64,000 bases of DNA from Longimicrobiales bacterium (GTDB taxonomy: Bacteria > Gemmatimonadota > Gemmatimonadetes > Longimicrobiales > Gaopeijiaceae): positions 1,856,001 through 1,920,000 of the forward strand of contig CBDFMQ010000002.1 of assembly GCA_965249725.1 (NCBI GenBank), in the 5' to 3' direction. The notes under the pieces were generated by a model. That model saw only the letters and a list, made by a program, of their open reading frames with translations, did not search any database and was not told the origin of the DNA. The translations under genes were made by a program, and so were the position numbers. This document shows, piece by piece, positions 1-64,000 of the stretch (its first letter is position 1; every line of letters begins with the position of its first letter).

Positions 1-2299
1 GGCCATGGCATTTCTCGCACGGCACGTAGACGTCGGCCATGAAGATCATCTCGATCTCGACCTGCCCGGCACCCTTGCAGTCTTCACACCGGCCCCCGGG
101 CACGTTGAACGAGAAGTGGCCGGCGCTGTAGCGTCGATCCCTCGCGAGCGGCTGCAACGCGAAGATCTTCCGGATCTCGTCCCACGCCTTGATGTACGTC
201 ACCGGATTCGAGCGCGGCGTGCGGCCGAGAGGTGACTGGTCCACGAGCACTACGTCGTCGAGCGAGCTCACTCCGTCCAGCGAGTCGAACTCCCCAACGG
301 ACTGGCCCAGGTGCTCCTTGGCGCTGGTCTCACCCCCTTTGAGCTCCCGTTCGAGCGCCCGGTACAACACGTCGTGCACGAGCGTGGACTTGCCCGATCC
401 GGAGACCCCCGTGACCACGGTCATAGCCTCCAGCGGAATCTCCACGTCGACGCCCTGCAGGTTGTGCATACGACCCCCACGGAGGGTGAGCCGTGGTCCG
501 TCCACCCGACGCCGGGACTCGGGTACCGGTATCTCGGCACGACCCGATATATAAAGGCCCGTGGCGCTCTCGCTCGAATCGAGCGCGTCGGGTGTCCCCT
601 CGAACACGACGCTTCCGCCGTCCTCTCCCGCCGCCGGACCCAACTCCAGTACGTGGTCCGCCGAGCGGATGGCCATCGGATCGTGCTCGACGACAAGCAC
701 CGTGTTTCCGGCGTCCCGCAATTGGCCCAGGAGGGTAAGGAGCGCCGTAGTGTCCTTGGGGTGCAGCCCGACCGTGGGCTCATCCAGCACGTAGAGCGTG
801 TCTACGAGCTGAGCACCCAACGAATTGGCGAGGTTGATGCGCTGCGCCTCTCCTCCGGAGAGCGTCCGCATCTGCCGATCCATAGACACGTATCCGAGCC
901 CCACATCGACCAGAAAAGCCAGGCGAGCCCTGAGTTCCCGGAGGATGGTCTCGGCGATCTGAGTCTCCATCTCCGTGAGCTCCAGCCCGAGAATCCACTC
1001 TTGCAGGTCCTCCATCGGGAGCCCGCTGACATCGGCGATGGAGCGCTCGGCAATCCTGATGTAGAGCGCCTTGGGCTGGATTCGAGCGCCCTGGCACGAA
1101 CGGCACGCCTGGGGACTCTGGTACTGCCGAAGAAACACACGGATGTACTGTTTGTAGCGCTTCCGCTCCCGCGAGACGAGAAAGGGAATCACACCCTTGA
1201 AGTCCTCGGCCCCGTAGAGCACCTCCTCTCGAAACTCCTCAGGCAGCTCGATCCAAGGACTATAGAGCGACACCCCTCGCTCCAGTGTGAACGTGCGGAG
1301 CTGCTCGCGCTCCTTCTTGTATCTCGGCTTGGTCCACGGATCCACGGTCCCCTCTTCGATGGAGCGCTGGAGGTTGGGCACGATGAGTTCGACGTCGTAG
1401 TCGAGCGTGGCGCCGAAGCCCGTGCAGGTGGGGCAGGATCCGTAGGGGTTGTTGAAGGAGAAGAGTTGGGGGGAAGGGTCGAAAAACTCGATCTCGGGAT
1501 GATTCGGACAGCGAAAGTGCTCCGTGAAGGCCAGGCGTCCTACCACGTCCCCATCCGACGCGTCGTGCACCAGGACGACGGCCTCGCCCTCGCCCTCGGC
1601 GAAACAGGTCGCCAACGAATCCGCGAGTCGATCACGCTCCTCCTGCCCTGCCGTGAGCCGGTCCACCACCACCAAGGGGTCGGTGACCTGCGTTACGTCG
1701 AGTCCCACGACCTCGGGATCCACCGCGTCTGGCATGCCCAGGTCCACCAACTGTCCGTCCGCGAGGAGCCGAACGAACCCGATGGCCAGCAAGTTCTCCA
1801 CAACCAGAGCGTGATTGACCCGGCCGCTGAACTTGAGCGGAAAGGTCACTTGGATCTTGGCTCCCTCCGGAAGCTCGAGCACCCGGTCCACCGCATTGGT
1901 CACACTGTCGGGGCGTACCTCGTCGCCGCACTCCGGGCAGAAGGTGCGACCGACCCGTGCCCAGAGGAGCCTCAGGTAGTCGTAGACCTCCGTGGCCGTT
2001 CCCACTGTGGACCGGCTCGATTTGGTGGGGTTCTTCTGCTCGATGGCCACCGCCGGTGAGATGCCCTCCACCGAGTCGACGTCCGGCTTCTCCATGCGGT
2101 CCAGGAACTGTTTGGCGTACGTCGACAGCGACTCCACATAGCGCCGCTGCCCCTCGGCAAAGAGCGTGTCCAGGGCCAGAGAGGACTTGCCCGAACCCGA
2201 GGGTCCTGTGATGACGGTGAGCGCACGCCGCGGAAGATCGATGTCCAGGTTCTTGAGGTTGTGCTGACGCGCCCCCCGGATGCGAATCCAATCGTCCAT
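1..2299 (-). CDS. uvrA: Excinuclease ABC subunit A (runs off the left edge)
   Basis: Manual minus-strand translation from 2299: MDDWIRIRGARQHNLKNLDIDLPRRALTVITGPSGSGKSSLALDTLFAEGQRRYVESLSTYAKQFL. Absent from the ORF track because no stop lies in the window. Confidence 0.95.
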   Translation of the reverse strand, partial: MDDWIRIRGARQHNLKNLDIDLPRRALTVITGPSGSGKSSLALDTLFAEGQRRYVESLSTYAKQFLDRMEKPDVDSVEGISPAVAIEQKNPTKSSRSTVGTATEVYDYLRLLWARVGRTFCPECGDEVRPDSVTNAVDRVLELPEGAKIQVTFPLKFSGRVNHALVVENLLAIGFVRLLADGQLVDLGMPDAVDPEVVGLDVTQVTDPLVVVDRLTAGQEERDRLADSLATCFAEGEGEAVVLVHDASDGDVVGRLAFTEHFRCPNHPEIEFFDPSPQLFSFNNPYGSCPTCTGFGATLDYDVELIVPNLQRSIEEGTVDPWTKPRYKKEREQLRTFTLERGVSLYSPWIELPEEFREEVLYGAEDFKGVIPFLVSRERKRYKQYIRVFLRQYQSPQACRSCQGARIQPKALYIRIAERSIADVSGLPMEDLQEWILGLELTEMETQIAETILRELRARLAFLVDVGLGYVSMDRQMRTLSGGEAQRINLANSLGAQLVDTLYVLDEPTVGLHPKDTTALLTLLGQLRDAGNTVLVVEHDPMAIRSADHVLELGPAAGEDGGSVVFEGTPDALDSSESATGLYISGRAEIPVPESRRRVDGPRLTLRGGRMHNLQGVDVEIPLEAMTVVTGVSGSGKSTLVHDVLYRALERELKGGETSAKEHLGQSVGEFDSLDGVSSLDDVVLVDQSPLGRTPRSNPVTYIKAWDEIRKIFALQPLARDRRYSAGHFSFNVPGGRCEDCKGAGQVEIEMIFMADVYVPCEKCHG

Positions 2300-2406
2300 G
2301 GGTCATACTAGCGTACTGGGCAACCCCGTGGAACTCGACCAGGCCGCGGAACTCGACCTCTGAGAACGGGTAGCCCGCACCCCTCACCACGGCCGAAGGG
2401 ATTAGC

Positions 2407-4215
2407 GTGCAGGGATCGCAGGGAGCCCACCAGGAAGAGGAGGCGCTGGGTAAGGCCTACGACGCTCGCCTGATGAAACGGCTCCTCGAGTACCTAAGGC
2501 CTTATCGGCGGCACGTATACCTCGCAGTCGTTCTCCTGATGGTCGCGTCATTCCTACAGGTGGTGGGTCCTTGGCTGACCCGGATCGCCCTGGACGACGC
2601 CATCCCTGCCAGCGACGGTCCCTTGTTGGCCAAGCTGGCAGGGGCCTACGTGGCTGCGATCGTGGCCGGTTTCCTCCTCATGTACGGCCAGACGCTGCTC
2701 ACCACCTGGCTGGGACAGCGGGTCATGTATGACTTGCGCACCGAGATCTTCGGGAAGCTGCAGCGCATGGACCTGCGTTTCTACGACCGGAATCCGGTGG
2801 GCCGGCTCATGACGCGGATCACCAGCGACGTCGAGACGTTGAACGAGCTCTTCAGTTCCGGGGTCGTCGCGGTGTTCGGCGACGTCTTCACGCTCGGCTT
2901 CATCTTGGCCGCCATGCTCTACATGGACTGGAGGCTCGCGCTGGTGAGCTTCAGTGTTCTACCGTTCGTGGCCCTGACCGCGTTCCTGTTTCGGGCGCGA
3001 ATCCGGGACGCCTACAGGGACATCCGCGTCCGGCTGGCTCGGCTCAACTCGTACCTGCACGAGCGCCTTACCGGCATCGCCGTGGTGCGGTTGTTCAACC
3101 GCGAAGAAGCCGACGCGAGCCGGTACGGCGTGATCAACCAGAACTACCTGGAGGCGCACCTGCGCTCCATCACGTACTACTCCCTTTTCTTCCCGGTCAT
3201 AGAGCTATTCACAGCCATCGCCCTGGCGCTCATCATCTGGCGGGGCGGAGCCTCGATCCTGGAGGCGACACTGACCGTGGGGGTCTTGGCCGCATTCCTC
3301 CAGTACGCGCGGCGCTTCTTCCGCCCCATCCAGGATCTCTCGGAGAAGTACAACCTCCTGCAGGGCGCAATGGCCTCGTCCGAGCGCGTCTTCAAGCTGT
3401 TGGACCGCGAGATCGAGATCGTCGACCCTGCAACCCCGACCGTCTTGGCCTCACCCGTCCAGGGTCGGATCGAGTTCGAGGACGTCTCCTTCGCCTACGG
3501 CAAGGACGGCTCAGGTGCGTGGGATTGGGTCTTGGAAGAAGTCAGCTTCGAGGCGAAGCCCGGAGAGCGCCTTGCGATCGTCGGGCACACCGGGGCAGGC
3601 AAGACCACACTCATCAACCTACTGATGCGCTTCTATGAACCGCAGAAAGGCGAGATCCGCCTGGACGGGATCCCCATCGCGCAGATCGGGCTCGACGAAC
3701 TTCGGGCCCACATCGGTCTCGTGCTCCAGGACGTGTTCCTTTTCAGCCAGGACGTTGCGTACAACATCCGCCTAGGAGCGAACGAGATCTCGGACGAGCG
3801 CGTCCGGAACGCCGCCCAGCGGATCGGCGCAGCGCCCTTCATCGAGCGCCTCCCGGACGGATATGGGCAGCCCTTGGGCGAGAGGGGCTCGACGCTCTCG
3901 GTCGGAGAACGCCAGCTCGTGTCCTTCGCACGGGCTCTGGCGTTCGATCCGCAGGTGTTGATCCTGGATGAAGCGACCAGTTCGGTCGACTCGGAGATCG
4001 AGGCGCAGATCGAAACAGCCACCGACGAACTCATGGCGGGGCGGACATCGATGGTGATCGCTCACCGGCTGTCGACCGTGCAGGGAGCCGATCGCATCAT
4101 CGTGCTCCATCACGGGAAGCTCGTGGAGGAGGGCAGCCACGAGGAGCTGCTCGAAGCGGAGGGGCTGTACGCCCGGCTCTATGAGCTCCAGTTCACGAGG
4201 ACGCCCGCCGCCTGA
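2407..4215 (+). CDS. ABC exporter, fused permease/ATPase (MsbA/MdlB-like)
   Basis: N-terminal TM domain, Walker A GHTGAGKT, LSVGERQ signature, ILDEATS, AHRLST. Confidence 0.9.
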   Translation: MQGSQGAHQEEEALGKAYDARLMKRLLEYLRPYRRHVYLAVVLLMVASFLQVVGPWLTRIALDDAIPASDGPLLAKLAGAYVAAIVAGFLLMYGQTLLTTWLGQRVMYDLRTEIFGKLQRMDLRFYDRNPVGRLMTRITSDVETLNELFSSGVVAVFGDVFTLGFILAAMLYMDWRLALVSFSVLPFVALTAFLFRARIRDAYRDIRVRLARLNSYLHERLTGIAVVRLFNREEADASRYGVINQNYLEAHLRSITYYSLFFPVIELFTAIALALIIWRGGASILEATLTVGVLAAFLQYARRFFRPIQDLSEKYNLLQGAMASSERVFKLLDREIEIVDPATPTVLASPVQGRIEFEDVSFAYGKDGSGAWDWVLEEVSFEAKPGERLAIVGHTGAGKTTLINLLMRFYEPQKGEIRLDGIPIAQIGLDELRAHIGLVLQDVFLFSQDVAYNIRLGANEISDERVRNAAQRIGAAPFIERLPDGYGQPLGERGSTLSVGERQLVSFARALAFDPQVLILDEATSSVDSEIEAQIETATDELMAGRTSMVIAHRLSTVQGADRIIVLHHGKLVEEGSHEELLEAEGLYARLYELQFTRTPAA

Positions 4216-4225
4216 GTCTGCCGGC

Positions 4226-5893
4226 CTAGTGCCTGATCTGCGCGGTGTCGGCGGCCAGGGCGCTCGCTAGACTGTCCGCCAGAGCGGCCGCCGCGAGACG
4301 TTCCGCCTCCACGGCGGCCTCACGCTCCGAGACCGGTACGATCTTGCCGCCGACCCTCATGGTGGGCTCCGTCCCCTCGGGGTATCCACCCGCCGGAGCG
4401 AGAGCCGCTTCACTGTACCGACTCGAGGGATTCCAGAGGATCCACTCTTCGATCCCCGCGTCGTACGTGGCCTGAATCTGGGCCCGTACCTCGGGGGCTC
4501 CGTAGGCCGGAGCACCCAGCGTGAAGTCCTGCAGCCAGGGGCGTGTGGTTCCCGCACCCTCCACCTCGGCGGAGCGTTTGAGGGCGTCGGTGAGAGCCCT
4601 CTTCACGATCTGATACGGATGCCCGTTGGGATCCTGGATTCCGAAGCTGCCGACCCAGTAGTGGGACGGATAGACCATGGGGAGAGCGACGTCCATGGCT
4701 CCGATGAACTCCTCCCAGAGTTGTCCGATGCCGACGTCCGTGCGGGCCGAGGTGGTCACGCCGAAGACGTCGGCGGTCATCGCCACCTCCCCCAGTTCCT
4801 CTCGGGCGTACTCCAGGAACTCGCGAATGGCCTGAGTGCGCCTCCGAGGCCCCTGTCCCGGATACCAGGCCCGATTCAGCTCCGCCTCGGGCGCATCAGG
4901 GAAGCGCAGGTAGTCCCACTGGATTTCGGGAAAGCCGACTGCGACGGCCTCCTTGGCCAGGGCGATGTGGTAGTCCCAGACGGCACGGTCGAACATGTTG
5001 GCCCAGACGAGATCCTTGTCGTCAACCCAGACACCGCCCGATGTGTCCTGCACAGCCAGATCCGGCCGATTCCCCACCAGAAGCGGGTCCTTCACGATGA
5101 CGATCCGGGCGATCGGATAGATGTCGGCCTGGTGGAGTCTCTCCAGAAGCCCCACCAGGTCGCGAATCCGGATCTCCTGATCGGCCCCGACCTCGCGCGC
5201 GAACATCACCTGGGTCGGGTGGCTCACATACCCGGTCGCATCCTTCAGGTCGATGACGAAGCTGTTGATCTCCGTCCGCTTCGCCAGCGCGATGAGATTC
5301 TCGGAGCGGAGCCGGGATCCGGAAGCCCAGCCGTTCAGGTAGATGCCGCGGACCGCCTCAGGCCTGGTGAAGACCAACGGCTCCTCCGGGAGCACCAGTC
5401 GGGCCACCGCAGCACCGTCGCCGGTGGTCGCGTTCGGGGCCGGCAGAGTCTGGACCTCGGGCGCGTCGGTGGTCGCGTCAGTGGGCGCGTCAGTGGGCGC
5501 TTCGGTGGTCGCTTCGGTGGTCGCTTCGGTGGTCGCGACATCGGTCATCGGGTCGGCGGTCGTAGTCGGCGCGCTGGTCGGGTCGCTGGTCGGGGCGCCC
5601 GTCCGATCGGGGGCGTCGGCACCCACCTCCGTCACCTCCACACCGGGCTCCACACCGGGCTCCACGTCCATCCACGCTTCGGACGCTGGCGGACGCTCGG
5701 ACCCGTCGGACGCGGCAGCCGGAAGGTCGTTGGTGGACACCCCCGCCTCAGGCGGGGACTCGCCGCGACAAGCGACCACCCACGTGGCTAGTATTGTGAC
5801 CAGCAGCGCCATGAGCGGGAGCGGGCGATTCGTGCGCAAAATGTGGCTCGTCCTCTGCGAGGAGTTCCTCGTCACACCGGGTCCGTAAGACAC
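4226..5893 (-). CDS. Putative glycoside hydrolase (DUF4015-like) lipoprotein with Thr/Ala-rich linker; start uncertain
   Basis: VRGIYL, VIDLKD, GFPEIQWDYLRFP, PMVYPSH, RPWLQDF motifs; lipobox-like VVAC. Confidence 0.7.
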   Translation of the reverse strand: MSYGPGVTRNSSQRTSHILRTNRPLPLMALLVTILATWVVACRGESPPEAGVSTNDLPAAASDGSERPPASEAWMDVEPGVEPGVEVTEVGADAPDRTGAPTSDPTSAPTTTADPMTDVATTEATTEATTEAPTDAPTDATTDAPEVQTLPAPNATTGDGAAVARLVLPEEPLVFTRPEAVRGIYLNGWASGSRLRSENLIALAKRTEINSFVIDLKDATGYVSHPTQVMFAREVGADQEIRIRDLVGLLERLHQADIYPIARIVIVKDPLLVGNRPDLAVQDTSGGVWVDDKDLVWANMFDRAVWDYHIALAKEAVAVGFPEIQWDYLRFPDAPEAELNRAWYPGQGPRRRTQAIREFLEYAREELGEVAMTADVFGVTTSARTDVGIGQLWEEFIGAMDVALPMVYPSHYWVGSFGIQDPNGHPYQIVKRALTDALKRSAEVEGAGTTRPWLQDFTLGAPAYGAPEVRAQIQATYDAGIEEWILWNPSSRYSEAALAPAGGYPEGTEPTMRVGGKIVPVSEREAAVEAERLAAAALADSLASALAADTAQIRH

Positions 5894-7176
5894 TCGACGA
5901 GCAGTTCGGCCGTGCGGCCGGCCGCCCCTCGATGCTCCGCAATATAGTCCAAGGCCCGTTCGCCGTCCCTCCGGAGTTGGTCCGGGTCCGCCAACCAGTC
6001 CTCGAGAACCGAGGCGAGTGCGTCGGCGTGTGACACCATCTGGGCCCCACCGCAGGCCAGGAGTCGGGACGCTGCCATGGAGTTGTGGTGTTGTGGGCCG
6101 AAGAGCACGGGAACGCCCGCCGCTGCCGGCTCGAGGACGGAGTGGAGCCCATGGTCATGGAAGCCTCCACCCACGTAGGCAACGGTCGCCACGGTGTAGA
6201 GTTCGGCCAGTACACCGACCCGCTCCACGAGCACCGCGTCGGCCCCGCCGAGGTCACCTCGCTCCTCCGCCTCCTTCAAGAGCGTGGGGGACCACCCGTC
6301 CGCCGCCAGTCTGGCCGCGAGTCCGTCGTAGTCCCAGTCGCCCGGCTCGTGGGGTGCCAGGACGATGCGGATGCCGGGTCGATCACGGCGGACCCTCGCC
6401 AAAGCGGGAAGCAGCACCTCCTCATCTGCGCCCCAGGTGGACCCCGCCACCAGAACCGGCCCGCTCCCTTCCCGGAACAACCTGAGATGCGGCGCATCTG
6501 GCTCGGCCGCCGCTGCACGGCCGGAAGCGTCGTCCACTCCGGGATCTCCCGTAACGACAATGCGATCGCCAGGCACCCCCAGGAGTTCGAACCGTCGACC
6601 GTCGTCTTCGGAGATCGCCGCCACGAGCTTCAGGCCTCGGAATGCAGGGCCCAGCAACACCCTTCCCGAGCGGCTGAGCCTCCCCGCACCGCCGGGCAGG
6701 GTCGCCGCGGCCAAGCCAACCGGCACGCCCCGTACCGCCGCCTGCTCGGCGAGCGAAGGCCACACCTCCTTCTGGGTGAACAGAACCAGCGCGGGGCTCG
6801 ACGCATCGAGCACCTTGCCCATGATCCTCGGGAGGTCCCAGGGGAGATAGGCCGAGACGTCAGATGGAAATCGCTCGGCCAGGTCCTCCGCCGAAGGCGA
6901 AAAGAACGTGAACACCACCTGTAGATCCGGAACTCTCTGCCGCAGCGCCTCCAACACGGCCTTGGCCTGAAGAGCCTCCCCCACGGAGGACGCGTGTAGC
7001 CAGACGACCGGACGGGTCGCGTCCCGGGCCTCGGTACCCCACTCGATGAGGACGCGATGCGCGTCACGCCGCCCCCGGAGCCCGCGCGCGAGCTTCGACG
7101 ATCCCCACGCCAGCGCCGGAGAGAACGCCCGGAAGCCCCGAAGCAGGGTGCGATAGAGTACCTGAGCCAGTGGCAT
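5872..7176 (-). CDS. waaA: Kdo (3-deoxy-D-manno-octulosonic acid) transferase
   Basis: WLHASSVGE, YLPWD, VAGSTW, YVGGGF..GLHSVLEPA motifs. Confidence 0.88.
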   Translation of the reverse strand: MPLAQVLYRTLLRGFRAFSPALAWGSSKLARGLRGRRDAHRVLIEWGTEARDATRPVVWLHASSVGEALQAKAVLEALRQRVPDLQVVFTFFSPSAEDLAERFPSDVSAYLPWDLPRIMGKVLDASSPALVLFTQKEVWPSLAEQAAVRGVPVGLAAATLPGGAGRLSRSGRVLLGPAFRGLKLVAAISEDDGRRFELLGVPGDRIVVTGDPGVDDASGRAAAAEPDAPHLRLFREGSGPVLVAGSTWGADEEVLLPALARVRRDRPGIRIVLAPHEPGDWDYDGLAARLAADGWSPTLLKEAEERGDLGGADAVLVERVGVLAELYTVATVAYVGGGFHDHGLHSVLEPAAAGVPVLFGPQHHNSMAASRLLACGGAQMVSHADALASVLEDWLADPDQLRRDGERALDYIAEHRGAAGRTAELLVECLTDPV

Positions 7177-7387
7177 GCGCGGACGATGGGTCAGAGGGGA
7201 TCCCTTAACAAGGCTACTCAAGGGGAGTGGTGACGGTACATTTCAGTCGCCGTACGGATTAAAGGGGCGGCCCTCGGCGCTCGTACCCCTAAAGAGGGCG
7301 ATAACAGCCCGCCCATCACCGAGAGAGACCGAGGCCCGTTGAAGTGGTACAGTGGGTCGTCCGGCTCTTTGTCCACAGGAGGATTTC

Positions 7388-8278
7388 ATGGCATCTATGA
7401 TGCTAGCCATCGTGATCATTGTCGCAGGGGCGGCCGTACTCGTGGCGGGGCCGACCGTCGCGAACCGCGGCAAGTCGAAGCTCCTCGGCTACGGCCTCAT
7501 GCTGGGCGGCGTCGCGGCCGCCCTGCTGAACACCGTGGCCGTCATCGGCGTCGGCGAGGTCGGCGTGAAGCACTTCCTGGGAAGCGTCGATCCCATCCCC
7601 ATGGAGCAGGGTGTCCACATCGTGAACCCGCTGGCGGCCGTCGAGAAGATGTCTGTCCGGGAGCAGAGTTATCCGGAGAGCGGAGGCATCGAGCAGATCG
7701 AAGCCCAGACAAGCGAGCAGATGAACGTCGCCCTGGAGGTGTCGCTTCTCTTCCGGCTCGACCCGGCCAAGGTCCCGGACCTGTTCGACCGCATCGGCTC
7801 GGAGAATCAGATCAAGCGGAGCATCGTCCTGAACGCGATCCGCAACGGCGTCCGTGACGCGGTGGCCACCAAGTCCATCAACGAGATCTTCTCCCCCAAC
7901 CGTCGCGAGGTCGCCTCCGACATGTTGCAGGCCATCCAGGCCAAGGCCGGCGACCGCATCGAGGTCGTGGAGGTCTTCCTGAGAGACGTTCAGGCGCCCG
8001 CAGGCGTGCGCCAGGCCATCGACGAGAAGCTCCAGCGTGAGCAGAACGTGGCGGCCGAGAAGTTCCAGACGGAGATCATCCAGGAGCGGGCGCAGCAGCA
8101 GATCGAGGAGGCCAAGGGAATCGCCGAGGCGCAGAAGATCATCTCCACGGGCCTGACACCCGAATACCTCATGTTCTACTACATCGAGACGCTCGGTGAA
8201 CTCCCCGGCGGGTCGGTGGTGTACGTACCCACCGAGGGCAGCATTCCGCTGATGCGCAACGTGGGCGGAGGCCGGTAG
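7388..8278 (+). CDS. SPFH/prohibitin family membrane protein
   Basis: N-terminal TM helices, GEVGV..LG, C-terminal EAKGIAEAQ coiled coil; AGGAGG RBS. Confidence 0.85.
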   Translation: MASMMLAIVIIVAGAAVLVAGPTVANRGKSKLLGYGLMLGGVAAALLNTVAVIGVGEVGVKHFLGSVDPIPMEQGVHIVNPLAAVEKMSVREQSYPESGGIEQIEAQTSEQMNVALEVSLLFRLDPAKVPDLFDRIGSENQIKRSIVLNAIRNGVRDAVATKSINEIFSPNRREVASDMLQAIQAKAGDRIEVVEVFLRDVQAPAGVRQAIDEKLQREQNVAAEKFQTEIIQERAQQQIEEAKGIAEAQKIISTGLTPEYLMFYYIETLGELPGGSVVYVPTEGSIPLMRNVGGGR

Positions 8279-8282
8279 CACG

Positions 8283-9365
8283 ATGCTTCGCTGGACCTGG
8301 ACCCGCTTCTTCATAGGCCTCGGGGTCGTGGCTCTGATCGCCTCGGCATGCTCGCCCATGTACGTCATCAAGGCGGGCATCGCCGAGGCGAAGATCCTTC
8401 GAGCACGACAACCTCTCCACGAGGTCATCCTCGATCCGGAGACGGACGAGCGGACCAAGGGCAAGCTCACGTTCGTGGTGGAGGCCCGCACCTACGCCAT
8501 CGACGTGCTCGGGCTCAACGTGGGCGACTCCTACACATCCTTCACCCAACTCGATCAGGACACTCTGGCTCTGGTCCTGTCGGCCGCCACGCGGGACCGC
8601 TTCGCCTCGAAGACATGGTGGTTTCCGGTCGTGGGCCGGGTTCCCTACAAGGGGTACTTCAACGAAGACGACGCTCTGCGGGATCAGGAAAAGCTCGAGG
8701 AGGAGGGCTTCGACACCTACCTGCGTCCCACCGCCGCGTTCAGCACGCTGGGTTGGTTCTCCGACCCGCTGCTCTCCACTCTCCTGCGCCGCGACGAGGT
8801 CGATCTGGTGGAGACGGTCATCCACGAACTGTCGCACAACCACCTGTTCGTCCGCGGATCCGTCGGGTTCAACGAGAGCTTCGCAACCTTCGTAGGCCGG
8901 GTCGGATCAATCGAGTTCTTCTGCAACCGACAGGGTGGCGGCCCCGACACCGTAAAGTGCCTTCGGGCTCAGGAGCGGTGGAGGGACTATCTGATCTTCT
9001 CGACCTTCATCGACGAACTGGTGGACGGCCTCGAGGAGATCTACCGCGACACCGCACTCTCCTATGATGAGAAACTGGATCGACGCCGGGTCCTGTTCGA
9101 GAGTCGCTTGCAGGATTTCGAGACCGAGGTACAGCCCTCCTTCGAGGCGATGACCTTCCAGAGCTTCCTCGTCACGCCCCTCAACAACGCCACCCTCATG
9201 GCTCGCATGCGCTACTACCACCGCCTCCCGGACTTCCAGGCGCTGTTGGAGGAGACAGGCGACCTGAGGGCAGCCGTGGGGCACCTCGTCGACGGGGTCT
9301 CGACCGTGGACGATCCCTATGACCTCCTCCCGTCGGACGGCGCGGCGGAACCGAATGGACCCTGA
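8283..9365 (+). CDS. Putative zinc aminopeptidase
   Basis: WWFPVVGRVPYKGYF, STLGWFSDP, IHELSH, FNESFA. Confidence 0.8.
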   Translation: MLRWTWTRFFIGLGVVALIASACSPMYVIKAGIAEAKILRARQPLHEVILDPETDERTKGKLTFVVEARTYAIDVLGLNVGDSYTSFTQLDQDTLALVLSAATRDRFASKTWWFPVVGRVPYKGYFNEDDALRDQEKLEEEGFDTYLRPTAAFSTLGWFSDPLLSTLLRRDEVDLVETVIHELSHNHLFVRGSVGFNESFATFVGRVGSIEFFCNRQGGGPDTVKCLRAQERWRDYLIFSTFIDELVDGLEEIYRDTALSYDEKLDRRRVLFESRLQDFETEVQPSFEAMTFQSFLVTPLNNATLMARMRYYHRLPDFQALLEETGDLRAAVGHLVDGVSTVDDPYDLLPSDGAAEPNGP

Positions 9366-11256
9366 CGCACATCAGGTCGCGGAGCGCCTGAACGCTCCGC
9401 CGTCTTCCGATCCCCCGGGTCCGACGGACCCACTTGCGGTCTATGGCCGCCGAGAGGCCGAAGCCACAGCAGCGGCGAGTCACTGGCACGTGCGCTCCGA
9501 CGCACTGGCACAGCAGCGGATGTGGGTGTTTCTCCTGGCGGCCGCTGCCTTCGTATTCTACGCCTTCGCCACCGACGCCAAGCCGCTCATCTCCGGGATC
9601 GGGCTGATCTTCGTGGTCCCCTTCGTCGTCCTCGTGGTCCGGCATCGCCGAGCCCGGATCAGGGAGCGGTGGTATTCCGAGCTGGCGCAGGTGGCCCATG
9701 AGGCCCGCTGTCGCCGGCTCCGATACTGGGATGGGCTGGAGCAGCCCGAGCCGACGGCCCCGGAGGACCATGCCTATGCCGACGATCTGGACGTCTTCGG
9801 GCACGCGTCCCTGTACACGCTGCTCGGCACGACCGCCACGCGTCCCGGCGCCGATACGGTCGTCGATTGGCTCCTGGCCCCCGCCTCGGCAGATACGATT
9901 CGCGAGCGTCAGGCCGCCGTGCGCGAGCTGACCCCGGCCATCGAGTTCCGGGACGAGCTGCATGCCGCTGGACGGATCGCCGGTCCCGTCGAGATGGAGG
10001 AGATCGCTGAACTCCTCGAATGGGCCGAGGCTCCGACCTGGCTCGTCCAGATCCGCATCCTCACCTGGGCGGCCCTGATTCTGCCCCTGGCCACGGTGGT
10101 CACATCGGGCCTCCACATCGCCGGAATGACGCCCTTCCTTTGGATCGTTCCGACGGGTGTCACGCTGTGGTTGCTGCGGCGTCACCATGAACGCATCCAC
10201 GCAGATTTCGCCCACGCCTCGAACGGCGAGACCGGCCTGCGGCGGTACCACGAACTCATCAAACGTATTGCCAACGAGCGGTTCGAGGCCTCCCTGCTCA
10301 CCGAACACCAGAAGAGCCTGACCCCGAATGGCCAAACCGCCACCGACGCCCTGGTCGGCCTCTTCCGACTCATGGAGATGTCGGATCTGCGGTTCAACGG
10401 GCAGATGCACCTGCCGGTCAATCTCCTGACGCTCTGGGACGTCCACGTCCTCGTGAGAATGGAGCGCTGGAAGAAGAGGCACGGCGGGAGCCTGCGCGGT
10501 TGGATGGAGGCGCTGGGGCGGGTCGACGCGCTCTCGGCCCTGGCCGGATTGGCCCACTGCCACCCGGATTGGGCCTTTCCCGAGGTCGGCAGGACCGACT
10601 CGAGGACGCTGGTCGCCGAGGGGTTGGGCCACCCACTGCTCGAGCCCGAGACGGCCGTGCGAAACGACGTAGAGGTCGGCCCGCCGGGGAGCCTCCTTCT
10701 GGTCACGGGCTCCAACATGTCCGGAAAGAGCACCCTGCTCAGGGCGATCGGCGCCAACGTGGTGCTGGCCTCTGCCGGGGGACCTGTGTGTGCGACGTCC
10801 ATGCGCCTTCCCACCGTCGACCTTCGCACCAGCATGCGCATCCGGGACTCCCTCGAGGGAGGGATCTCGTACTTCATGGCCGAGCTCCGGCGACTGAAGT
10901 CCGTGGCCGAGGCAGCGTCGAGGGCCGAGGAGGTTCCGGTGCTCTACCTCCTGGATGAAATCCTTCAGGGCACGAACACGGCCGAACGGCAAATCGCCGC
11001 CCGCCGCATCCTCCGCCATCTCTTGGACGAGGATGCGTTCGGAGCCGTGACGACGCACGACCTCACGCTGGCCGACGCACCCGACCTGCGAGAACGGGCC
11101 GTCTTCGTCCACCTCAGGGAGTCGCTGGAGGAGCGCGAAGGGGGCCCGCCCATCACCTTCGACTACAAGCTCAGACCGGGAACCGCCACCTCCACCAACG
11201 CCATCCGGCTCATGGAGATCATGGGGTTCACGAAGGTGGACGACGACGCGTTGTGA
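9355..11256 (+). CDS. Membrane-anchored MutS-family ATPase (domain V only)
   Basis: TGSNMSGKSTLLR, SYFMAELRRL, LDEILQGTN, TTHDL; N-terminal TM segments. Confidence 0.85.
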   Translation: MDPDAHQVAERLNAPPSSDPPGPTDPLAVYGRREAEATAAASHWHVRSDALAQQRMWVFLLAAAAFVFYAFATDAKPLISGIGLIFVVPFVVLVVRHRRARIRERWYSELAQVAHEARCRRLRYWDGLEQPEPTAPEDHAYADDLDVFGHASLYTLLGTTATRPGADTVVDWLLAPASADTIRERQAAVRELTPAIEFRDELHAAGRIAGPVEMEEIAELLEWAEAPTWLVQIRILTWAALILPLATVVTSGLHIAGMTPFLWIVPTGVTLWLLRRHHERIHADFAHASNGETGLRRYHELIKRIANERFEASLLTEHQKSLTPNGQTATDALVGLFRLMEMSDLRFNGQMHLPVNLLTLWDVHVLVRMERWKKRHGGSLRGWMEALGRVDALSALAGLAHCHPDWAFPEVGRTDSRTLVAEGLGHPLLEPETAVRNDVEVGPPGSLLLVTGSNMSGKSTLLRAIGANVVLASAGGPVCATSMRLPTVDLRTSMRIRDSLEGGISYFMAELRRLKSVAEAASRAEEVPVLYLLDEILQGTNTAERQIAARRILRHLLDEDAFGAVTTHDLTLADAPDLRERAVFVHLRESLEEREGGPPITFDYKLRPGTATSTNAIRLMEIMGFTKVDDDAL

Positions 11257-11332
11257 TGGCCCTTCGCCCGGTGTAGGTTAGGGGCTCAATTTTCGGCACC
11301 CCCACCCGGCACAGCCGTTCCAGCAAGCATAG

Positions 11333-13846
11333 ATGAGTAGCGATGGAACCGACGGCTACGCGCCGTCCGAGGTAGAGGTCAAGTGGCAGGACCGGTGGGA
11401 GAAGCTCGGCACCAACGGCTTCACCCTCGAGGCCCTCCAGACCACTGAGGATCCCTACTACCAGTTGATGATGTTCCCCTACCCCTCGGCCGAGGGGCTC
11501 CACGTGGGCAACATCTACGCGTTCACCGGCGCGGACGTACACGGCCGCTACCAGCGTCTGACCGGCAAACAGGTTTTCGAACCCATGGGGTTCGATGCGT
11601 TCGGCATCCACTCGGAGAACTTCGCCCTCAAGCAGGGCGTCAATCCGATGGACCTCATCCCGAAGAACGTCGCCAACTTCACGAGGCAGCTGAGGCGGGT
11701 TGGCGGGATGTTCGACTGGAACCACATCGTCGACACCACCGATCCGGCGTACTACCGCTGGACCCAGTGGATCTTCATCCAGCTGTTCAACGCGGGCCTG
11801 GCCGAGCGCAAAGAGGCACCGGTCAACTGGTGCCCTTCATGCATGACGGTGTTGGCCAACGAGCAGGTGATCTCGGGGCGCTGCGAGCGCTGTGACACCG
11901 CGGTCGAGCAGAGGCGGATCGCTCAGTGGTTCTTCAGGATCACGGATTACGTGGAACGGCTGCTGGACAACCTCGAGGGGATGGACTGGTCGGAGACGAC
12001 CAAGAAGGCCCAGCACAACTGGATCGGCAGGAGCGAGGGCGCCATCCTGCGCTTCCTGATCCTGCCCCCGGACGGAGTGACCGGCCTCGATTCCCCCCAG
12101 CCGACCGTGGACCCGTCGGCGATTCCGGCCGAAGGGGAGCCCATCGACGTCTTCACGACCCGGCCGGACACCGTATTCGGTGCCACCTACATGGTGCTCT
12201 CCCCCGAGCATCCTCTGGTGGACGAGGTCACCGGTGCCGATCAGACCGAAACAGTCGCGGCCTACCGGGAGCAGGCTTCGGCGAAGGATTTGGTCGCCCG
12301 ACAGAAGGTCGAGAAGGAGAAGACGGGCGTCTTCACGGGGGGTCACTGCCTGAACCCCGCGACAGGCCTCCCCATTCCCATCTGGGTCGCCGACTACGTG
12401 CTCATGGAGTACGGGACCGGCGCGATCATGGCGGTGCCCGGCCACGATGAGCGGGATTTCGACTTCGCCAAGGCGATGGATCTCCCGATCCGACGCGTGG
12501 TGGCAGGCCCCGGAGACGAGGCCGAGACCCCGCTGGACGAAGCCTATGTGGGCGACGGCACGCTGGTGAACTCCGTACACTTCGACGGGCTTCCCGTGGC
12601 CGAGAGCAAGAAGGTCGTCGCCGGCTGGCTCTCTGAGCGCGATCTGGGCGAGACCAAGGTGAACTACCGACTGCACGACTGGTGCATTTCCCGGCAGCGG
12701 TACTGGGGTCCGCCGATTCCGATCATCCACTGCGAAGCGTGTGGTGCGATACCGGTGCCCGAATCCGATCTCCCCGTGGTGCTCCCCAGGGTGGACGACT
12801 TCAAGCCCGACGACTCCGGCGTGAGCCCCCTGGCCCGCGTTGAGGAGTGGTACCAGATCGACTGTCCCGAATGCGGGGCAGAGGCGCGTCGGGAGACCGA
12901 CGTCTCGGACACGTTCCTGGACAGCTCCTGGTACTTCATGCGCTACCCGTCCACGGACTTCGACGACGTTCCCTTCGACGCCGACATCACGAAGCGTTGG
13001 CTACCGGTGGACTGCTACATCGGAGGCAACGAGCACGCGGTCCTGCATCTGCTCTACTCGCGCTTCATCACCATGGCCCTCCATGACCTGGGCCACCTGG
13101 ACTTCGAGGAGCCCTACAAGCGCTTCCGCGCCCACGGAATGATCATCCGCGAGGGCGCCAAGATGTCGAAGAGCAAAGGCAACGTGATCGTGCCGGACGA
13201 GATCATCGAGCGGTACGGCGCCGACACCTTCCGGACGTACCTGATGTTCCTGGGCCCGTACGAAGAAGGCGGGGACTACCAGGACGAGGGCATCCAAGGG
13301 CCACACGGCTTCCTGCATCGCCTGCACGAGACGGTGATGGCCGCCGTCGACAGCGACGCGGAGACCGATCCCGACGTCGAGCGGAAGCTCCACCAGACGA
13401 TTCGTCAGGTCACACAGCAGCTTCCCGAGCTGGGCTACAACACCAGCATCGCTGCGATGATGGAGTATCTGAACGCCGTTCGCACAGGCGGACGGACGGC
13501 GGCGAGGGCAGAGGTCGAGCCCTTGGTCGTTTTGGTGGCTCCTTTCGCGCCCCACCTGGCTGAGGAGCTTTGGGAAGCCCTGGGGCACGAGGGTGGCGTA
13601 TTCGCCGGTGCCAACTGGCCCTCGTACGACGAAGACAAGACCCGCTCGACTTCGGTCCAGTTGGCCGTGCAGGTGAACGGGAAGCTCCGCGCGACCGTCC
13701 AGGGTCCCGCCGACATCGATCAAGAAGCCGCTGAAGCGCTCGCCCGTTCGGACGAGAACGTCGCGCGGTACCTGGAAGGTGCCACCGTGAGACGGGTCAT
13801 CTACGTGGCCAACCGTCTCGTAAACTTCGTAGTGGAGACTGCCTGA
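11333..13846 (+). CDS. leuS: Leucine--tRNA ligase
   Basis: MFPYPS..LHVGN (HIGH), FTTRPDT, DWCISRQRYWG, KMSKS. Confidence 0.97.
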   Translation: MSSDGTDGYAPSEVEVKWQDRWEKLGTNGFTLEALQTTEDPYYQLMMFPYPSAEGLHVGNIYAFTGADVHGRYQRLTGKQVFEPMGFDAFGIHSENFALKQGVNPMDLIPKNVANFTRQLRRVGGMFDWNHIVDTTDPAYYRWTQWIFIQLFNAGLAERKEAPVNWCPSCMTVLANEQVISGRCERCDTAVEQRRIAQWFFRITDYVERLLDNLEGMDWSETTKKAQHNWIGRSEGAILRFLILPPDGVTGLDSPQPTVDPSAIPAEGEPIDVFTTRPDTVFGATYMVLSPEHPLVDEVTGADQTETVAAYREQASAKDLVARQKVEKEKTGVFTGGHCLNPATGLPIPIWVADYVLMEYGTGAIMAVPGHDERDFDFAKAMDLPIRRVVAGPGDEAETPLDEAYVGDGTLVNSVHFDGLPVAESKKVVAGWLSERDLGETKVNYRLHDWCISRQRYWGPPIPIIHCEACGAIPVPESDLPVVLPRVDDFKPDDSGVSPLARVEEWYQIDCPECGAEARRETDVSDTFLDSSWYFMRYPSTDFDDVPFDADITKRWLPVDCYIGGNEHAVLHLLYSRFITMALHDLGHLDFEEPYKRFRAHGMIIREGAKMSKSKGNVIVPDEIIERYGADTFRTYLMFLGPYEEGGDYQDEGIQGPHGFLHRLHETVMAAVDSDAETDPDVERKLHQTIRQVTQQLPELGYNTSIAAMMEYLNAVRTGGRTAARAEVEPLVVLVAPFAPHLAEELWEALGHEGGVFAGANWPSYDEDKTRSTSVQLAVQVNGKLRATVQGPADIDQEAAEALARSDENVARYLEGATVRRVIYVANRLVNFVVETA

Positions 13847-15954
13847 TGGCCGATTCCCCCACCGAGGCTTCAACCACCGAGGCTTCAACCACCGGGGCTT
13901 CAACCACCGGGGGTTCACCCACGGGTCGTTCACCCGAGCTGGATCAACTGTGCATCGACGCGGTCAGGGTCCTTTCCATGGACGCCGTGCAGCAGGCCAA
14001 GTCGGGCCATCCGGGCACACCCATGGCGCTCGCGCCACTCGGATACCTGCTGTGGACCCAGCACATGAGACACAACCCGGCGAACCCCGGGTGGCTGGAC
14101 CGGGACCGCTTCGTGCTCTCGGTGGGTCACGCTTCCATGCTGATCTACTCGCTGCTGCACCTGACGGGGTACGATCTCCCCAAAGAAGAGATCGTCAACT
14201 TCCGGCAGTGGGGCTCACTGACTCCCGGCCATCCCGAAGTGGGACACACCCCGGGCGTGGAGACCACCACAGGCCCCCTGGGGCAGGGCGTGGCGAACTC
14301 GGTGGGCATGGCCCTGGCCGAGCGTTGGCTGTCGGCCCGCTTCAACCGACCCGGTCACGAGGTGGTGGATCACTACACCTATGCCCTTTGCTCGGACGGC
14401 GACCTCATGGAGGGCATTTCCCATGAGGTGGCCGAGCTGGCGGGGCATCAGAAGCTCGGCAAGCTCATCTGGATCTTCGACAACAACCGCATCACCATCG
14501 AGGGCGGTACGGACCTCAGCACGTCGACCGACCAGGCCCACCGCTTCAGCGGGTATCAGTGGCACGTCCTGCACGTGGAGGACGGCACGGATCTCTCGAC
14601 CCTGGACCAGGCCCTCGAGGCCGCACGTGCCGAAACCGACCGACCCACCTTGATCGTCATGCGCACCCGCATCGCCGAAGGCAGTCCCAACAAGGTCGAC
14701 CTCGCCGCCGCACACGGAGCGCCCCTCGGCGCCGACGAGATTACCGCGACGAAGGAGAACATCGCCTACCCGTCGCAGGAGCCGTTCTACGTGGATCCGG
14801 ACGCCCTGGATGCGTGGCGAGAGACCACCGCGCGGGGCCAGGGCCTGGAAGAGGACTGGAACGATCGTTTCTTGGCGTACCGCGACGCCCACCCGGAACT
14901 CGCGGACGAGTTCGTGGGCATGATGGGAGGAGACCTGCCGTCCGGATGGGATGCAGAGGTGCCCGACTTCGAGCACGTCGAAAACGCGGACGCCACCAGG
15001 AACTGGTCAGGCAAGGTGCTACAGGGGCTGGCCGCCGGGCTGCCCAACCTGATCGGCGGCTCGGCCGACCTCGGGTCGTCGAACAAGACCGATATCTCAG
15101 GGGGCCGCGATCTCCTGGCCGACGCCCCGGATGGTCGCGTCATCCACTTCGGTATTCGTGAGCACGGCATGGGGGGCATCCTGAACGGGCTGGCCCTCCA
15201 CGGAGGCATCCGGCCCTTCGCCGGGACCTTCCTGATCTTCTCCGACTACATGCGCCCCTCGATCCGGCTGGCGGGGCTCATGGGCCTGCCCGTGACCTAT
15301 GTGTTCACACACGACTCCATCGGGCTGGGTGAGGACGGACCTACGCATCAGCCCATCGAACAGATGATGACGCTCAGGGCCATCCCCAACGTCGTGGATT
15401 TCCGGCCCGCAGACGCAGCCGAGACGGTCGTGGGATGGCGAGTCGCGATGGAACGTACCGACGGCCCCACGTTCCTGGCCCTCACCCGGCAGGGGGTCCC
15501 GGCCCTGGATCGGACCGAGCTCGCCTCGTCCGAGGGAGCCCGCCGGGGCGCATACGTCCTCGCCGAGGCGACGGACGGGACGGCCGAGGTCACGGTTATC
15601 GCGAGCGGTTCCGAAGTGGGTACCGCGCTGGAGGCCCGGAACCAACTACAGGCCGAAGGCACCCCGACGCGCGTCGTGAGCATGCCGAGCTGGCGCCTCT
15701 TCGAGCAGCAGGATCAGGAGTACCGGGACCAGGTTCTCCCACCGGACCAGCCTCTGCGCATAGGCGTGGAAGCAGGCTCCACTTTCGGGTGGGCACGATG
15801 GGTGGGCAGTGGCGGCGGCGCGGTGGGCATCGACCACTTCGGCGCGTCGGCCCCCTCCGAGGTCCTGTACGAGCGCTTCGGCGTCACCGCGGAAGAGGTC
15901 GTGTCTCTGGCGCACTCCCTGCGTTGCCAGGTCAGCGGAGCCGTACAGGCCTGA
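13846..15954 (+). CDS. tkt: Transketolase
   Basis: SGHPG, TTGPLGQG, DGDLMEG, THDSIGLGEDGPTHQP. Confidence 0.97.
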   Translation: MADSPTEASTTEASTTGASTTGGSPTGRSPELDQLCIDAVRVLSMDAVQQAKSGHPGTPMALAPLGYLLWTQHMRHNPANPGWLDRDRFVLSVGHASMLIYSLLHLTGYDLPKEEIVNFRQWGSLTPGHPEVGHTPGVETTTGPLGQGVANSVGMALAERWLSARFNRPGHEVVDHYTYALCSDGDLMEGISHEVAELAGHQKLGKLIWIFDNNRITIEGGTDLSTSTDQAHRFSGYQWHVLHVEDGTDLSTLDQALEAARAETDRPTLIVMRTRIAEGSPNKVDLAAAHGAPLGADEITATKENIAYPSQEPFYVDPDALDAWRETTARGQGLEEDWNDRFLAYRDAHPELADEFVGMMGGDLPSGWDAEVPDFEHVENADATRNWSGKVLQGLAAGLPNLIGGSADLGSSNKTDISGGRDLLADAPDGRVIHFGIREHGMGGILNGLALHGGIRPFAGTFLIFSDYMRPSIRLAGLMGLPVTYVFTHDSIGLGEDGPTHQPIEQMMTLRAIPNVVDFRPADAAETVVGWRVAMERTDGPTFLALTRQGVPALDRTELASSEGARRGAYVLAEATDGTAEVTVIASGSEVGTALEARNQLQAEGTPTRVVSMPSWRLFEQQDQEYRDQVLPPDQPLRIGVEAGSTFGWARWVGSGGGAVGIDHFGASAPSEVLYERFGVTAEEVVSLAHSLRCQVSGAVQA
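13861..13935 (+). repeat. Five degenerate 15-bp tandem repeats (ACCGRGGCTTCAACC) in the tkt N-terminus
   Basis: Read directly; encodes TEAST TEAST TGAST TGGSP TGRSP. Confidence 0.85.
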
Positions 15955-16002
15955 GGCGAGGACCGCTCCCAGACCACCCTGGAGTCTCACCGCGGCGAGG
16001 TC

Positions 16003-16347
16003 GTGATCCTGAACTTCTGGGCGAGCTGGTGCGGCCCGTGTCGGCGCGAGATGCCGCTGTTGGATGCCTTCTCGAAGGAACTAGAGGGTCGCGGGGCCGT
16101 CGTGATCGGCCTCAATGAAGACCCAGACGCCGATGACGCCTTGTCGTTCATCGAGGAGATAGGCGGCGTGAGCTACGGCCATGCGCAGGGCGGCGGACGA
16201 CTCCGGTCCCGCTACAACTACCGCGGCCTACCGTATACGGTCGTGTTGGATCGTGACCTGAGAGTGATCCGTGGATTCTACGGGTTCGGGTCTTCCATCG
16301 ACCCGATCAAGCAGGCGGTGGAGCGGGAGTTGGCCGCCGGAGGCTAG
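16003..16347 (+). CDS. TlpA-like thioredoxin-fold disulfide reductase, N-terminally short
   Basis: [25 protein letters not shown]. Confidence 0.75.
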
Positions 16348-17129
16348 TCTTCGAGCGAGGAGGCTCTCGCCAACTCCATGAGGCGATCCGGCGCCACCTC
16401 ACCGACCAGGGCCTGCTCGATCTGAGGTGTGGCCCAGGTGATCACCGACGGTCCAGGGGCACCGCTCGCAGCGAACTGAGACGAAAAGGCCGGTGCCCGC
16501 GGCGATGTTCCCGACTTGGGAACGACGTAGTGTGAGATCTCCCGGCCGTCCTCCACGTAGCTGATCATGGCTCCCCGCCGCCCGTCCAACAGGCAGATCT
16601 CAGCTCCCGCGAGCCGCAGCCCCTCGACCTGCATGGGCGTGACCGAGAGTCCCAACTCGCGGGTCAGGAAGCGGCTGATCTCGTTGGCGTCGGAGGTGAC
16701 GATGCGATCCTCTCCTACGGCCCGTCGCAGATAGTCCTCTACGAACAGCCCAGCCTCTTCCTGCGGAGCCGCACGCTCCATGAACGTGCTCCCCAACCCG
16801 ACGACGAACAGCGCGGCGATCGACGAGGCGGCGGCGAGGGCCCACCGCTTTCGGTTACCACCCCAGCGAGTGGGAAGAACAGCATCCGGCACGCCGAGGC
16901 CCCGTGCCCGTTCGCGGGCGAGAGAGTCGAATACGCGTTCGCGTACCACCCGCGGCGTCTTCTCGCGACTCGCCCGGTCATACACATCGAGCAGCCGCCG
17001 GTCTTGGTCGAAGTAGTCCCGGCAGGCCTGGCAGACCTCGACGTGCTGCCGTGCATCCAGGACGGGTGTACCGGCCAGACGCGGTTTTTCGGGTGGCCAG
17101 AGGGCGTGTCTGGCTTCAGTGCAGTCCAT
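16344..17129 (-). CDS. Zinc-binding anti-sigma factor (ZAS/zf-HC2) with a TM helix
   Basis: MDCTEAR...HVEVCQAC (HxxxCxxC), one TM segment, adjacent to a sigma-like gene. Confidence 0.75.
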
Positions 17130-17137
17130 GCTTCCCA

Positions 17138-17647
17138 CTACATCAAATCTCCGTTGGTACCGTCCCGCTCCTTCGGCCCGCGAAGGACCGCGGAGACGAG
17201 CAGGTGTCGGTAGCGAAGGAGGTCCTTCAAGGCATCCAACTCGATACCGAGGAGCGACGAGGCCTCGGAGTACTTCCATCTTCGGAGCAGCACCAGCCAA
17301 AGCGCCGCACGCGCCTGTGGAGGAACGCTCCCCGCCGCGGTGTACAGCGCGAGGGGATCCACCTTCACCCCTCCCCCGAGCGACGGAGCAGGCAGGGCCA
17401 CTTCTTCGATCGCGTGATCGGATCCGGCTTCGGGGATCGCGGACAGGTACCCCTGTACCAATCGGCCTTCGAGCCACTGCGCGGCGTCGGTCCCGTCCTC
17501 CACCCTGCGGAACGCGTGGAACGAGTTGGTCAACGTGCTCAGCAGAAGGTCCTCCGCAGCCTGATCCTCGCCGGCCTTGAGAAAGAGCGCCCCTTGGTAG
17601 AGGCGGTCGATCTCCTGACTGGCAAGCTCTTCGAAGGTCCTGTGCAT
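17138..17647 (-). CDS. ECF sigma-factor-like protein (divergent)
   Basis: LYQGALFL..DQAAEDLL (region 2-like) and KYSEASSLLGI (region 4-like); upstream of the anti-sigma gene. Confidence 0.6.
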   Translation of the reverse strand: MHRTFEELASQEIDRLYQGALFLKAGEDQAAEDLLLSTLTNSFHAFRRVEDGTDAAQWLEGRLVQGYLSAIPEAGSDHAIEEVALPAPSLGGGVKVDPLALYTAAGSVPPQARAALWLVLLRRWKYSEASSLLGIELDALKDLLRYRHLLVSAVLRGPKERDGTNGDLM

Positions 17648-17828
17648 CGGCTCTTTCCCAATAGAACGGCGGAGCCCTTTGCTCTGCCCTCACATGGAAT
17701 ACATCCGACTCGGAAAAGGTTCACGATAAGCGCAACGACCCGACCGTACCCCCAGTCGGAGATCCTTGCGCGGCCCCGCCCGGGCGGGCAACCGTTCAGG
17801 GAACGAGCCACCCCAGAACGGACTATGC

Positions 17829-18599
17829 GTGCCGCACATCGCCGAGGATGATCCCCGATTTCCGCCGAATCTGGCGCCCGACGAGCTCCGTCGTGCCACG
17901 CTCTCGGCCACCGGCACGATCCGGGAGACAGGCGAAGAATTCCCTTATGTGGTCCGGTTCTTGGACCCCAATGACATCGAGCAACTGCTGGTGCTGCACC
18001 ACGAGGTGCTCGACAGCATGCCCGAGCCGCTGCTTCTCTACGAACGGGACCACGACTTCTACCATCGGTGCCTGACCGAGGCAGGTGGGATCGTGGCCGC
18101 GTTCCGTGACGAAGCAATGATCGGCTACGCGACGCTCTTCACACCCGGCCCGGAGGAAGAGAACTACGGCGTCTTCCTCGATCTGAACGACGAGGACCTG
18201 ACGCACGTCGGCCACCTCGCCGGATCCGCGGTCCATCCGTACTACCGCGGAAGCCGGATCCAGCGGATCCTGGTCGAGCTGCGTGGCCTGTACGCTCACC
18301 GGACCGGATTCCACCATCTCTGCGGAGAGGTCTTGCCCGGCAACACGGTCAGCATCGTGAATCACCTGGCCGAGGGGTACTTCTTGGCCGGCTTCCGCAT
18401 CGACAAGTACGGCCTGCCCTGCTTCATCCTGCACAAGGACATGCGCCGCCAGCCCGCCCTGGCCGAGGAAGAGGGGATCGAGGAGCTGCCTCTACTCGAC
18501 TTCGACGGCTACCAGGCGATGATGCGGGAGGGACGATGGGGGTTCGAGGTGGTGAACCAAGAGGGCGAATGGCATATTCGCTTCGGTTTCTTCCGGTAG
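17829..18599 (+). CDS. GNAT-fold acetyltransferase-like protein; start uncertain
   Basis: AVHPYYRGSRIQ acetyl-CoA motif A; N..S....GY motif B. Confidence 0.65.
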   Translation: MPHIAEDDPRFPPNLAPDELRRATLSATGTIRETGEEFPYVVRFLDPNDIEQLLVLHHEVLDSMPEPLLLYERDHDFYHRCLTEAGGIVAAFRDEAMIGYATLFTPGPEEENYGVFLDLNDEDLTHVGHLAGSAVHPYYRGSRIQRILVELRGLYAHRTGFHHLCGEVLPGNTVSIVNHLAEGYFLAGFRIDKYGLPCFILHKDMRRQPALAEEEGIEELPLLDFDGYQAMMREGRWGFEVVNQEGEWHIRFGFFR

Positions 18600-18642
18600 G
18601 CCCACCCTAGCCACGCGACTCTAGACAGCCCAGGTCTTACGA

Positions 18643-21600
18643 GTGGACCGATTCCTCAGGATCCTCAACCTACAGGCCGAAGAAACCGGTATTGCCGGGG
18701 GTCTGTTCTTCTACTCGTTCGTTCTGGGCCTCGCACGGGTTTTCGTCCTCACGGCGTCCCAGGCCATCTTCCTGGAGAACTATCCCGCCTCGGACTTGGC
18801 CTTCGTCTATATGCTGGCGTCCGTGGCGACCATGGCGACCAGCGGGGCATACCTCTACCTGGGCCGCCGGCTGACGCTTCGGCCCCAGATTCTCACCAAC
18901 CTCTTCTTCGCGCTGGCCGTTACGGTGGCCCTGCGCGTCCTCCTCGGCGTGCCCGGCCTTCGTTGGCCCGCCATGGCCCTGGCCGTCTGGTTCCATGTGA
19001 TCTTCGCCCTGACCAGCGTCGCCTTCTGGAGCGTCGCCACTCAGGTCGTCGACATCCGCCAGGGCAAGCGACTCTTCCCACTGGTGACCACGGGCGACGT
19101 GCTCGCGTTCTCGGTGGGTGGCCTCTTCATTCTCCAGGTGGTGGGGACCATCGGTGCGCCCAACCTGCTCCTCATCGGTGCGGCCGGGCTCGTGCTGGCG
19201 GCTTTCTCGTTCGTAGGGCTCTCTCGGATCCGCCCGGAGCGCTTCCGCGGGGGAGGGCGTCCGGCGGAGGGCGCTCGGGCGCCCGAACGGGTGAGCTGGG
19301 GGAGCCCCTATCTCGTCATGATGATGGGGTACTTCATCTTGAGCGCCGTCGTGTTCGTGTTCCTCGACAACGCCTTCAACGATGTGGCCCAGCAGAGGTA
19401 TAGCGACGCCGCTCAGCTGGCTCGCTTCTTCGGCACCTACTCCGCCGTGGCGGCCATCGTGAACTTCATGTTCCGCACCTTCGGAGCCGGACGGATGATC
19501 CAGAAGTACGGCCTCATCGCCGGGCTGATCGGGCTCCCCACAGTGGTGCTGTTCGGCTCCACGCTCGTGGCGGGCGCGGGGTACCTCCTGCCCGCCATCG
19601 GCTTGGTCTTCTGGCTGACGACCATGACACGCCTCTTGGACAAGGTCTTCCGTGGGGTGCAGGTGTCGTCCATCGCCACCCTCTACCAACCGCTCATGGA
19701 GAGAGGGCCGGCCATTCAGACCACGATGGACGGCATCATCGATTCGGCCGCCATCGGGGTCGCCGGCGTGGTGCTGCTGGTCCTGCACAGCTTCTTCGAT
19801 ATCGGAGCCCCGGAACTGGCCATCTTCCTGATGGTGTTCTGCGGAATCTGGCTCGTGGTGGCCCTGGGCCTGCGTCGGGAGTACGTCACCATCCTCGGCA
19901 CCGTTCTCCATCGCCGTCGCATCAAGGGCGAAGCCCTGCAGATCGTCGACGACAACGTGCTCGCGCTGGTCCAGGAGGAGATCACCAGCTCCCATCCGGA
20001 GAACGTGTTGTATGCGGTCGATCTCTTGGAAGAGGCCGAGCATCCGGATCTCCCGAAGGTGCTCACCGATCTCCTAGATCACGAGTCGGAGGATGTTCAG
20101 CGGGAGATTCTGAGGCGGATCCAGGCCCACGGCGTCGGCGAGGCGCTCGGTGCGGTCAAGAAGATCGTGGACAACCCCGGCGTGTCCGAAGCGCTTCGAG
20201 GGGAGGCCATCCGCGTGCTCGGCAGCATGAGCGAGGAAATCGATCCGGCCGTCATGGAGGCGCTTCGCGAAGGCGCCCCCGACGAGAAGCGAGGTGCCTT
20301 GGTGGGTCTGCTGAGGTCGGGCTCGATCGAGGGGGTGGTCTACGCCGGTGCGGAGCTGCTGGAGGAGCTGAACTCACACTCTCCGATGAACCGCGTGTTC
20401 GCCGCCGACGTGCTTCGCGACGCGGCTATCCCGAGCTTCTATCGACAAGCCATTCAGCTCCTCAACGACCCGAGCCCCCAGGTGCGGGCGGCGGCCGTGG
20501 AAGCCGCCGCGGCCATGGCTCACCCGCCGCTCTGGCCCATGGTGGTGGATGCGCTCAGAGATCCCGATCTGTCGGCTTCGGCCTCCGAAGCCCTCATCGG
20601 CGCCGGAGAGGCCGCCGTTCCGAGTCTGATGAGGGGCTTCGAGCGGCACGAGCAGGACTGTCACTTCCGACTCCTGACCCTGCGGATTCTCGGACTGATC
20701 CGGGGGGAGGAAGTCATCCGGCACGTGTTCCTGCTGATCAACCTCGAGCATCGGGAGGAGCGGCATGCGGCCTTCGCGGCCCTCGTGAGTTGCGGCTTCC
20801 GGCCCGGGAATGAGCAGGAGGATCTGCTCATGAAACGACTCAGGGACGAGACGAGAGACGCGGCAGAGCTCTTCATGGCCGCCGAGAACCTCGACGGGCC
20901 CGCCGAAGCCCGTGTGCTTCAGGACGCACTGGCCGAAGAGATCGAGCAGGTACGTCATCGCATCTTCTTGCTCATATCCCTGCTGTATCCCGAAGCCGAC
21001 ACCATGACCACCTGGGACAACTACAGCAGTGGCATCAGCGAGCGCCACGCCTACTCTCTCGAGGTCTTGGAGAACATCGTCAGCAACGACGAGAGAGCGT
21101 GGCTCTTTCCCGTGCTCGAGGATCTGGGAACCGCCGACCGGCTCGAGCGGCTCGGCCGGGAATGGCGCGTGGCGCCCCAGGGGTTCACGGCTCAGTTGGA
21201 GAGCATTTTGGAGGCGCAGGTGCTCAGCGACTGGACGCTACTGTGCGCGAGGCAACTCGGGTCGGCGATGAATGTTGCCGGGGTCACCCTGTCGGAGGAG
21301 GACACGACGAGTTTCGAGAGGACTCTCCGCCTCCGCTCCGTCGACCTGTTCACGGGCTTGTCGGACCACGCGCTCGCCGCCCTGGCGGCCCGCCTGGAAG
21401 AGGTGAGCCTGGGCGAGGGCGAACCCGTCTTCTCGAAGGGAGACGTCGGGGACTCGATGTACCTGGTCACCGACGGCCGTGTGCGCATTCACGATGGGCC
21501 GACCCAACTCGCCGAGGTGGGAGAGGATTCCGTCTTCGGAGAGTTCACGGTGCTCCACTCCGGACCCCGAACCGCCTCGGTCACCGCGTGCGTGCCCACG

Positions 21601-21729
21601 CGCATGCTGCGCTTCACTCAGGGTGATCTGTACGCGTTGATCGCCGATCAGGTCTCGGTGGCCCGAGCGCTGATTCGTATGATCGTCCAGCGGCTGCACG
21701 AGAACGTCGAGACGCGATCGAACGTCTAG
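18643..21729 (+). CDS. Npt1/TLC-like transporter fused to HEAT repeats and a cyclic-nucleotide-binding domain
   Basis: About 12 TM segments with RQGKRLFP; HEAT-like VRAAAVEA; C-terminal FGEFTVL..PRTASV. Confidence 0.8.
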   Translation: MDRFLRILNLQAEETGIAGGLFFYSFVLGLARVFVLTASQAIFLENYPASDLAFVYMLASVATMATSGAYLYLGRRLTLRPQILTNLFFALAVTVALRVLLGVPGLRWPAMALAVWFHVIFALTSVAFWSVATQVVDIRQGKRLFPLVTTGDVLAFSVGGLFILQVVGTIGAPNLLLIGAAGLVLAAFSFVGLSRIRPERFRGGGRPAEGARAPERVSWGSPYLVMMMGYFILSAVVFVFLDNAFNDVAQQRYSDAAQLARFFGTYSAVAAIVNFMFRTFGAGRMIQKYGLIAGLIGLPTVVLFGSTLVAGAGYLLPAIGLVFWLTTMTRLLDKVFRGVQVSSIATLYQPLMERGPAIQTTMDGIIDSAAIGVAGVVLLVLHSFFDIGAPELAIFLMVFCGIWLVVALGLRREYVTILGTVLHRRRIKGEALQIVDDNVLALVQEEITSSHPENVLYAVDLLEEAEHPDLPKVLTDLLDHESEDVQREILRRIQAHGVGEALGAVKKIVDNPGVSEALRGEAIRVLGSMSEEIDPAVMEALREGAPDEKRGALVGLLRSGSIEGVVYAGAELLEELNSHSPMNRVFAADVLRDAAIPSFYRQAIQLLNDPSPQVRAAAVEAAAAMAHPPLWPMVVDALRDPDLSASASEALIGAGEAAVPSLMRGFERHEQDCHFRLLTLRILGLIRGEEVIRHVFLLINLEHREERHAAFAALVSCGFRPGNEQEDLLMKRLRDETRDAAELFMAAENLDGPAEARVLQDALAEEIEQVRHRIFLLISLLYPEADTMTTWDNYSSGISERHAYSLEVLENIVSNDERAWLFPVLEDLGTADRLERLGREWRVAPQGFTAQLESILEAQVLSDWTLLCARQLGSAMNVAGVTLSEEDTTSFERTLRLRSVDLFTGLSDHALAALAARLEEVSLGEGEPVFSKGDVGDSMYLVTDGRVRIHDGPTQLAEVGEDSVFGEFTVLHSGPRTASVTACVPTRMLRFTQGDLYALIADQVSVARALIRMIVQRLHENVETRSNV

Positions 21730-21759
21730 GGGCCCCAATGGGTGACGCCAGCGGGTGGC

Positions 21760-22151
21760 CTAGTGGAGCCGGTCCACCAGCACCTTGATGATTCCGCGCG
21801 ATATGCCGGTTGTCCCGCCATCACTTCGTAGAGCACGTCTTGATCGAGGCGGAGCAGCCGGCTCTCCTCCACCGCCGTGGCGGACGTCGAGCGGGCCTCT
21901 GCGGTCAGAACGGTCACCTCTCCGAACACGCTGTCACACCCCAACAACTCGATCTCCAGATCCCCGTCGTGGATGCGGATCTGGCCGTCCACCACGACGT
22001 ACATCGCTTTGCCGATGTCCCCCTTCTCGAAGATCGTCTCCCCTTCGCCCACGTAGATCTCGTCCAGGTGGTTCGCGAAGCTCGCGAGGACGTCCGAGGG
22101 AAGTCCCTTGAACAGGTCGGTCCGCTTGAGGATGAAGACGCGCTCGATCAT
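21760..22151 (-). CDS. Standalone cyclic-nucleotide-binding protein (1-bp frameshift near 21806)
   Basis: MIERVFILKRTDLF..FGEVTVL..ARSTSA; restoring one G gives the ending ISRGIIKVLVDRLH*. Confidence 0.75.
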
Positions 22152-23575
22152 TCCCCGATAGTACCCTCCCCCCCCGACCTCCCGAAACCCGTCGTGATGG
22201 CGATGAGGAGCATCACCATCAGCCCCCAGGAGTGGAAATTGAGGAGGCCAACGGTGAGGGGAGGCACGCGCGGAAGACCGAACGCCGCACCCGAGGCTGT
22301 CGTGCTCGCGGCGAGAATTACGGGAATGAAGAAGGGGAACAGGAACGGATACGTGCACACCGCCATGTCGAGCAGGTTGGCGCGGCGGTAGGGTGACACC
22401 CCTGCAGACTCTCCCACCTCCCGTGTGATCTCTCCCACGCTGAGGATGGCGACCACCGAATGGGTCGTGAGGACGACGGCACCCGAGATGGCCCCGAAGA
22501 TCCACCACTCGGCCCGCTGGGGCGTGGGCGTCCGGTCTCGTAGACGCTCCACCCAGTCCTCCACCACGCCACTCTCTTCCACGCCGGAAACCACGCCCAT
22601 GAGGAGCACCGTGAAGATGGAGACGCCGACACCGCGCTCCATCCCTTCGAGGATCACGCCCCGTGCGATGAAGGCGTCGGCATCGATGTAAAGGAGCGTT
22701 CCCAGATCGATGGCGCCGCTCGCCAACCCCGCGACGACCCCCATGCCGATGCCGGCCAGGAGGCTCTCGACCAGATGCCGTTGCTTGAGGAGCATCGCGA
22801 TGGAGGCCGCGGGCGCCGCCAACATCCAGATGCCCCGGAGCCCAAACGACTCGCCCGGACTGACGGAGGCCCCGCCGGTCGGCTCCGCGGCACCGAGCAG
22901 TCCGTACAGCACCAGAGCGAACGCCCCCGCCGGCAGCGCGTATCTCATGCGACTCCGGACCACGCCGCCGATGTCGGCCTGTTGGGTGGACGCCGAGGCG
23001 ATGGTCGTGTCGGACACGGGTGAGATGTTGTCGCCGAAGGTGGCTCCGGCCAGAATGGCCCCGATGAGCATGGCCGGATCCGCCTGAAGCGACGCCGCCG
23101 CCGGATAGAGCAGCGGAGACGCCAGGATCACCGTCCCGAGACTCGTTCCGGTGGCCGTCGACACGAGTGCACAGATCAGGAAGGCGACGCCCACGAATCC
23201 ACCGCCTCTGACTCCGGCCGACGACGCCAGAGCGACCAGGCTCTGCACGAACCCTCCGGCACTGACCAGCGAGCCCAGGACCCCGGCCAGAATCCAGGCG
23301 AACACCATGAGCATGACGATGGGTCGGCTCATACCCCGGATGACCGCCTCGGAGTAGGCGCGGGAGTCCCGAGCCAGGAACGTGCCTAGCGCGATGGCGG
23401 CCAGGAGGACGGGCCAGAAGCCGCGCTCGTCGGGCGCACCCGAGAGACCGAGCCACGCTACGCCGGCCAAGAAGAGCGCCAACGGGGCGAGCGCGCCCAG
23501 GGTCCCCAGCCGGAAGTAGAGGCGCGGGGCGCGCGAGCCAGGGTCGGTCGGGGAGCGCGCGTCTGGTACCGTCAT
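22148..23575 (-). CDS. NhaC-family Na+/H+ antiporter-like transporter
   Basis: STATGTSLGT and GATFGDNISPVSDTTI motifs. Confidence 0.85.
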   Translation of the reverse strand: MTVPDARSPTDPGSRAPRLYFRLGTLGALAPLALFLAGVAWLGLSGAPDERGFWPVLLAAIALGTFLARDSRAYSEAVIRGMSRPIVMLMVFAWILAGVLGSLVSAGGFVQSLVALASSAGVRGGGFVGVAFLICALVSTATGTSLGTVILASPLLYPAAASLQADPAMLIGAILAGATFGDNISPVSDTTIASASTQQADIGGVVRSRMRYALPAGAFALVLYGLLGAAEPTGGASVSPGESFGLRGIWMLAAPAASIAMLLKQRHLVESLLAGIGMGVVAGLASGAIDLGTLLYIDADAFIARGVILEGMERGVGVSIFTVLLMGVVSGVEESGVVEDWVERLRDRTPTPQRAEWWIFGAISGAVVLTTHSVVAILSVGEITREVGESAGVSPYRRANLLDMAVCTYPFLFPFFIPVILAASTTASGAAFGLPRVPPLTVGLLNFHSWGLMVMLLIAITTGFGRSGGEGTIGE

Positions 23576-23702
23576 GCTTGCCGTACCGACCTTCCACTGG
23601 ATGTTGTAGAGTGACGTCGTGACCCGGGGCCCACCGTAGCACCGGCCTTGGCCAGTCTAGTGCGCTGAAAAGCTCGGAGCCACCGAGAGTGAGAGAGGAT
23701 AT

Positions 23703-24062
23703 GTGACCGACGCATCCGAAGAGTTCACCCTGTACGACCTGAGGGTGGAGGTCGTAGAAGGCCCGGCAGAGATGGTCTGCGACCATAAGGTCGGGGACTA
23801 CTTCGAGCTCTCGGGGGAGAACCTGACGTTCCCTCCGGGCCAGACGTTCCCGCTCTATCCTCTCGCGGCGCTGCTCCCGCTCCTGCCCGCGAAGCAGAGG
23901 GAGACACACCCCAACGACTGGATGACCACGGACAGCGAGGTGGCCTGCCCCGATCCGTACTGCGGCGCTCGGTTCAGGATCACACGAGTGGGGCGCACCA
24001 CATTTCGCCACTCCGACGTGACGGTAGTGCCGCTGGACGGCGGCCCGGTGCCGGACGCCTAG
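23703..24062 (+). CDS. TIGR04076-family protein
   Basis: LYDLRVEV..C.HKVGDYF...ACPDP..GARFRI. Confidence 0.75.
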   Translation: MTDASEEFTLYDLRVEVVEGPAEMVCDHKVGDYFELSGENLTFPPGQTFPLYPLAALLPLLPAKQRETHPNDWMTTDSEVACPDPYCGARFRITRVGRTTFRHSDVTVVPLDGGPVPDA

Positions 24063-24073
24063 AGGGCCCCTAC

Positions 24074-25129
24074 GTGAGCGTCGCAACCGCACAATTCGCC
24101 GATGGCCGTTCGGTTCCCCGTATCGTCACCGGAGCGTGGCAGCTCTCCACCGGACACCAGGCACCGCGCTCCCGGGCCGACATCTTCGAGGCGCTCTCGA
24201 AGACGGTGGACGCGGGCATCACCGCGTTCGACTGCGGAGACAGCTACACCGGAGTCGAGGAGCTGCTCGGCGATTTTCTGCTCGAGTACCGAGAACGTGA
24301 AGGCTCTGTGGCGTCGGATCGCATAAGGATCCACACCAAGCTGGTGCCAGATCTGGAGGACCTCGCGACCCTCGACCGGGCATATGTCGCCCGCATCGTG
24401 GACCGCTCGCTCCGCCGCCTCGGCGTGGAGCGGCTGGACCTGGTCCAGTTCGCCTGGTGGTCGTACGAAGTGGACCGATGGGTCGAGACCGCAGGCTGGC
24501 TCGACGAGCTCCGCGTGGCCGGGAAGATCGACCAGATCGGAGGCACGAACTTCGATCGCCCCTCCCTGCAAGCCATCGTCGACGCCGGAATCCCGATCCG
24601 CGCCCACCAGGTTCAGTATTCAGCCCTCGATCACCGGCCAGAGGGTGGAATGGCCGAGTACTGCGAGACGAACGGGATCGGACTCCTGTGCTACGGAACG
24701 CTGGCGGGAGGCTTCCTCTCGGATCGGTATCTCGATACGCCCGATCCCGCGGAGGCCGCCGCCAACCGCTCCCTGGTGAAGTACCGCCTGATGATCGACG
24801 AGTATGGCGGCTGGGAATCGTATCAGGCACTCTTGGCGGTGATGAACCGGATCGCCCGGAGGCACGGGGTCACCATCGCTCAAGTGGCCCTTCGCTACGT
24901 CCTGGACCGCCCCGGCGTCACCTCCGCGATCGTCGGGGTGAGCAAGGCAGAGCGAGTGTCCGAGATCGTGAGGGTCTTCGACCTCGTCCTCGGCGACGAA
25001 GAACGGGAGGCCATTCACTCTCTCGGGCGATCGGCTCCGGGACCGAAAGGCCCGGTCTATGGATTGGAGCGGGTGAAGGGCGGGCGGCATGCATCCATCA
25101 TGAAGTACGGATTGAATCGAGAAGGCTGA
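24074..25129 (+). CDS. Aldo/keto reductase
   Basis: GAWQLS, FDCGDSYTGVE, IHTK, SLRRLGVERLDLVQF, YGTLAGG. Confidence 0.9.
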   Translation: MSVATAQFADGRSVPRIVTGAWQLSTGHQAPRSRADIFEALSKTVDAGITAFDCGDSYTGVEELLGDFLLEYREREGSVASDRIRIHTKLVPDLEDLATLDRAYVARIVDRSLRRLGVERLDLVQFAWWSYEVDRWVETAGWLDELRVAGKIDQIGGTNFDRPSLQAIVDAGIPIRAHQVQYSALDHRPEGGMAEYCETNGIGLLCYGTLAGGFLSDRYLDTPDPAEAAANRSLVKYRLMIDEYGGWESYQALLAVMNRIARRHGVTIAQVALRYVLDRPGVTSAIVGVSKAERVSEIVRVFDLVLGDEEREAIHSLGRSAPGPKGPVYGLERVKGGRHASIMKYGLNREG

Positions 25130-25131
25130 GC

Positions 25132-26697
25132 ATGACGACGGACAGCCAAGAGGGCGGACCCCGGCCGACACCGGTCCTCGTCCATCTGTCCGGTAGCAGC
25201 CGCGGAAGCTCGCACCGGCTCTCCGGAGACGCGGTCACGATCGGCACCGGTCCGGACATGGATATCCGGCTGCCCCTCGATACCGAGCCTCTCCCCTCTC
25301 CCCACCACGCCACGCTGCGCCGGCGCGGCCTCACGTATGAGGTCCTGGCAGAGGAGGACAGTGAGGTCTGGGTCAACGGAGAGCGGGTGAGTCACTTCAC
25401 ACTCGCCTCGGGGGATGTCTTGGAGGTCGGCCGGGATGGTGCGGTCCTGCGGTACCGTGTCTACGAGGCCGGAATCGCTCCCTACAAGACCATGACGCAG
25501 GTCTTCGGCGACTGTCTCGACTGCGCTCGCCAGTCGAATCGCGGGCCGGTCGGGAAGGCGGCCATGGTCTTCACGGATCTCCCCAAGCAGCTGCTCACTC
25601 AGACGGCGCGTACGTTCCGCGTCAGCGTGCTGACCGTGCTGGTGGTTCTCGGGGCCGCTACCGTGTTCCAGGTTCGCCGGAGTGGACAGATCCAAAGACG
25701 CCTCGACGAGGAGGCAACCCGCGTGGAAGGGCTCGCCTCGCTCCTCGAGCGCGCCCAAGGGCAGGTCCCAACCTCCGACGATCTCGGGGACCTCTTCGCC
25801 GAACTCCAGTCCAGCGTGTCGACCGCCCGCGATCGCTTGGACGCCCTGGAGGAGCGGACCGGAGCCGAGGCCCGGGTGATCCGGACCGCCTCTCGCTCGA
25901 CGGTCTTCATCCAAGGCAGCTACGGGTTCGTGCAGCCCCCGAGCAGCCGGCCCCTGCGGATGATGCTGGATCCCGGGGGCCAGCCCATCACGAACCGGGC
26001 CGGCGAGCCCGCCATCAGCGTGGACGGCACCGGGCCTCCGCTCGAGATCTTCCTCACGGGAACGGCCTTCGTCGTGAGTCCGGAAGGTCGGCTCCTCACC
26101 AACCGCCATGTCTCGCGGCCATGGGAGTTCGACCCGGCGGGCCAAGCCATGCTCGCCCGTGGCTTCGAGGGCCGCATGACCCGCTTCGCCGGCTACCTGC
26201 CCGGTGTGGCCGAGCCCTTCGCACTGGAGTTGGTCTCGGTGAGCGACGAGGCCGATTTGGCGGTGCTGTGCTGCGCGGTCGGCCCAGAGGCGGACTTCCT
26301 GCCTCTCGCCGAGGCACCGCCTGAGCCGGGTGAGGCCGTGCTGGTCATTGGCTTTCCCCTCGGGATCCGGGCGCTGATGGCCAGAACCAGCCCCGAATTC
26401 GTGGAGGGGCTGCGCGATTCAGGGGTCATCGACTTCTGGCAGGTCGCCGAGCGCCTTTCCCGGGCTGGGCACGTCACTCCCCTCGCGAGCCGGGGCATCG
26501 TCGGCCAAGTCACCACCCAGAGCATCGTCTACGACGCCGAGACCACCAGCGGAGGCAGCGGAGGCCCGGTGCTGTCGCTGGATGGCCAGGTGGTGGCCAT
26601 CAACGCCGCGATCCTGCCGGAGTTCGGAGGCTCGAACATGGGTGTTCCCGCCGCCCGAGCACGGGCATTGCTAACGGACACTCCACCTCGTCGATAA
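25132..26697 (+). CDS. FHA domain + TM/coiled coil + trypsin-like serine protease
   Basis: FHA-like (TIGTGP..SPHHA..VNG), LTNRHV, DLAVL, GGSGGPV. Confidence 0.8.
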   Translation: MTTDSQEGGPRPTPVLVHLSGSSRGSSHRLSGDAVTIGTGPDMDIRLPLDTEPLPSPHHATLRRRGLTYEVLAEEDSEVWVNGERVSHFTLASGDVLEVGRDGAVLRYRVYEAGIAPYKTMTQVFGDCLDCARQSNRGPVGKAAMVFTDLPKQLLTQTARTFRVSVLTVLVVLGAATVFQVRRSGQIQRRLDEEATRVEGLASLLERAQGQVPTSDDLGDLFAELQSSVSTARDRLDALEERTGAEARVIRTASRSTVFIQGSYGFVQPPSSRPLRMMLDPGGQPITNRAGEPAISVDGTGPPLEIFLTGTAFVVSPEGRLLTNRHVSRPWEFDPAGQAMLARGFEGRMTRFAGYLPGVAEPFALELVSVSDEADLAVLCCAVGPEADFLPLAEAPPEPGEAVLVIGFPLGIRALMARTSPEFVEGLRDSGVIDFWQVAERLSRAGHVTPLASRGIVGQVTTQSIVYDAETTSGGSGGPVLSLDGQVVAINAAILPEFGGSNMGVPAARARALLTDTPPRR

Positions 26698-26708
26698 CTG
26701 CAGTATCT

Positions 26709-27224
26709 TTGACGATGCTTACACAATTCTCACTACAGGACCTGGGGAATCTCGGCGAGTTCGTCGGCGCCATGGGCGTGGTCATTTCCCTGGTGTACCT
26801 CGCCAAGCAGATGCAGCAGAACACGCGATCGGTCCGGGCCGCGTCGTTCAATTCCATGGTCCAGAACAGCATGAACCTGCTGCGGCACGCCTTCATCGAC
26901 TCCGAGTTCGCGGCCTTCCTGCACAAGGCTGAAAACGACCCGTCGAGGCTCACGCCGGCCGAGACCGTACGCTGGAACGCCTACATGACGGCCGTATACC
27001 GGCACTTCGGCAATCTGGTCTATCAGTACCGGGTGGGCGCACTGGACCGGGAGATGTGGCAAAGCTACGAGTGCACGCTGGAGGAGCACCTCCGGGTGCC
27101 CTCGTGGGCCACCTGGTTTGAAGAGAACAAGGGGCTCTTCAGTACCTCTCTGGTAGAGCAGGTGGATCGGACCCGCCAGCGGATCGAGCGAGAACGTGCA
27201 ACCGGAACTGATTCGGACCGATGA
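26709..27224 (+). CDS. Hypothetical membrane-anchored protein
   Basis: Clean ORF; N-terminal TM segment LGEFVGAMGVVISLVYLA. Confidence 0.6.
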   Translation: MTMLTQFSLQDLGNLGEFVGAMGVVISLVYLAKQMQQNTRSVRAASFNSMVQNSMNLLRHAFIDSEFAAFLHKAENDPSRLTPAETVRWNAYMTAVYRHFGNLVYQYRVGALDREMWQSYECTLEEHLRVPSWATWFEENKGLFSTSLVEQVDRTRQRIERERATGTDSDR

Positions 27225-27274
27225 CTTCTGACAGAGAGTAGAGAGGGACTCGTGGTGTCGAAGGGCGAGAGCGC

Positions 27275-28513
27275 CTAAGCGGGCTCGATGGTCACTTGGA
27301 GCTTGGAGTGCGCGTCCCGGATGGCAGCCTCGACCTGTTCGGGAGCTTCCGCCCTCGCGAACAGGAACCCCAGGTAGCGATTGCCCTCGGGCAGCGGTAC
27401 CACAGTTTGGCCTACCGGGATGGTGATCTCCAGCCCCTCGACGCCCGGTACCGCGAGTGCCGCTTCGGTCCCAGCGACGGCTCGAAGCACTCCCGCCTTC
27501 GGGATCGGAAGCATCATGACGCCCGAGGCTCCCGCCTCGCGCTGGTGCCCCCCGATCGGCATCCCCAAAGCGTGACGGAGGATGAGGTCCTCGAGCGTCG
27601 CCTCGGGCTCGAACCGTAGGATCGTGGAGCACCGGCCCCCGATAGAGCGCGGCGCGATCTCCAGGATCGAGACCCGATCCCCCTCCACTCGCAGCTCTGC
27701 GTGAACGGGACCATCGTCGAGGCCGAGCCTGTTGACGGCTCGCTGTACGGTGGAGACGACCTCGTCCAGACTCGCGTCGGGCAGTCGGGACGGCGTCACC
27801 AGGATCGTCTCCTCGAAGAACGGTCCCTCCATGGGATCCGGCTTGTCCAGAATGGCCAAAGTCTGGAGTTCGCCCTCGACGACGACTCCCTCGAGGGCCA
27901 CTTCGCGGCCGGGCAGATACTCTTCGATCAGAATCTGGGAGCGCGCCCACCCACTTCGCCGGCTCGCGTCCTGCTGCGCCAGAATATCCAGAATGCGCAT
28001 CCACGCCAGGGTGAACTCCTCGGGAGTGTCGGCCCGGATCACCCCACGGCTGGCGGAGAGCGCGAGTGGCTTCAGCACGCAGGGATAGTGGGCTTCGGCG
28101 GCGAGCTCCATGTCGGAGTCCTCAACCGACGCGACCTGGAACCACGGAGACCCCACTCCATCTTCTGAAAAGCGCTCGCGCATGAGGGCCTTGTTGCGCG
28201 CGGCCCGAACCGCCTCGGTGGGATGATACCTCAGCCCCAGTGCCTCGGACGCCTCGGCCGCCACCGGCGCGAAGTCGTCCTCCGCGGTCACGATCGCAGT
28301 CAACGGATAGTCCTCCGCGAATCGCCGGATCGTGGCTACGGACCGATTGATGTCGCCCGCGCCGAGCCTGAGGGTCGCTCCCGGCGCCTGGTCGGCCAGG
28401 GTGGGCTTGTGATTCGAGCCGACCGTGACATCTACATCGAGGCGTCGGGCCGCGGCGACGAAGGCCTCGGCGCGGTACGAGGTTCTCGAGAGGAGAAGCA
28501 GGATTCTCGACAC
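27275..28513 (-). CDS. ATP-grasp ligase
   Basis: RNKALMRE, YPCVLKP..LSASRGV, IEEYLPG, HAELR..LEIAPR. Confidence 0.85.
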   Translation of the reverse strand: MSRILLLLSRTSYRAEAFVAAARRLDVDVTVGSNHKPTLADQAPGATLRLGAGDINRSVATIRRFAEDYPLTAIVTAEDDFAPVAAEASEALGLRYHPTEAVRAARNKALMRERFSEDGVGSPWFQVASVEDSDMELAAEAHYPCVLKPLALSASRGVIRADTPEEFTLAWMRILDILAQQDASRRSGWARSQILIEEYLPGREVALEGVVVEGELQTLAILDKPDPMEGPFFEETILVTPSRLPDASLDEVVSTVQRAVNRLGLDDGPVHAELRVEGDRVSILEIAPRSIGGRCSTILRFEPEATLEDLILRHALGMPIGGHQREAGASGVMMLPIPKAGVLRAVAGTEAALAVPGVEGLEITIPVGQTVVPLPEGNRYLGFLFARAEAPEQVEAAIRDAHSKLQVTIEPA

Positions 28514-28538
28514 GGCGAGTACCCCGAGGCGATCCGAG

Positions 28539-29150
28539 CTACTTGGAGGACTGGAAGTAGGGATCCTGACCGGCACTGTGGTTGGTCACGTCCTCGATGC
28601 CCTCGATCTCGGGCACCTGATCCCTGAGGATCCGCTCGATTCCCTGGCTCAGCGTCACCGAGGCCATCCCACAGCCCTGACATCCCCCGCCCAAACGCAG
28701 GTAGACGATGTTGTCCCGCACGTCGACCAGCGTCACATGTCCCCCGTGCTGGGCCACCCCCGGGTTCACGAACTGGTCGATCGCCTGTCGAACCCGATCC
28801 GCCATGGGCCCCTCCAACGGCTTGGAGCCGATGGGCACCAGGTTGGGGTTCTCCACCTTGAACCCGCTCTCATTGAGCGTCTCGATCCAATCGATGCGGG
28901 CACCGTTGAGGAGTTTGGCGGTCTCGGGCTCCATCACCACGTCGAACCCGCTGCCCTCGAACACGACGTCCTGGGCAGTTCGGTCGCCGGACTCGATGAT
29001 CGAGATCTCGTAACGGGGATCGAGCGGGCTGGGGCTGGCGACCTGGACGCGCAACGCCAGGTCGTCGTCTCCATGCATATCCATGAAGCGGAGGATCGTG
29101 TCCTTCGCGATGTCCGTGAATGCTACGGGGAGCTTGGCGGAGTCACTCAT
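28539..29150 (-). CDS. nfuA: Fe-S biogenesis protein NfuA
   Basis: Degenerate A-type domain plus NifU domain HGG..LGGGCQGC. Confidence 0.88.
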   Translation of the reverse strand: MSDSAKLPVAFTDIAKDTILRFMDMHGDDDLALRVQVASPSPLDPRYEISIIESGDRTAQDVVFEGSGFDVVMEPETAKLLNGARIDWIETLNESGFKVENPNLVPIGSKPLEGPMADRVRQAIDQFVNPGVAQHGGHVTLVDVRDNIVYLRLGGGCQGCGMASVTLSQGIERILRDQVPEIEGIEDVTNHSAGQDPYFQSSK

Positions 29151-29195
29151 AGGGTTCTCTGGCGGGTCCTGGAGTGTTCGGAGACGGACATTACG

Positions 29196-29552
29196 TTACC
29201 CAGACACCTCTTCTCCGGCAAAGAGCCGGTCGGTCTTTGCAGCCATGATGAAGTCGTTCTTGTGCAGCCCGCGGATCTTGTGCGTCCACCAGGTCACCCG
29301 GACGCTGCCCCACTCGGTCAGGATCGCGGGATGATGGTCGTCTTCCTCGGCCAGCGCACCGACGGCGTTCGTGAAGGCCAGCGCGTCGTCGAAGTTCGTG
29401 AACTGGAAGTCCCGCTCCAACCTGGGGATCTCGTCTCGAACCACGAGGGCCCAGTCAGGGACCTGGGCGTGGAATTCCCGACTCTCCTCCTCCGTGACGG
29501 TAGGGGCACCGCGCTGACAGGCCTCACACTTCATTCCTGTTAGCTGATCCAT
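29196..29552 (-). CDS. phhB: Pterin-4-alpha-carbinolamine dehydratase
   Basis: [32 protein letters not shown]. Confidence 0.9.
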
Positions 29553-29724
29553 CCGTAACGACCTCCGTGGCGGTGGTGAGGCTGCTGACACTGGAAGATA
29601 GTCGAAACCTCCGCCTCGCTCCCCTTGCGGCCCGGAATCGGCCTTGCGGGCCCAGATGGGTACGGACAACGTGCGGAACCGTCGGACGCATAAAGCACGG
29701 CGGAACCCATGAGGGCGGAGCTCG

Positions 29725-30831
29725 ATGGCACTGGAAGATTGGGGCTGGGACGACAAGTGGGCCGAGGTTTGGTCCGAGGCGACGTCCGGGCCCGTGTCCG
29801 GAGCAGAAGACGGCTTACGTGCCGGCCGAGTCACGACCCAAGAACGTACCCGTTGGAGCGTCCGGACCGAGGACGGTCCCGTAGAAGCTCGCGTCGTGTC
29901 GGAGCGCGGGGTCGGTGGCTTCGCCGCCGTGGGCGACTGGGTGGTGCTTCGCCCTGGACCGGCCCCAGACGACCCCTTGTCGATCGAGGGCATTCTGGCC
30001 CGTCGGTCCAAGTTCTCCCGGCAGGCGGCCGGGGAGCGCACCGAGGAGCAGGTCGTGGCCGCCAACGTCGACACCGTGTGGATCGTCCACGGCCTGGACG
30101 TACTGCCCAACCCCAGGCGCTTGGAGCGCTACCTGGCGGTGGCGTGGGAGAGCGGAGCTCAACCCTGTTTCGTGCTGACCAAGGCGGACGTGGCCGTCGA
30201 TCTCGACGAGTCGAAGCGGATCGTGGAAGCACTCGCGTTCGGGATTCCGGTGCACGTGGTGAGCGTGGAGGGTGGGGGCGGATCGGATGGCGGCGCCGTG
30301 CCGGGAGTCGCACCGCTCGCCGACGGCATGCAACCCGGCAAAACCGTGGCCCTGCTCGGCCCCTCCGGCGTGGGCAAGTCCTCGCTGATCAACCGGCTCG
30401 CCGGAGAAGAACTCCTGGAGATCGGTGACGTGCGAACCGGGGACAAGAAGGGCCGGCATACGACCACCCGCAGACAGCTGGTTCGCATCGCGAGCGGAGC
30501 GCTACTCCTCGACACCCCGGGCATGCGCGAGCTCCAGGTATGGGACCTCGACGAGGGGCTCGGCCAGGCGTTCCCTGAGATCGACGAGTTGACCGAGCAG
30601 TGCCGGTTCCGGGACTGCTCCCACGAATCCGAGCCCGGCTGCGCGGTGCTCGAGGCCGTGGAGTCGGGCTCCCTCTCCCAGGAGCGGCTGGACAGCTACC
30701 GCAAACTGGAGGCCGAGGCCGCCTGGCAGCGGCGGAAGGCCGACCCGCGGGCTCAGGCCGAACAGTTGCCGGAGTGGAAGTCGATCATCAAGAGCCTCAA
30801 GCACCACCCGAAGTATCAGGAGCGGAAGTAG
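29725..30831 (+). CDS. rsgA: Small ribosomal subunit biogenesis GTPase RsgA
   Basis: [35 protein letters not shown]. Confidence 0.93.
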
Positions 30832-30915
30832 TACCGAGCCTTGCCCGCAACCGCCATCCGGTGACACCCTGTAGGACTTCAGAACGAAGGTCGGGTGTTC
30901 TAAGAAGGGGGAACG

Positions 30916-33347
30916 ATGGGATTGGTCCGGGACGCGAAGTTCGCGGTGCGCATGCTCACCAAGGCGCCGGTATTCACCTTCGTGGCGGTCCTGTCACTCG
31001 CCCTGGCCATCGGCCCGAACACCGCCGTGTTCTCGCTGGTCGATCACGTGCTGCTGAGCGACTGGGGCGTCGGCGAACCGGAGACGTTGGTCGACGTCTT
31101 CGCCCTCTCGCGGTCCGGCTCGTTCAACTTCACGAACTACCCCACCTACGAGGCGGTTCGGGACGGTACGACCGACGTTTTCTCGGACGTGACCGGCTAC
31201 GCCTTCACTACCGCCCGGGTGGAGCAGGACGGTCAGCCCCGACCGGTGGTCGTCGAGATGGTGACCGGCAGCTACTTCGATGTCATGCAGGTCAGTGCGG
31301 CCCGAGGGCGCACGTTCCTTCCGGAAGAGGACGTCACGGACGGGACGCACCCCGTGGTGGTGGTCTCGGACTTCTTCTGGAGGACACGCTACGACGCCGA
31401 CCCCGGACTCATCGGGTCGGAGCTTCGCCTGAACGGCACTCCCTTCACGGTAGTGGGCGTGGCGCCCGCGGACTTCAAGGGTCGGGTGATCCGCGGGGTG
31501 CCGACGGACATCTGGGTGCCGCTCCGCATGCATGCCGACATCGCGCCCGGACAGATGGGAATGGGAGACTTCTCCATTTCCGCGCGTATGGTCCCGGGGA
31601 TTCCGGCGCAGCGAGGCGTTGCGGCCGTCGAGGCCCTCGCGGCCCGCATCGACGCGGAGCGCGACTCCAATTTCGCCTTCAGACTCGCGGCCGTCCCGCT
31701 CTCGGAGACACGGCTGCACCCCAGCCTCGATGGTGCCGTGAACGCCATGGTCGCCATGCTCTTTGCCGTTGTGGCGCTCGTGCTCCTCGTAGCCTGCGTG
31801 AACCTGGCGGGATTCCTGCTGGCGAGAGCGACGGATCGTCAGAAGGAGATTGCCGTTCGGCTTTCACTGGGCGCCGGACGGGTGGCGATCCTCCGCCAAC
31901 TCCTGGTCGAGTCCTTCCTGCTGGCGAGCATGGGTGCCGTGCTCGGGACCATCCTGGGCCAGTTTGCGCTTCGGGCGCTCATCGCTATGGAGCCGCCCAT
32001 CGGGATGCCGCTCAACCTGGAGGTCGGGCTGAATCCACGCGTGCTGGCGTTCACGGTCGGGACGACACTCGTCGCGGCGCTCTTCTTCGGCCTCGCTCCC
32101 GGCCTGCATGCGACGCGCGTGCCGGTCGCCCCGACGCTGCGTGACGAGGGGGGCCACTCCGGCGGCCGAGCTAAAGCCAGGACCCGGGGCGTCCTGGTCG
32201 CCGCCCAGATGACGCTGTCAACCGTCCTCATCGTTGCGACGGGGCTCTTTCTGAGGAGCCTCCAGGCTGCATCAGGAGTGGACGTCGGATTCTCGACCGA
32301 ACCCGCGGGAGTCGTCACGGTCGGGACGTGGGCGAACCGATACGATGAAGAGCAGCAACGGGCGTTCGTGGAGCGCATGTTGGCCGACGGAGCCGCCCAG
32401 CCGGGGATCTCGCAGATCGCTCTGACGACCCGGGTCCCCCTCGGGCTGGGTATGAGAAACAGAGGGCTGGACGTGCCGGGCGTCGATCCGCCGCTCGACG
32501 CCGATTACCACATGCTCGAGGTGGCCGGCGTGAGCGCGGACTACTTCGCCACCATGGACATCCCGGTGATCTCGGGTCGGCCCTTCGGCCCCGAGGACAG
32601 CGATGGCGCACCCCAGGTCGTCATCTTGAGCGAGGCCGCCCAGGCCAGGTTCTGGCCGGGCGAAGACGCCGTCGGTCGAGTCATCCACCCGGCCGGGCAG
32701 CCCGAAGTGGACCTCACCGTGGTCGGGGTCGTGGCCAACGTGAAGATCTGGAATCTGGTCGAGCCCCCTCGGCCCTACCTCTATGTGCCCTTCGCCCAGG
32801 CGACTAGCTCCACGTTCACGTTCATCGCCGAGGGCCTACCTCGGACGCAGCGTTGGCCGCGACCCTGAGCGCGACGGCCCGCAACCTCGATCCCGAGATC
32901 TACCTCGAGTCCGTGGGGACGTTGGACAAGCACGTCTCGCTGAACTTCTATCTGCCTCGCTTGGCGGCCCTTCTCCTCGCCGGCCTCGGGTCCATTGCGC
33001 TCGTGCTGACATGCGTCGGCCTGTACGGCCTGGTCAGCTATGGCGCCGCCCGCCGAACCCGTGAGATCGGCATCCGACTCGCCTTGGGCGCGCCACGGGA
33101 CAGCCTCGTGAAGCTCGTCGTCCAGGGAGGACTGACGCTCGTGCTGGTGGGCGGCGGCGTAGGGATCGTCGCCGCTCTAGGCGTGAGCGGCCTGCTTCGT
33201 GGGTTCCTGATCGGCGTGGGACCGCTCGATCCTGTTGCCCTCCTGGGAGCGCCTCTCCTCTTGGGCGCCGTGGCGGCCCTGGCGGCGTACCTGCCCGCTC
33301 GACGGACCAGCCGGGTCGATCCCGTGGAGGCGCTCCGGAGCGAGTGA
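30916..33347 (+). CDS. Duplicated MacB/FtsX-type ABC permease (ADOP-like), split by a 1-bp frameshift near 32835
   Basis: ACVNLA..R.KEIAVRLSLGA repeated as RTREIGIRLALGA; ends RVDPVEALRSE; ORFs 30916..32868 and 32853..33347 join if one C is added. Confidence 0.85.
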
Positions 33348-33401
33348 GGAGCCGACGGCCTACGCCTACCCCGCCCTCAGCATCCCGCCCCAGACCAGGG
33401 A

Positions 33402-35294
33402 CTAGGGACTGCCCAGGGCCGCTTCTTCTTGAGCGAAACGCTCCCTCATACCGCCGTGGATCCGCTCGAGGCCCGATCGGAAACGCGGAACCTCACGTAC
33501 ACCGTCGAACACGCCGGACGCCATAACTCGGAACTCGACTGCATTGTGTGACCAGGTGAACGCACGCTCCAACCACGTCAACGCCTGGTCGACATCTCCG
33601 ATCCAAGCGTAGAACGTGGCGATATCGCGATACGAAACCATCTCCGCGTGACTGGAGGGCACGGAGGTCTCGCCAAGAGAACTCTTCAACGAATCGACGG
33701 TCTGCATAGCCCCTGCCACGTCCCCTCGAGAGTGCCGACACATCGCCCGTAGACCAGGATACGAATCGCGTAGACCATCTCGGCAATCGTCGGGGCGACC
33801 GTCCAGGAGGCTGGCGATCGCTTCCAGAAAACGGGGCACGGCCAGCGTGGACTCGAGCGCGAGCGCCCGTTGGGTCTCCCGCACGACGAGGTCATAGCGC
33901 CGCGCGGCGATGGCGTCGAGCGCAAAGCCCACGCGTCTGCCGGGCGCCAAGGGATCGATCTCGATCGCGATAGTGGCCTCCGCCAACGCCTCTTCGTGCT
34001 GCTCCTCGCGCACCAGGTAATGAGCATACCATCCGTGCGCTTCGGCCGAGTTCGGGGTGAGTTCGAGCGCACGCAAAAAGTCCGCGGCCACTTCTTCCGG
34101 CGGGCCAAAAGCTTTCGTCCTCAGATACCCGCGTGTGGCATAGGCTTCGGCGGCCGAGCGGTCGAGTTCGATCGCCCGATTCGCCATGGCTAGGGCCCGG
34201 CCATAGAGCTGATATCCGTCCAGATCGGGGGGCCCGTATGTGATGGACAGACCGTATGAGCTCGCCAGCCCGGCATAAGCCAGGGCGTAGGTCGAATCCA
34301 GTACGACCGATCGTTCAAAGGAACGGATCGCCGCCAACAGCCCGGTGGCCGTCCGGGTATGCAACTGCGACTTCCCGGTCAGATAAGCCTCGTAGGCCAC
34401 GGGCTCCTCGGTCCGAGACGCCGCACTCGTGGGGCGAGGACCGCCGACCACGGTCGTGAGCGCCGAGGTCACCCTGATGGCGATATCCTCTTGCAGACTG
34501 AAGAGTTCGGCGAGCGGTCCATTGTATGAGTCCGCCCAGAGATGATTGTCGGTTTCCGCATGTATGAGCTGGGCCGTAACCCGAATCTGGTCGCCGAAGA
34601 CCTGGACCGAACCCTCCAGGATGTGCTGGACCCCAAGGGTGTCGGCGATCTGGGGAGTCGTGAGATTGCTGCCGCTGACAGCCTCGGCGGAGGTGCGGGA
34701 GATGACATGCAGGTCCGGAACCCGGGCGAGCTGGGCAGTGATCTCCTCGGTGATCCCCTCACTGAGGAACGCCATATCCTCCTGCCCGCCAATGTTGTCG
34801 AACGGCAGCACGGCGACGGAGGAGCCGCGTGAGGCACCAGCGGTCGAGGTGCTCTCTGCATCCCTACCCGAGGGCCACAGGTCGGTCGCGACCGCCAAGA
34901 CGGCGATCACCCCCAACCCGGCGAAGGCGAGAACGCCGCCCAGGATCGCATTCCGCCACGTGAATATGCGTTGGGCGCCGGCACGTGGTGGGGTTGCCGC
35001 CAAGCCCGATGCGTCCATCGGCTCACCAGTCCCCCCGGCAGCCCCCGACCCCGACGGATCGCCGTCCGCCGCAGTTCCGAGTCCTTCCTGGATGAACGCC
35101 GTCGCCGCCACGACGGGAAGCCCGATCAGGAGGAGGACCAGAGCGAACGGCGCAAGCCACCCCGGGAGTCCAGCGGTCTCGGAGATGCCCCCAATGGCCT
35201 CGAGCACGAGCCATGAGCCTCCGAGATAGATCCCCAGCACCTTCCAGATGGAGCGGCGGTAAATCTCGCGAATCAAATCTTCCAGGCCTGACAT
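33402..35294 (-). CDS. Membrane TolB-like/TPR protein
   Basis: N-terminal TM segments, SVAVLPFDN..GITEEI..VISRTS, TPR helices. Confidence 0.75.
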   Translation of the reverse strand: MSGLEDLIREIYRRSIWKVLGIYLGGSWLVLEAIGGISETAGLPGWLAPFALVLLLIGLPVVAATAFIQEGLGTAADGDPSGSGAAGGTGEPMDASGLAATPPRAGAQRIFTWRNAILGGVLAFAGLGVIAVLAVATDLWPSGRDAESTSTAGASRGSSVAVLPFDNIGGQEDMAFLSEGITEEITAQLARVPDLHVISRTSAEAVSGSNLTTPQIADTLGVQHILEGSVQVFGDQIRVTAQLIHAETDNHLWADSYNGPLAELFSLQEDIAIRVTSALTTVVGGPRPTSAASRTEEPVAYEAYLTGKSQLHTRTATGLLAAIRSFERSVVLDSTYALAYAGLASSYGLSITYGPPDLDGYQLYGRALAMANRAIELDRSAAEAYATRGYLRTKAFGPPEEVAADFLRALELTPNSAEAHGWYAHYLVREEQHEEALAEATIAIEIDPLAPGRRVGFALDAIAARRYDLVVRETQRALALESTLAVPRFLEAIASLLDGRPDDCRDGLRDSYPGLRAMCRHSRGDVAGAMQTVDSLKSSLGETSVPSSHAEMVSYRDIATFYAWIGDVDQALTWLERAFTWSHNAVEFRVMASGVFDGVREVPRFRSGLERIHGGMRERFAQEEAALGSP

Positions 35295-35382
35295 GGGTCG
35301 AACATGCGTGATGTCCGATCACGCATCAAGCTGGACGCAGATCCGGCTTGTCCCCGGCCGGGGACCCACCTACCGTGCCATC

Positions 35383-35760
35383 ATGAAACCCGAACACGCC
35401 TTCGCCATCGGAGCCTACGACTACTTCGCCGCTTATACGTTCGGTGTCGTGGCAGCCACGTCGGCCTGGTTCGTGGTCCCCGCCCTGCTTCCCATGCCTC
35501 TGGCGATGGTCGTCGGGATGGCGGTCGGCGTCGTATCCGTGTTCCCGTTGTTCGGCTTCTTCTCCTACGTCCTGGGGGGATTCGAGATCATCGTGATGTC
35601 GATGCAGATCGCGATGGTCACCGGCATGGTCGGCGTCATGATGGGAGACGGCACGATCATACCGGTGGTCGTGGCAGGCGGCGGGACCGGGCTGGCGATC
35701 CAGTTCATCCTCGACGTGGCCAACCGCCGGATGCGCGGCGAGGTGATCCACAATGACTGA
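35383..35760 (+). CDS. Small Met/Gly-rich membrane protein
   Basis: About four hydrophobic helices; overlaps the next gene. Confidence 0.55.
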   Translation: MKPEHAFAIGAYDYFAAYTFGVVAATSAWFVVPALLPMPLAMVVGMAVGVVSVFPLFGFFSYVLGGFEIIVMSMQIAMVTGMVGVMMGDGTIIPVVVAGGGTGLAIQFILDVANRRMRGEVIHND

Positions 35761-36367
35761 GCACGCCATCCAGAAGTGGAACAAGGCGGCCAAGATGCTC
35801 GACGCCGGCAAGCGCGGTGAGGAGACCCGCTACGGCGTCTTCAAGCGGCATCTCTTCGAGAAATCTCGGGGCAAGACTCTACTGGTGGCCGCCGGAACGG
35901 GCGTCGACTTCAAGTACTTCCCCGCCGACATCGAGCTGACGGCGATCGACTTCTCGCCGGTCATGCTCGAGCACGCCGCCGAGAAGGTCGACGAGTGCGC
36001 TGCACCGCTGACCCTGCTCGAGGCTGACGTGACGGACCTGGACTTCCCCGACGGTCACTTCGATACCGTCGTCACGTCCTGCACCTTCTGCTCCGTCCCC
36101 GACCCCATCAAGGGACTGAAGGAGCTACGCCGGGTTCTGAAGGACGACGGGGCCATGCTCATGTTCGAGCATGTGCGTCCGACCAACCCCTACCTCGGCT
36201 TCGTGATGGACCGAATGAACCCGTTGGTCGCCAAGGTCGGCCCCGACATCAATCAACGAACCGCCGACAACGTGCGGGCGGCGGGGTTCCGGCTGACACG
36301 CGAGTTCAACGTATATCTGGACATGGTGAAGCTGTTCGAGGCTAGAAACGCTGAAACGGCTTCTTGA
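35753..36367 (+). CDS. Class I SAM-dependent methyltransferase
   Basis: VAAGTG, IDFSPVML, FDTVV..TFCSVPDP. Confidence 0.88.
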   Translation: MTEHAIQKWNKAAKMLDAGKRGEETRYGVFKRHLFEKSRGKTLLVAAGTGVDFKYFPADIELTAIDFSPVMLEHAAEKVDECAAPLTLLEADVTDLDFPDGHFDTVVTSCTFCSVPDPIKGLKELRRVLKDDGAMLMFEHVRPTNPYLGFVMDRMNPLVAKVGPDINQRTADNVRAAGFRLTREFNVYLDMVKLFEARNAETAS

Positions 36368-36390
36368 GAGACCGCTGATGGGAGGTGCGA

Positions 36391-37506
36391 ATGGCTAGGG
36401 TCCGGGTGCTGGTAGGAACGCGGAAGGGCGCGTTCGTCATAACCTCCGACGAGGCGAGACGGGACTGGACGATCGAGGGGCCCCATTTCGGGGGGTGGGA
36501 GGTGATGCACGTTCAGGCGTCTCCCGTCGACCCCGATCGGCTCTATGCCTCACAATGGACCGACTGGCACGGCCAGGTCGTACAGAGGTCCGACGACGGA
36601 GGAACGTCCTGGGAGCCCGTCGGGAACGAGTTCGCGTACGCCGGCGAGACCGGCACGCATCAGTGGTACGACGGCACGCCCCATCCGTGGGAGTTCAAGC
36701 GCGTGTGGCACCTGAAGCCGTCGCCGGACGATCCCGACACCGTATACGCCGGCGTTGAGGACGCGGCCCTGTTCCGATCGAGCGACGGCGGTCACACCTG
36801 GACCGAGCTTGCCGGCCTACGGACCCATTCGACGGGGCAGGACTGGGGGCCCGGGGCGGGCGGTATGTGTCTGCACACCATCCTCATCGACCCCGCCAAC
36901 GTGCAGCGCCTCTATGTGGCCATATCCGCTGCGGGTGCCTTCCGGAGCGACGACGCCGGCGAGTCGTGGAACGTGGCCACCGGAGGGCTGAACTCGGTCT
37001 ACCTTCCCGACCCCGGGGCGGCCGTCGGTCACTGTGTCCATAAGCTCGCCATCCACCCGACTCGTCCCGACACGGTGTTCATGCAAAAGCACTGGGACGT
37101 CTGCCGCAGCGACGACGCAGGTGAGTCCTGGACCGAGGTGAGCGGTAACCTGCCGTCCGATTTCGGATTCCCGATCGCCGTGCACGCGCACGAGCCAGAG
37201 ACCATCTACGTCGTGCCGATCCTCAGCGACACTGAGCACTATCCCCCCGAGGGCAAGCTCCGCGTATACCGCAGCCGTACCGGGGGGAACGACTGGGAGG
37301 CGCTGACCGACGGGCTCCCGCAACAGCACTGCTACGCGGACATCCTACGGGACGCCCTGGCGGTGGACTCGCTCGACTCGTGCGGAGTCTACTTCGGCAC
37401 CACGGGCGGGCAGGTATACGCGTCGGCCGACGAAGGCGATACCTGGACGACGATCGCGGACCACCTGCCGAGGATATCCTCGGTGGAGGTGCAGACGATC
37501 CCGTGA
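36391..37506 (+). CDS. BNR/Asp-box beta-propeller (sialidase-like) protein
   Basis: Multiple SxDxGxxW Asp-boxes. Confidence 0.82.
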
Positions 37507-37805
37507 CCGAGATCAGGGTCGCCCTGCCCCGGCACCTGCGCACGTTGGCTCGGGTCGAGGGGGAGCTTCAGCTCGGGGTCGACGACCCGGTCACGATCAC
37601 CACCGTGATGGACGCGCTGGAAGCGCGCTACCCGATGCTGCGCGGAACGATCAGAGACCACCGAAGCGAGGCCCGCCGTGCGTACATGCGGTTCTTCGCC
37701 TGCGGACGGGACCTCTCGCACGACCGGCCCGACGAGCCGCTGCCAGACTGCGTAACGTCCGGGGCGGACGTGCTGTGCGTGGTAGGCGCGATCTCGGGGG
37801 GGTGA
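37503..37805 (+). CDS. MoaD/ThiS-family ubiquitin-like protein
   Basis: LP.HLR.LA, C-terminal AISGG; GTGA overlap with the upstream gene. Confidence 0.82.
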
Positions 37806-37817
37806 GGCGGGCGGAGG

Positions 37818-38234
37818 CTACTCGGCCCCGAACAGCAGCACACCTTCCGCCTCCGCCGCGGCCGCAAGCCTCCGATCGAGGGTCGCCAACGGCACCCCCA
37901 GGCGCCCGCCGAGCTCAAGGTAGGCTGCATCGTAGGAGGTCAGACTATAGGCCTGCGCAAGACGTCGTGTCTCTCCGAACGCGCGCCTCCTCTCGGCGGG
38001 GTCCATCGCAAGTGGGAGCGACAACAGGAAACGAGTGAACTTAGTGGCGGTCGCGGAGTCGATCCGACTCCTGCGCTCTGCGACCAGCAGCCCGTTCGTC
38101 ACCTCCAGCGTCCAAAGCGTGGGGACGACCGCCTCCAGCGTGCGAAGTGCGTGGAGGACCTGGAGCGCGTACTCGCTACCCTCATCCTCGAAGCACCACG
38201 ACAGAGCCACGGAGGCGTCGAGGACCAGATTCAC
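37818..38234 (-). CDS. vapC: PIN-domain toxin, VapC family
   Basis: LVLDASV, EVTN, SYDAAYL, ATLD. Confidence 0.88.
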   Translation of the reverse strand: MNLVLDASVALSWCFEDEGSEYALQVLHALRTLEAVVPTLWTLEVTNGLLVAERRSRIDSATATKFTRFLLSLPLAMDPAERRRAFGETRRLAQAYSLTSYDAAYLELGGRLGVPLATLDRRLAAAAEAEGVLLFGAE

Positions 38235-38473
38235 CGACGCCCCTCGTCGATCAGAGCCCGCACCGTGAGGTCGGGCCCCAGCGTGCGGCCGCGTCGCAGC
38301 GCCACGATGCCGTCCACGGCCTCGTCCACCGTGTGCTCGACCGCCCCTGCCGCGGGGATCAGTTGGGCCACCGGCCGGCCGTGCCGGGTGATGGTAATGC
38401 GCTCCCCGAGTTCGACGCGGTCCAGTAGCTCCGCGAGATGCGTCTTAACGTGATATGCGCCAACGTCAGGCAT
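38231..38473 (-). CDS. Phd/YefM-family antitoxin
   Basis: KTHLAELLDRVELGERITITRHGRPVA; overlaps vapC. Confidence 0.88.
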   Translation of the reverse strand: MPDVGAYHVKTHLAELLDRVELGERITITRHGRPVAQLIPAAGAVEHTVDEAVDGIVALRRGRTLGPDLTVRALIDEGRR

Positions 38474-38497
38474 GGGGGTGAACTCCTAAAACAAACA

Positions 38498-38519
38498 AGA
38501 CCAGCCTAAGACCAGTCTA
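38498..38519. promoter_or_regulatory. Probable toxin-antitoxin operator: tandem AGACCAGYCTA x2
   Basis: Two adjacent 11-bp near-palindromic units just upstream of the antitoxin. Confidence 0.55.
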
Positions 38520-38584
38520 GGCCATTCGTGCTGCAACTGCAACACGCCCCGCTAGATACGCCGCGGGTGGGGTGTTACCCGGCT

Positions 38585-39349
38585 CTATCGGGGGGGCCTA
38601 TTTGCCTCCTCCTTGAGCTTCTTCTCCAACTCGGCCTTCATCTCGAGCGCCTGTTCCTGCTCGGCAGACTCCAGGGGATGCACGGCCGGACGTTGGAGGA
38701 CGTGCTCCAGTTCCTGCAACGCGAGCTCGGCCCGATCGGTGTCCGCGTAGAGGGCGGCGAGCTGGAGGTGGTGCCCCAAGACGTCCGGGGCCCGTTCTTC
38801 CGCGAACACGAGATGTTCCTCTGCCGCTTCCCAGGTCGGCTTCTCGCGCTCGCCTCCTCCCATGAGATTCTGCGCGATCCACTGCGTGAGTTCGTTCGAT
38901 CGGAGCAGGCCCGCATAGAGTCGTCCCAGCAGGTGACGGGCTCCGGCGTGCTCGGGATCGAGCGCTAGAACCGCGTCGACTTCCCGATTGAACTCCGCGC
39001 CGATCTGCACCTTGGTGAACCCGACCTCGACGTCTGCTCGGCTCCCGAGGACAGCAGCTAGCCCGAAGCGCCGTCCCGTATCGTCCGCATGGCCTTCAAG
39101 GGCCGCACGAGCATGGGCCTCAGCCCGCTCGAGAAGGGCTCTTGTTGCGTCTTCGGTGGCTGCGGCACCGGACTCCTCTACGAGCATCCACACCGAGTCC
39201 GGCACACCCTCGACCGCCCAGACGGGGCGGTCCGTACTCGTGAGAGGCACTCCCTGGGCAGAGAGGGTGCCCACGGCGGGGATCGACATGAGGATCACCC
39301 GAGGGATCACGGAGAGGATCGCTGAGAGCGCGGATTTAGACATAGTCAT
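38585..39349 (-). CDS. Secreted TPR-like hypothetical protein
   Basis: Signal-like N-terminus; LALDPEHAGARHLLGRLY TPR-like motif. Confidence 0.6.
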   Translation of the reverse strand: MTMSKSALSAILSVIPRVILMSIPAVGTLSAQGVPLTSTDRPVWAVEGVPDSVWMLVEESGAAATEDATRALLERAEAHARAALEGHADDTGRRFGLAAVLGSRADVEVGFTKVQIGAEFNREVDAVLALDPEHAGARHLLGRLYAGLLRSNELTQWIAQNLMGGGEREKPTWEAAEEHLVFAEERAPDVLGHHLQLAALYADTDRAELALQELEHVLQRPAVHPLESAEQEQALEMKAELEKKLKEEANRPPR

Positions 39350-39569
39350 GTAATAAGAGACAAGAGCCCCCCGATGTGAACACACCCGAGACGCCGGGCC
39401 GGGCCAACCGCGAGCCGCGCACGCGTGTTCGTGGGGTTGGATCACGTCCACCTCATCCGAGGCGAAACCGGACGGTTGGCCTCACATCTCGCGAGTCGTG
39501 GGCGGCGTGTGCTCCCCGACGAGCTAGGCGTCGGGGAGCAGCCGTCGTATCAGGTTACGAACAGCGACG

Positions 39570-40316
39570 CTAGTTGGTCACCGCCGGGTTGTTCCACATG
39601 TAATCCGTATGCGTGCGGCAAATGTCGTAGAACTCCTGGAACGCGATCGGATCGATCTCGGTGGCCTCTCCGTAAATAGCCCCCTGCATCTCGAGCAGCG
39701 TGGTATGGTCCGGGCCACTCATGGTCTCCAGCCGTCTGAACACACCACCGGCGCGATGCCCGTAGTAGCCGTACGAAGCGAGGTGCCCGGCATCGATGTG
39801 CTTCTGGTACAGGGGGGCCAGCAGCTCGGTGAAGATCTCGTCGGCACGAGTTTCCCTGGTCCGCTCGCACATGTGGTACGCGGAAAGCGAGGCGGCGCCG
39901 AACACGTCGGGGTTGTTTGTCGACAGGTCGAGCCCGTTCCAGATGTAATCGTCGTGCCCTGGGCAGGCTGACAGAAACTCGGCCATCTCATCGGCGTTGC
40001 TCTCGCCGAGCTCAGCGGTGATGCTCGCCCTAGCCCCCATCATCTGACCCATGTCGGTCCCGGTGAGGGCCCAAACGCGTCTCCAGGAGCCGCCCTGTTC
40101 GTGAGCGAGCCACAGCGCGCCAGTCAGGTGACCCGCGTCGACATGCTTCTGCACGATCGGAGCGACCACGCGCTCCATCACGGCGTCAGCCTGCGTCTCC
40201 AGGGCTTGGCTGCATCGATAGTAGATGCCGAAGACAAGGCCCGGGTCGTCCTGGGCGCTGGCGTTTGGCGCGAGGATGAACAGGCCGGCAGCGAGGGCGA
40301 TTCTTATCCGCTTCAT
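39570..40316 (-). CDS. Secreted hypothetical protein with two internal repeats
   Basis: Signal peptide; both halves contain QKH.DAGHL and end in C..H.DY.W. Confidence 0.65.
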   Translation of the reverse strand: MKRIRIALAAGLFILAPNASAQDDPGLVFGIYYRCSQALETQADAVMERVVAPIVQKHVDAGHLTGALWLAHEQGGSWRRVWALTGTDMGQMMGARASITAELGESNADEMAEFLSACPGHDDYIWNGLDLSTNNPDVFGAASLSAYHMCERTRETRADEIFTELLAPLYQKHIDAGHLASYGYYGHRAGGVFRRLETMSGPDHTTLLEMQGAIYGEATEIDPIAFQEFYDICRTHTDYMWNNPAVTN

Positions 40317-40618
40317 TGGACCTCCTGGTGCGGGAAAAGAGCGGGCGGAGAGTATAGAGGGTCGAAAAGGGCGGCGCGAGCAGGCTGTACACAGGGATGA
40401 GGATGGCGTCTGCGGATTCGCCCTACTACCGGCGGACCGTGACGCGTAGTCGGGGCGAGTGCTAGCCGACGACCGCGACTGGACGCCGGTCATGATCCGA
40501 CACGTGGAGAGCCGGGCCGGGTCGGCCCTTCATGATCTTGGCGACGAATGGCGATGTCATGGCTCTGAGTAGAGCGCCGTAGTTGACGTCGAATGGCACC
40601 TCGGTGCCGATGGACAGT

Positions 40619-41907
40619 CTAGTCCGCGGGCCGTAACTCCCTCAGGTCCCCTCCCGACGGCTCCTGGAAGGCCTGGAGTCCGAATTCGGGGAGGCTCGCA
40701 ATGAGGTGGTCCAGGATGTCGGCCTGCAGTCCCTCGTAGTTGCCCCAATCCGTGTCGTTCGAGAAGCAATAGATCTCCAAGGGCAATCCCTGGGCCCCGG
40801 GCTCGAGCTGACGCACCAGGAGCGTCATCTCGTCGTCGACCATGGCGTGGTTGCGCAAATAGTGGCGTACATACGCGCGGTAAGTGCCCACATTCGTGAG
40901 GCGTCGTGGGTCAGGCATGACGCCGTCGCTGACCTCACGGGCGTTGGCAACTTTCAGTTCGCTCTGCTTGGCCTGCAGGTACTCGTGCAGGAACTCGAAG
41001 CGCGACAACCGGGCGATCTCTTCGTCGGACAGGAAGTGAATGGAGTTCAGGTCCAGGTGGATCGCGCGCTTGATGCGCCGGCCGCCGGCCTCGGTCATTC
41101 CCCGCCAGTTCTTGAACGACTCGGAGATGAACTTGTGGGTGGGGATGGTGGAGATGGTCTTGTCCCAGTTCTGGATCTTCACCGTGTGAAGCGCAATGTC
41201 GATGACGTCACCATCGGCGTTGGCCTGGGGCATCTCCACCCAATCACCGATGCTGATCATGTTGTTGGACATGATCTGGACACTCGCCACCAGGGAGAGG
41301 ATCGTATCCTTGAAGACCAGCATCAGTATCGCGTGAGAGCTCCGAGGCCCGACAGGAAGACCACCGGATTGAGACCCGCCAGCACAGACACCACCAGAAT
41401 GCCCGCGACCACATAGAGGAAGAGGCTGACCACCTGCAAGTAGCCCTTGATTGGGCGGTTCCTGGCCTCGGCGTATGTCTCGGAGTAGATGTCGTTCAGG
41501 GCGTTGAGCAGACCCCCGGCGACCAAAGTGAGGGCGATCACCACCCAGGCTAGGGATACGCGGCGCACGAGAACCGCACCGGCGAGCGCGTATCCGTCCC
41601 AGCTCGTCGCTTGTAGATCGGCCGCCAAGGCGTCAGCCAGTGTGTCGGGACCGACGCCGAGTGCCCATCCGATTCCAGCGTAGGTGATCAGCGCGGGTGC
41701 AACGCTGGCCAGTTTGTGGAAGACCCGCCGTTCGATGAGGCGATCATCCCACGTAGACTGGGTTCTTTGGGCCACGCGGTGAACCAGCCCCAGGAACACG
41801 CGGCGGGCCACGACGTGGGTGAGCCACGCCAGGAGGATGAGCACCGACACCCCACCGACAGCCCGAAGCCAGTCGTTTCCAGCTATGCTCGAAAGGAGAT
41901 TCTGCAC
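40619..41907 (-). CDS. MscS-family channel (YbdG-like), split by a 1-bp frameshift near 41332
   Basis: LSGLGALT|AILMLVFKDTILSLVAS restored by one G; GDWVEMP..ADGDVIDI, RGM..GGRRIKR. Confidence 0.85.
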
Positions 41908-41916
41908 GCTACGCGA

Positions 41917-42984
41917 TCAGTTCCGCACGTCAGGCGGGTCAACGATTGCGTCTGATCCACCCTGCAACACCAACGTTCGGATCGGGAACGGAATCTCGAT
42001 TCCTTCCTCGGCGAAACGCTGGTGCAGCCGCTTGATGAACTCGTGTTTCACCGGCCCCTGACTCTCGAACTCACGCACCATCATCCGCACATCGAAGTTG
42101 ATGCTCGAATCGGCAAAGGTGTGGTAGCGGACGATGGGATCTTCGCCCGGCATGCCACCATCCACCGCACTCAGCACTTGTCTGGACACATCCAAGGCGA
42201 CGGCTTCGACATGAGCCAGGTCGCTGTCGTAGCTAACACCGACCTCGACCGTGACCCATAGCGCTCGCTTGGGCATCGAGAAGTTCTTCACGATGGAGGA
42301 TGCAAGTACGGCATTGGGCACGTTGACGAGGTTGCCGTCCGGGAAGGTTTGGATGGTCGTGCTTCGGCCCTTCACGTCGGTCACCCACCCCTCCTCCCCC
42401 GAAGACAGTTGGATGTAGTCGCGCTGACGAACCTGCTTGGACAGGATGATCTGTACTCCGGCAAAGAGGTTTCCCAGCGTGTCCTGGAGCGCTAGTGCGA
42501 CCGCTATTCCTCCGATACCCGCCGCGGTGATCAGCGCGGTGATGTCGATTCCGAGGTTCTGGAGAATGATGAACAACCCCAGGACGCCGACGGCGAGCCG
42601 AGCGAGATTGACGACCAACGTCGGCGACTTGATCGCGCCGCCCGCTCGGCCCGACAGCATCTCGACTCCACCGCCTACCGCCCTCATCGAGGCGATCACC
42701 GCGACGCCGAGCACGAGGACCATGAGCAAACTGCGCACGGTACTCACCAAGAGCGGGTCCGGTGTGCCGACGTTGAGCGCAAGGTAGACGCCGCCTGCAC
42801 CCGACCAGGCGGTCGCCACGCCACGGAGCGAGTTGACGACCACGTCGTCCCACTTGAAGCGGGTTCGCTCGGCGAGTTTGTGGGCGCGTCGCACGACCAC
42901 GAACTCCAGCACGATACCCAGCAAAAGGCCGCCGACTACGAATGCGACCCGTTGAACCCATTGGTTGTCGAGGAGTGCGGTCAT
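41917..42984 (-). CDS. MscS-family mechanosensitive channel
   Basis: GIGGIAVALALQDTLGNLFAG, VGVSYDSDL, GIEIPFP. Confidence 0.9.
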   Translation of the reverse strand: MTALLDNQWVQRVAFVVGGLLLGIVLEFVVVRRAHKLAERTRFKWDDVVVNSLRGVATAWSGAGGVYLALNVGTPDPLLVSTVRSLLMVLVLGVAVIASMRAVGGGVEMLSGRAGGAIKSPTLVVNLARLAVGVLGLFIILQNLGIDITALITAAGIGGIAVALALQDTLGNLFAGVQIILSKQVRQRDYIQLSSGEEGWVTDVKGRSTTIQTFPDGNLVNVPNAVLASSIVKNFSMPKRALWVTVEVGVSYDSDLAHVEAVALDVSRQVLSAVDGGMPGEDPIVRYHTFADSSINFDVRMMVREFESQGPVKHEFIKRLHQRFAEEGIEIPFPIRTLVLQGGSDAIVDPPDVRN

Positions 42985-43202
42985 CTCTCTCCGCTAGCCC
43001 AACAGATCGAACGGTCTGCGGGTGAGAGGCGGAGGATGTCCGTCGGGAGAGCTTGTTGCGTCATGCACTCAATCTCACTCCCCTATCCGGATCGCAGCAA
43101 TGGCCGCGCCTTGCGGTGGCCCGCCTGGGAAGGCTACAAATCCTCGCGACCTGCCACTTCTCGGAGGATCAACAACTGTCCAGTCGATATCGAGCAGACA
43201 AC

Positions 43203-43838
43203 GTGCCTGGCACGTTCCGTATTCCTTACCTGGTCTACGGGTACGTTGTGGGAGGCCTCTGGTTCACCTGGATCGTGCTGCTTCAGCTGACGCTGAGAGT
43301 CCGAGTTACCGGCACCGAAAATGTACCCAACGGCTCGAACTTCATCCTGTGCCAGTGGCATGAGTCTGGGCCGTTGGCGATTGAAACATGGGCGCCGCGT
43401 CTTCCCGCCTATTTGCGACAGCGGCCGCACGCTTGGATCGTGCACTCGGACTGGTATACGAAGCCGGTTTGGGTCCTCCTGAGATTGATCGGCGTACAGA
43501 AACTCGTTTCCGCGTCGGTGGGAAATGGCCGACGCGAAGCCGCGGAGGAGATCGTGGGCTTCCTCAAGAAGGGGTACTCGACCTTTGTCACTCCGGACGG
43601 TCCGAAGGGGCCGGCGCGAATACTGAAGAAAGGTGCGCTCCACATGGCGGTTCAGAGTGGCGTGCCGATCCTTCCCGTGCGCATTTCCGCGAACCGCTGC
43701 TATCGCACCGACTCATGGGACCGAAAGATGCATCCGCTGCCCTTTTCCACCATTCATGTGGACGTCGGAGCCCCGATCGCTGTGACGAGCAGCAACTTCG
43801 ACGAGAGCATCGAAGCACTGACCGACGCTCTCGGGTAG
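43203..43838 (+). CDS. Lysophospholipid acyltransferase family protein (DUF374-like); start uncertain
   Basis: WH, TPDGPKGP, SWD..PLPF. Confidence 0.75.
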   Translation: MPGTFRIPYLVYGYVVGGLWFTWIVLLQLTLRVRVTGTENVPNGSNFILCQWHESGPLAIETWAPRLPAYLRQRPHAWIVHSDWYTKPVWVLLRLIGVQKLVSASVGNGRREAAEEIVGFLKKGYSTFVTPDGPKGPARILKKGALHMAVQSGVPILPVRISANRCYRTDSWDRKMHPLPFSTIHVDVGAPIAVTSSNFDESIEALTDALG

Positions 43839-43901
43839 AGAAAGACAGTCCCGCACCGGCAAAAAATCGAGGGGGTGCAGTGCTGGACCCCGTGCGCTGC
43901 T

Positions 43902-45326
43902 CTACTCCTTCAGCACGCGCTCGATCTTCGAAGGCTCCTGCATGATCTGTTCGATGGCGTCGGCGTCAAACGGGACGATGTGCTCCGTGAAGGGCTCGAA
44001 CCCGGTATCCGTGATCGCACCGCAGTCTTCCACCTGAATCATGATGTTCAGCTCGGGTATGACCCACGCGGGGGGCTCGTAGGCGAGCACCTGCCCCGGC
44101 CTGAGCGGCTCGGCGTAGTCGCCCGCGTCCCGGACGTAGTGGCCGAGGAAGTGTCCCATGCGGTTGTAGGGTTCGAGCTCCTCGATGAACCTCGCCAGCT
44201 CGCGCTCGAGGACCGGGTGCTTCGTCTTTTCCTTCCCGAGCTCGGCGATGTAGTCCTGCACTAGGTCGCGGAACGTCTTCCCAGGACCGATCTCCTTCTT
44301 CGCCCTCAGGAACGGAAGGGTGTAGAGGTCGTATGCCTCCCGCTGCTCGTCGGTGAACGTCCCCGAGATCGGGAAGGTCCGCGCCATGTCCGCGTAGTAG
44401 TAGTTCACCTCCATCGCCCAATCCAAGAACACGAGATCGCCGTCGCGGATCTGGCGGTCCTTCCAGTCGTAGTAGTTCCCGATATACTGCCCCGCGCCAC
44501 GGAGCAGTATGTTCTCACCGGACTCTACGATCGGTAGCCAGGCGGGGCGGTTCCCGCCGAGCGAGCGGCTGGTGAACCAGGCCACCGCGGCCAGCTCGCG
44601 ATCGTAGACACCGGGCTGGGCGAAACGCAGCACTTCGAGGTACGCGAGCGCCGAGACGCGCGCGCTCTCTCGGATCTGCTCCAGTTCGAACTCGTCCTTG
44701 ATGGCTCGTTGCTCGAGCAGTGGCCGGGAGAGGTTGCGGATTTGCAGATAGGGAAAGCGGTCGCGAATCGATTCGGCGAGATCCTCCTCGGGGTACCGGA
44801 GATCCCTGAGGCCGGGCGGCGTGGTCCCGGTATACGAGTCGGGAATGAAGATGTCGGTGGCGGCTGGGCCCAGGACCCAGCACGTGTCCACTCCGTCGTG
44901 CTCGATGGTCTGGTAGACGTAATGCACGAAGTCTCGCGCTGCTTTTATCGAGTCGATGCCGGAAGCCCGAATCTCCTCGGCGAGCTGACGCTCCACCGTT
45001 TCCGCCACCCCCTCCCGCCGGGATGCGGGGCCGTAGACCGTGTCCACGGTGAGCCCGCCGAGATCCGGGAGGAACACCACCGCCTCTCGCCGCGCCCCGT
45101 TCAGGACGAGATACAGGTTCGGCACCTCGATGCCCGTCAAGTAGAAGAAGTTCTCCTCCTGCTTAAAGGCGTCGTGGATGTGCTCGGGATTGAAGCGCAT
45201 CAGCATGCGGATGCGGTTCCCGTCGGGCTGCGCTCTCAGGACGGCGACTGACTTGGGCCCGATGTCGTCCAGCAGACGGTCTCTGCGGTCGCGCAGAGCG
45301 TCGGTTGAGGCTTTCTCGGTAGCCAT
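43902..45326 (-). CDS. M24 (Xaa-Pro aminopeptidase-like) metallopeptidase
   Basis: FKQEENFFYLTG, IKD..ELE, YADMARTFP, GH, EP, VED. Confidence 0.82.
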   Translation of the reverse strand: MATEKASTDALRDRRDRLLDDIGPKSVAVLRAQPDGNRIRMLMRFNPEHIHDAFKQEENFFYLTGIEVPNLYLVLNGARREAVVFLPDLGGLTVDTVYGPASRREGVAETVERQLAEEIRASGIDSIKAARDFVHYVYQTIEHDGVDTCWVLGPAATDIFIPDSYTGTTPPGLRDLRYPEEDLAESIRDRFPYLQIRNLSRPLLEQRAIKDEFELEQIRESARVSALAYLEVLRFAQPGVYDRELAAVAWFTSRSLGGNRPAWLPIVESGENILLRGAGQYIGNYYDWKDRQIRDGDLVFLDWAMEVNYYYADMARTFPISGTFTDEQREAYDLYTLPFLRAKKEIGPGKTFRDLVQDYIAELGKEKTKHPVLERELARFIEELEPYNRMGHFLGHYVRDAGDYAEPLRPGQVLAYEPPAWVIPELNIMIQVEDCGAITDTGFEPFTEHIVPFDADAIEQIMQEPSKIERVLKE

Positions 45327-45401
45327 GAAGCCGTCTTTCTCTCAAAGGGTGATGCCGTCGAGGCGAAGCCTGTTCCAACGTCCGTCGATCACGAGATTCG
45401 C

Positions 45402-46703
45402 GTGGTGAAAGAACCGAGTTCGCGGGGAGGAGCGGGGTCGCACCCACCGGGACTCTACGTGCTGTTCTTCACCGAGATGTGCGAACGGTACAGCTTCTAC
45501 TCGATGCTGGCCATTCTCGTCCTCTATATGGACGAGGCCCTCCTGTTCTCGCAGAGCGAGATCGGTCAGGTGTACGGAGGCTACAACGCCGCCGTGTGGT
45601 TTCTCCCCCTTCTGGGCGGCGTGATGGCCGATCGACTCCTCGGCTGCCGTCGTGCGGTGTTCGTCGGTGGCATCTTGATGGCCGGTGGCCATCTCCTGCT
45701 CGCCCTCGAGAGCATTGCCACGTTCTACCCGGCGCTCGCGCTGCTCGCCTGCGGCGTTGGGTTATTCAAGCCCAGCGTGTCGACCCTTGTTGGGAATCTC
45801 TACCGCGACCGCCCGGCGCTCAGAGACGCGGGGTTCAACATCTTCTACATGGGCGTGAGTCTGGGTGGCATTGTGGCACCTTTTGCCGTGGCGTACCTCC
45901 GGGCCACGCGCGGGTGGGGGGCAGCGTTCGGTTCTGCGGCCGTCGCGATGTTCCTCTCGCTTGCGATCTTCGCCGCGTTTCGGCGGCACGTCGTCGATAG
46001 TGGTGCCGGAGCGCTGCGGGTCGAGGAGGGGGCGGACCTGTCGCCGGCCGAGGCGCGGGCCCGGCTGGTGGCGCTCCTCGTGGTGTTCATCATCATGATC
46101 CCGGTCTGGATTCCGACCTTTCAAATCGGCTTTACGCTGACCCTCTGGGCACGCGACAACGTTCAAACCTCGCTCCCGCCCGAGGTATTTCAGTCGCTCA
46201 ATCCGCTCACCATCGTGGCGGGCACGCCGCTGATTGTCGCGCTGTGGAGCCGCCTTAGGCTCCGGGACGCCGAGCCGCCTGGCTACGGTAAGATGTTTCT
46301 CGGCATCCTGATCATCACGGCTGGGGTGGCCGTGGTCGTGCTCGCCGGGCTAAGCGGTGGCGATACGGAACGGGTGTCCGTCGTGTGGCTGGTCGCTGCC
46401 ATGGTCCTGATGTCGGCTAGCGAGCTGTTCACCACGCCCCCGGGACTCGCAATGGTCACCCGGGTCGCTCCCCCGCAGATCCGCGGGACCCTGATGGGCG
46501 GTTGGTTCGTGACGCTCGCTGTGGCGGCCTACATTTCCGGATGGCTTGGCACCCTTTGGGACCGCATCCCGCACAGCCAGTATTTCATGCTGATCGGCGC
46601 GCTCACGACGATATCTGCGCTGGCACTGGCGTGGGCGGGCAAGCGGCTCGGCCCCGTGCTGTTGGCCGGGGCATCTAGAGCCGATGATTCGGTGGCCGGA
46701 TAG
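45402..46703 (+). CDS. POT-family proton-dependent oligopeptide transporter
   Basis: EMCERYSFY (ExxERxxxY), GLFKP, GFNIFYMG, FQSLNP. Confidence 0.9.
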   Translation: MVKEPSSRGGAGSHPPGLYVLFFTEMCERYSFYSMLAILVLYMDEALLFSQSEIGQVYGGYNAAVWFLPLLGGVMADRLLGCRRAVFVGGILMAGGHLLLALESIATFYPALALLACGVGLFKPSVSTLVGNLYRDRPALRDAGFNIFYMGVSLGGIVAPFAVAYLRATRGWGAAFGSAAVAMFLSLAIFAAFRRHVVDSGAGALRVEEGADLSPAEARARLVALLVVFIIMIPVWIPTFQIGFTLTLWARDNVQTSLPPEVFQSLNPLTIVAGTPLIVALWSRLRLRDAEPPGYGKMFLGILIITAGVAVVVLAGLSGGDTERVSVVWLVAAMVLMSASELFTTPPGLAMVTRVAPPQIRGTLMGGWFVTLAVAAYISGWLGTLWDRIPHSQYFMLIGALTTISALALAWAGKRLGPVLLAGASRADDSVAG

Positions 46704-46746
46704 AGAGGACGAGTACCGCTAAGACCCTGTAAGATCCGTTACGCGG

Positions 46747-46780
46747 GAAAAAGCCCCCAGATGTGAGCACATCTGAGAGC
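46747..46780 (-). terminator. Intrinsic terminator, duplicate of the one after tRNA-Ser(CGA)
   Basis: Minus strand GCTCTCAGATGTG-CT-CACATCTGGGGGC-TTTTT. Confidence 0.7.
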
Positions 46781-46853
46781 CGAGCGGACTTTGAGGGCGA
46801 TCTGGCACGGAGTTCTGGCGTCAGACGTCCGCTCCACCCGTTCGGCGCCGCCG

Positions 46854-47105
46854 CTAGGGGCGTCCGAACCGCGTCTCGAATCGATCGAAGCGTCCTTCAA
46901 GGCGGTCGATTCGCTCGGCGTTCCCTGTCACGCCCTCGGCCACCGCACGCAGGTCGTGGCCCAACTGTTCTTGGCCCACCTCAACACGGGTCAGCTGATC
47001 ACCGTGCTCCTCGTAGATGCGGCCGACCATCTCGTAGTTTCGCGAGATCCCCTTCGCGTTCTCTTGGATCAGGGATCTCAGTTCCTGGAATTGCCGTCGG
47101 GTCAT
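46854..47105 (-). CDS. Small coiled-coil hypothetical protein between duplicated terminators
   Basis: 83 aa; heptad pattern IDRLEGRFDRFETRF. Confidence 0.55.
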   Translation of the reverse strand: MTRRQFQELRSLIQENAKGISRNYEMVGRIYEEHGDQLTRVEVGQEQLGHDLRAVAEGVTGNAERIDRLEGRFDRFETRFGRP

Positions 47106-47184
47106 CGGTCCCCGGAGTGCTTGGAAGGCTCAGAAGCGCAATCTACGTATCGGGGCCGAGCTGGAACATGTCTGGTTGAGACAA

Positions 47185-47218
47185 GAAAAAGCCCCCAGAT
47201 GTGAACACATCTGAGAGC
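47185..47218 (-). terminator. Intrinsic terminator ending the tRNA operon
   Basis: Minus strand GCTCTCAGATGTG-TT-CACATCTGGGGGC-TTTTT. Confidence 0.8.
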
Positions 47219-47222
47219 TAAG

Positions 47223-47306
47223 CGGAGCCGGTGGGACTCGAACCCACAAGTCCTTTTGGGACGCCGGTTTTCGAGACCGGTGCAATACCAGTTATGCGAC
47301 GGCTCC
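47223..47306 (-). tRNA. tRNA-Ser(CGA)
   Basis: CCGGT-CTCGAAA-ACCGG anticodon arm, long variable arm, G73. Confidence 0.88.
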
Positions 47307-47345
47307 ATGCTGTCGCGGGTGGGTCTAGGTGAAGTGTGTGTATAG

Positions 47346-47419
47346 TCGGGGCGCCCGGATTCGAACCGGGGACCTCTGCGTCCCGAACGCAGCGCTCTAC
47401 CGGACTGAGCCACGCCCCG
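47346..47419 (-). tRNA. tRNA-Pro(CGG), intact
   Basis: CTGCG-TTCGGGA-CGCAG; full cloverleaf. Confidence 0.95.
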
Positions 47420-47450
47420 ATTTACTGCAACAACGACACCGGTCTATTCC

Positions 47451-47605
47451 TACCGGCGCCCGGATGGAGCTGCGGTCGCCTTCGGCGATCCTCGCTCGTC
47501 TCGGCGGATACCACCTCGATCTTCGAAACCGACCCGCCGCCTCGGCTCGAACCGGGGACCTCTGCGTCCCGAACGCAGCGCTCTACCGGACTGAGCCACG
47601 CCCCG
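47451..47605 (-). pseudogene. tRNA-Pro(CGG) copy with an 81-nt T-loop insertion (47466-47546) and an altered acceptor 3' end
   Basis: Identical to the intact gene up to TTCGA; resumes at ATCCGGGCGCC, then GGT instead of CCG. Confidence 0.85.
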
Positions 47606-47636
47606 AATTACTGCAACAACGACACCGGTCTATTCC

Positions 47637-47792
47637 TACCGGCGCCCGGATGGAGCTGCGGTCGCCTTCGGCGATCCTCGCTCGTCTCGGCGGTTACCTC
47701 CTCGGTCTTCGAGACCCTAACAGGCGCCTCGGCTCGAACCGGGGACCTCTGCGTCCCGAACGCAGCGCTCTACCGGACTGAGCCACGCCCCG
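47637..47792 (-). pseudogene. tRNA-Pro(CGG) copy with an 82-nt T-loop insertion (47652-47733) and an altered acceptor 3' end
   Basis: Same pattern as the 47451 copy; second ~186-bp tandem unit. Confidence 0.85.
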
Positions 47793-47868
47793 AATTCACA
47801 TCTGACCGCCCAAAACACGTTTCCGCGGAAACGTGACATACGGGAGCAAGCGGGCGGTACTTCCAACC

Positions 47869-47974
47869 ACGGGGTGGGATTGGCCGAGCTCCGCTCGTCC
47901 GTCTCGGCGAAGATCACCTCGATCTTCAATACCAGCCCGACGCCTCGGCTCGAACCGAATCCCACACACTACGC
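47869..47974 (-). repeat. Duplicated 3' end of tRNA-Ser(GGA) with a 69-nt T-loop insertion (47881-47949)
   Basis: Minus strand GTGGGATTCGGTTCGA[GCCGAGGCG...]ATCCCACCCCGT. Confidence 0.8.
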
Positions 47975-47990
47975 ATTCAAATACTTGAAA

Positions 47991-48074
47991 CGGACGGGGT
48001 GGGATTCGAACCCACGAGGGTGTTAACCCACACGATTTCCAATCGTGCGCCTTAAGCCGCTCGGCCACCCGTCC
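47991..48074 (-). tRNA. tRNA-Ser(GGA)
   Basis: CACGA-TTGGAAA-TCGTG; variable arm. Confidence 0.95.
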
Positions 48075-48106
48075 TGGGGGAGAGCCGTTTGCGGGCTCTC
48101 AGGCAA

Positions 48107-48216
48107 CGGAGGGAGTGGGATGGGCCGAGCTTCGCTCGGCGGTCTCGGCGAAGATCACGCTGCTCTCCGAAGAACACCCTGCCGCCTCGGCTCGAACCGA
48201 ATCCCACATCCTACGC
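48107..48216 (-). repeat. Duplicated 3' end of tRNA-Ser(GCT) with a 70-nt T-loop insertion (48122-48191)
   Basis: Minus strand GTGGGATTCGGTTCGA[GCCGAGGCG...]ATCCCACTCCCTCCG. Confidence 0.8.
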
Positions 48217-48233
48217 GTTCTCGTACCTCTTAG

Positions 48234-48317
48234 CGGAGGGAGTGGGATTCGAACCCACGCGGACTTGCGTCCAACGCCTTAGCAGGGCGTCGCCTTAAGC
48301 CACTCGGCCATCCCTCC
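48234..48317 (-). tRNA. tRNA-Ser(GCT)
   Basis: ACGCC-CTGCTAA-GGCGT; variable arm. Confidence 0.95.
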
Positions 48318-48340
48318 CAGAGTGTGGTGTTCCTCACCAA

Positions 48341-48413
48341 TTGCCCCTCTAGGGCTCGAACCTAGACTCTCCGGAACCAGAATCCGGCGTGTTGCCAGTT
48401 ACACCAAGGGGCA
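48341..48413 (-). tRNA. tRNA-Gln(CTG)
   Basis: CCGGA-TTCTGGT-TCCGG. Confidence 0.93.
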
Positions 48414-48419
48414 CTTAAG

Positions 48420-48492
48420 AGCCACCTGTCGGATTTGAACCGACGACCCCGTCATTACGAGTGACGTGCTCTACCAACTGAGCTAAGGTGGC
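48420..48492 (-). tRNA. tRNA-Thr(CGT)
   Basis: CGTCA-CTCGTAA-TGACG. Confidence 0.95.
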
Positions 48493-48499
48493 AAAACAA

Positions 48500-48572
48500 T
48501 GGAGCCGAGGGGAATCGAACCCCTGACCTCAGCGTTGCGAACGCTGCGCTCTCCCAACTGAGCTACGGCCCC
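48500..48572 (-). tRNA. tRNA-Ala(CGC)
   Basis: CAGCG-TTCGCAA-CGCTG; G3:U70. Confidence 0.95.
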
Positions 48573-48619
48573 CCAAACTCGTCGGCCACCCGGCCATTTC
48601 CGCTGAGGGCCGCCTTTAG

Positions 48620-48693
<74 letters not shown>

Positions 48694-48726
48694 GATCCTG
48701 CCATGCCTGCCTGTTCCTACACTCAA

Positions 48727-48800
48727 CGCGCCCGGAGGGATTCGAACCCCCGACCTCCTGGTCCGTAGCCAGGCACTCTATCCAGCTGAGCTACGGGCGC
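48727..48800 (-). tRNA. tRNA-Arg(ACG)
   Basis: CCTGG-CTACGGA-CCAGG. Confidence 0.95.
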
Positions 48801-48943
48801 ATAAATGAACTCGAAGACCACTCTTTTCGCGAGGCGATTTTGGTGCAGGGCAAGGCGCCCCGACTGAGGCGTACAAACGTACGCCGCAGGGAGGGTCGAC
48901 CGTAGTCCCGACGCCACCATGCGCCAAAAGCGTCCGCGAAAAA

Positions 48944-49027
48944 TGCCCACGACAGGACTCGAACCTGTACGCCGTTTCCGACACTGGTCCCTCAAACCAG
49001 CCTGTCTACCAATTCCAGCACGTGGGC
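48944..49027 (-). tRNA. tRNA-Leu(GAG)
   Basis: CTGGT-TTGAGGG-ACCAG; variable arm. Confidence 0.95.
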
Positions 49028-49064
49028 AAGTCTGCCTGAATCAAACCGAGTCGAGCAGCACAAA

Positions 49065-49149
49065 TGCTCGAGGAGGGACTCGAACCCTCACGGGGTTAAC
49101 CCCCACAGGGTCCTGAACCCTGCGCGTCTACCAATTCCGCCACCCGAGC
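49065..49149 (-). tRNA. tRNA-Leu(CAG)
   Basis: CAGGG-TTCAGGA-CCCTG; variable arm. Confidence 0.95.
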
Positions 49150-49164
49150 CTGATTCGAAAGCAG

Positions 49165-49237
<73 letters not shown>

Positions 49238-49277
49238 CTCCACACTTCACCTATGAACTTTCAAAAAGCACATCCAA

Positions 49278-49352
49278 CGGGGCTGACGGGACTTGAACCC
49301 GCGACCTCCGGTGTGACAGACCGGCACTCTAACCAAACTGAGCTACAGCCCC
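49278..49352 (-). tRNA. tRNA-Asp(GTC)
   Basis: CCGGT-CTGTCAC-ACCGG. Confidence 0.95.
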
Positions 49353-49365
49353 TTCCCTAAAAACT

Positions 49366-49434
49366 CCGGACTAAAAGTCCGGTTACTGCCCGGACTACGA
49401 AAGTCCGGTAACTGCTCCGGACTCGTAAGTCCGG
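49366..49434. repeat. Three tandem hairpins CCGGACT-N3-5-AGTCCGG
   Basis: Units at 49366-49382, 49390-49408 and 49417-49434. Confidence 0.85.
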
Positions 49435-49444
49435 TTCCTACCTA

Positions 49445-49516
49445 TGCCCTCACGGGGAATCGAACCCCGATTACCAGGTTGAAAACCTGGCGTCCTAACC
49501 GTTAGACGATGAGGGC
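49445..49516 (-). tRNA. tRNA-Glu(TTC)
   Basis: CCAGG-TTTTCAA-CCTGG. Confidence 0.93.
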
Positions 49517-49538
49517 GACCCCTCTATTCGTTTTCAAA

Positions 49539-49611
49539 CAGGCCCGGAGGGACTCGAACCCCCAACCCCCGGTTTTGGAGACCGGTGCTCTACCAGTTGA
49601 GCTACGGACCT
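49539..49611 (-). tRNA. tRNA-Trp(CCA)
   Basis: CCGGT-CTCCAAA-ACCGG. Confidence 0.95.
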
Positions 49612-49653
49612 CTGATTTCAAGTGACCGCGCCTGATGCGATCCGCACTGCAAG

Positions 49654-49726
49654 TGGCCAGGGGCGGAATCGAACCACCGACACCGCGATTTTCAGTCGCG
49701 TGCTCTACCAACTGAGCTACCTGGCC
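49654..49726 (-). tRNA. tRNA-Phe(GAA)
   Basis: CGCGA-CTGAAAA-TCGCG. Confidence 0.95.
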
Positions 49727-49729
49727 GAC

Positions 49730-49765
49730 AAAAAAACCGCCCGAGGCCAGTTGGCTGCGGACGGT
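49730..49765 (-). terminator. Intrinsic terminator (putative attenuator) immediately upstream of tRNA-Phe
   Basis: Minus strand ACCGTCCG...CGGGCGGT followed by a T-tract. Confidence 0.75.
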
Positions 49766-49792
49766 CTTGCGAGAGGTGCGGGCTCGAAGTCT

Positions 49793-49885
49793 CTAGCCGC
49801 GCCCCCCGACCGTCGTCGATCGCGAGCTAGACCACGTATCGGCCATCGTCCATCCGCGCGCCTGCGTGGCATCCGTCTGAAACAT
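49793..49885 (-). CDS. Putative 30-aa leader peptide MFQTDATQARGWTMADTWSSSRSTTVGGRG
   Basis: GAGGAG RBS 9 nt upstream; stop codon about 27 nt before the terminator. Confidence 0.55.
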   Translation of the reverse strand: MFQTDATQARGWTMADTWSSSRSTTVGGRG

Positions 49886-49955
49886 TCGGGCCGACTCCTC
49901 AATCCAGCTTCACCATCACATGGAAACGCCGCCCGAGGGCGGCGCTGAAACCAAA

Positions 49956-50029
<74 letters not shown>

Positions 50030-50040
50030 ATGAGAAGGAA

Positions 50041-50069
50041 AAGATATTCGAGATCTCAGAAAGGTTCAA
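50041..50069 (-). promoter_or_regulatory. Sigma70-type promoter of the tRNA operon
   Basis: TTGAAC-N17-TATCTT, 11 nt upstream of tRNA-fMet. Confidence 0.65.
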
Positions 50070-50141
50070 CCCCGATCTGCGTACCTGATCCTGCTAGATT
50101 CTAGGACTCGCAAGACCATGACTGTTAGAGGAGAAGCGATA

Positions 50142-50741
50142 ATGAAGGGACGTTGGAACTGGGCCATCGTGGGCGCCGTGCTCGCCCTACCCATGGCCGT
50201 CACCGCGCAGGAGCCCATGGGTGGAATGGAAGGCATGGAGGGCATGGACCCCGAGATGCAGGAGCGGATGCACACCCTGCACCTAGCCCAGGCGGGCGAC
50301 TTCGAGACCATGAGGGACAAGTTTCTCGCCCTTGCCGACGCGTTCCCCGAGGAGACCTGGGACTGGAGCCCGATGGAAGGCGTTCGGTCCGTCCGGGACG
50401 TGATGGCCCTGATTGTGGCCGAGGGATACCACTTCCCTTCGTCCTGGGGCGTGGAGCCTCCGGCCGGAGCCGAGAGCGGGTTCGGACCCGAGATGGAGCG
50501 GGTTGGCGCGATGTCGAAGAGCGAAGTCATCGCCGAGATGGAGAAGTCCTTCGACCATCTGATCACGACAACCAGCAATCTGACCCACATGCAGCACATA
50601 GGTGACGAGGCGGACTGGTTCGGCCGCAAGGTGTCGGTCGCCAACGCCATGATGCTCGCCGGCGGAGACATGCACGAGCACCTCGGGCAGTCGATCGCTT
50701 ACGCGCGCACGAATCACATCGTGCCGCCCTGGAGCCGGTAG
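50142..50741 (+). CDS. Secreted DinB-family protein
   Basis: Signal peptide, WSPMEGVRS, HEHLGQSIAYAR..VPPWS; GAGGAG RBS. Confidence 0.8.
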   Translation: MKGRWNWAIVGAVLALPMAVTAQEPMGGMEGMEGMDPEMQERMHTLHLAQAGDFETMRDKFLALADAFPEETWDWSPMEGVRSVRDVMALIVAEGYHFPSSWGVEPPAGAESGFGPEMERVGAMSKSEVIAEMEKSFDHLITTTSNLTHMQHIGDEADWFGRKVSVANAMMLAGGDMHEHLGQSIAYARTNHIVPPWSR

Positions 50742-50835
50742 GGACGGCCCCTAGGTAGAGGAGTACCCAACGGGGGTGCGGCCGAGAGCCGTGCCCCCGT
50801 TTGTTCTTCGGGGGCGGATTCCACGGGCCTACGGC

Positions 50836-51519
50836 CTAGAAGGCTCTGCCGAAGTCCGCCTGGAGCTGTGCTCGGGTGATCTGGGTCGGATCGAGGAACG
50901 TGGGCGAGCCCCGGAGGCAATCGGCCGCCATGAGGTTGCCCTCCTCGGTGCACGCGACGTGGACCAACCCCAGCGAGTGACCCAGCTCATGGGCGAGGAT
51001 GCGAGCCATGCTGCCCGTGACGTCGCGTTGACCCTGAGGATCGATCTCGGCGGAGACTACCACCTTCTGTCTGGGTAGGTAGGCACCGCCGAGGGTGGGA
51101 CCGAAGTCACGGATGAGGAAGACGTTCCAGACGTCGGGGTCGATGTTGTCCCGGGCCAAAACGGTCGGGAGGGCGTTGACCGGGCTGAGGGCTTGGTTGA
51201 CCAGGGCTTCGCGGAAGGCGGACTCGCTGCGGGCGTCCTCGCGGACGACGGTCTCTAGTGTCAAGGTGATGCCGGCTTGGGACCAGGTCTGGTTGACGGC
51301 GGCGATGAGGGTCTGGGCTTCCGCGTCGGTCAGGCGGGCGTTGAGGGCGTCCAGTTGGGTGGACTGCACGACGTGCAGGCGGACGTCCAGCGCGATGATG
51401 CCGGGCGTTTCGGTGGCGGGACCGGTCGGCTCATCGACGGCGTCGGAGCAGGCCCCGATGATGAAGACGACCGCTGCCAGGACCGAGAATCGGGTGGCGG
51501 AATGGGCTCTTTGCGTCAC
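50836..51519 (-). CDS. Metzincin zinc metalloprotease lipoprotein
   Basis: Lipobox GAC, HELGHSLGLVH, NLM Met-turn. Confidence 0.8.
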   Translation of the reverse strand: MTQRAHSATRFSVLAAVVFIIGACSDAVDEPTGPATETPGIIALDVRLHVVQSTQLDALNARLTDAEAQTLIAAVNQTWSQAGITLTLETVVREDARSESAFREALVNQALSPVNALPTVLARDNIDPDVWNVFLIRDFGPTLGGAYLPRQKVVVSAEIDPQGQRDVTGSMARILAHELGHSLGLVHVACTEEGNLMAADCLRGSPTFLDPTQITRAQLQADFGRAF

Positions 51520-51732
51520 GTGTTCCCGCTTGGTGATGGGTGCAGGTCATACGGGCTCGCCACATGCAGGGTTCCACCTAGCGTCGAGGTAGCCCTGCAA
51601 AGGCGGAGCGCTACCCGAATCTTGGAGGGTCATCCAACCACCGCATCCGGTCCCACACATAGGCATGGCTGGCGCCCCTCCCCCACCGGCCACACCTTAA
51701 CAACGCGCTCCTTCAAGTGAGAGAGTCGACAC

Positions 51733-54540
51733 ATGGCCGAGAACACAACCCCCGGGCTCCAGGTGGGAGCCGACTACGGTTCGTATCAGTTGATCCGGAT
51801 CCTCGGCGAGGGGGGCGGTGGGCAGGTCTGGGAGGCCGACGATTCCCGAAGCGGGAGACGAGTCGCCCTCAAGGTGCTGACGGAACTGCGCGCGGAATCT
51901 CCGAAGGCCTTGGAGCGGTTCGAGCAAGAAGGACGCCTGGCAGCCTCGGTCACGCACCCCTCCTGTGTTTTCGTGTTCGGAGCGGAGGAGATCGAGGGTC
52001 GGCCGACCATCAGCATGGAACTGATGCGGGGCGGCACGCTTCGCGATCGGTTGAATGAGGGCGCACTCGAGTATCGCGACGCGGCCGCCAGCGTGCTGGA
52101 CATCATCGAAGGGCTCGAAGCCGCGCAGCATGTGGGTATCATCCACCGTGATGTGAAACCCTCGAATTGCTTTCTCGAGGAAGGTGGCGTCCGCACCAAG
52201 ATCGGCGACTTCGGCGTCTCACGAACGCTAGAGGTCCCGAGCGACCTTACCGTCACCGGGTCGTTCATCGGCACACCGTCCTACGCCTCACCGGAACAGA
52301 TAAGGGGTGGGGATCTCGACTTTCGCTCGGACATGTACTCCGTCGGCGCGACCCTGTACGAGCTTCTGACCGGTCAGGTCCCGTTCCCGGGGCCGGCCAT
52401 GGCCGCAGCGGCACAGATCCTCGCGGAGCCGCCCGCCGCACCCTCCTCCGTGAACCCCGCGGTCCCAAAGGGGTTGGACCGCATCGTGCAGCGACTGATG
52501 GAGAAGGATCCGGCGAAGCGATTCCCAAGCTACGCGGCGCTACGGAAAGCCATCACTCCCTTCACTCCCGGCGTTCTGTCGGTGGGGGGAGTCCTTCGGC
52601 GCGTGTCGGCGTACTTCCTCGACTTCCTCGTAATCGGGATCTGGGTCACCCTAATCCTCTCATCATACGCCGCGTATGAACGAGCGGGACCCCGATTGCT
52701 TGCAATGGCGGCCCAATTCTCAGTGGAGTTCCTGTATTACTGGGTCCTCGAGACCCGCTGGGGCGCGAGCCTAGGGAAACGGCTCCTGGGGATGACCGTG
52801 ACATCCGCCACAGGTGAGCGGCTCGGTGCACGAGCCGTGGCTCTGAGGACCTTTCTCTACGTCGGAATCACGAACGGACCCTTGACGCTAGCTCGCGCGG
52901 TGAGTGTAACTCCGGATTTGGAAGCGGACGTCTGGGCGGCGATCGGCGTCGCGGTGCTGTTCTTGACCATGCGAGCCAGGAACGGATACTCAGGCATACA
53001 CGACCTGCTCTCCAACTCCCGGGTCGTCTCGATCAGTCGGACCTCCACCGTCGGCGCACCGGACCGGCCGTTGCCGGCCCCCGAGCCGGCGGATGCTGTC
53101 TTCCCGAAAATGGGGCCCTACGTGGTCGAGTCCACGCTTTGGCACACCCCCACGGCACGTCTCCTGTTGGCCCACGACGTCGACCTGGACCGCCTCGTTT
53201 GGATCCACCACTACGATGATCCGAAGGCAGGCCCTGCGCTCGCTCGCCTGACGCACAGCACTCCAGGACGACTGCGATGGCTGCAGGGGTCCAGATCTGG
53301 AAGCCCGTATTGGGACGCTTATGCCGTGCCCTCCGGAAGCCCGTTGATCGCCTGGGTGGAGGAGAGGGGCCACTTGAGTTGGGTCGAGTCCCGGCAGATC
53401 CTCCGGGGACTGGCCGTCGAGCTCTCGCAGCCTGATCCGGAGCTCCCCTCCCTGCTATCCCCGAGACACGTTTGGGTCAGTGGGACCGGCGAGCCGAAGT
53501 TGCTCGACTTCCCAGTGGACGCTACCGACCGAGAAGGCCCCGGCGTTGATCCGGCCACATCAGTTCCAGCCGACTTCCTTCGTTGGATGGCCGTCTACAC
53601 GCTGGAGGGACGAGACGACGGGGGTCCAGCCGAACGATCGAACGGTCCGCGCTCTCCGGTTCCGGGCCATGCCCACGAGTTCCTGAGGGGACTATTCGCT
53701 CGGGACGTCCCGTCGTTAGGCACCCTCGCCGACCAACTCGGTGGACTCATGCTGGAGTCGCCCGCCGTGACCAGGGGCCGACGGGGTTCGGCCGTGCTGC
53801 TCGGTGCTTTCCCCTTTGTCTTCGTCGCAATCATCGGGCTCTCCATCGCGGCGTTGGTATTCTCCACACCGACCGAGCTGGACATCTTTCGAACCGACGA
53901 CCTTATCGAAGAGATCTACCAGCCCGCCACCGCCGCCGACGCATCCCCGGACAAACGTGCGGCGGCCGAAGTCTTGCTGATCAACCTGAAGAACCTCCCC
54001 GACAATCAAGCCGTCGACTCGTTTCTTGAGGGCATCCTGGCCAGTTCGCAACGAGATATCACGAGGGACGACCTGGTGGCCCTGATAGACTCCTTGGCCG
54101 AAAATCGCCCTCCGCCTACCGAGCAGGAGGTCCGAGCAGCCAGGCAGGTGCTGCGTCTCGGCGAAAACACAGAGGGTCGCATCGCCATCCTCACCTACAT
54201 GATCGCGCTTGGCCCGGCCGTCCTGGGTGCCATCGCGGTCGTCTTGGCACTACTCCTTCGGGGCGGACCGATGCTCGGAGCTCTCGGCATACAGGTCCGG
54301 ACGGCAGACGGGTCCCGAGCCGGACGCTGGCGTTGTGCGGCTCGTACCACCCTTGCGTGGTCGCCATTCTTCATCTCGATGCTCGTCCTAACGTTCGCAC
54401 CGAACGAACTGGGGCCCACCGCCGTTGGCGTCACCCTCGTCCTCATGCTCACCTGGCTGGTCGGGCTCGGGCTCACGCTAGAGAAGCCGCTCCGCGGGCC
54501 CCACGACCGGATGGCAGGTACGTATCTAGTGCCGAAGTGA
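51733..54540 (+). CDS. Hanks-type Ser/Thr kinase with RDD membrane domains
   Basis: LGEGGGG, VALK, HRDVKPSN, DFG, GTPSYASPE; RRVSAYFLD..HDLLS and HDRMAGTYLV (RDD). Confidence 0.88.
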   Translation: MAENTTPGLQVGADYGSYQLIRILGEGGGGQVWEADDSRSGRRVALKVLTELRAESPKALERFEQEGRLAASVTHPSCVFVFGAEEIEGRPTISMELMRGGTLRDRLNEGALEYRDAAASVLDIIEGLEAAQHVGIIHRDVKPSNCFLEEGGVRTKIGDFGVSRTLEVPSDLTVTGSFIGTPSYASPEQIRGGDLDFRSDMYSVGATLYELLTGQVPFPGPAMAAAAQILAEPPAAPSSVNPAVPKGLDRIVQRLMEKDPAKRFPSYAALRKAITPFTPGVLSVGGVLRRVSAYFLDFLVIGIWVTLILSSYAAYERAGPRLLAMAAQFSVEFLYYWVLETRWGASLGKRLLGMTVTSATGERLGARAVALRTFLYVGITNGPLTLARAVSVTPDLEADVWAAIGVAVLFLTMRARNGYSGIHDLLSNSRVVSISRTSTVGAPDRPLPAPEPADAVFPKMGPYVVESTLWHTPTARLLLAHDVDLDRLVWIHHYDDPKAGPALARLTHSTPGRLRWLQGSRSGSPYWDAYAVPSGSPLIAWVEERGHLSWVESRQILRGLAVELSQPDPELPSLLSPRHVWVSGTGEPKLLDFPVDATDREGPGVDPATSVPADFLRWMAVYTLEGRDDGGPAERSNGPRSPVPGHAHEFLRGLFARDVPSLGTLADQLGGLMLESPAVTRGRRGSAVLLGAFPFVFVAIIGLSIAALVFSTPTELDIFRTDDLIEEIYQPATAADASPDKRAAAEVLLINLKNLPDNQAVDSFLEGILASSQRDITRDDLVALIDSLAENRPPPTEQEVRAARQVLRLGENTEGRIAILTYMIALGPAVLGAIAVVLALLLRGGPMLGALGIQVRTADGSRAGRWRCAARTTLAWSPFFISMLVLTFAPNELGPTAVGVTLVLMLTWLVGLGLTLEKPLRGPHDRMAGTYLVPK

Positions 54541-54588
54541 CTGAAGGTGTTACAACAACCTGGGATCGCGGGGTTGGCGCGCGGGCAG

Positions 54589-54617
54589 TTGAGGGCAGGT
54601 AGCGCCGGGTTTACCTT
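54589..54617 (+). promoter_or_regulatory. Putative sigma70 promoter of tRNA-Pro(GGG)
   Basis: TTGAGG-N17-TACCTT, 10 nt upstream of the tRNA. Confidence 0.5.
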
Positions 54618-54627
54618 TCCTGCTCTA

Positions 54628-54701
54628 CGGGACGTGGCGCAGCTCGGTAGCGCACCTGAATGGGGTTCAGGGGGTCGCCGGTTCGAATCCGGCCGTCCCG
54701 A
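54628..54701 (+). tRNA. tRNA-Pro(GGG)
   Basis: CCTGA-ATGGGGT-TCAGG; full cloverleaf. Confidence 0.95.
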
Positions 54702-54720
54702 TTCATTGTGGAATAACGAG

Positions 54721-55059
54721 TTACGGGAACGGCTGCCTATTGAATAGGTGGCCGTTTCTCATGCCTACGTCGACTGCTCGAAAGAGCGTCCTTGTGCTCT
54801 CCACCTTTCGACTACCGCCGCTCTCCCAGCGATAGCACATAACGGTTCTGAGTTGCCGACGTGCCGAAGGCATGTCCCGTAGCGAAGCGAAGGGAGGGTT
54901 GTTCATCGGCTGGATGTCTACTTCGATTGACGTCCGCAGTCCCGGCGGCGCGGTCGGATGCTCACCAAGGATCGCTTGAGATCCAAAGACGAACAAATCA
55001 GTGTCGTCCGCGACGTCGCATGCCGCCCGGATGGCATGTTCAAGTTGATCGCGGGTCAT
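54721..55059 (-). pseudogene. Truncated DUF6036-like nucleotidyltransferase
   Basis: MTRDQLEHAIRAA..VFGSQAILG..SIEVDI; family resemblance is lost after about 55 aa. Confidence 0.6.
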
Positions 55060-55984
55060 TCTGTATCTCTAGATAGAGAAGAACCTCGTCTCGCTCATCG
55101 GCCGCCAAGGCAGCAAGAAACGGCGAGCTCTGTCGGAGTCGCTGGGCTCGGGAAGTCGTAGACACTAAGAACTCGCGAAGTCGCTCAATGGAATACTGCG
55201 ACAGTATGCTATGCCACTCTCGGAGATCATGAGCTGCTGCTCCCTGGTCTTTTTCCAAGACAAGCTCAAGGTGTCTAATCGCCCTCCGAACCAGCGACGG
55301 GTCGCGATCTAAGAGATCACTCACCGCTTCCGCTAGCCTCAATGCCCGCCGGTCACGGTCTCCATGGCCCGGAGGAGGACGGCTCGACGCGAGGGCTTCT
55401 ACGGAAGGCACGCCGGCGAGCAACGTCATCTTAGCCCAGTCAATGTTGGGTGCATCCGCACGACTGAAGCTGTGTACCTCGATGGTCAAGTCAAAGTCTC
55501 GCTCCACCTCCGCGATACGACTACGGATCTCGTCACTCAGCCACGCCAGTGAACCTGACTCTCCGACCACGCCAATGTGCAGCGGCTCTCCAGGCCGGGC
55601 CGGTGGGGCATCGAGCCAGGCAACTCGTATTTCGGTGAGGCTTTCAAGGGTATTGCGGATGCTCGCAAGTAGTCTCTGGTATCGGTCACTCTCACCTCGA
55701 AAGAGTGGAACGAGCTGTCTTGCGACCAGATCGTCGGTTCGTAATTCGAACTGCCGGGACCGTCCCCCGCCGACTCTTCGCACGAACCCAGTCTTGGCGA
55801 GGCGACCCAGCGCTCGCCGGGCACCGGCCTCCGTGAGGCCAGACCGATCTGCAGCATCGGCCACTGTAATCGGCCCAACTATCTCGTCAGCGAGAACTCT
55901 GAGGAGGCGTACCTGTGCCTTGGTTCCAAGTAGATCGTTAAGGGGGAACCGAAGCGTGTCTTGTTCTATCGCAATGGGTCTCAT
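55040..55984 (-). CDS. Winged-HTH protein with NTase-like middle and RQSSPF C-terminal domain (antitoxin-like)
   Basis: VADAADRSGLTEAGARRAL HTH; RAQRLRQSSPF; overlaps the NTase gene. Confidence 0.65.
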   Translation of the reverse strand: MRPIAIEQDTLRFPLNDLLGTKAQVRLLRVLADEIVGPITVADAADRSGLTEAGARRALGRLAKTGFVRRVGGGRSRQFELRTDDLVARQLVPLFRGESDRYQRLLASIRNTLESLTEIRVAWLDAPPARPGEPLHIGVVGESGSLAWLSDEIRSRIAEVERDFDLTIEVHSFSRADAPNIDWAKMTLLAGVPSVEALASSRPPPGHGDRDRRALRLAEAVSDLLDRDPSLVRRAIRHLELVLEKDQGAAAHDLREWHSILSQYSIERLREFLVSTTSRAQRLRQSSPFLAALAADERDEVLLYLEIQNDPRST

Positions 55985-56005
55985 GTTGATACGCAAGTTC
56001 TGTAA

Positions 56006-56043
56006 TAGATACTATTGTACTTGTTTAGATACTATAGTATCTA
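56006..56043. promoter_or_regulatory. Probable operator: 18-bp palindrome TAGATACTATAGTATCTA plus an extra half-site
   Basis: Palindrome 56026-56043 and half-site 56006-56015, upstream of the HTH gene. Confidence 0.65.
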
Positions 56044-56302
56044 TGTTCCCCAGTCAAGGATCCTGTAAAGGGCACACCCCAAAACCGTTCGTGCGGGACT
56101 GATCTAGAATCAACTGCGACCCCGCATTTGTGGCGCGATTCGCGCCCCGCGGACCACCTAAAGTCATCTACAACGGACACACGCACGGACACTCTTTTAG
56201 GGCCGGCAGAGTCCGGCATCCCCTCCCGCAAGAAACGGCAGATCGTGCACCCTACCAGTGATTTACACGGTTTCTTGCCGCCATTCGGCTAGTTGAAGGC
56301 TC

Positions 56303-56433
56303 GAATGGGGTTCAGGGGGTCGCCGGTTCGAGCCGAGGCGGCAGTGAGGCCTTCCGCGATGCGGCCAAAACACTCACCGCCGAGACGACCGGAGATCGCC
56401 GAAGGCGATCGGAGGTCAATCCGGCCGTCCCGA
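56303..56433 (+). repeat. attR-like 3' half of tRNA-Pro(GGG) with an 87-nt T-loop insertion (56332-56418)
   Basis: GAATGGGGTTCAGGGGGTCGCCGGTTCGA[GCCGAGGCG...GGTCA]ATCCGGCCGTCCCGA. Confidence 0.88.
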
Positions 56434-56436
56434 CTA

Positions 56437-56474
56437 AGGCCCTTCAGCAGAAATGCTGGAGGGCCTGTTTGTTT
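56437..56474 (+). terminator. Terminator-like hairpin after the tRNA fragment
   Basis: AGGCCCTTCAGCA-GAAA-TGCTGGAGGGCCT-GTTTGTTT. Confidence 0.7.
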
Positions 56475-56629
56475 GGGGCCTGATCGGGGCGGCCGGACTC
56501 TGCGGGGTCGCGAAGCGAGGCGCTCACCGTCCCCTGACACCTGATCAGGTATCAGGAGTTCAGCAGAGCCGTCTGACAGAGGGTCAGGGGGACACTACTC
56601 AACCATGATCCTAGTCCCCGAGGCTGTAA

Positions 56630-57790
56630 TCAGCCCCGCTCACCGCTCTCGCTGAACAGTTGCATATATCTATCGAAGGCGAACATGCGATAGGTCTTCC
56701 TGCCGGTCGTTTCCCGCAAGACTCCGACCTTCTCCAACGCATTGGTGAGGGCGTTCGCAGCGGGCTGCGACAACCCGGTAATCGCCTTCACCTGCTTAAC
56801 GGTCACGATCGGAGTTCGAAACAGCTCTTCAAGGAGATCAAGCGCCGAGCCGGCGCGGCGTCCGAGCCGCTGATTGATCTCCGCTCTCGTCTCTTCTCGA
56901 AGGTTGACGATGTGTCGTGCGGTTGTGGTAGCTTCCTCTGAGACCGAGGCGACAGCCTCGAGGAAGAACGCCAGCCATCCCTCCCAGTCTCCCTTCTCCC
57001 GAATCGCTTGGAGTCGATCGTAGTACTCCTGACGGTGGCGTTTGAAGAATATCGAGAGATAGAGGATGGGCTCACGAAGCACTCGTTCGTGAACGAGCAT
57101 GAACGTGATCAAGAGCCGGCCGACCCTGCCGTTTCCATCCAGAAAAGGATGCACCGTCTCAAAGTGGGCGTGGGCAAGAGCGACGCGGATCAGTATGGGG
57201 AGGTCGGACTCGGCGTGGAGGAAGTCCTCGATCTGATAGAGTGAATCTCGCATCTCCGAGACAGGCGGAGGGACGAATCGAGCCGTTTCAGGTGTTGGAC
57301 CGCCGATCCAGTTCTGGGACTTACGGAACTCACCCGGGGTTTTCGACGACTCGCCTCCACGGACCCCGGTCATCAGCTTCTCATGGATCTCACGGATCAA
57401 CCGGAGCGACAGAGGAAGGTCCTTTACTCGATCGAGCCCAAAGCGCAACGCGTCGATGTAGTTCGTGATCTCTCGAACATCTACCCGCCGGTCACTCCGC
57501 TCCATCTGTGCTTCGTACTCCAGCAGATCGACTAGAGAGGCTTCGGTTCCTTCGATCTGACTAGATAGCACCGCTTCCCGGCGAACGTACATGAAGACGA
57601 ATAGGTCGGGATCCGGCAGGATTTCGGCAGATCCCACCAATCGTCCCAACGCCAAGGTTGCCCTTTCCAACAGGTCTGCTAGAGAATCCAATTGGAGGTC
57701 TCCCGGAGGGAACGCTTCGGGGATGAACGCCGCAAATCCTCCAGCCTGTTTCCGGAACACCCCTGCCCTGTGCTTGCTATCAGTGACCAC
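56630..57790 (-). CDS. Fic-family protein with inhibitory helix and C-terminal HTH
   Basis: HPFLDGNGRVGR Fic motif; SSQIEG inhibitory motif. Confidence 0.92.
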   Translation of the reverse strand: MVTDSKHRAGVFRKQAGGFAAFIPEAFPPGDLQLDSLADLLERATLALGRLVGSAEILPDPDLFVFMYVRREAVLSSQIEGTEASLVDLLEYEAQMERSDRRVDVREITNYIDALRFGLDRVKDLPLSLRLIREIHEKLMTGVRGGESSKTPGEFRKSQNWIGGPTPETARFVPPPVSEMRDSLYQIEDFLHAESDLPILIRVALAHAHFETVHPFLDGNGRVGRLLITFMLVHERVLREPILYLSIFFKRHRQEYYDRLQAIREKGDWEGWLAFFLEAVASVSEEATTTARHIVNLREETRAEINQRLGRRAGSALDLLEELFRTPIVTVKQVKAITGLSQPAANALTNALEKVGVLRETTGRKTYRMFAFDRYMQLFSESGERG

Positions 57791-58135
57791 GGTTATTCTT
57801 GCCTTGGGAAAGTTTATGAGCCGCTGCTGTTGGCATAAGTATAACTCCTAAAGCTTATGTCAAAACACCTCTGCCATAAGGCCCGGTTTTCCAGCCCCTG
57901 GACTGGTCACCTCACTGGAGTATGCAAGAGGCCGGTAAAGCAGCAGCCGAGAACAGCCCGACCACCCCCGCCCCTACTCCGTCCAGGACCTAATCTCCAG
58001 GACCCCCGCACCCCGTAGGCCTTTGATCTTCCGTCCTTTGCCCCACGACTTCTATGCGCCTATACTGCGGTATCCCGCCGTGCGCTCTCGAGCTGAAGTG
58101 CTTCCGGCCCTGCGCCGAACCAAGCGAGGTGAACC

Positions 58136-59449
58136 ATGATCAAGCGACCTTTCCTACTTGCTGCCGTGGCCCTCTTGGGTGTGGCGGCGCTTGTACCGGC
58201 AACCCCAGCCGTGGCCCAGGAAGACGCCGAAAAGCGCGGGAGCGACAACATCGAGGTCGTCTCGCACATACCCCTCGGCCCGAGAGTGTCCGACATCGAG
58301 ATCGAGCAGGACATGGATCGCCCCTAAGCCTATGTCGCGCGTCAGGACGGCGGGCTGGACATTATCGACCTACACGATCCGTACGACGCCAAGGTCATCC
58401 ACCGCTGGCGCATCGAGAACCAGGATCTCCACATCGGGTCCGCCGGGAAGGACATCAAGATCTTCAGTTGGGAGGGCCGACACTACGTGGTCCACTCCGT
58501 CCAGTTCCGCCAGGGGGGGCCGGACGCGGATCTCGGCGCCATCGTCTTCGACGCCACGGGCCTCCCCGATGTCTCGACGTGGAAGGAAGTGGGGCGCATC
58601 CAGGGTCCCGGTGAGTTCGCCGGCTTCCACAACATCTACGTCTACAACCACAGTAACGGCCGCCCGCTCTTGATCTCGACGGTAGCGGGACCGTTCGCCA
58701 ACGTCTACGACCTCGGCTATGTGGTCGAGGGTCGGCTCGACGATGCGCTCGTGGCTCAGATCCCCGTACCTCAGCCGGAGAATGTCCCGCCGGGTCGCTC
58801 GGGATACCATGACTTCTACGCAGGCTATCACGCCGACAGCGAGACGGACCGCTTCTACGGCGGAGGCACCGGCGGCTATTACGTCTACAACATTACCGAC
58901 CTCGAGAACCCGGAGCTGATGGTGAGCCTGACGGGAATCAACGGGGTCGGGCGAGGGCATACCTTCACACCTTCTCCCGACGGCCGTTATGTGGTCGCCG
59001 AGGTCGAGTACAAGTACGCGCCGCTCCGGATCTTCGACCTGAAACCGGGCCTCGACGGAGAGGTGGCGAACATCAACCGACCGATCTCGGCGTGGACGGC
59101 CGACTGGGAGCACCTGTCCCACAATCACGAGGTGCGCTGGCCGTTCGTGTTCGTCTCCGCCTACGTCGACGGCCTGCAGGTCTTTACCCTGTCGGATCCG
59201 AAGAACCCCAAGACCGTGGGTCACTACGACACCTACCTGGAGCCTGAGGGAGGGGGCGGCGGCTGCTGGGGTGTGGACGTGCGCAACGCGGACGGCCTGA
59301 TCGTGGTGTCCGACATCCGAACGGGGTTCTGGGCGTTCAAGATGGAGGGCTTCAACGGCTGGAACGGCCTGGATTGGGGTCAGCCCAACATCTCGAGCGC
59401 TCAGGATTGGGAGAACGGCCCGGCCGTGCAGGCGAGGACGCGGAACTAA
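58136..59449 (+). pseudogene. Secreted LVIVD-repeat beta-propeller with an in-frame TAA at 58325
   Basis: EQDMDRP*AYVARQDGGLDIIDL continues in frame into ORF 58487..59449. Confidence 0.7.
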
Positions 59450-59606
59450 GGAGGTTACCCCGCGGGACGCCTCCGGCGGAGGGTGAAGGCTCGAATGGGG
59501 TACACTTGTTGGTGCTTCAGTGGGTCGCCGCGCGTCTCAGAATCAGGACCGCGGCCGTAGCATACCGCGACTGCGGCAATCGCTTGTCAAGCCGCCGCGC
59601 CCACGG

Positions 59607-60780
59607 TCAGAGCCCACCAACGGGCTGCGCCTCGTCGGGCCCACTTTCGCGGAGGCGCTCTGCCTGGCGCTCGTCGAGGAATGCGATCACAGCCACGCCG
59701 ACAAGCGCGATGCCGAGCGTGACGATGGGCGGCATGCCGGCCACCAGGTAGAGTGCAAGCGCGGCGGCACTGGCAATCAAAACGCGTCGCACCGGCGTCC
59801 CGCACGTGGCACGCCACATCGCTAGGGCCGTGCCACCAACGAAGAGCATGAGTCCGAGCGCGATCGCAAGGCGACCCGAGCCTGGGAGCGGCTCTGTAGG
59901 GTGAGCCAGGGCCTCCTCGAGCCCCACAGCATAGGCGATCACGCCACACAGCATGGGGAAGTGGCCGAAGGTCAACGCGTCCCGCGCAACGTTGGTGCGG
60001 ACCCTGCCCTCCGTTCGCTTCAGCGCGGCCTCCAACTCCGGCTTTGCGATCGGAAAGTAGGTCCACCACAGTCCGCACGAGATCGCCACGGCCAGGACGG
60101 CGGTGAGGAGCAATTGTCCCTGCAGCTCCGCACCGACCAAGGCTGCTGCCGCGACGATCAGTGACTCCCCAAGGGCGATTATCACGATCAGGCCGTGGCG
60201 CTCCGCGAAGTGCTCGGGGTGGATCTCCCACGCCCCATCGTCGCCCGCCGATGTAGCTGCGACGAAGTCCAAGAAGATCGTCATGCCCCACAAGTACAGC
60301 AGGGTGGAGCCGCCGAGGAATCCGCCCAACAAGGCTGTCCCTAAGCCGCCGATCGACAGCGCTCCAAAGCTCTTCACCGCCCTGCGCATCGTGGGGTGAG
60401 CGACTTCACGCGACCCATAGGTAGAGGCTCAAGCCTACGACGCGAACACCCACATACGTGCCGGCGAACCAAAGCGCGCCGTTCCCCTCTTCGAATACGC
60501 TCGGGATCGACACCGCCATGAAGAATGCGATAGCGGTCGCGACAAGCGTTGCGAACTCGACGAACGGATGTGTTGTGTCAGCAGCGTTAAGCGCCCACGT
60601 GAACTGCGTCCACGCCCACCAGACCATCCAGAAGACGAGGACGGTCTTCCCGGCCCCAACCCAGGTAAGGTCGTGGTGCAGGAGTCCGACAAGCTGGGTG
60701 ACCCCGAAGACGAACACGAGGTCGAAGAAGAGCTCGACGAAGGTGGCGCTCTGACCGATGGGGGAGACGATTGCCCTCAT
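59607..60780 (-). pseudogene. ltrA: Low temperature requirement protein A family, frameshift/stop near 60400
   Basis: FVELFFDLVFVF in the 5' ORF and HFAERHGLIVIIALGES in the 3' ORF, in different frames. Confidence 0.75.
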
Positions 60781-61024
60781 CGTGCGCGCTCCCCCAGATC
60801 ACCACATGTGCGAACGGTACAGATTTGTGGCCCGTACGAGTCTGCCTCACCAGAGTCGAAGAGAGGCAGAATGTGCGGATGCTCCAGGTTGGCTGTGCGG
60901 GAGACTGAATCGGACATCGCTCGTTCCTCAGCATCGGAGGATCAAACGGACCAACATCCTATCCGCAGGTCGGGAAGCGCAAGAATAACAGTGTCCAGGT
61001 GCTGAGGTCGAGTTCCTGAGGGGG

Positions 61025-62989
61025 TCACGGCAGCGCGAACACCAGGATATCGGAGTTGCCGGCAACCGCTACGAACTGCCGGCCCTCGACCATATACGTC
61101 ATTGGTGACGCCTTCCAGTTCTGGTTGGCCCGGAAGCGCCAAAGCGGCCGCCCCTCTGCAGCGTCCGCCGCCGCGAAGGCTCCGCTGTCGTCACCGTAGA
61201 AGACCAACCCGCCCGCGGTACTGAGCACTCCACCCCAGGTCTCGGCGCGTCCGACCTGTGGGATCTCCCAGACGATCTCGCCGGTGTCGACGTTGATCGC
61301 ACGCAGGTACTTCTTGCCCGACTCTCCCGGGACCAGCCGGTAAGATCCGCCGTAGAAGGACTCACCCTCCCGCCACCACTCGTCCGACTTCGTGTAGATG
61401 TTGCACCTTTCGAGAGCCATCACATAGAAGAGTCCCGTCGCGGGGCTGAACGCCGTCGACATCCAGTTGTTGGCGCCCTCAATGGCTGGACACACCTTCA
61501 CTCCCTCGTACGTGGGCTCGGCTCCGGGGAGTAGCACCGGCCGCCCATCCGATCCGATCTCGCTCGCCCAGGTCAAGCTGTCCACGAACGGCTCTGCCAG
61601 GAGCAACTCGCCGCTCAACCGATCCAGCACGTAGAAGAACCCGTTGCGGCTCGCCTGGGCGAGCAGCCTCCGTTCGGTACCGCCGAAGGGCGCGTCGATG
61701 AGCATGGGGGTCTGCTGGGCGTCCCAGTCGTGCACATCGTGCGGTGTGTACTGGAAATACCACGAGAGCGAGCCATCGTCGGGATCGAGTGCGAGCACGG
61801 AGCTCGAGTACAGGTTGTCGCCCAAGCGCTCGTCACCGTTGAAGTCGGGGCATGGGTTGCCGGTGGTCCAATAAAGCAGGTCGGCTGCGGGATCGTAGGT
61901 CCCGGTAAGCCACGCGGTCGCGCATCCGTGCTCCAGGGCCCGGCCGATCCACGTCTCCGAGAGCGGCTCGCCTGGAAGGGGAATCGTCCAGAAGCGCCAG
62001 AGCTCCCGACCTGTAGCGGCACTGTATGCCGCCAGGAAGCCACGCACCCCCTCGTCGCCGCCCGACGTTCCCGAGATCACCATGTCCTTGACCACCAGGG
62101 GGGCCGATGTGGCGCCGTAGTGCTCGCGGTGGTCGGCCATCTCCGTCTCCCAGATCAGGCCGCCGGTTCGCCGGTGCAGCGCGATCAAGTGAGCATCGTC
62201 GGTCGCCAGGAAGACGCGGTCGTCCAGCACCGCCACCCCACGGTTGATGCCGGCGTCTCCCGGGATGCCACGGGTGCGAGGCCGAGAGTAGTGCCAGATC
62301 TCCCTTCCAGTCGTGGCATCGAGGGCGAAGACCTGGTTGGCCGTCGTCGCGTACATGGTGCCATCCACCACGATCGGCGTGACCCGCAGGCGACTCGCGT
62401 TCCGTATGGGAAAGATCCACTCCACCGACAGGTCGACCACGTTGTTCACATCGATCTGATCGAGTGCGCTGTGCCGGTTCCCGTTCAGCCGGCCGTCGTA
62501 GGTGGGCCACTCTCCCGGTCGGGGATCAGCGATCTCGGCAAAGGGGATCGGCCGAGGTGGCTCGATCATCGCCGCTCGGTCCGCGACGACGGGCCTTTCG
62601 GCCGCCGCGGCCACGAGTGATCGCACGAACGTGACCAAGGTCTCCAGCTCGCTCGCATCGAGTGACGAGGCCGGCATGCCGCTCTCGGGGATCCCCACCT
62701 GGATCAAGGATCGAAGCGCCTCGGGTGCCGTCGCACCGACTCCATCGCTGCGAACGATGCTCGGGCCGAGCTCACCGCCCGCTCCGTCGCCCCCATGGCA
62801 CCTGACACACGATCCCTCAAAGATCCCACGGCCGGACCGCAGTCGGTCCGGCTCCGAAGGCTCCTGTGCACCGATCACTGCCTGGGGGAAGAAGCTAGCG
62901 AGCAATCCGAGCGTGACCGCTAAGGACGGGCCTGCGCGACCCGGCCCGCCGCCGAGGATTCGAAACCTTCGTTCGGGTCGATCGGGCAT
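61025..62989 (-). CDS. PQQ-dependent dehydrogenase-like protein with an N-terminal cytochrome c
   Basis: CVRCH heme motif; ALDATTGREIW, YWTTGNP, PHDVHDWD, SPMTY..GRQFVAV. Confidence 0.88.
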   Translation of the reverse strand: MPDRPERRFRILGGGPGRAGPSLAVTLGLLASFFPQAVIGAQEPSEPDRLRSGRGIFEGSCVRCHGGDGAGGELGPSIVRSDGVGATAPEALRSLIQVGIPESGMPASSLDASELETLVTFVRSLVAAAAERPVVADRAAMIEPPRPIPFAEIADPRPGEWPTYDGRLNGNRHSALDQIDVNNVVDLSVEWIFPIRNASRLRVTPIVVDGTMYATTANQVFALDATTGREIWHYSRPRTRGIPGDAGINRGVAVLDDRVFLATDDAHLIALHRRTGGLIWETEMADHREHYGATSAPLVVKDMVISGTSGGDEGVRGFLAAYSAATGRELWRFWTIPLPGEPLSETWIGRALEHGCATAWLTGTYDPAADLLYWTTGNPCPDFNGDERLGDNLYSSSVLALDPDDGSLSWYFQYTPHDVHDWDAQQTPMLIDAPFGGTERRLLAQASRNGFFYVLDRLSGELLLAEPFVDSLTWASEIGSDGRPVLLPGAEPTYEGVKVCPAIEGANNWMSTAFSPATGLFYVMALERCNIYTKSDEWWREGESFYGGSYRLVPGESGKKYLRAINVDTGEIVWEIPQVGRAETWGGVLSTAGGLVFYGDDSGAFAAADAAEGRPLWRFRANQNWKASPMTYMVEGRQFVAVAGNSDILVFALP

Positions 62990-63089
62990 TGGCCAGTCCT
63001 TAGTCTGGAGTCCGCTATGGCGGCGGTCGCACCGCTCGCCACATGGTGGGATCCATGTTAGCAGGGGAGTGCCCCCGATCGCACGGTTT

Positions 63090-63575
63090 TCAGTTGAGAT
63101 TGTCCCATTCTTGCTGGGTCGCGCGCTGACGCTGGTATTCCATGAGCATCAGCCACTTCCCGTTCTTCTTCACCAGGAGGGCATCGAAGTGAACTAGAGC
63201 AACCCTTTCAGTCCCACCGCTCGGGGTGTTGGCGTCGCGGAAGATCCCGGTCTCGTGCGCGGTGACCTCGTCGTGGAGTCGCTGAGTGAATCGAAACGCA
63301 ACACTAGCTGAAGCGCCTTCCTCTCGGTTGGCGGCGAACTCGGGCTCAGCACCGACCATGAAGGTCGAGTTCAGTTGGCTAGTCCCCGAGTTCATAGAGA
63401 CCAAGACTGCGTCTGGATGATAGAGCGCGCCGTACGCTTCGAAATCACCCTCCGCCACAGTACGGCTCAGGGCAGCCCAATAGGCGTCGAGCTCTGCCAC
63501 GACCTGGGCCTCAGCCGTGATTGGGACGAGTAGGATCGATGCGGCAAAGCCGAGTCGGATCAACAACGTTGGCAT
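63090..63575 (-). CDS. Secreted NTF2-like (DUF4440-like) protein
   Basis: Signal peptide, EGDFEAYGALYHPDAVLV, C-terminal GKWLMLMEYQ. Confidence 0.65.
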   Translation of the reverse strand: MPTLLIRLGFAASILLVPITAEAQVVAELDAYWAALSRTVAEGDFEAYGALYHPDAVLVSMNSGTSQLNSTFMVGAEPEFAANREEGASASVAFRFTQRLHDEVTAHETGIFRDANTPSGGTERVALVHFDALLVKKNGKWLMLMEYQRQRATQQEWDNLN

Positions 63576-64000
63576 CGTCGGCCACCGTGGTGTCTCGAGG
63601 ATTGCTTCAGGATTGATCGGCCTCCCCATTAGCCGGGCTACACGGAAGGTCGGCTGCGTACGGAAAAGTGGTGGGAACGGCTGTTGCGCGCGAGCGTGCG
63701 TCTAGATCGTCAGGGCTCACCGAGGGCGCACCGCGTACCCCTCGCGTTGCTGCCTGTGCTGCTACGCCTTCTAACCCTCCGCATAACCCGTCTAGGCGTT
63801 GGCCGCTCTATTCGAGCTGGCTGCTCGTCGCGTAGCGGACCGTCGCAGCTGACGTGGCGCGGCGCGCTGTTTGGTATCATTCTGGCACGAACCTGGCCAG
63901 GGTCCCTCGGCTGGCCGACTAGCGCCGTACATAAGGACACCTCATCACGGGGGATCAGAGCAAATGAAGACGTCGACCGCGATCAAATCCGCTTCGGCGG

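Follow-up and report, generated by a model that had tools for sequence, protein, structure and literature searches.

Variable arms in two split tRNA-Pro repeats of a Longimicrobiales bacterium are probably the centres of a non-autonomous hairpin element

Results

Organization of the tRNA-Pro locus

Within the window (the whole stretch of DNA that was analysed, 64,000 nucleotides), a cluster of minus-strand tRNA genes is the setting of two near-identical repeat units (Table 1). ARAGORN calls three tRNA-Pro(CGG) in this cluster. Against the Rfam tRNA model, the call at 47345-47419 scores 67.7 bits, as compared to 31.7 and 35.7 bits for the other two. Read in the tRNA sense, each unit has the same layout: the tRNA 5′ part up to A58; an insert of 81 or 82 nt; the tRNA from position 59 (11 nt); and a spacer. 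The displaced 3′ piece matches the intact gene over 11 nt and then diverges, and in the RNA fold of the units it pairs into the spacer hairpin. The initial annotation of this DNA had noted the changed acceptor end and the new hairpin, and had judged these copies unlikely to be chargeable; the broken acceptor bears this out. By eye, the 9-bp spacer hairpin of the downstream unit is retained, with changes, in the same-genus genome G001.

The initial annotation overlooked that the variable arm lies inside an insert splitting the T-loop at 58/59, and that the same insert occurs three further times in the window. One of these copies is carried by the displaced 3′-half of a tRNA-Pro(GGG) gene (54628-54701), 1.7 kb behind that gene. 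This insert, here termed the element, explains how tRNA genes come to be called falsely, as with the two surplus tRNA-Pro predictions at the locus. Elsewhere in the cluster, a terminator-like site follows tRNA-Ser(CGA).

The assembly was compared with contigs of four runs, one of which is possibly the source sample. A Logan contig of run X2 covers 47665-47752, and with it the whole upstream arm, with 0 differences. An assembly artefact was a concern of the initial annotation; as none of the pieces listed reaches across both units, there is no independent confirmation that two copies are present.

Table 1. Coordinates of the tRNA-Pro units and of the element copies in the window
Feature	Position	Strand	Details
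Intact tRNA-Pro(CGG), functional copy, last of the Pro array	47345..47419	-	ARAGORN; Rfam tRNA 67.7 bits
Downstream unit	47420-47605		186 nt
Downstream unit: displaced tRNA 3′ piece and spacer	47420..47465	-	11 nt from position 59; 9-bp spacer hairpin captures acceptor strand
Downstream unit: hairpin element	47466..47546	-	81 nt; between T-loop positions 58 and 59
Downstream element: variable arm B	47507..47537	-	31 nt; 3 differences from G001 orthologue
Downstream unit: tRNA-Pro 5′ part to T-loop split	47547..47605	-	Identical to intact gene
Upstream unit	47606-47792		187 nt
Upstream unit: displaced 3′ piece and spacer	47606..47651	-	1 difference from downstream unit
Upstream unit: hairpin element	47652..47733	-	82 nt; T-loop 58/59; 47665-47752 confirmed by run X2 contig
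Upstream element: variable arm B	47693..47724	-	32 nt; 9 differences from neighbour arm, 8 from G001 arm
Upstream unit: tRNA-Pro 5′ part to T-loop split	47734..47792	-	Identical to intact gene
Element in duplicated 3′ fragment behind tRNA-Ser(GGA)	47881..47949	-	69 nt, with a short hairpin A; 0 differences from runs X1 and X5
Element in duplicated 3′ fragment behind tRNA-Ser(GCT)	48122..48191	-	70 nt
Element in T-loop of displaced tRNA-Pro(GGG) 3′-half (att-like fragment)	56332..56418	+	87 nt; long arm

Divergence of arm and linker

The two Pro units differ at 10 positions: 9 in the 31/32-nt arm (8 substitutions and 1 indel) and 1 outside it. Under random placement, 9 of 10 differences fall inside 32 of 187 nt only 12 times in 1,000,000. 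The initial annotation had pointed to this concentration and to two changes that convert G-U to G-C pairs; both observations hold, the latter as G-T to G-C in the inner stem of the arm in DNA. Hairpin A, the second hairpin of the element, is identical in both units. The downstream arm has 9 differences from its upstream neighbour, 8 from the Ser(GGA) element and 3 from its G001 orthologue, and the assembly of the genome under study (G000) holds no donor for the upstream arm. Among 24 unrelated short arms compared pairwise, the median is 16 differences and the 5th percentile is 9, the value of the Pro pair.

Seventeen adjacent pairs of units were scored. Removal of 2 with non-homologous linkers and 4 with linkers more than 10% different left 11 tandem pairs; at 3 more loci a comparable linker is absent. 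The arms differ by 0-1 nt in seven pairs, which are plain duplications, by 5 in one pair, and by 9-11 in three. These three (the Pro locus, L160 and L227) have only 0-1 linker differences, and at L160 and L227 the second hairpin (hairpin A) also differs between units. This two-peaked distribution suggests separate insertions or whole-arm swaps, which fit it better than does steady hypermutation. Steady hypermutation of the arm was rejected: the arm rate exceeds the linker rate in 6 of the 11 pairs, is below it in 4 and ties in 1, and the pooled excess (39/464 in arms versus 16/805 in linkers) stems from 4 pairs. Variation focused in the arm, as the initial annotation envisaged, recurs at L160 and L227, where the same linker accompanies a different arm, but does not extend to the seven pairs with 0-1 arm differences.

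The Pro locus could also reflect an old tandem duplication, after which the arm of an old, now immobile element drifted, whereas repeated conversion among the three tRNA-Pro copies preserved the identity of the flanks. Indeed, the Pro arms are more alike than most unrelated arms, and their units have the same hairpin A; moreover, 7 of the 11 tandem pairs are simple near-identical duplications. However, between G000 and G001 the spacer has changed more (11/46) than the arm (3/31), yet within G000 the spacer is fixed. At L160 and L227, drift of the arm would have to be accompanied by change in hairpin A next to linkers with 0-1 differences, and the filled and empty attC sites described below are left unexplained. 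This history is improbable, although gene conversion of the flanks, the simpler alternative offered in the initial annotation, could still explain the identical linkers.

Two further features of arms and linkers were observed. Arrays at L034, L085, L076, L003 and L005 often finish in a partial unit broken inside the variable arm, and the arm may be a break point. Behind the tRNA end at L155, L157, L160 and L016, linkers often mimic the arm design (loop strand, CCGC hairpin, loop strand) and are closed by an inverted copy of the tRNA end.

Element copies share one junction

A loose regular expression run over the whole of G000 gives 24 matches, of which 16 were judged true full copies; the other 8, in which the second hairpin is absent, were dropped as chance. 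Of the true copies, 6 occupy integron attC sites and 10 the T-loops of tRNAs (Pro x4, Ser x2, Arg x3, Cys). In addition, there is a copy with an internal deletion, along with two truncated left ends. The junction GA^ATC is common to the T-loop copies (58/59) and the attC copies. In 18 empty attC sites of G000, GA is joined directly to ATC; the 6 filled attC sites hold the element between them. Comparison of the T-loop copies with intact tRNA genes is equivalent. Thus, filled and empty versions of one site exist with precise junctions, as is expected of a non-autonomous insertion element. There is no target duplication, as the element finishes in A (41 of 80) about as often as in C (36 of 80). 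In the broader collections, the patterns for the family, metagenome and out-of-family scans required ATC, and junction counts are to that extent partly built in.

The distribution of empty T-loops points to a site preference. RAATC is found in 0 of 7 G000 tRNA fragments with an unbroken T-loop, as compared to 20 of 52 scored gene loops; 2 of those 7 fragments derive from GAATC genes but carry an altered loop. Three att-like 3′ halves that extend back to the anticodon loop are filled.

The size of the mobile unit can be judged from two cases. At L059, the element interrupts a full-length tRNA-Pro gene without duplication, and the accessory array to which this gene belongs also contains a second Pro(CGG); the element itself can therefore be the unit. 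Behind tRNA-Val(TAC), the upstream GGTTC is retained even though the gene differs by a letter there, which suggests that downstream arrays may have a larger mobile unit. Some copies of the element follow tRNAs, and others occupy island att fragments or attC, places with no tRNA 5′ end; across the loci inspected, its placement in tRNAs would be confined to those for which a spare gene exists.

The exact position at 58/59, together with the intact acceptor stem of the element-bearing gene at L059, would suit an intron that is spliced out of the tRNA T-loop. Several observations make such an intron hardly credible: in the loci inspected, the interrupted copy is never the sole copy; the window copies have a broken acceptor and an intact copy adjacent; the junctions of a window copy, inspected by hand, form no bulge-helix-bulge; and the element also occurs in attC DNA.

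Other features of these sites include the following. An integron integrase and cassette array lie directly behind tRNA-Pro(TGG) (G000 C3:1022000-1030600), and numerous other attC clusters of G000 are also near tRNA genes. At L139 and L140, IS110-family elements with short inverted ends are inserted in attC arms, and one attC holds both an IS110-family IS and the hairpin element. In L185 and L194, at about 500-700, the element lies in a non-tRNA, tRNA-like repeat with GATCGA preceding the junction.

Fold of the element

The element is 65-95 nt long and comprises two hairpins: a CGAG-closed stem around the variable arm, followed by a GNA-triloop hairpin. The structure alignment retains 55 copies of 74 after removal of 6 chance rows. 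In the proposed stems, 92.6% of cells pair, and both partners vary in 13 of 23 pairs; this result is matched by 0 of 500 shuffles, and no slid register comes near. This covariation is inflated by relatedness, and the first stem is invariant and uninformative alone. Across the 55 relatives, pairing in the 4-bp inner stem of the arm (alignment columns 19/40 and 20/39) amounts to only 69%.

The nature of the conserved motifs bears on which nucleic acid is folded. The two invariant CGAG motifs are direct repeats that face each other as in the CGAG block, which, in the accessible text of PMC10085684, is described for DNA with sheared G-A pairs. Among 80 distinct sequences, the loop of the second hairpin is GNA in 55 and GNRA in 3, with 0 UNCG and 0 TNC. 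According to the accessible part of PMC13037366, only GNA forms the DNA mini-hairpin, and its RNA counterparts are far less stable. From the dominance of GNA loops, the CGAG blocks and the covarying stems, we infer that selection acts on the single-stranded DNA fold of the tRNA-sense strand, the strand that the initial annotation had also taken to be folded. When copies are folded one at a time, their scores do not reach significance (z -0.3 to -2.2 as RNA, -0.4 to -1.4 as DNA). The second hairpin also contains CCGAAGG, given in the same part of PMC13037366 as the mini-hairpin of the plasmid priming signal ssiA; by analogy, this hairpin could favour local re-replication.

The arm contains two variable loop strands. 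Its length is constrained (about 31-32 or 36-40 nt), and the loop letters are not; lineages differ in their arms because the loop strands are constrained in length and not in sequence. When fixed positions of one arm end were compared with those of the other, the best excess of pairing was only 0.15. In Rfam, only tRNA reaches the gathering score, and no credible match falls on the element at E up to 10.

These features allow evaluation of the proposal in the initial annotation that the units are an array of guide-like RNAs, with a constant scaffold and a variable arm, cut out by RNase P. The units are inside a tRNA cluster and would probably be co-transcribed, and a fixed arm length with two variable loop strands resembles the loops of bridge RNAs. 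Nonetheless, the arm ends match their own flanks with no excess (8.59 against 8.65 +/- 0.15; 2000 shuffles, 61 elements), while a search for distant targets would need strands longer than the 7-12 nt available. Triloops of the GNA type, which is a DNA motif, outnumber GNRA; the tRNA-cluster locus has no partner/effector or processing gene, and the Rfam search gave no match; and the element is dispersed, also in attC and att fragments, with the tRNA 5′ end absent from most copies. Adding to this the near identity of arms in 7 of 11 tandem pairs, guide RNAs are a very unlikely explanation.

Distribution among genomes

The number of Pro units varies across relatives, as the initial annotation had anticipated: of three same-genus genomes, G000 has 2, G001 has 1 and G002 has 0. 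At the Ser(GGA) fragment site, G000 holds 69 letters where G001 has only 2 extra. An exact pattern is positive in 32 of 301 family genomes, one of which (G277) looks like chance, and the reversed-pattern control gives 0. Genome G025 contributes to the tallies alone. A looser pattern gives 0 matches in 289 genomes of the phylum outside the family (f1), a search that would miss diverged kin. In a record scan, most of the 117 matches are chance, and the named records with true copies are titled mostly Longimicrobiales or Gemmatimonadota. A metagenome scan gives at least 123 loci, many of them true copies, and 13 of 13 matches in viral contigs looked like chance.

Relatives of the element were also seen. 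In other genera, L016, L017, L006 and L003 have simpler one- or two-hairpin relatives with tandem tRNA 3′-end repeats, and their units also start at position 59. L085, L300, L306, L328 and L332 have more distant, partly AT-rich variants with the same junctions.

Search for a mobilising enzyme

Candidate movers were sought by family. Y1 transposase is absent from G000 (95.8% complete). It is present in 13 of the 301 family genomes, comprising 3 of 32 element-positive genomes and 10 of 269 others, and element hairpins occur at 0 of 18 Y1 loci. Minimal GIY-YIG proteins are absent from G000 and from 33 chosen genomes; the GIY-YIG matches in these 33 are long frames (UvrC-sized or about 250-670 aa) except for one weak 95-aa frame. 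The IS110 copies of G000 have other ends and another site. Y1/RAYT, minimal GIY-YIG, IS110 and RT were each rejected as movers, with no link found. Overall, the searches for Y1, GIY-YIG, IS110, RT and integrase gave no gene linked to the element, and no autonomous copy with a gene was seen.

Integron integrase is present in 17 of 32 positive genomes and in 59 of 269 others, a comparison in which kin are not independent and lineage confounds. This enrichment would fit a mobile unit that is the whole repeat (element, tRNA piece and spacer): a gene-less circular mini-cassette inserted at 58/59 by a tyrosine recombinase such as the integron integrase, with the hairpins serving as the recombination site. 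The same idea would explain why downstream arrays repeat in register from position 59, and why, in G000, the filled Pro(TGG) unit is immediately followed by an integron integrase. It is at odds with the element standing alone in attC arms and in a full-length tRNA gene; with G001 and G068, which have several element copies and no integron integrase match; and with a junction that differs from the G^TT crossover of attC. On balance, a whole-repeat cassette is unlikely.

Discussion

Proposed origin of the units

Taken together, the shared junction, the filled and empty sites and the fold suggest that the arm is probably the variable centre of a non-autonomous element, inserted at GA^ATC in folded single strands by a putative trans-acting enzyme. 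The two Pro units are most likely traces of this selfish insertion element rather than guide RNAs.

In the proposed mechanism, a trans-acting enzyme would insert the element into folded single-stranded DNA. Insertion into the only working tRNA gene would presumably be lethal unless a copy were restored, so the element would survive in spare copies or with a duplicated linker. At the Pro locus, the working tRNA-Pro would have received a second, different element variant in its T-loop. The shared 11-nt 3′ piece would then have been the site of recombination or one-strand exchange, duplicating the linker and restoring an intact gene downstream. Alternatively, the same picture would result if the arm had been swapped later between its conserved ends.

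A bolder form of this proposal is possible, if doubtful: a still active site-specific ssDNA system, in which insertion at GA^ATC is so efficient that every spare RAATC T-loop is filled and in which a hit in a working tRNA is coupled to a 60-110-bp linker duplication. If so, arrays would grow as CRISPR arrays do, by a copied linker and a newly acquired variant, and would record insertion order; the same activity would edit integron attC sites.

Relationship to known elements

The element is probably a REPIN/PATE-like non-autonomous element, although it fails the defining tests for REPINs. In the accessible text of PMC3116915 and PMC3733652, REPs and REPINs are short non-coding hairpin repeats with conserved ends, thought to be moved as ssDNA by a RAYT acting in trans. 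Shared with these are the hairpin repeats, the conserved ends around a variable centre, nesting and tandem clusters (PMC3116915, PMC3733652). In contrast to REPINs, the element has a low copy number (16 per genome) and a fixed target, GA^ATC in tRNA T-loops and attC; it consists of two different hairpins in tandem, not two inverted REPs; most of its carriers have no Y1 transposase; and a RAYT (Y1) gene flanked by the repeat was not found. The accessible text of PMC3733652 has no relevant passage on tRNA as a target, integrons or Gemmatimonas.

Two further groups of repeats are similar in part. CGTC-tagged repeats, in the same accessible text, have no dedicated transposase, stems of 8-9 bp, loops of 4-5 nt and a CCA tail (PMC3733652). 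Here, the opposite strand reads CGTC where the first stem begins in 47 of 55 aligned copies; the GTAG or CGTC tag of REPs is unpaired, and this CGTC overlaps paired positions. The element as a whole differs in having two hairpins, a length of 65-95 nt and a large internal loop. In E. coli, tRNA-linked repeats (TLR) follow tRNA genes as tandem units, each closing with a duplicate of the tRNA 3′ terminus; their repeat is 18-19 nt long, and the accessible text describes no T-loop insert (PMC8144298). The element units likewise close with a duplicate of the 3′ terminus of the neighbouring tRNA (11-19 nt matches), but their repeat starts at position 59 and follows a conserved hairpin element. Also unlike TLR, the two Pro units are upstream of the intact gene; the Ser units are downstream.

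Non-autonomous derivatives of IS200/IS605 (PATEs) have hairpin ends and insert without target duplication. They differ from the element, which has no constant 4-5-nt target repeated at its end; what stays constant around it is a preceding GA and a following ATC. The IS1111-attC insertion sequences insert into attC arms, and IS110-family transposases are present in attC sites of G000. These sequences are bounded by inverted ends of their own and use a site some 10 nt away, and the element ends are unlike theirs by eye. With respect to attC sites and integron cassettes, the outer AAC...GTT core with its G^TT crossover is absent from the element; in the tRNA units, AAC and GTT adjoin a small loop (by eye). 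The element was not found described in the literature searched, a search outside of which most subscription journals and supplements lie.

The element would represent structured mobile DNA with one exact target in two unrelated hairpin substrates, tRNA T-loops and attC. With its defined sites, it offers a test of how enzyme-less palindromic repeats spread, a question raised for CGTC repeats in the accessible text of PMC3733652. The element may also fix islands and cassettes in place, through disruption of the sites at which they recombine.

Other repeats and islands in the window

Several other structures accompany the tRNA genes. A related hairpin repeat with GTAC motifs lies at 48850-48925 of the window, between tRNA-Arg and tRNA-Leu, with two similar copies elsewhere in G000 and two in L009. 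Three repeats with 26-bp spacing occupy 49360-49445, between tRNA-Asp and tRNA-Glu. A 42-nt direct repeat at 46747-46788 and 47185-47226 (terminator and tRNA-Ser(CGA) end) flanks an 83-aa frame (46854-47105), an arrangement that resembles a small insert at a tRNA end. Behind tRNA-Pro(GGG), two nested island-like stretches (1.7 and 17.7 kb) extend over 54701-56420 and on to G000 C3:1928475. These contain a Fic-like gene and no tyrosine integrase match, and their far fragment carries an internally deleted element.

Follow-up and report, generated by a model that had tools for sequence, protein, structure and literature searches.

We have identified in Gemmatimonadota genomes a discrete unit of 66-94 nt, consisting of two abutting hairpins (H1 and H2) plus one base, that sits in the T-loops of tRNA gene copies and at several unrelated sites. 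It has defined ends and a defined target, leaves no target duplication, occurs in filled and empty alleles and in head-to-tail stacks, and covaries at its paired positions. Taken as a whole, the insert is probably the Gemmatimonadota form of the core of the E. coli tRNA-linked repeats (TLR/RtT) and, at the same time, a gene-less mobile mini-element. We are highly confident that the tRNA-linked units belong to the TLR/RtT class, and the insert very probably enters its sites as a unit. Regarding its movement, we lean slightly toward a single-stranded DNA intermediate, and HUH-type chemistry is possible, if rather doubtful.

Five inserts in the window

The window, that is, the whole stretch of 64,000 nt that was analysed, contains five inserts in copies of tRNA genes. 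The features are listed below, with the program or evidence behind each in brackets.

48233..48317, minus strand: intact tRNA-Ser(GCT) (ARAGORN; Rfam)
48192..48229, minus strand: leader of a TLR-type unit, made of a spacer, an antisense Ser T-arm copy (GTGGGATTCG) and GGTTCGA (sequence)
48122..48191, minus strand: Ser(GCT) insert of 70 nt, hairpin H1 with variable middle and short hairpin H2 (anchored pattern)
48107..48121, minus strand: 15-nt direct repeat of the tRNA-Ser(GCT) 3' end, from ATCC (sequence)
47991..48074, minus strand: intact tRNA-Ser(GGA) (ARAGORN)
47950..47987, minus strand: leader of the Ser(GGA) unit, made of a spacer, an antisense arm and GGTTCGA (sequence)
47881..47949, minus strand: Ser(GGA) insert of 69 nt (anchored pattern)
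47869..47880, minus strand: 12-nt repeat of the tRNA-Ser(GGA) 3' end, decayed further on (sequence)
47605..47792, minus strand: first tandem unit, made of the tRNA-Pro(CGG) 5' part, insert, 11-nt 3' remnant and spacer (sequence)
47652..47733, minus strand: Pro(CGG) insert of 82 nt in the first tandem unit, with a long H2 (anchored pattern)
47419..47605, minus strand: second tandem Pro(CGG) unit, of the same make-up as the first (sequence)
47466..47546, minus strand: Pro(CGG) insert of 81 nt, its long H2 identical to that of 47652-47733 (anchored pattern)
47345..47419, minus strand: intact tRNA-Pro(CGG), downstream of its two interrupted copies (ARAGORN)
54628..54701, plus strand: intact tRNA-Pro(GGG) (ARAGORN)
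56303..56331, plus strand: tRNA-Pro(GGG) 3' fragment from the anticodon arm to TTCGA, of island-end type (sequence)
56332..56418, plus strand: Pro(GGG) insert of 87 nt, with a long H1 loop and a long H2 (anchored pattern)
56419..56433, plus strand: 15-nt remainder of the tRNA-Pro(GGG) 3' end (sequence)

The original prediction had placed five inserts at TTCGA^ATCC in the tRNA sense, and both the positions and the junction hold to the base. The anchored insert pattern matched 5 times in the window and never in any of 100 shuffles, with a chance expectation of 0. The inserts measure 81, 82, 69, 70 and 87 nt, the first four on the minus strand and the 87-nt one on the plus strand, and their variable middles measure 31, 32, 31, 32 and 37 nt; the range of about 30-36 nt first proposed for the variable part fits four of them and is exceeded by the Pro-GGG insert. 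The second-arm loops, GAA in four inserts and GGA in one, are as described, and ARAGORN and Rfam found the expected intact gene for every interrupted copy (Pro-CGG, Ser-GGA, Ser-GCT and Pro-GGG, the last with its gene 1.6 kb from the copy).

Three features had escaped the earlier reading. The Ser units, which lie 3' of their genes, open with an antisense T-arm copy; the first hairpin reaches the first base of the element by way of tandem G.A pairs; and the two Pro-CGG units lie upstream of their intact gene as a tandem repeat of 187 bp, with 9 of their 10 differences falling inside the H1 variable middle. The host of the Pro-GGG insert is a 3' fragment of the tRNA gene, beginning at the anticodon arm and found 1.6 kb downstream of the intact gene; it appears to have the usual shape of an island end. 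A comparison with Rfam, which the original prediction had called for, found no family matching the inserts at E<=10 in the window.

One run, possibly the source sample itself, has Logan contigs that span the Ser-GGA and Ser-GCT inserts with 0-1 differences; among the contigs of that run listed, none bridges the Pro-CGG inserts. The mapping used contigs only, and its lack of a joint removing an insert says nothing either way. Where contigs of an RNA run covered the region, the coverage was of tRNA parts from other organisms.

Structure and distribution of the element family

Across 150 distinct elements of 66-94 nt we found one layout: 5'-GCCGA, a closing stem of 3-4 bp (GGCG/CGCC, GCG/CGC or GGG/CCC), a variable middle, GAGAC, H2, a single base (A in 102, C in 46 and G in 2) and ATC. 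As read from the sequence, GCCGA and GAGAC can lengthen the first hairpin via tandem G.A pairs, and G..C becomes C..G in E. coli and in some variants. Pairing held in 91.7% of the cells of 64 aligned elements, which were taken from 68 candidates with L152, L163:1835, L168 and L205 omitted. Covariation, also proposed for checking, was strong, with 99 both-side compensatory changes versus 20 in shuffles (0/500) and 17-25 in controls with slid pairing; a single H2 base pair, 69:101, accounts for 33 of the both-side changes, and the counts for the first stem are partly an alignment artefact of the 3-bp variants. The H2 loop is GNA in 120/150 elements (GAA 80, GCA 20, GGA 10 and GTA 10).

The H1 middle forms a pseudo-symmetric loop of about 13+13 nt, in which each half holds two bases, nine variable bases and two bases. 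These two 9-nt variable segments keep a fixed register, are flanked by NC and WY, and have G at variable position 6 in 107/138 and 110/138 cases (one analysis of the halves left out L178 and L205). Two equal variable segments in a pseudo-symmetric loop of ~36-55 nt are also found in the tigRNA of TIGR systems and in the bridge-RNA loop of IS110, and TIGR stem-loop units carry two 8-12 nt spacers between conserved boxes (PMC12045711). Considering that H1 is the most variable part of the element, it might act as a dual-spacer guide of the tigRNA or bridge-RNA kind, processed out of the transcripts of tRNAs and cassettes and carried by a Nop-domain protein. We consider this highly improbable. Unlike TIGR and bridge RNAs, the element has no box C/D (the CCA/UG boxes of TIGR are missing), no targets above controls in the sequence searched and no adjacent or genome-encoded Nop-only protein; PF01798 (Nop) had no match in the source genome, where the extra PF02371 matches are broken IS1111 copies, and IS110 is unrelated to the presence of the element (24/30 carriers versus 12/14 non-carriers). 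The halves matched neither their own flanks nor, in 12 elements, their own genome above shuffles, and a search of 11.6 Mb of genome and locus sequence gave 9 rows, 7 of them distinct, where the controls gave 4 and 7. The halves do recur between elements above the shuffled level (35 versus 18; 31 versus 10), as descent predicts, and some variants have a plain hairpin in place of H1.

Between the members of 26 close pairs, H1 middles diverged at 248/966 positions, H2 at 93/781 and the adjacent spacer at 47/1048. This rapid change, together with a 3' junction fixed at ATCC and variable 5' leaders, would suit an element that moves in RNA form, is reverse-transcribed and integrates by target priming, with the inverted T-arm as a cDNA snap-back and the variable loop as the result of error-prone copying. 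Such a retro-element is quite unlikely, as the substitutions are ordinary (46/79 are transitions), truncations lie on the 3' side of the element, inserts outside tRNA genes are clean and free of duplication, and the single reverse transcriptase of the source genome stands in its own cassette, far from any copy.

The element family is common in Gemmatimonadota, and its spread is patchy. The source genome contains 14 exact-motif copies and 19 covariance-model matches at E<=0.001, plus 3 partial ones. In GTDB, the exact pattern occurred in 51 stretches, all but two titled Gemmatimonadota; of these two, L222 has neighbours of Gemmatimonadota type, and L178 is a low-GC contig with the same element ends. 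A variant pattern was found in 87 metagenome stretches. Within the family of the source genome, exact patterns occurred in 22/151 and 36/301 genomes, and the covariance model was positive in 30 of 44 hand-picked family genomes, the other 14 being near-complete genomes of other genera. An even sample across the phylum, under stricter filters, gave 2/151 positive genomes. Chance matches in coding sequence (L126, L151, L156 and L161) were removed before counting. Arrays with a period of 130-260 bp are common, and their last element is often truncated.

Among viral contigs, the loose motif gave 120 matches, all of them chance matches in coding DNA, and of three stricter family patterns, two matched nothing and one gave 27 chance matches. 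The leader pattern found 20 viral stretches, 2 of them TLR-like at tRNAs, and the last pattern gave 5 matches, two of which are enterobacterial tyrT repeats; one viral contig of 34% GC (L395) has this layout too, with an insert of a third kind. BLAST of plasmids and phages with family or RtT queries returned tRNA matches, chance matches or chromosomal pieces.

Insertion sites in tRNA genes and elsewhere

Across 49 distinct junctions, a few rows of which are mis-parsed, the base at -2 was G in 39, at -1 A in 40, at +1 A in 45 and at +2 T in 45, and the shared target is GA^AT. TTCGA stands on the 5' side of 120/144 elements. The earlier description of the element as tRNA-targeting is therefore mostly right; it proved too narrow, as copies also occur in attC sites, tmRNA copies, an anticodon arm, an IS91 tail and a dispersed repeat.

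In the source genome, attC sites comprised 6 filled and 16 empty ones, 4 with an IS1111-type end and 10 other rows, 3 of which are variant empty attC, and the insert position is exactly GA^ATC. Filled attC sites with two different H2 types were found in three relatives. A dispersed repeat of ~200 bp occurs with and without the insert inside the same genomes (filled/empty/matches, counted by hand: G144, 5/10/19; G119, 18/8/34; G075, 24/1/27). Similarly, L458 and L482 carry the insert in the tail of an IS91-family transposase gene, with L530 identical to L482 in its flanks, and this tail is empty in 4 places in 3/301 genomes, with matching flanks. In an accessory tRNA array (L175), three full-length genes are split at the T-loop with no duplicate alongside, and in silico removal of the insert restores a tRNA-Pro call. 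Further inserts lie in tmRNA 3' copies, in the anticodon arm of a tRNA-Pro copy and at several unique sites, and inserts also occur antisense to a coding sequence. Copies also stack, with 10 distinct head-to-tail junctions between the end of one element and the start of the next. No target duplication was seen at attC, the dispersed repeat, the IS91 tail, L175, the other sites or the stacked junctions. The proposal of a non-autonomous, site-specific mini-element is supported both by three unrelated target families that have filled as well as empty alleles and by the clean inserts in single tRNA genes. The filled attC and filled repeat alleles may each stem from one or two old insertions that were spread by their carriers, and they therefore need not reflect present activity.

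Insertion at tRNA genes depends on the loop. In the source genome, an insert-bearing copy accompanies 10/15 tRNA genes with TTCGAAT, 1/5 with TTCAAAT and 0/31 others (p 2e-6; assigned by hand, and the Cys unit by adjacency). Considering the 10/15 for TTCGAAT genes versus 1/36 for the others, and that GTCC follows 0/144 elements, we conclude that the T-loop sequence matters. Upstream of 85/150 elements, the tRNA 3' end is repeated within 250 nt, and an antisense arm able to pair with this repeated 3' end is present in 53/132 elements versus 6% in permutations. A leader hairpin ending in GGTTCGA and followed directly by ATCC never occurred in the loci, which were chosen for carrying elements, and the source genome has no empty tRNA-type copy with GGTTCGAATCC outside tRNA genes. 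For core tRNAs an intact gene is always kept, and the acceptor stem of an interrupted copy is often decayed. Across genera, orthologous units have been retained at tRNA-Cys, Pro, Ser and Arg.

The precise position 58/59 and the single-copy interrupted genes of L175 could suggest a mini-intron, removed by self-splicing or by an enzyme, that leaves a working tRNA. This is barely credible in view of the intact genes kept for core tRNAs, the decayed acceptor stems of the interrupted copies, and the inserts in attC and antisense to coding sequence. Also, with no Rfam match, the inserts lie far below the size of a group I or II core (66-94 nt versus several hundred nt); a group I or II intron was rejected on these grounds, and the original prediction had already noted the difference in length.

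The T-loop is a known crossover site for tyrosine integrases, and integron recombination has its crossover at G^TT. We also considered integron-type recombination of a folded tRNA site and rejected it; the insert would lie on the crossover, and the order of intact gene and then copy misfits a G^TT crossover.

Relation to tRNA-linked repeats and possible route of movement

TLRs were described in 1978 and number 22 in E. coli K-12; as of 2021 no function was known for them, and a phenotype formerly ascribed to rtT had been retracted (PMC8144298). E. coli TLRs are transcribed and processed (PMC8144298; PMC4986893), and a tandem GA motif has been noted in RtT (PMC7657543). In the literature searched, outside which Egan and Landy 1978, Bosl and Kersten 1991/1994 and Rudd 1999 fall, TLR cores are never described as mobile or in attC, and it may be that the older TLR papers or supplements already place the insert in the T-loop.

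The tRNA-linked units have the anatomy of E. coli TLR/RtT, and the earlier view that they belong to no described family was wrong at class level, though they give no RF00391 score. In both, a tRNA 3' end is followed by a spacer, an antisense arm, GGTTCGA, a multi-hairpin insert, A or C, ATCC and the tRNA 3' end again. Both also share GNA loops and tandem G.A in the insert, tandem arrays with a truncated last copy, and the first-hairpin base (S)YCGA-GCG...CGAGA(S). Additionally, the E. coli leader GGATGAGAA(C/G)C...GGTTCGA and the first hairpin CTCGAGCG...CGAGAG recur in Gemmatimonadota variants. In E. coli K-12, the tyrT, tyrV, proK and lysQ repeats have the GGTTCGA-insert-ATCC layout with an antisense-arm leader, and the argV/Y/Q and lysT/W/Y/Z repeats are shorter forms with no leader hairpin.

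On the one hand, the E. coli tyr, proK and lys units are Rfam RtT, with RF00391 scores of 47-138 bits (membership threshold, 45 bits). On the other hand, RF00391 gave 0 matches at E<=10 in the source genome and none in the window, and an E. coli unit obtains 11 bits in our family model. Accordingly, the Gemmatimonadota insert is a separate sequence family within the TLR/RtT anatomical class, and because of the 11 bits, homology rests on anatomy and short motifs. The two sides differ in that the Gemmatimonadota first hairpin has a hypervariable internal loop of 30-44 nt, which E. coli lacks, in the 3' repeat (11-15 nt with no encoded CCA, versus 18-19 in E. coli), and in the core that stands alone at non-tRNA sites with filled and empty alleles, which is found on the Gemmatimonadota side. 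By definition, the 3' end of a TLR exactly repeats the final 18-19 bp of the tRNA gene that directly precedes it (PMC8144298). The Ser-GCT repeat agrees with this over 15 nt to the discriminator, its gene having no encoded CCA, and the Ser-GGA repeat over 12 nt; the Pro copies correspond only loosely, because the Pro-CGG units lie upstream of their gene and the Pro-GGG copy lies 1.6 kb off.

Considering that E. coli TLRs are transcribed and processed, the unit may be thought of as a tRNA-trailer RNA maintained by the host, co-transcribed with the tRNA and processed at the repeated 3' end to a structured small RNA like E. coli rtT, with copies elsewhere being incidental. The units kept at four tRNAs across genera and the pairing between antisense arm and repeated 3' end speak for this, and it is compatible with a mobile origin. 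We nevertheless consider it unlikely. It leaves the clean inserts in attC, the IS91 tail, the dispersed repeat and the stacked pairs unexplained, 14/44 family genomes do without the element, the arrays decay to truncated final copies, and the rtT phenotype was withdrawn. Additionally, GNA triloops, rather than the GNRA or UUCG tetraloops of RNA, suit DNA.

In another reading, the hairpins are an ssi, at which primosomes assemble on the lagging-strand template and local re-priming gives rise to the duplications. The short H2 almost matches a ColE1 stretch (GACCGAGCGTAGCGAGTCA, L268 near 1330), which we take to be the ssiA region, and 16/19 scored copies of the source genome stand in the leading-strand sense, the exceptions including Pro-GGG and one attC copy. 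ssiA recruits PriA (PMC3167613). This replication signal is very unlikely, as no ssi is annotated in the ColE1 record, the short motif may have arisen by convergence on a stable DNA hairpin, the orientation tracks that of the targets, and the precise insertion is left unexplained.

We return to a mobile mini-element. In DNA, GNA triloops and tandem G.A pairs of the CGAG type have an especially high stability, and accordingly they indicate a folded DNA strand. The element would fold and move as single-stranded DNA on the tRNA-sense strand, and a trans-acting enzyme would cut it out and paste it in the "peel-and-paste" manner of HUH enzymes, preferably into the T-loop GGTTCGA^ATCC. The inverted T-arm copy may have a fold-back origin. 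Because insertion would destroy the tRNA, only duplicated outcomes would persist at essential tRNAs; these might be tandem copies, as at Pro-CGG, direct-inverted-direct T-arm copies, as at the Ser genes, or pre-existing island-end fragments, as at Pro-GGG. Later unequal recombination would produce the 130-260 bp arrays known as TLRs. In a DNA folding model, the sense and antisense strands were nearly equal (-17.2 versus -16.6), and G-T versus A-C counts of 7 versus 4 are too few to fix the strand. The reconstituted non-T-loop targets were not more folded than random GAAT sites (-5.3 versus -4.9 +/- 2.4 kcal/mol).

Non-autonomous IS200/IS605 derivatives, like REP/BIME sequences, are mobilised by HUH Y1 enzymes (TnpA, RAYT); they are hairpin-defined, with no terminal inverted repeats, no target duplication and a short target motif. 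The element resembles these and REP/BIME sequences, which belong to the RAYT-REP system (PMC3733652), in being small and hairpin-defined with no terminal inverted repeats, no target duplication and a short target motif. Unlike them, it has no GTAG/CGTC tag, needs target bases on both sides of the cut, and occurs in few copies per genome, concentrated in tRNA T-loops. Judged by eye, no fit of its ends to the IS200/IS605 rules of guide-cleavage pairing was found, and its right-end bases vary. IS1111-type IS110 elements also insert into attC without duplication, and one stands 4-6 nt from the same attC position in the source genome. Unlike these, our element has no coding capacity, its ends are unrelated to those of three IS110 loci in the source genome, and its presence is not tracked by IS110. 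Group IIC-attC introns target attC as well. The ends are also unrelated to those of multi-copy Y2 (IS91/ISCR) elements from four relatives.

The original prediction had seen no mobilising enzyme in the window, and this is true of the 15 ORFs scanned. Regarding an autonomous version, the right ends listed with the first arm kept all had a left end within 70 nt, and there was no long form among the loci retrieved. Clustering of 1712 neighbouring ORFs from 64 loci showed only syntenic host genes to recur. Y1 transposase (PF01797) is absent from the source genome, which is 95.8% complete, and present in 2/30 element-positive genomes. Integron integrase scored over the cut-off in 17/30 carriers versus 0/14 non-carriers, and Y2/IS91 in 19/30 versus 2/14, in 44 hand-picked genomes whose negatives come mostly from two genera, so that kinship confounds these counts. 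Because of this sampling, the 13 carriers without a full IntI, and enzyme sites unlike the element junctions, we regard IntI and Y2/IS91 as leads only. A wider reading, which we find fairly unlikely, is that TLR/RtT cores are pan-bacterial gene-less single-stranded DNA elements, with a new recombinase that would read GA^AT in T-loops and rebuild the tRNA 3' end; in it, the Gemmatimonadota H1 may be a programmable two-segment guide, in stacked mini-arrays behind tRNA promoters.

In summary, the new observation is that the insert stands alone and clean at GA^AT in attC, a dispersed repeat, an IS91 tail and accessory tRNAs, and stacks head to tail. This suggests that tRNA-linked repeats are built by a tiny gene-less jumping element. 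The Gemmatimonadota lineage adds what E. coli does not, namely filled and empty alleles, unrelated targets, stacked copies and about 180 diverse sequences. Since the element ends, the GA^AT target and the invariant bases are defined, a mobility assay and a hunt for the enzyme can now be designed, and the TLR question dating from 1978 becomes testable. A recombinase able to place 70-90 nt precisely in T-loops and attC, with no duplication, would be a site-specific tool of a new kind, and it would bear on how tRNA integration sites and integron cassettes become inactivated.

Integron, attC sites and mobile elements

In the source genome, an IS1111-type IS110 element lies in attC sites, the recombination sites of integrons, and its insertion point is 4-6 nt from the position of the mini-element. 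One attC of this genome holds both. We located the following copies of the IS1111-type IS110 element on contig C3 of the source genome (G000):

G000:C3:754786-755823, IS1111-type IS110 element in an attC site
G000:C3:2274096-2275133, IS1111-type IS110 element in an attC site
near G000:C3:5067, broken copy
near G000:C3:752277, broken copy

The full integron integrase gene of the genome and its cassette array (G000:C3:1028959-1030403) begin about 350 bp 3' of the tRNA-Pro(TGG) element unit. A segment that holds the tRNA-Ser(TGA) locus together with its element unit and the attC/IS1111 fragment that comes next occurs twice in nearly identical form (G000:C3:3783-7800 and 750846-753450); this may represent a true duplication or an assembly artefact.

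The IS91-family elements of loci L518-L527 are about 2.5 kb long and multi-copy, with a recombinase-like gene upstream; they terminate in attC-like GTTAG and reach up to 7 copies in the related genome G011. A dispersed repeat, about 200 bp long and conserved at one end, was observed in G075, G119, G144 and G345 (for example, loci L465-L479 and L487-L506). Three genomes, all from a single genus, have 19-34 copies each, and the repeat exists both with and without the insert.

The source genome has a single reverse transcriptase gene (G000:C3:198388-199629). After it come a gene for a membrane protein of the ABC type and a phospholipase-D-like gene, and no element is present in the vicinity.

Interrupted tRNA copies and their surroundings

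At tRNA-Pro(GGG), an islet of 1.6 kb carrying a MarR-like HTH gene separates the gene from its 3' copy, and a Fic gene comes next (window 54702-57790). A third Pro(GGG) 3' copy lies another 16 kb along (G000:C3:1928413-1928478), and its insert has an internal deletion. On the minus strand, the DNA directly 3' of tRNA-Ser(CGA) holds a direct repeat of about 36 nt whose two copies, at a distance of 438 bp, match almost perfectly (window 46748-46785 and 47186-47222); it shows no sequence relation to the inserts.

Among the related genomes, duplicated tRNA-Ser(GGA) copies (L384:2000-2350; G148:C2 near 282500) carry a structured insert of about 70 nt in the anticodon arm. This insert is of a second kind, unrelated to the T-loop inserts that it adjoins, and those T-loop inserts have a plain GA/GNA hairpin as their first. 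At L175:2600-4700, 17-18 divergent tRNA genes form a compact array that was apparently acquired, and the element interrupts three of these genes.

Units outside Gemmatimonadota

Ends of the family type were observed in a low-GC, non-Gemmatimonadota bin (L178:3900-4300). TLR-type units, in which an antisense-arm leader and an insert stand between two tRNA 3' ends, occur on two viral contigs (L395:2250-2750, 34% GC, and L408); their leader is as in the element family, while their inserts differ.
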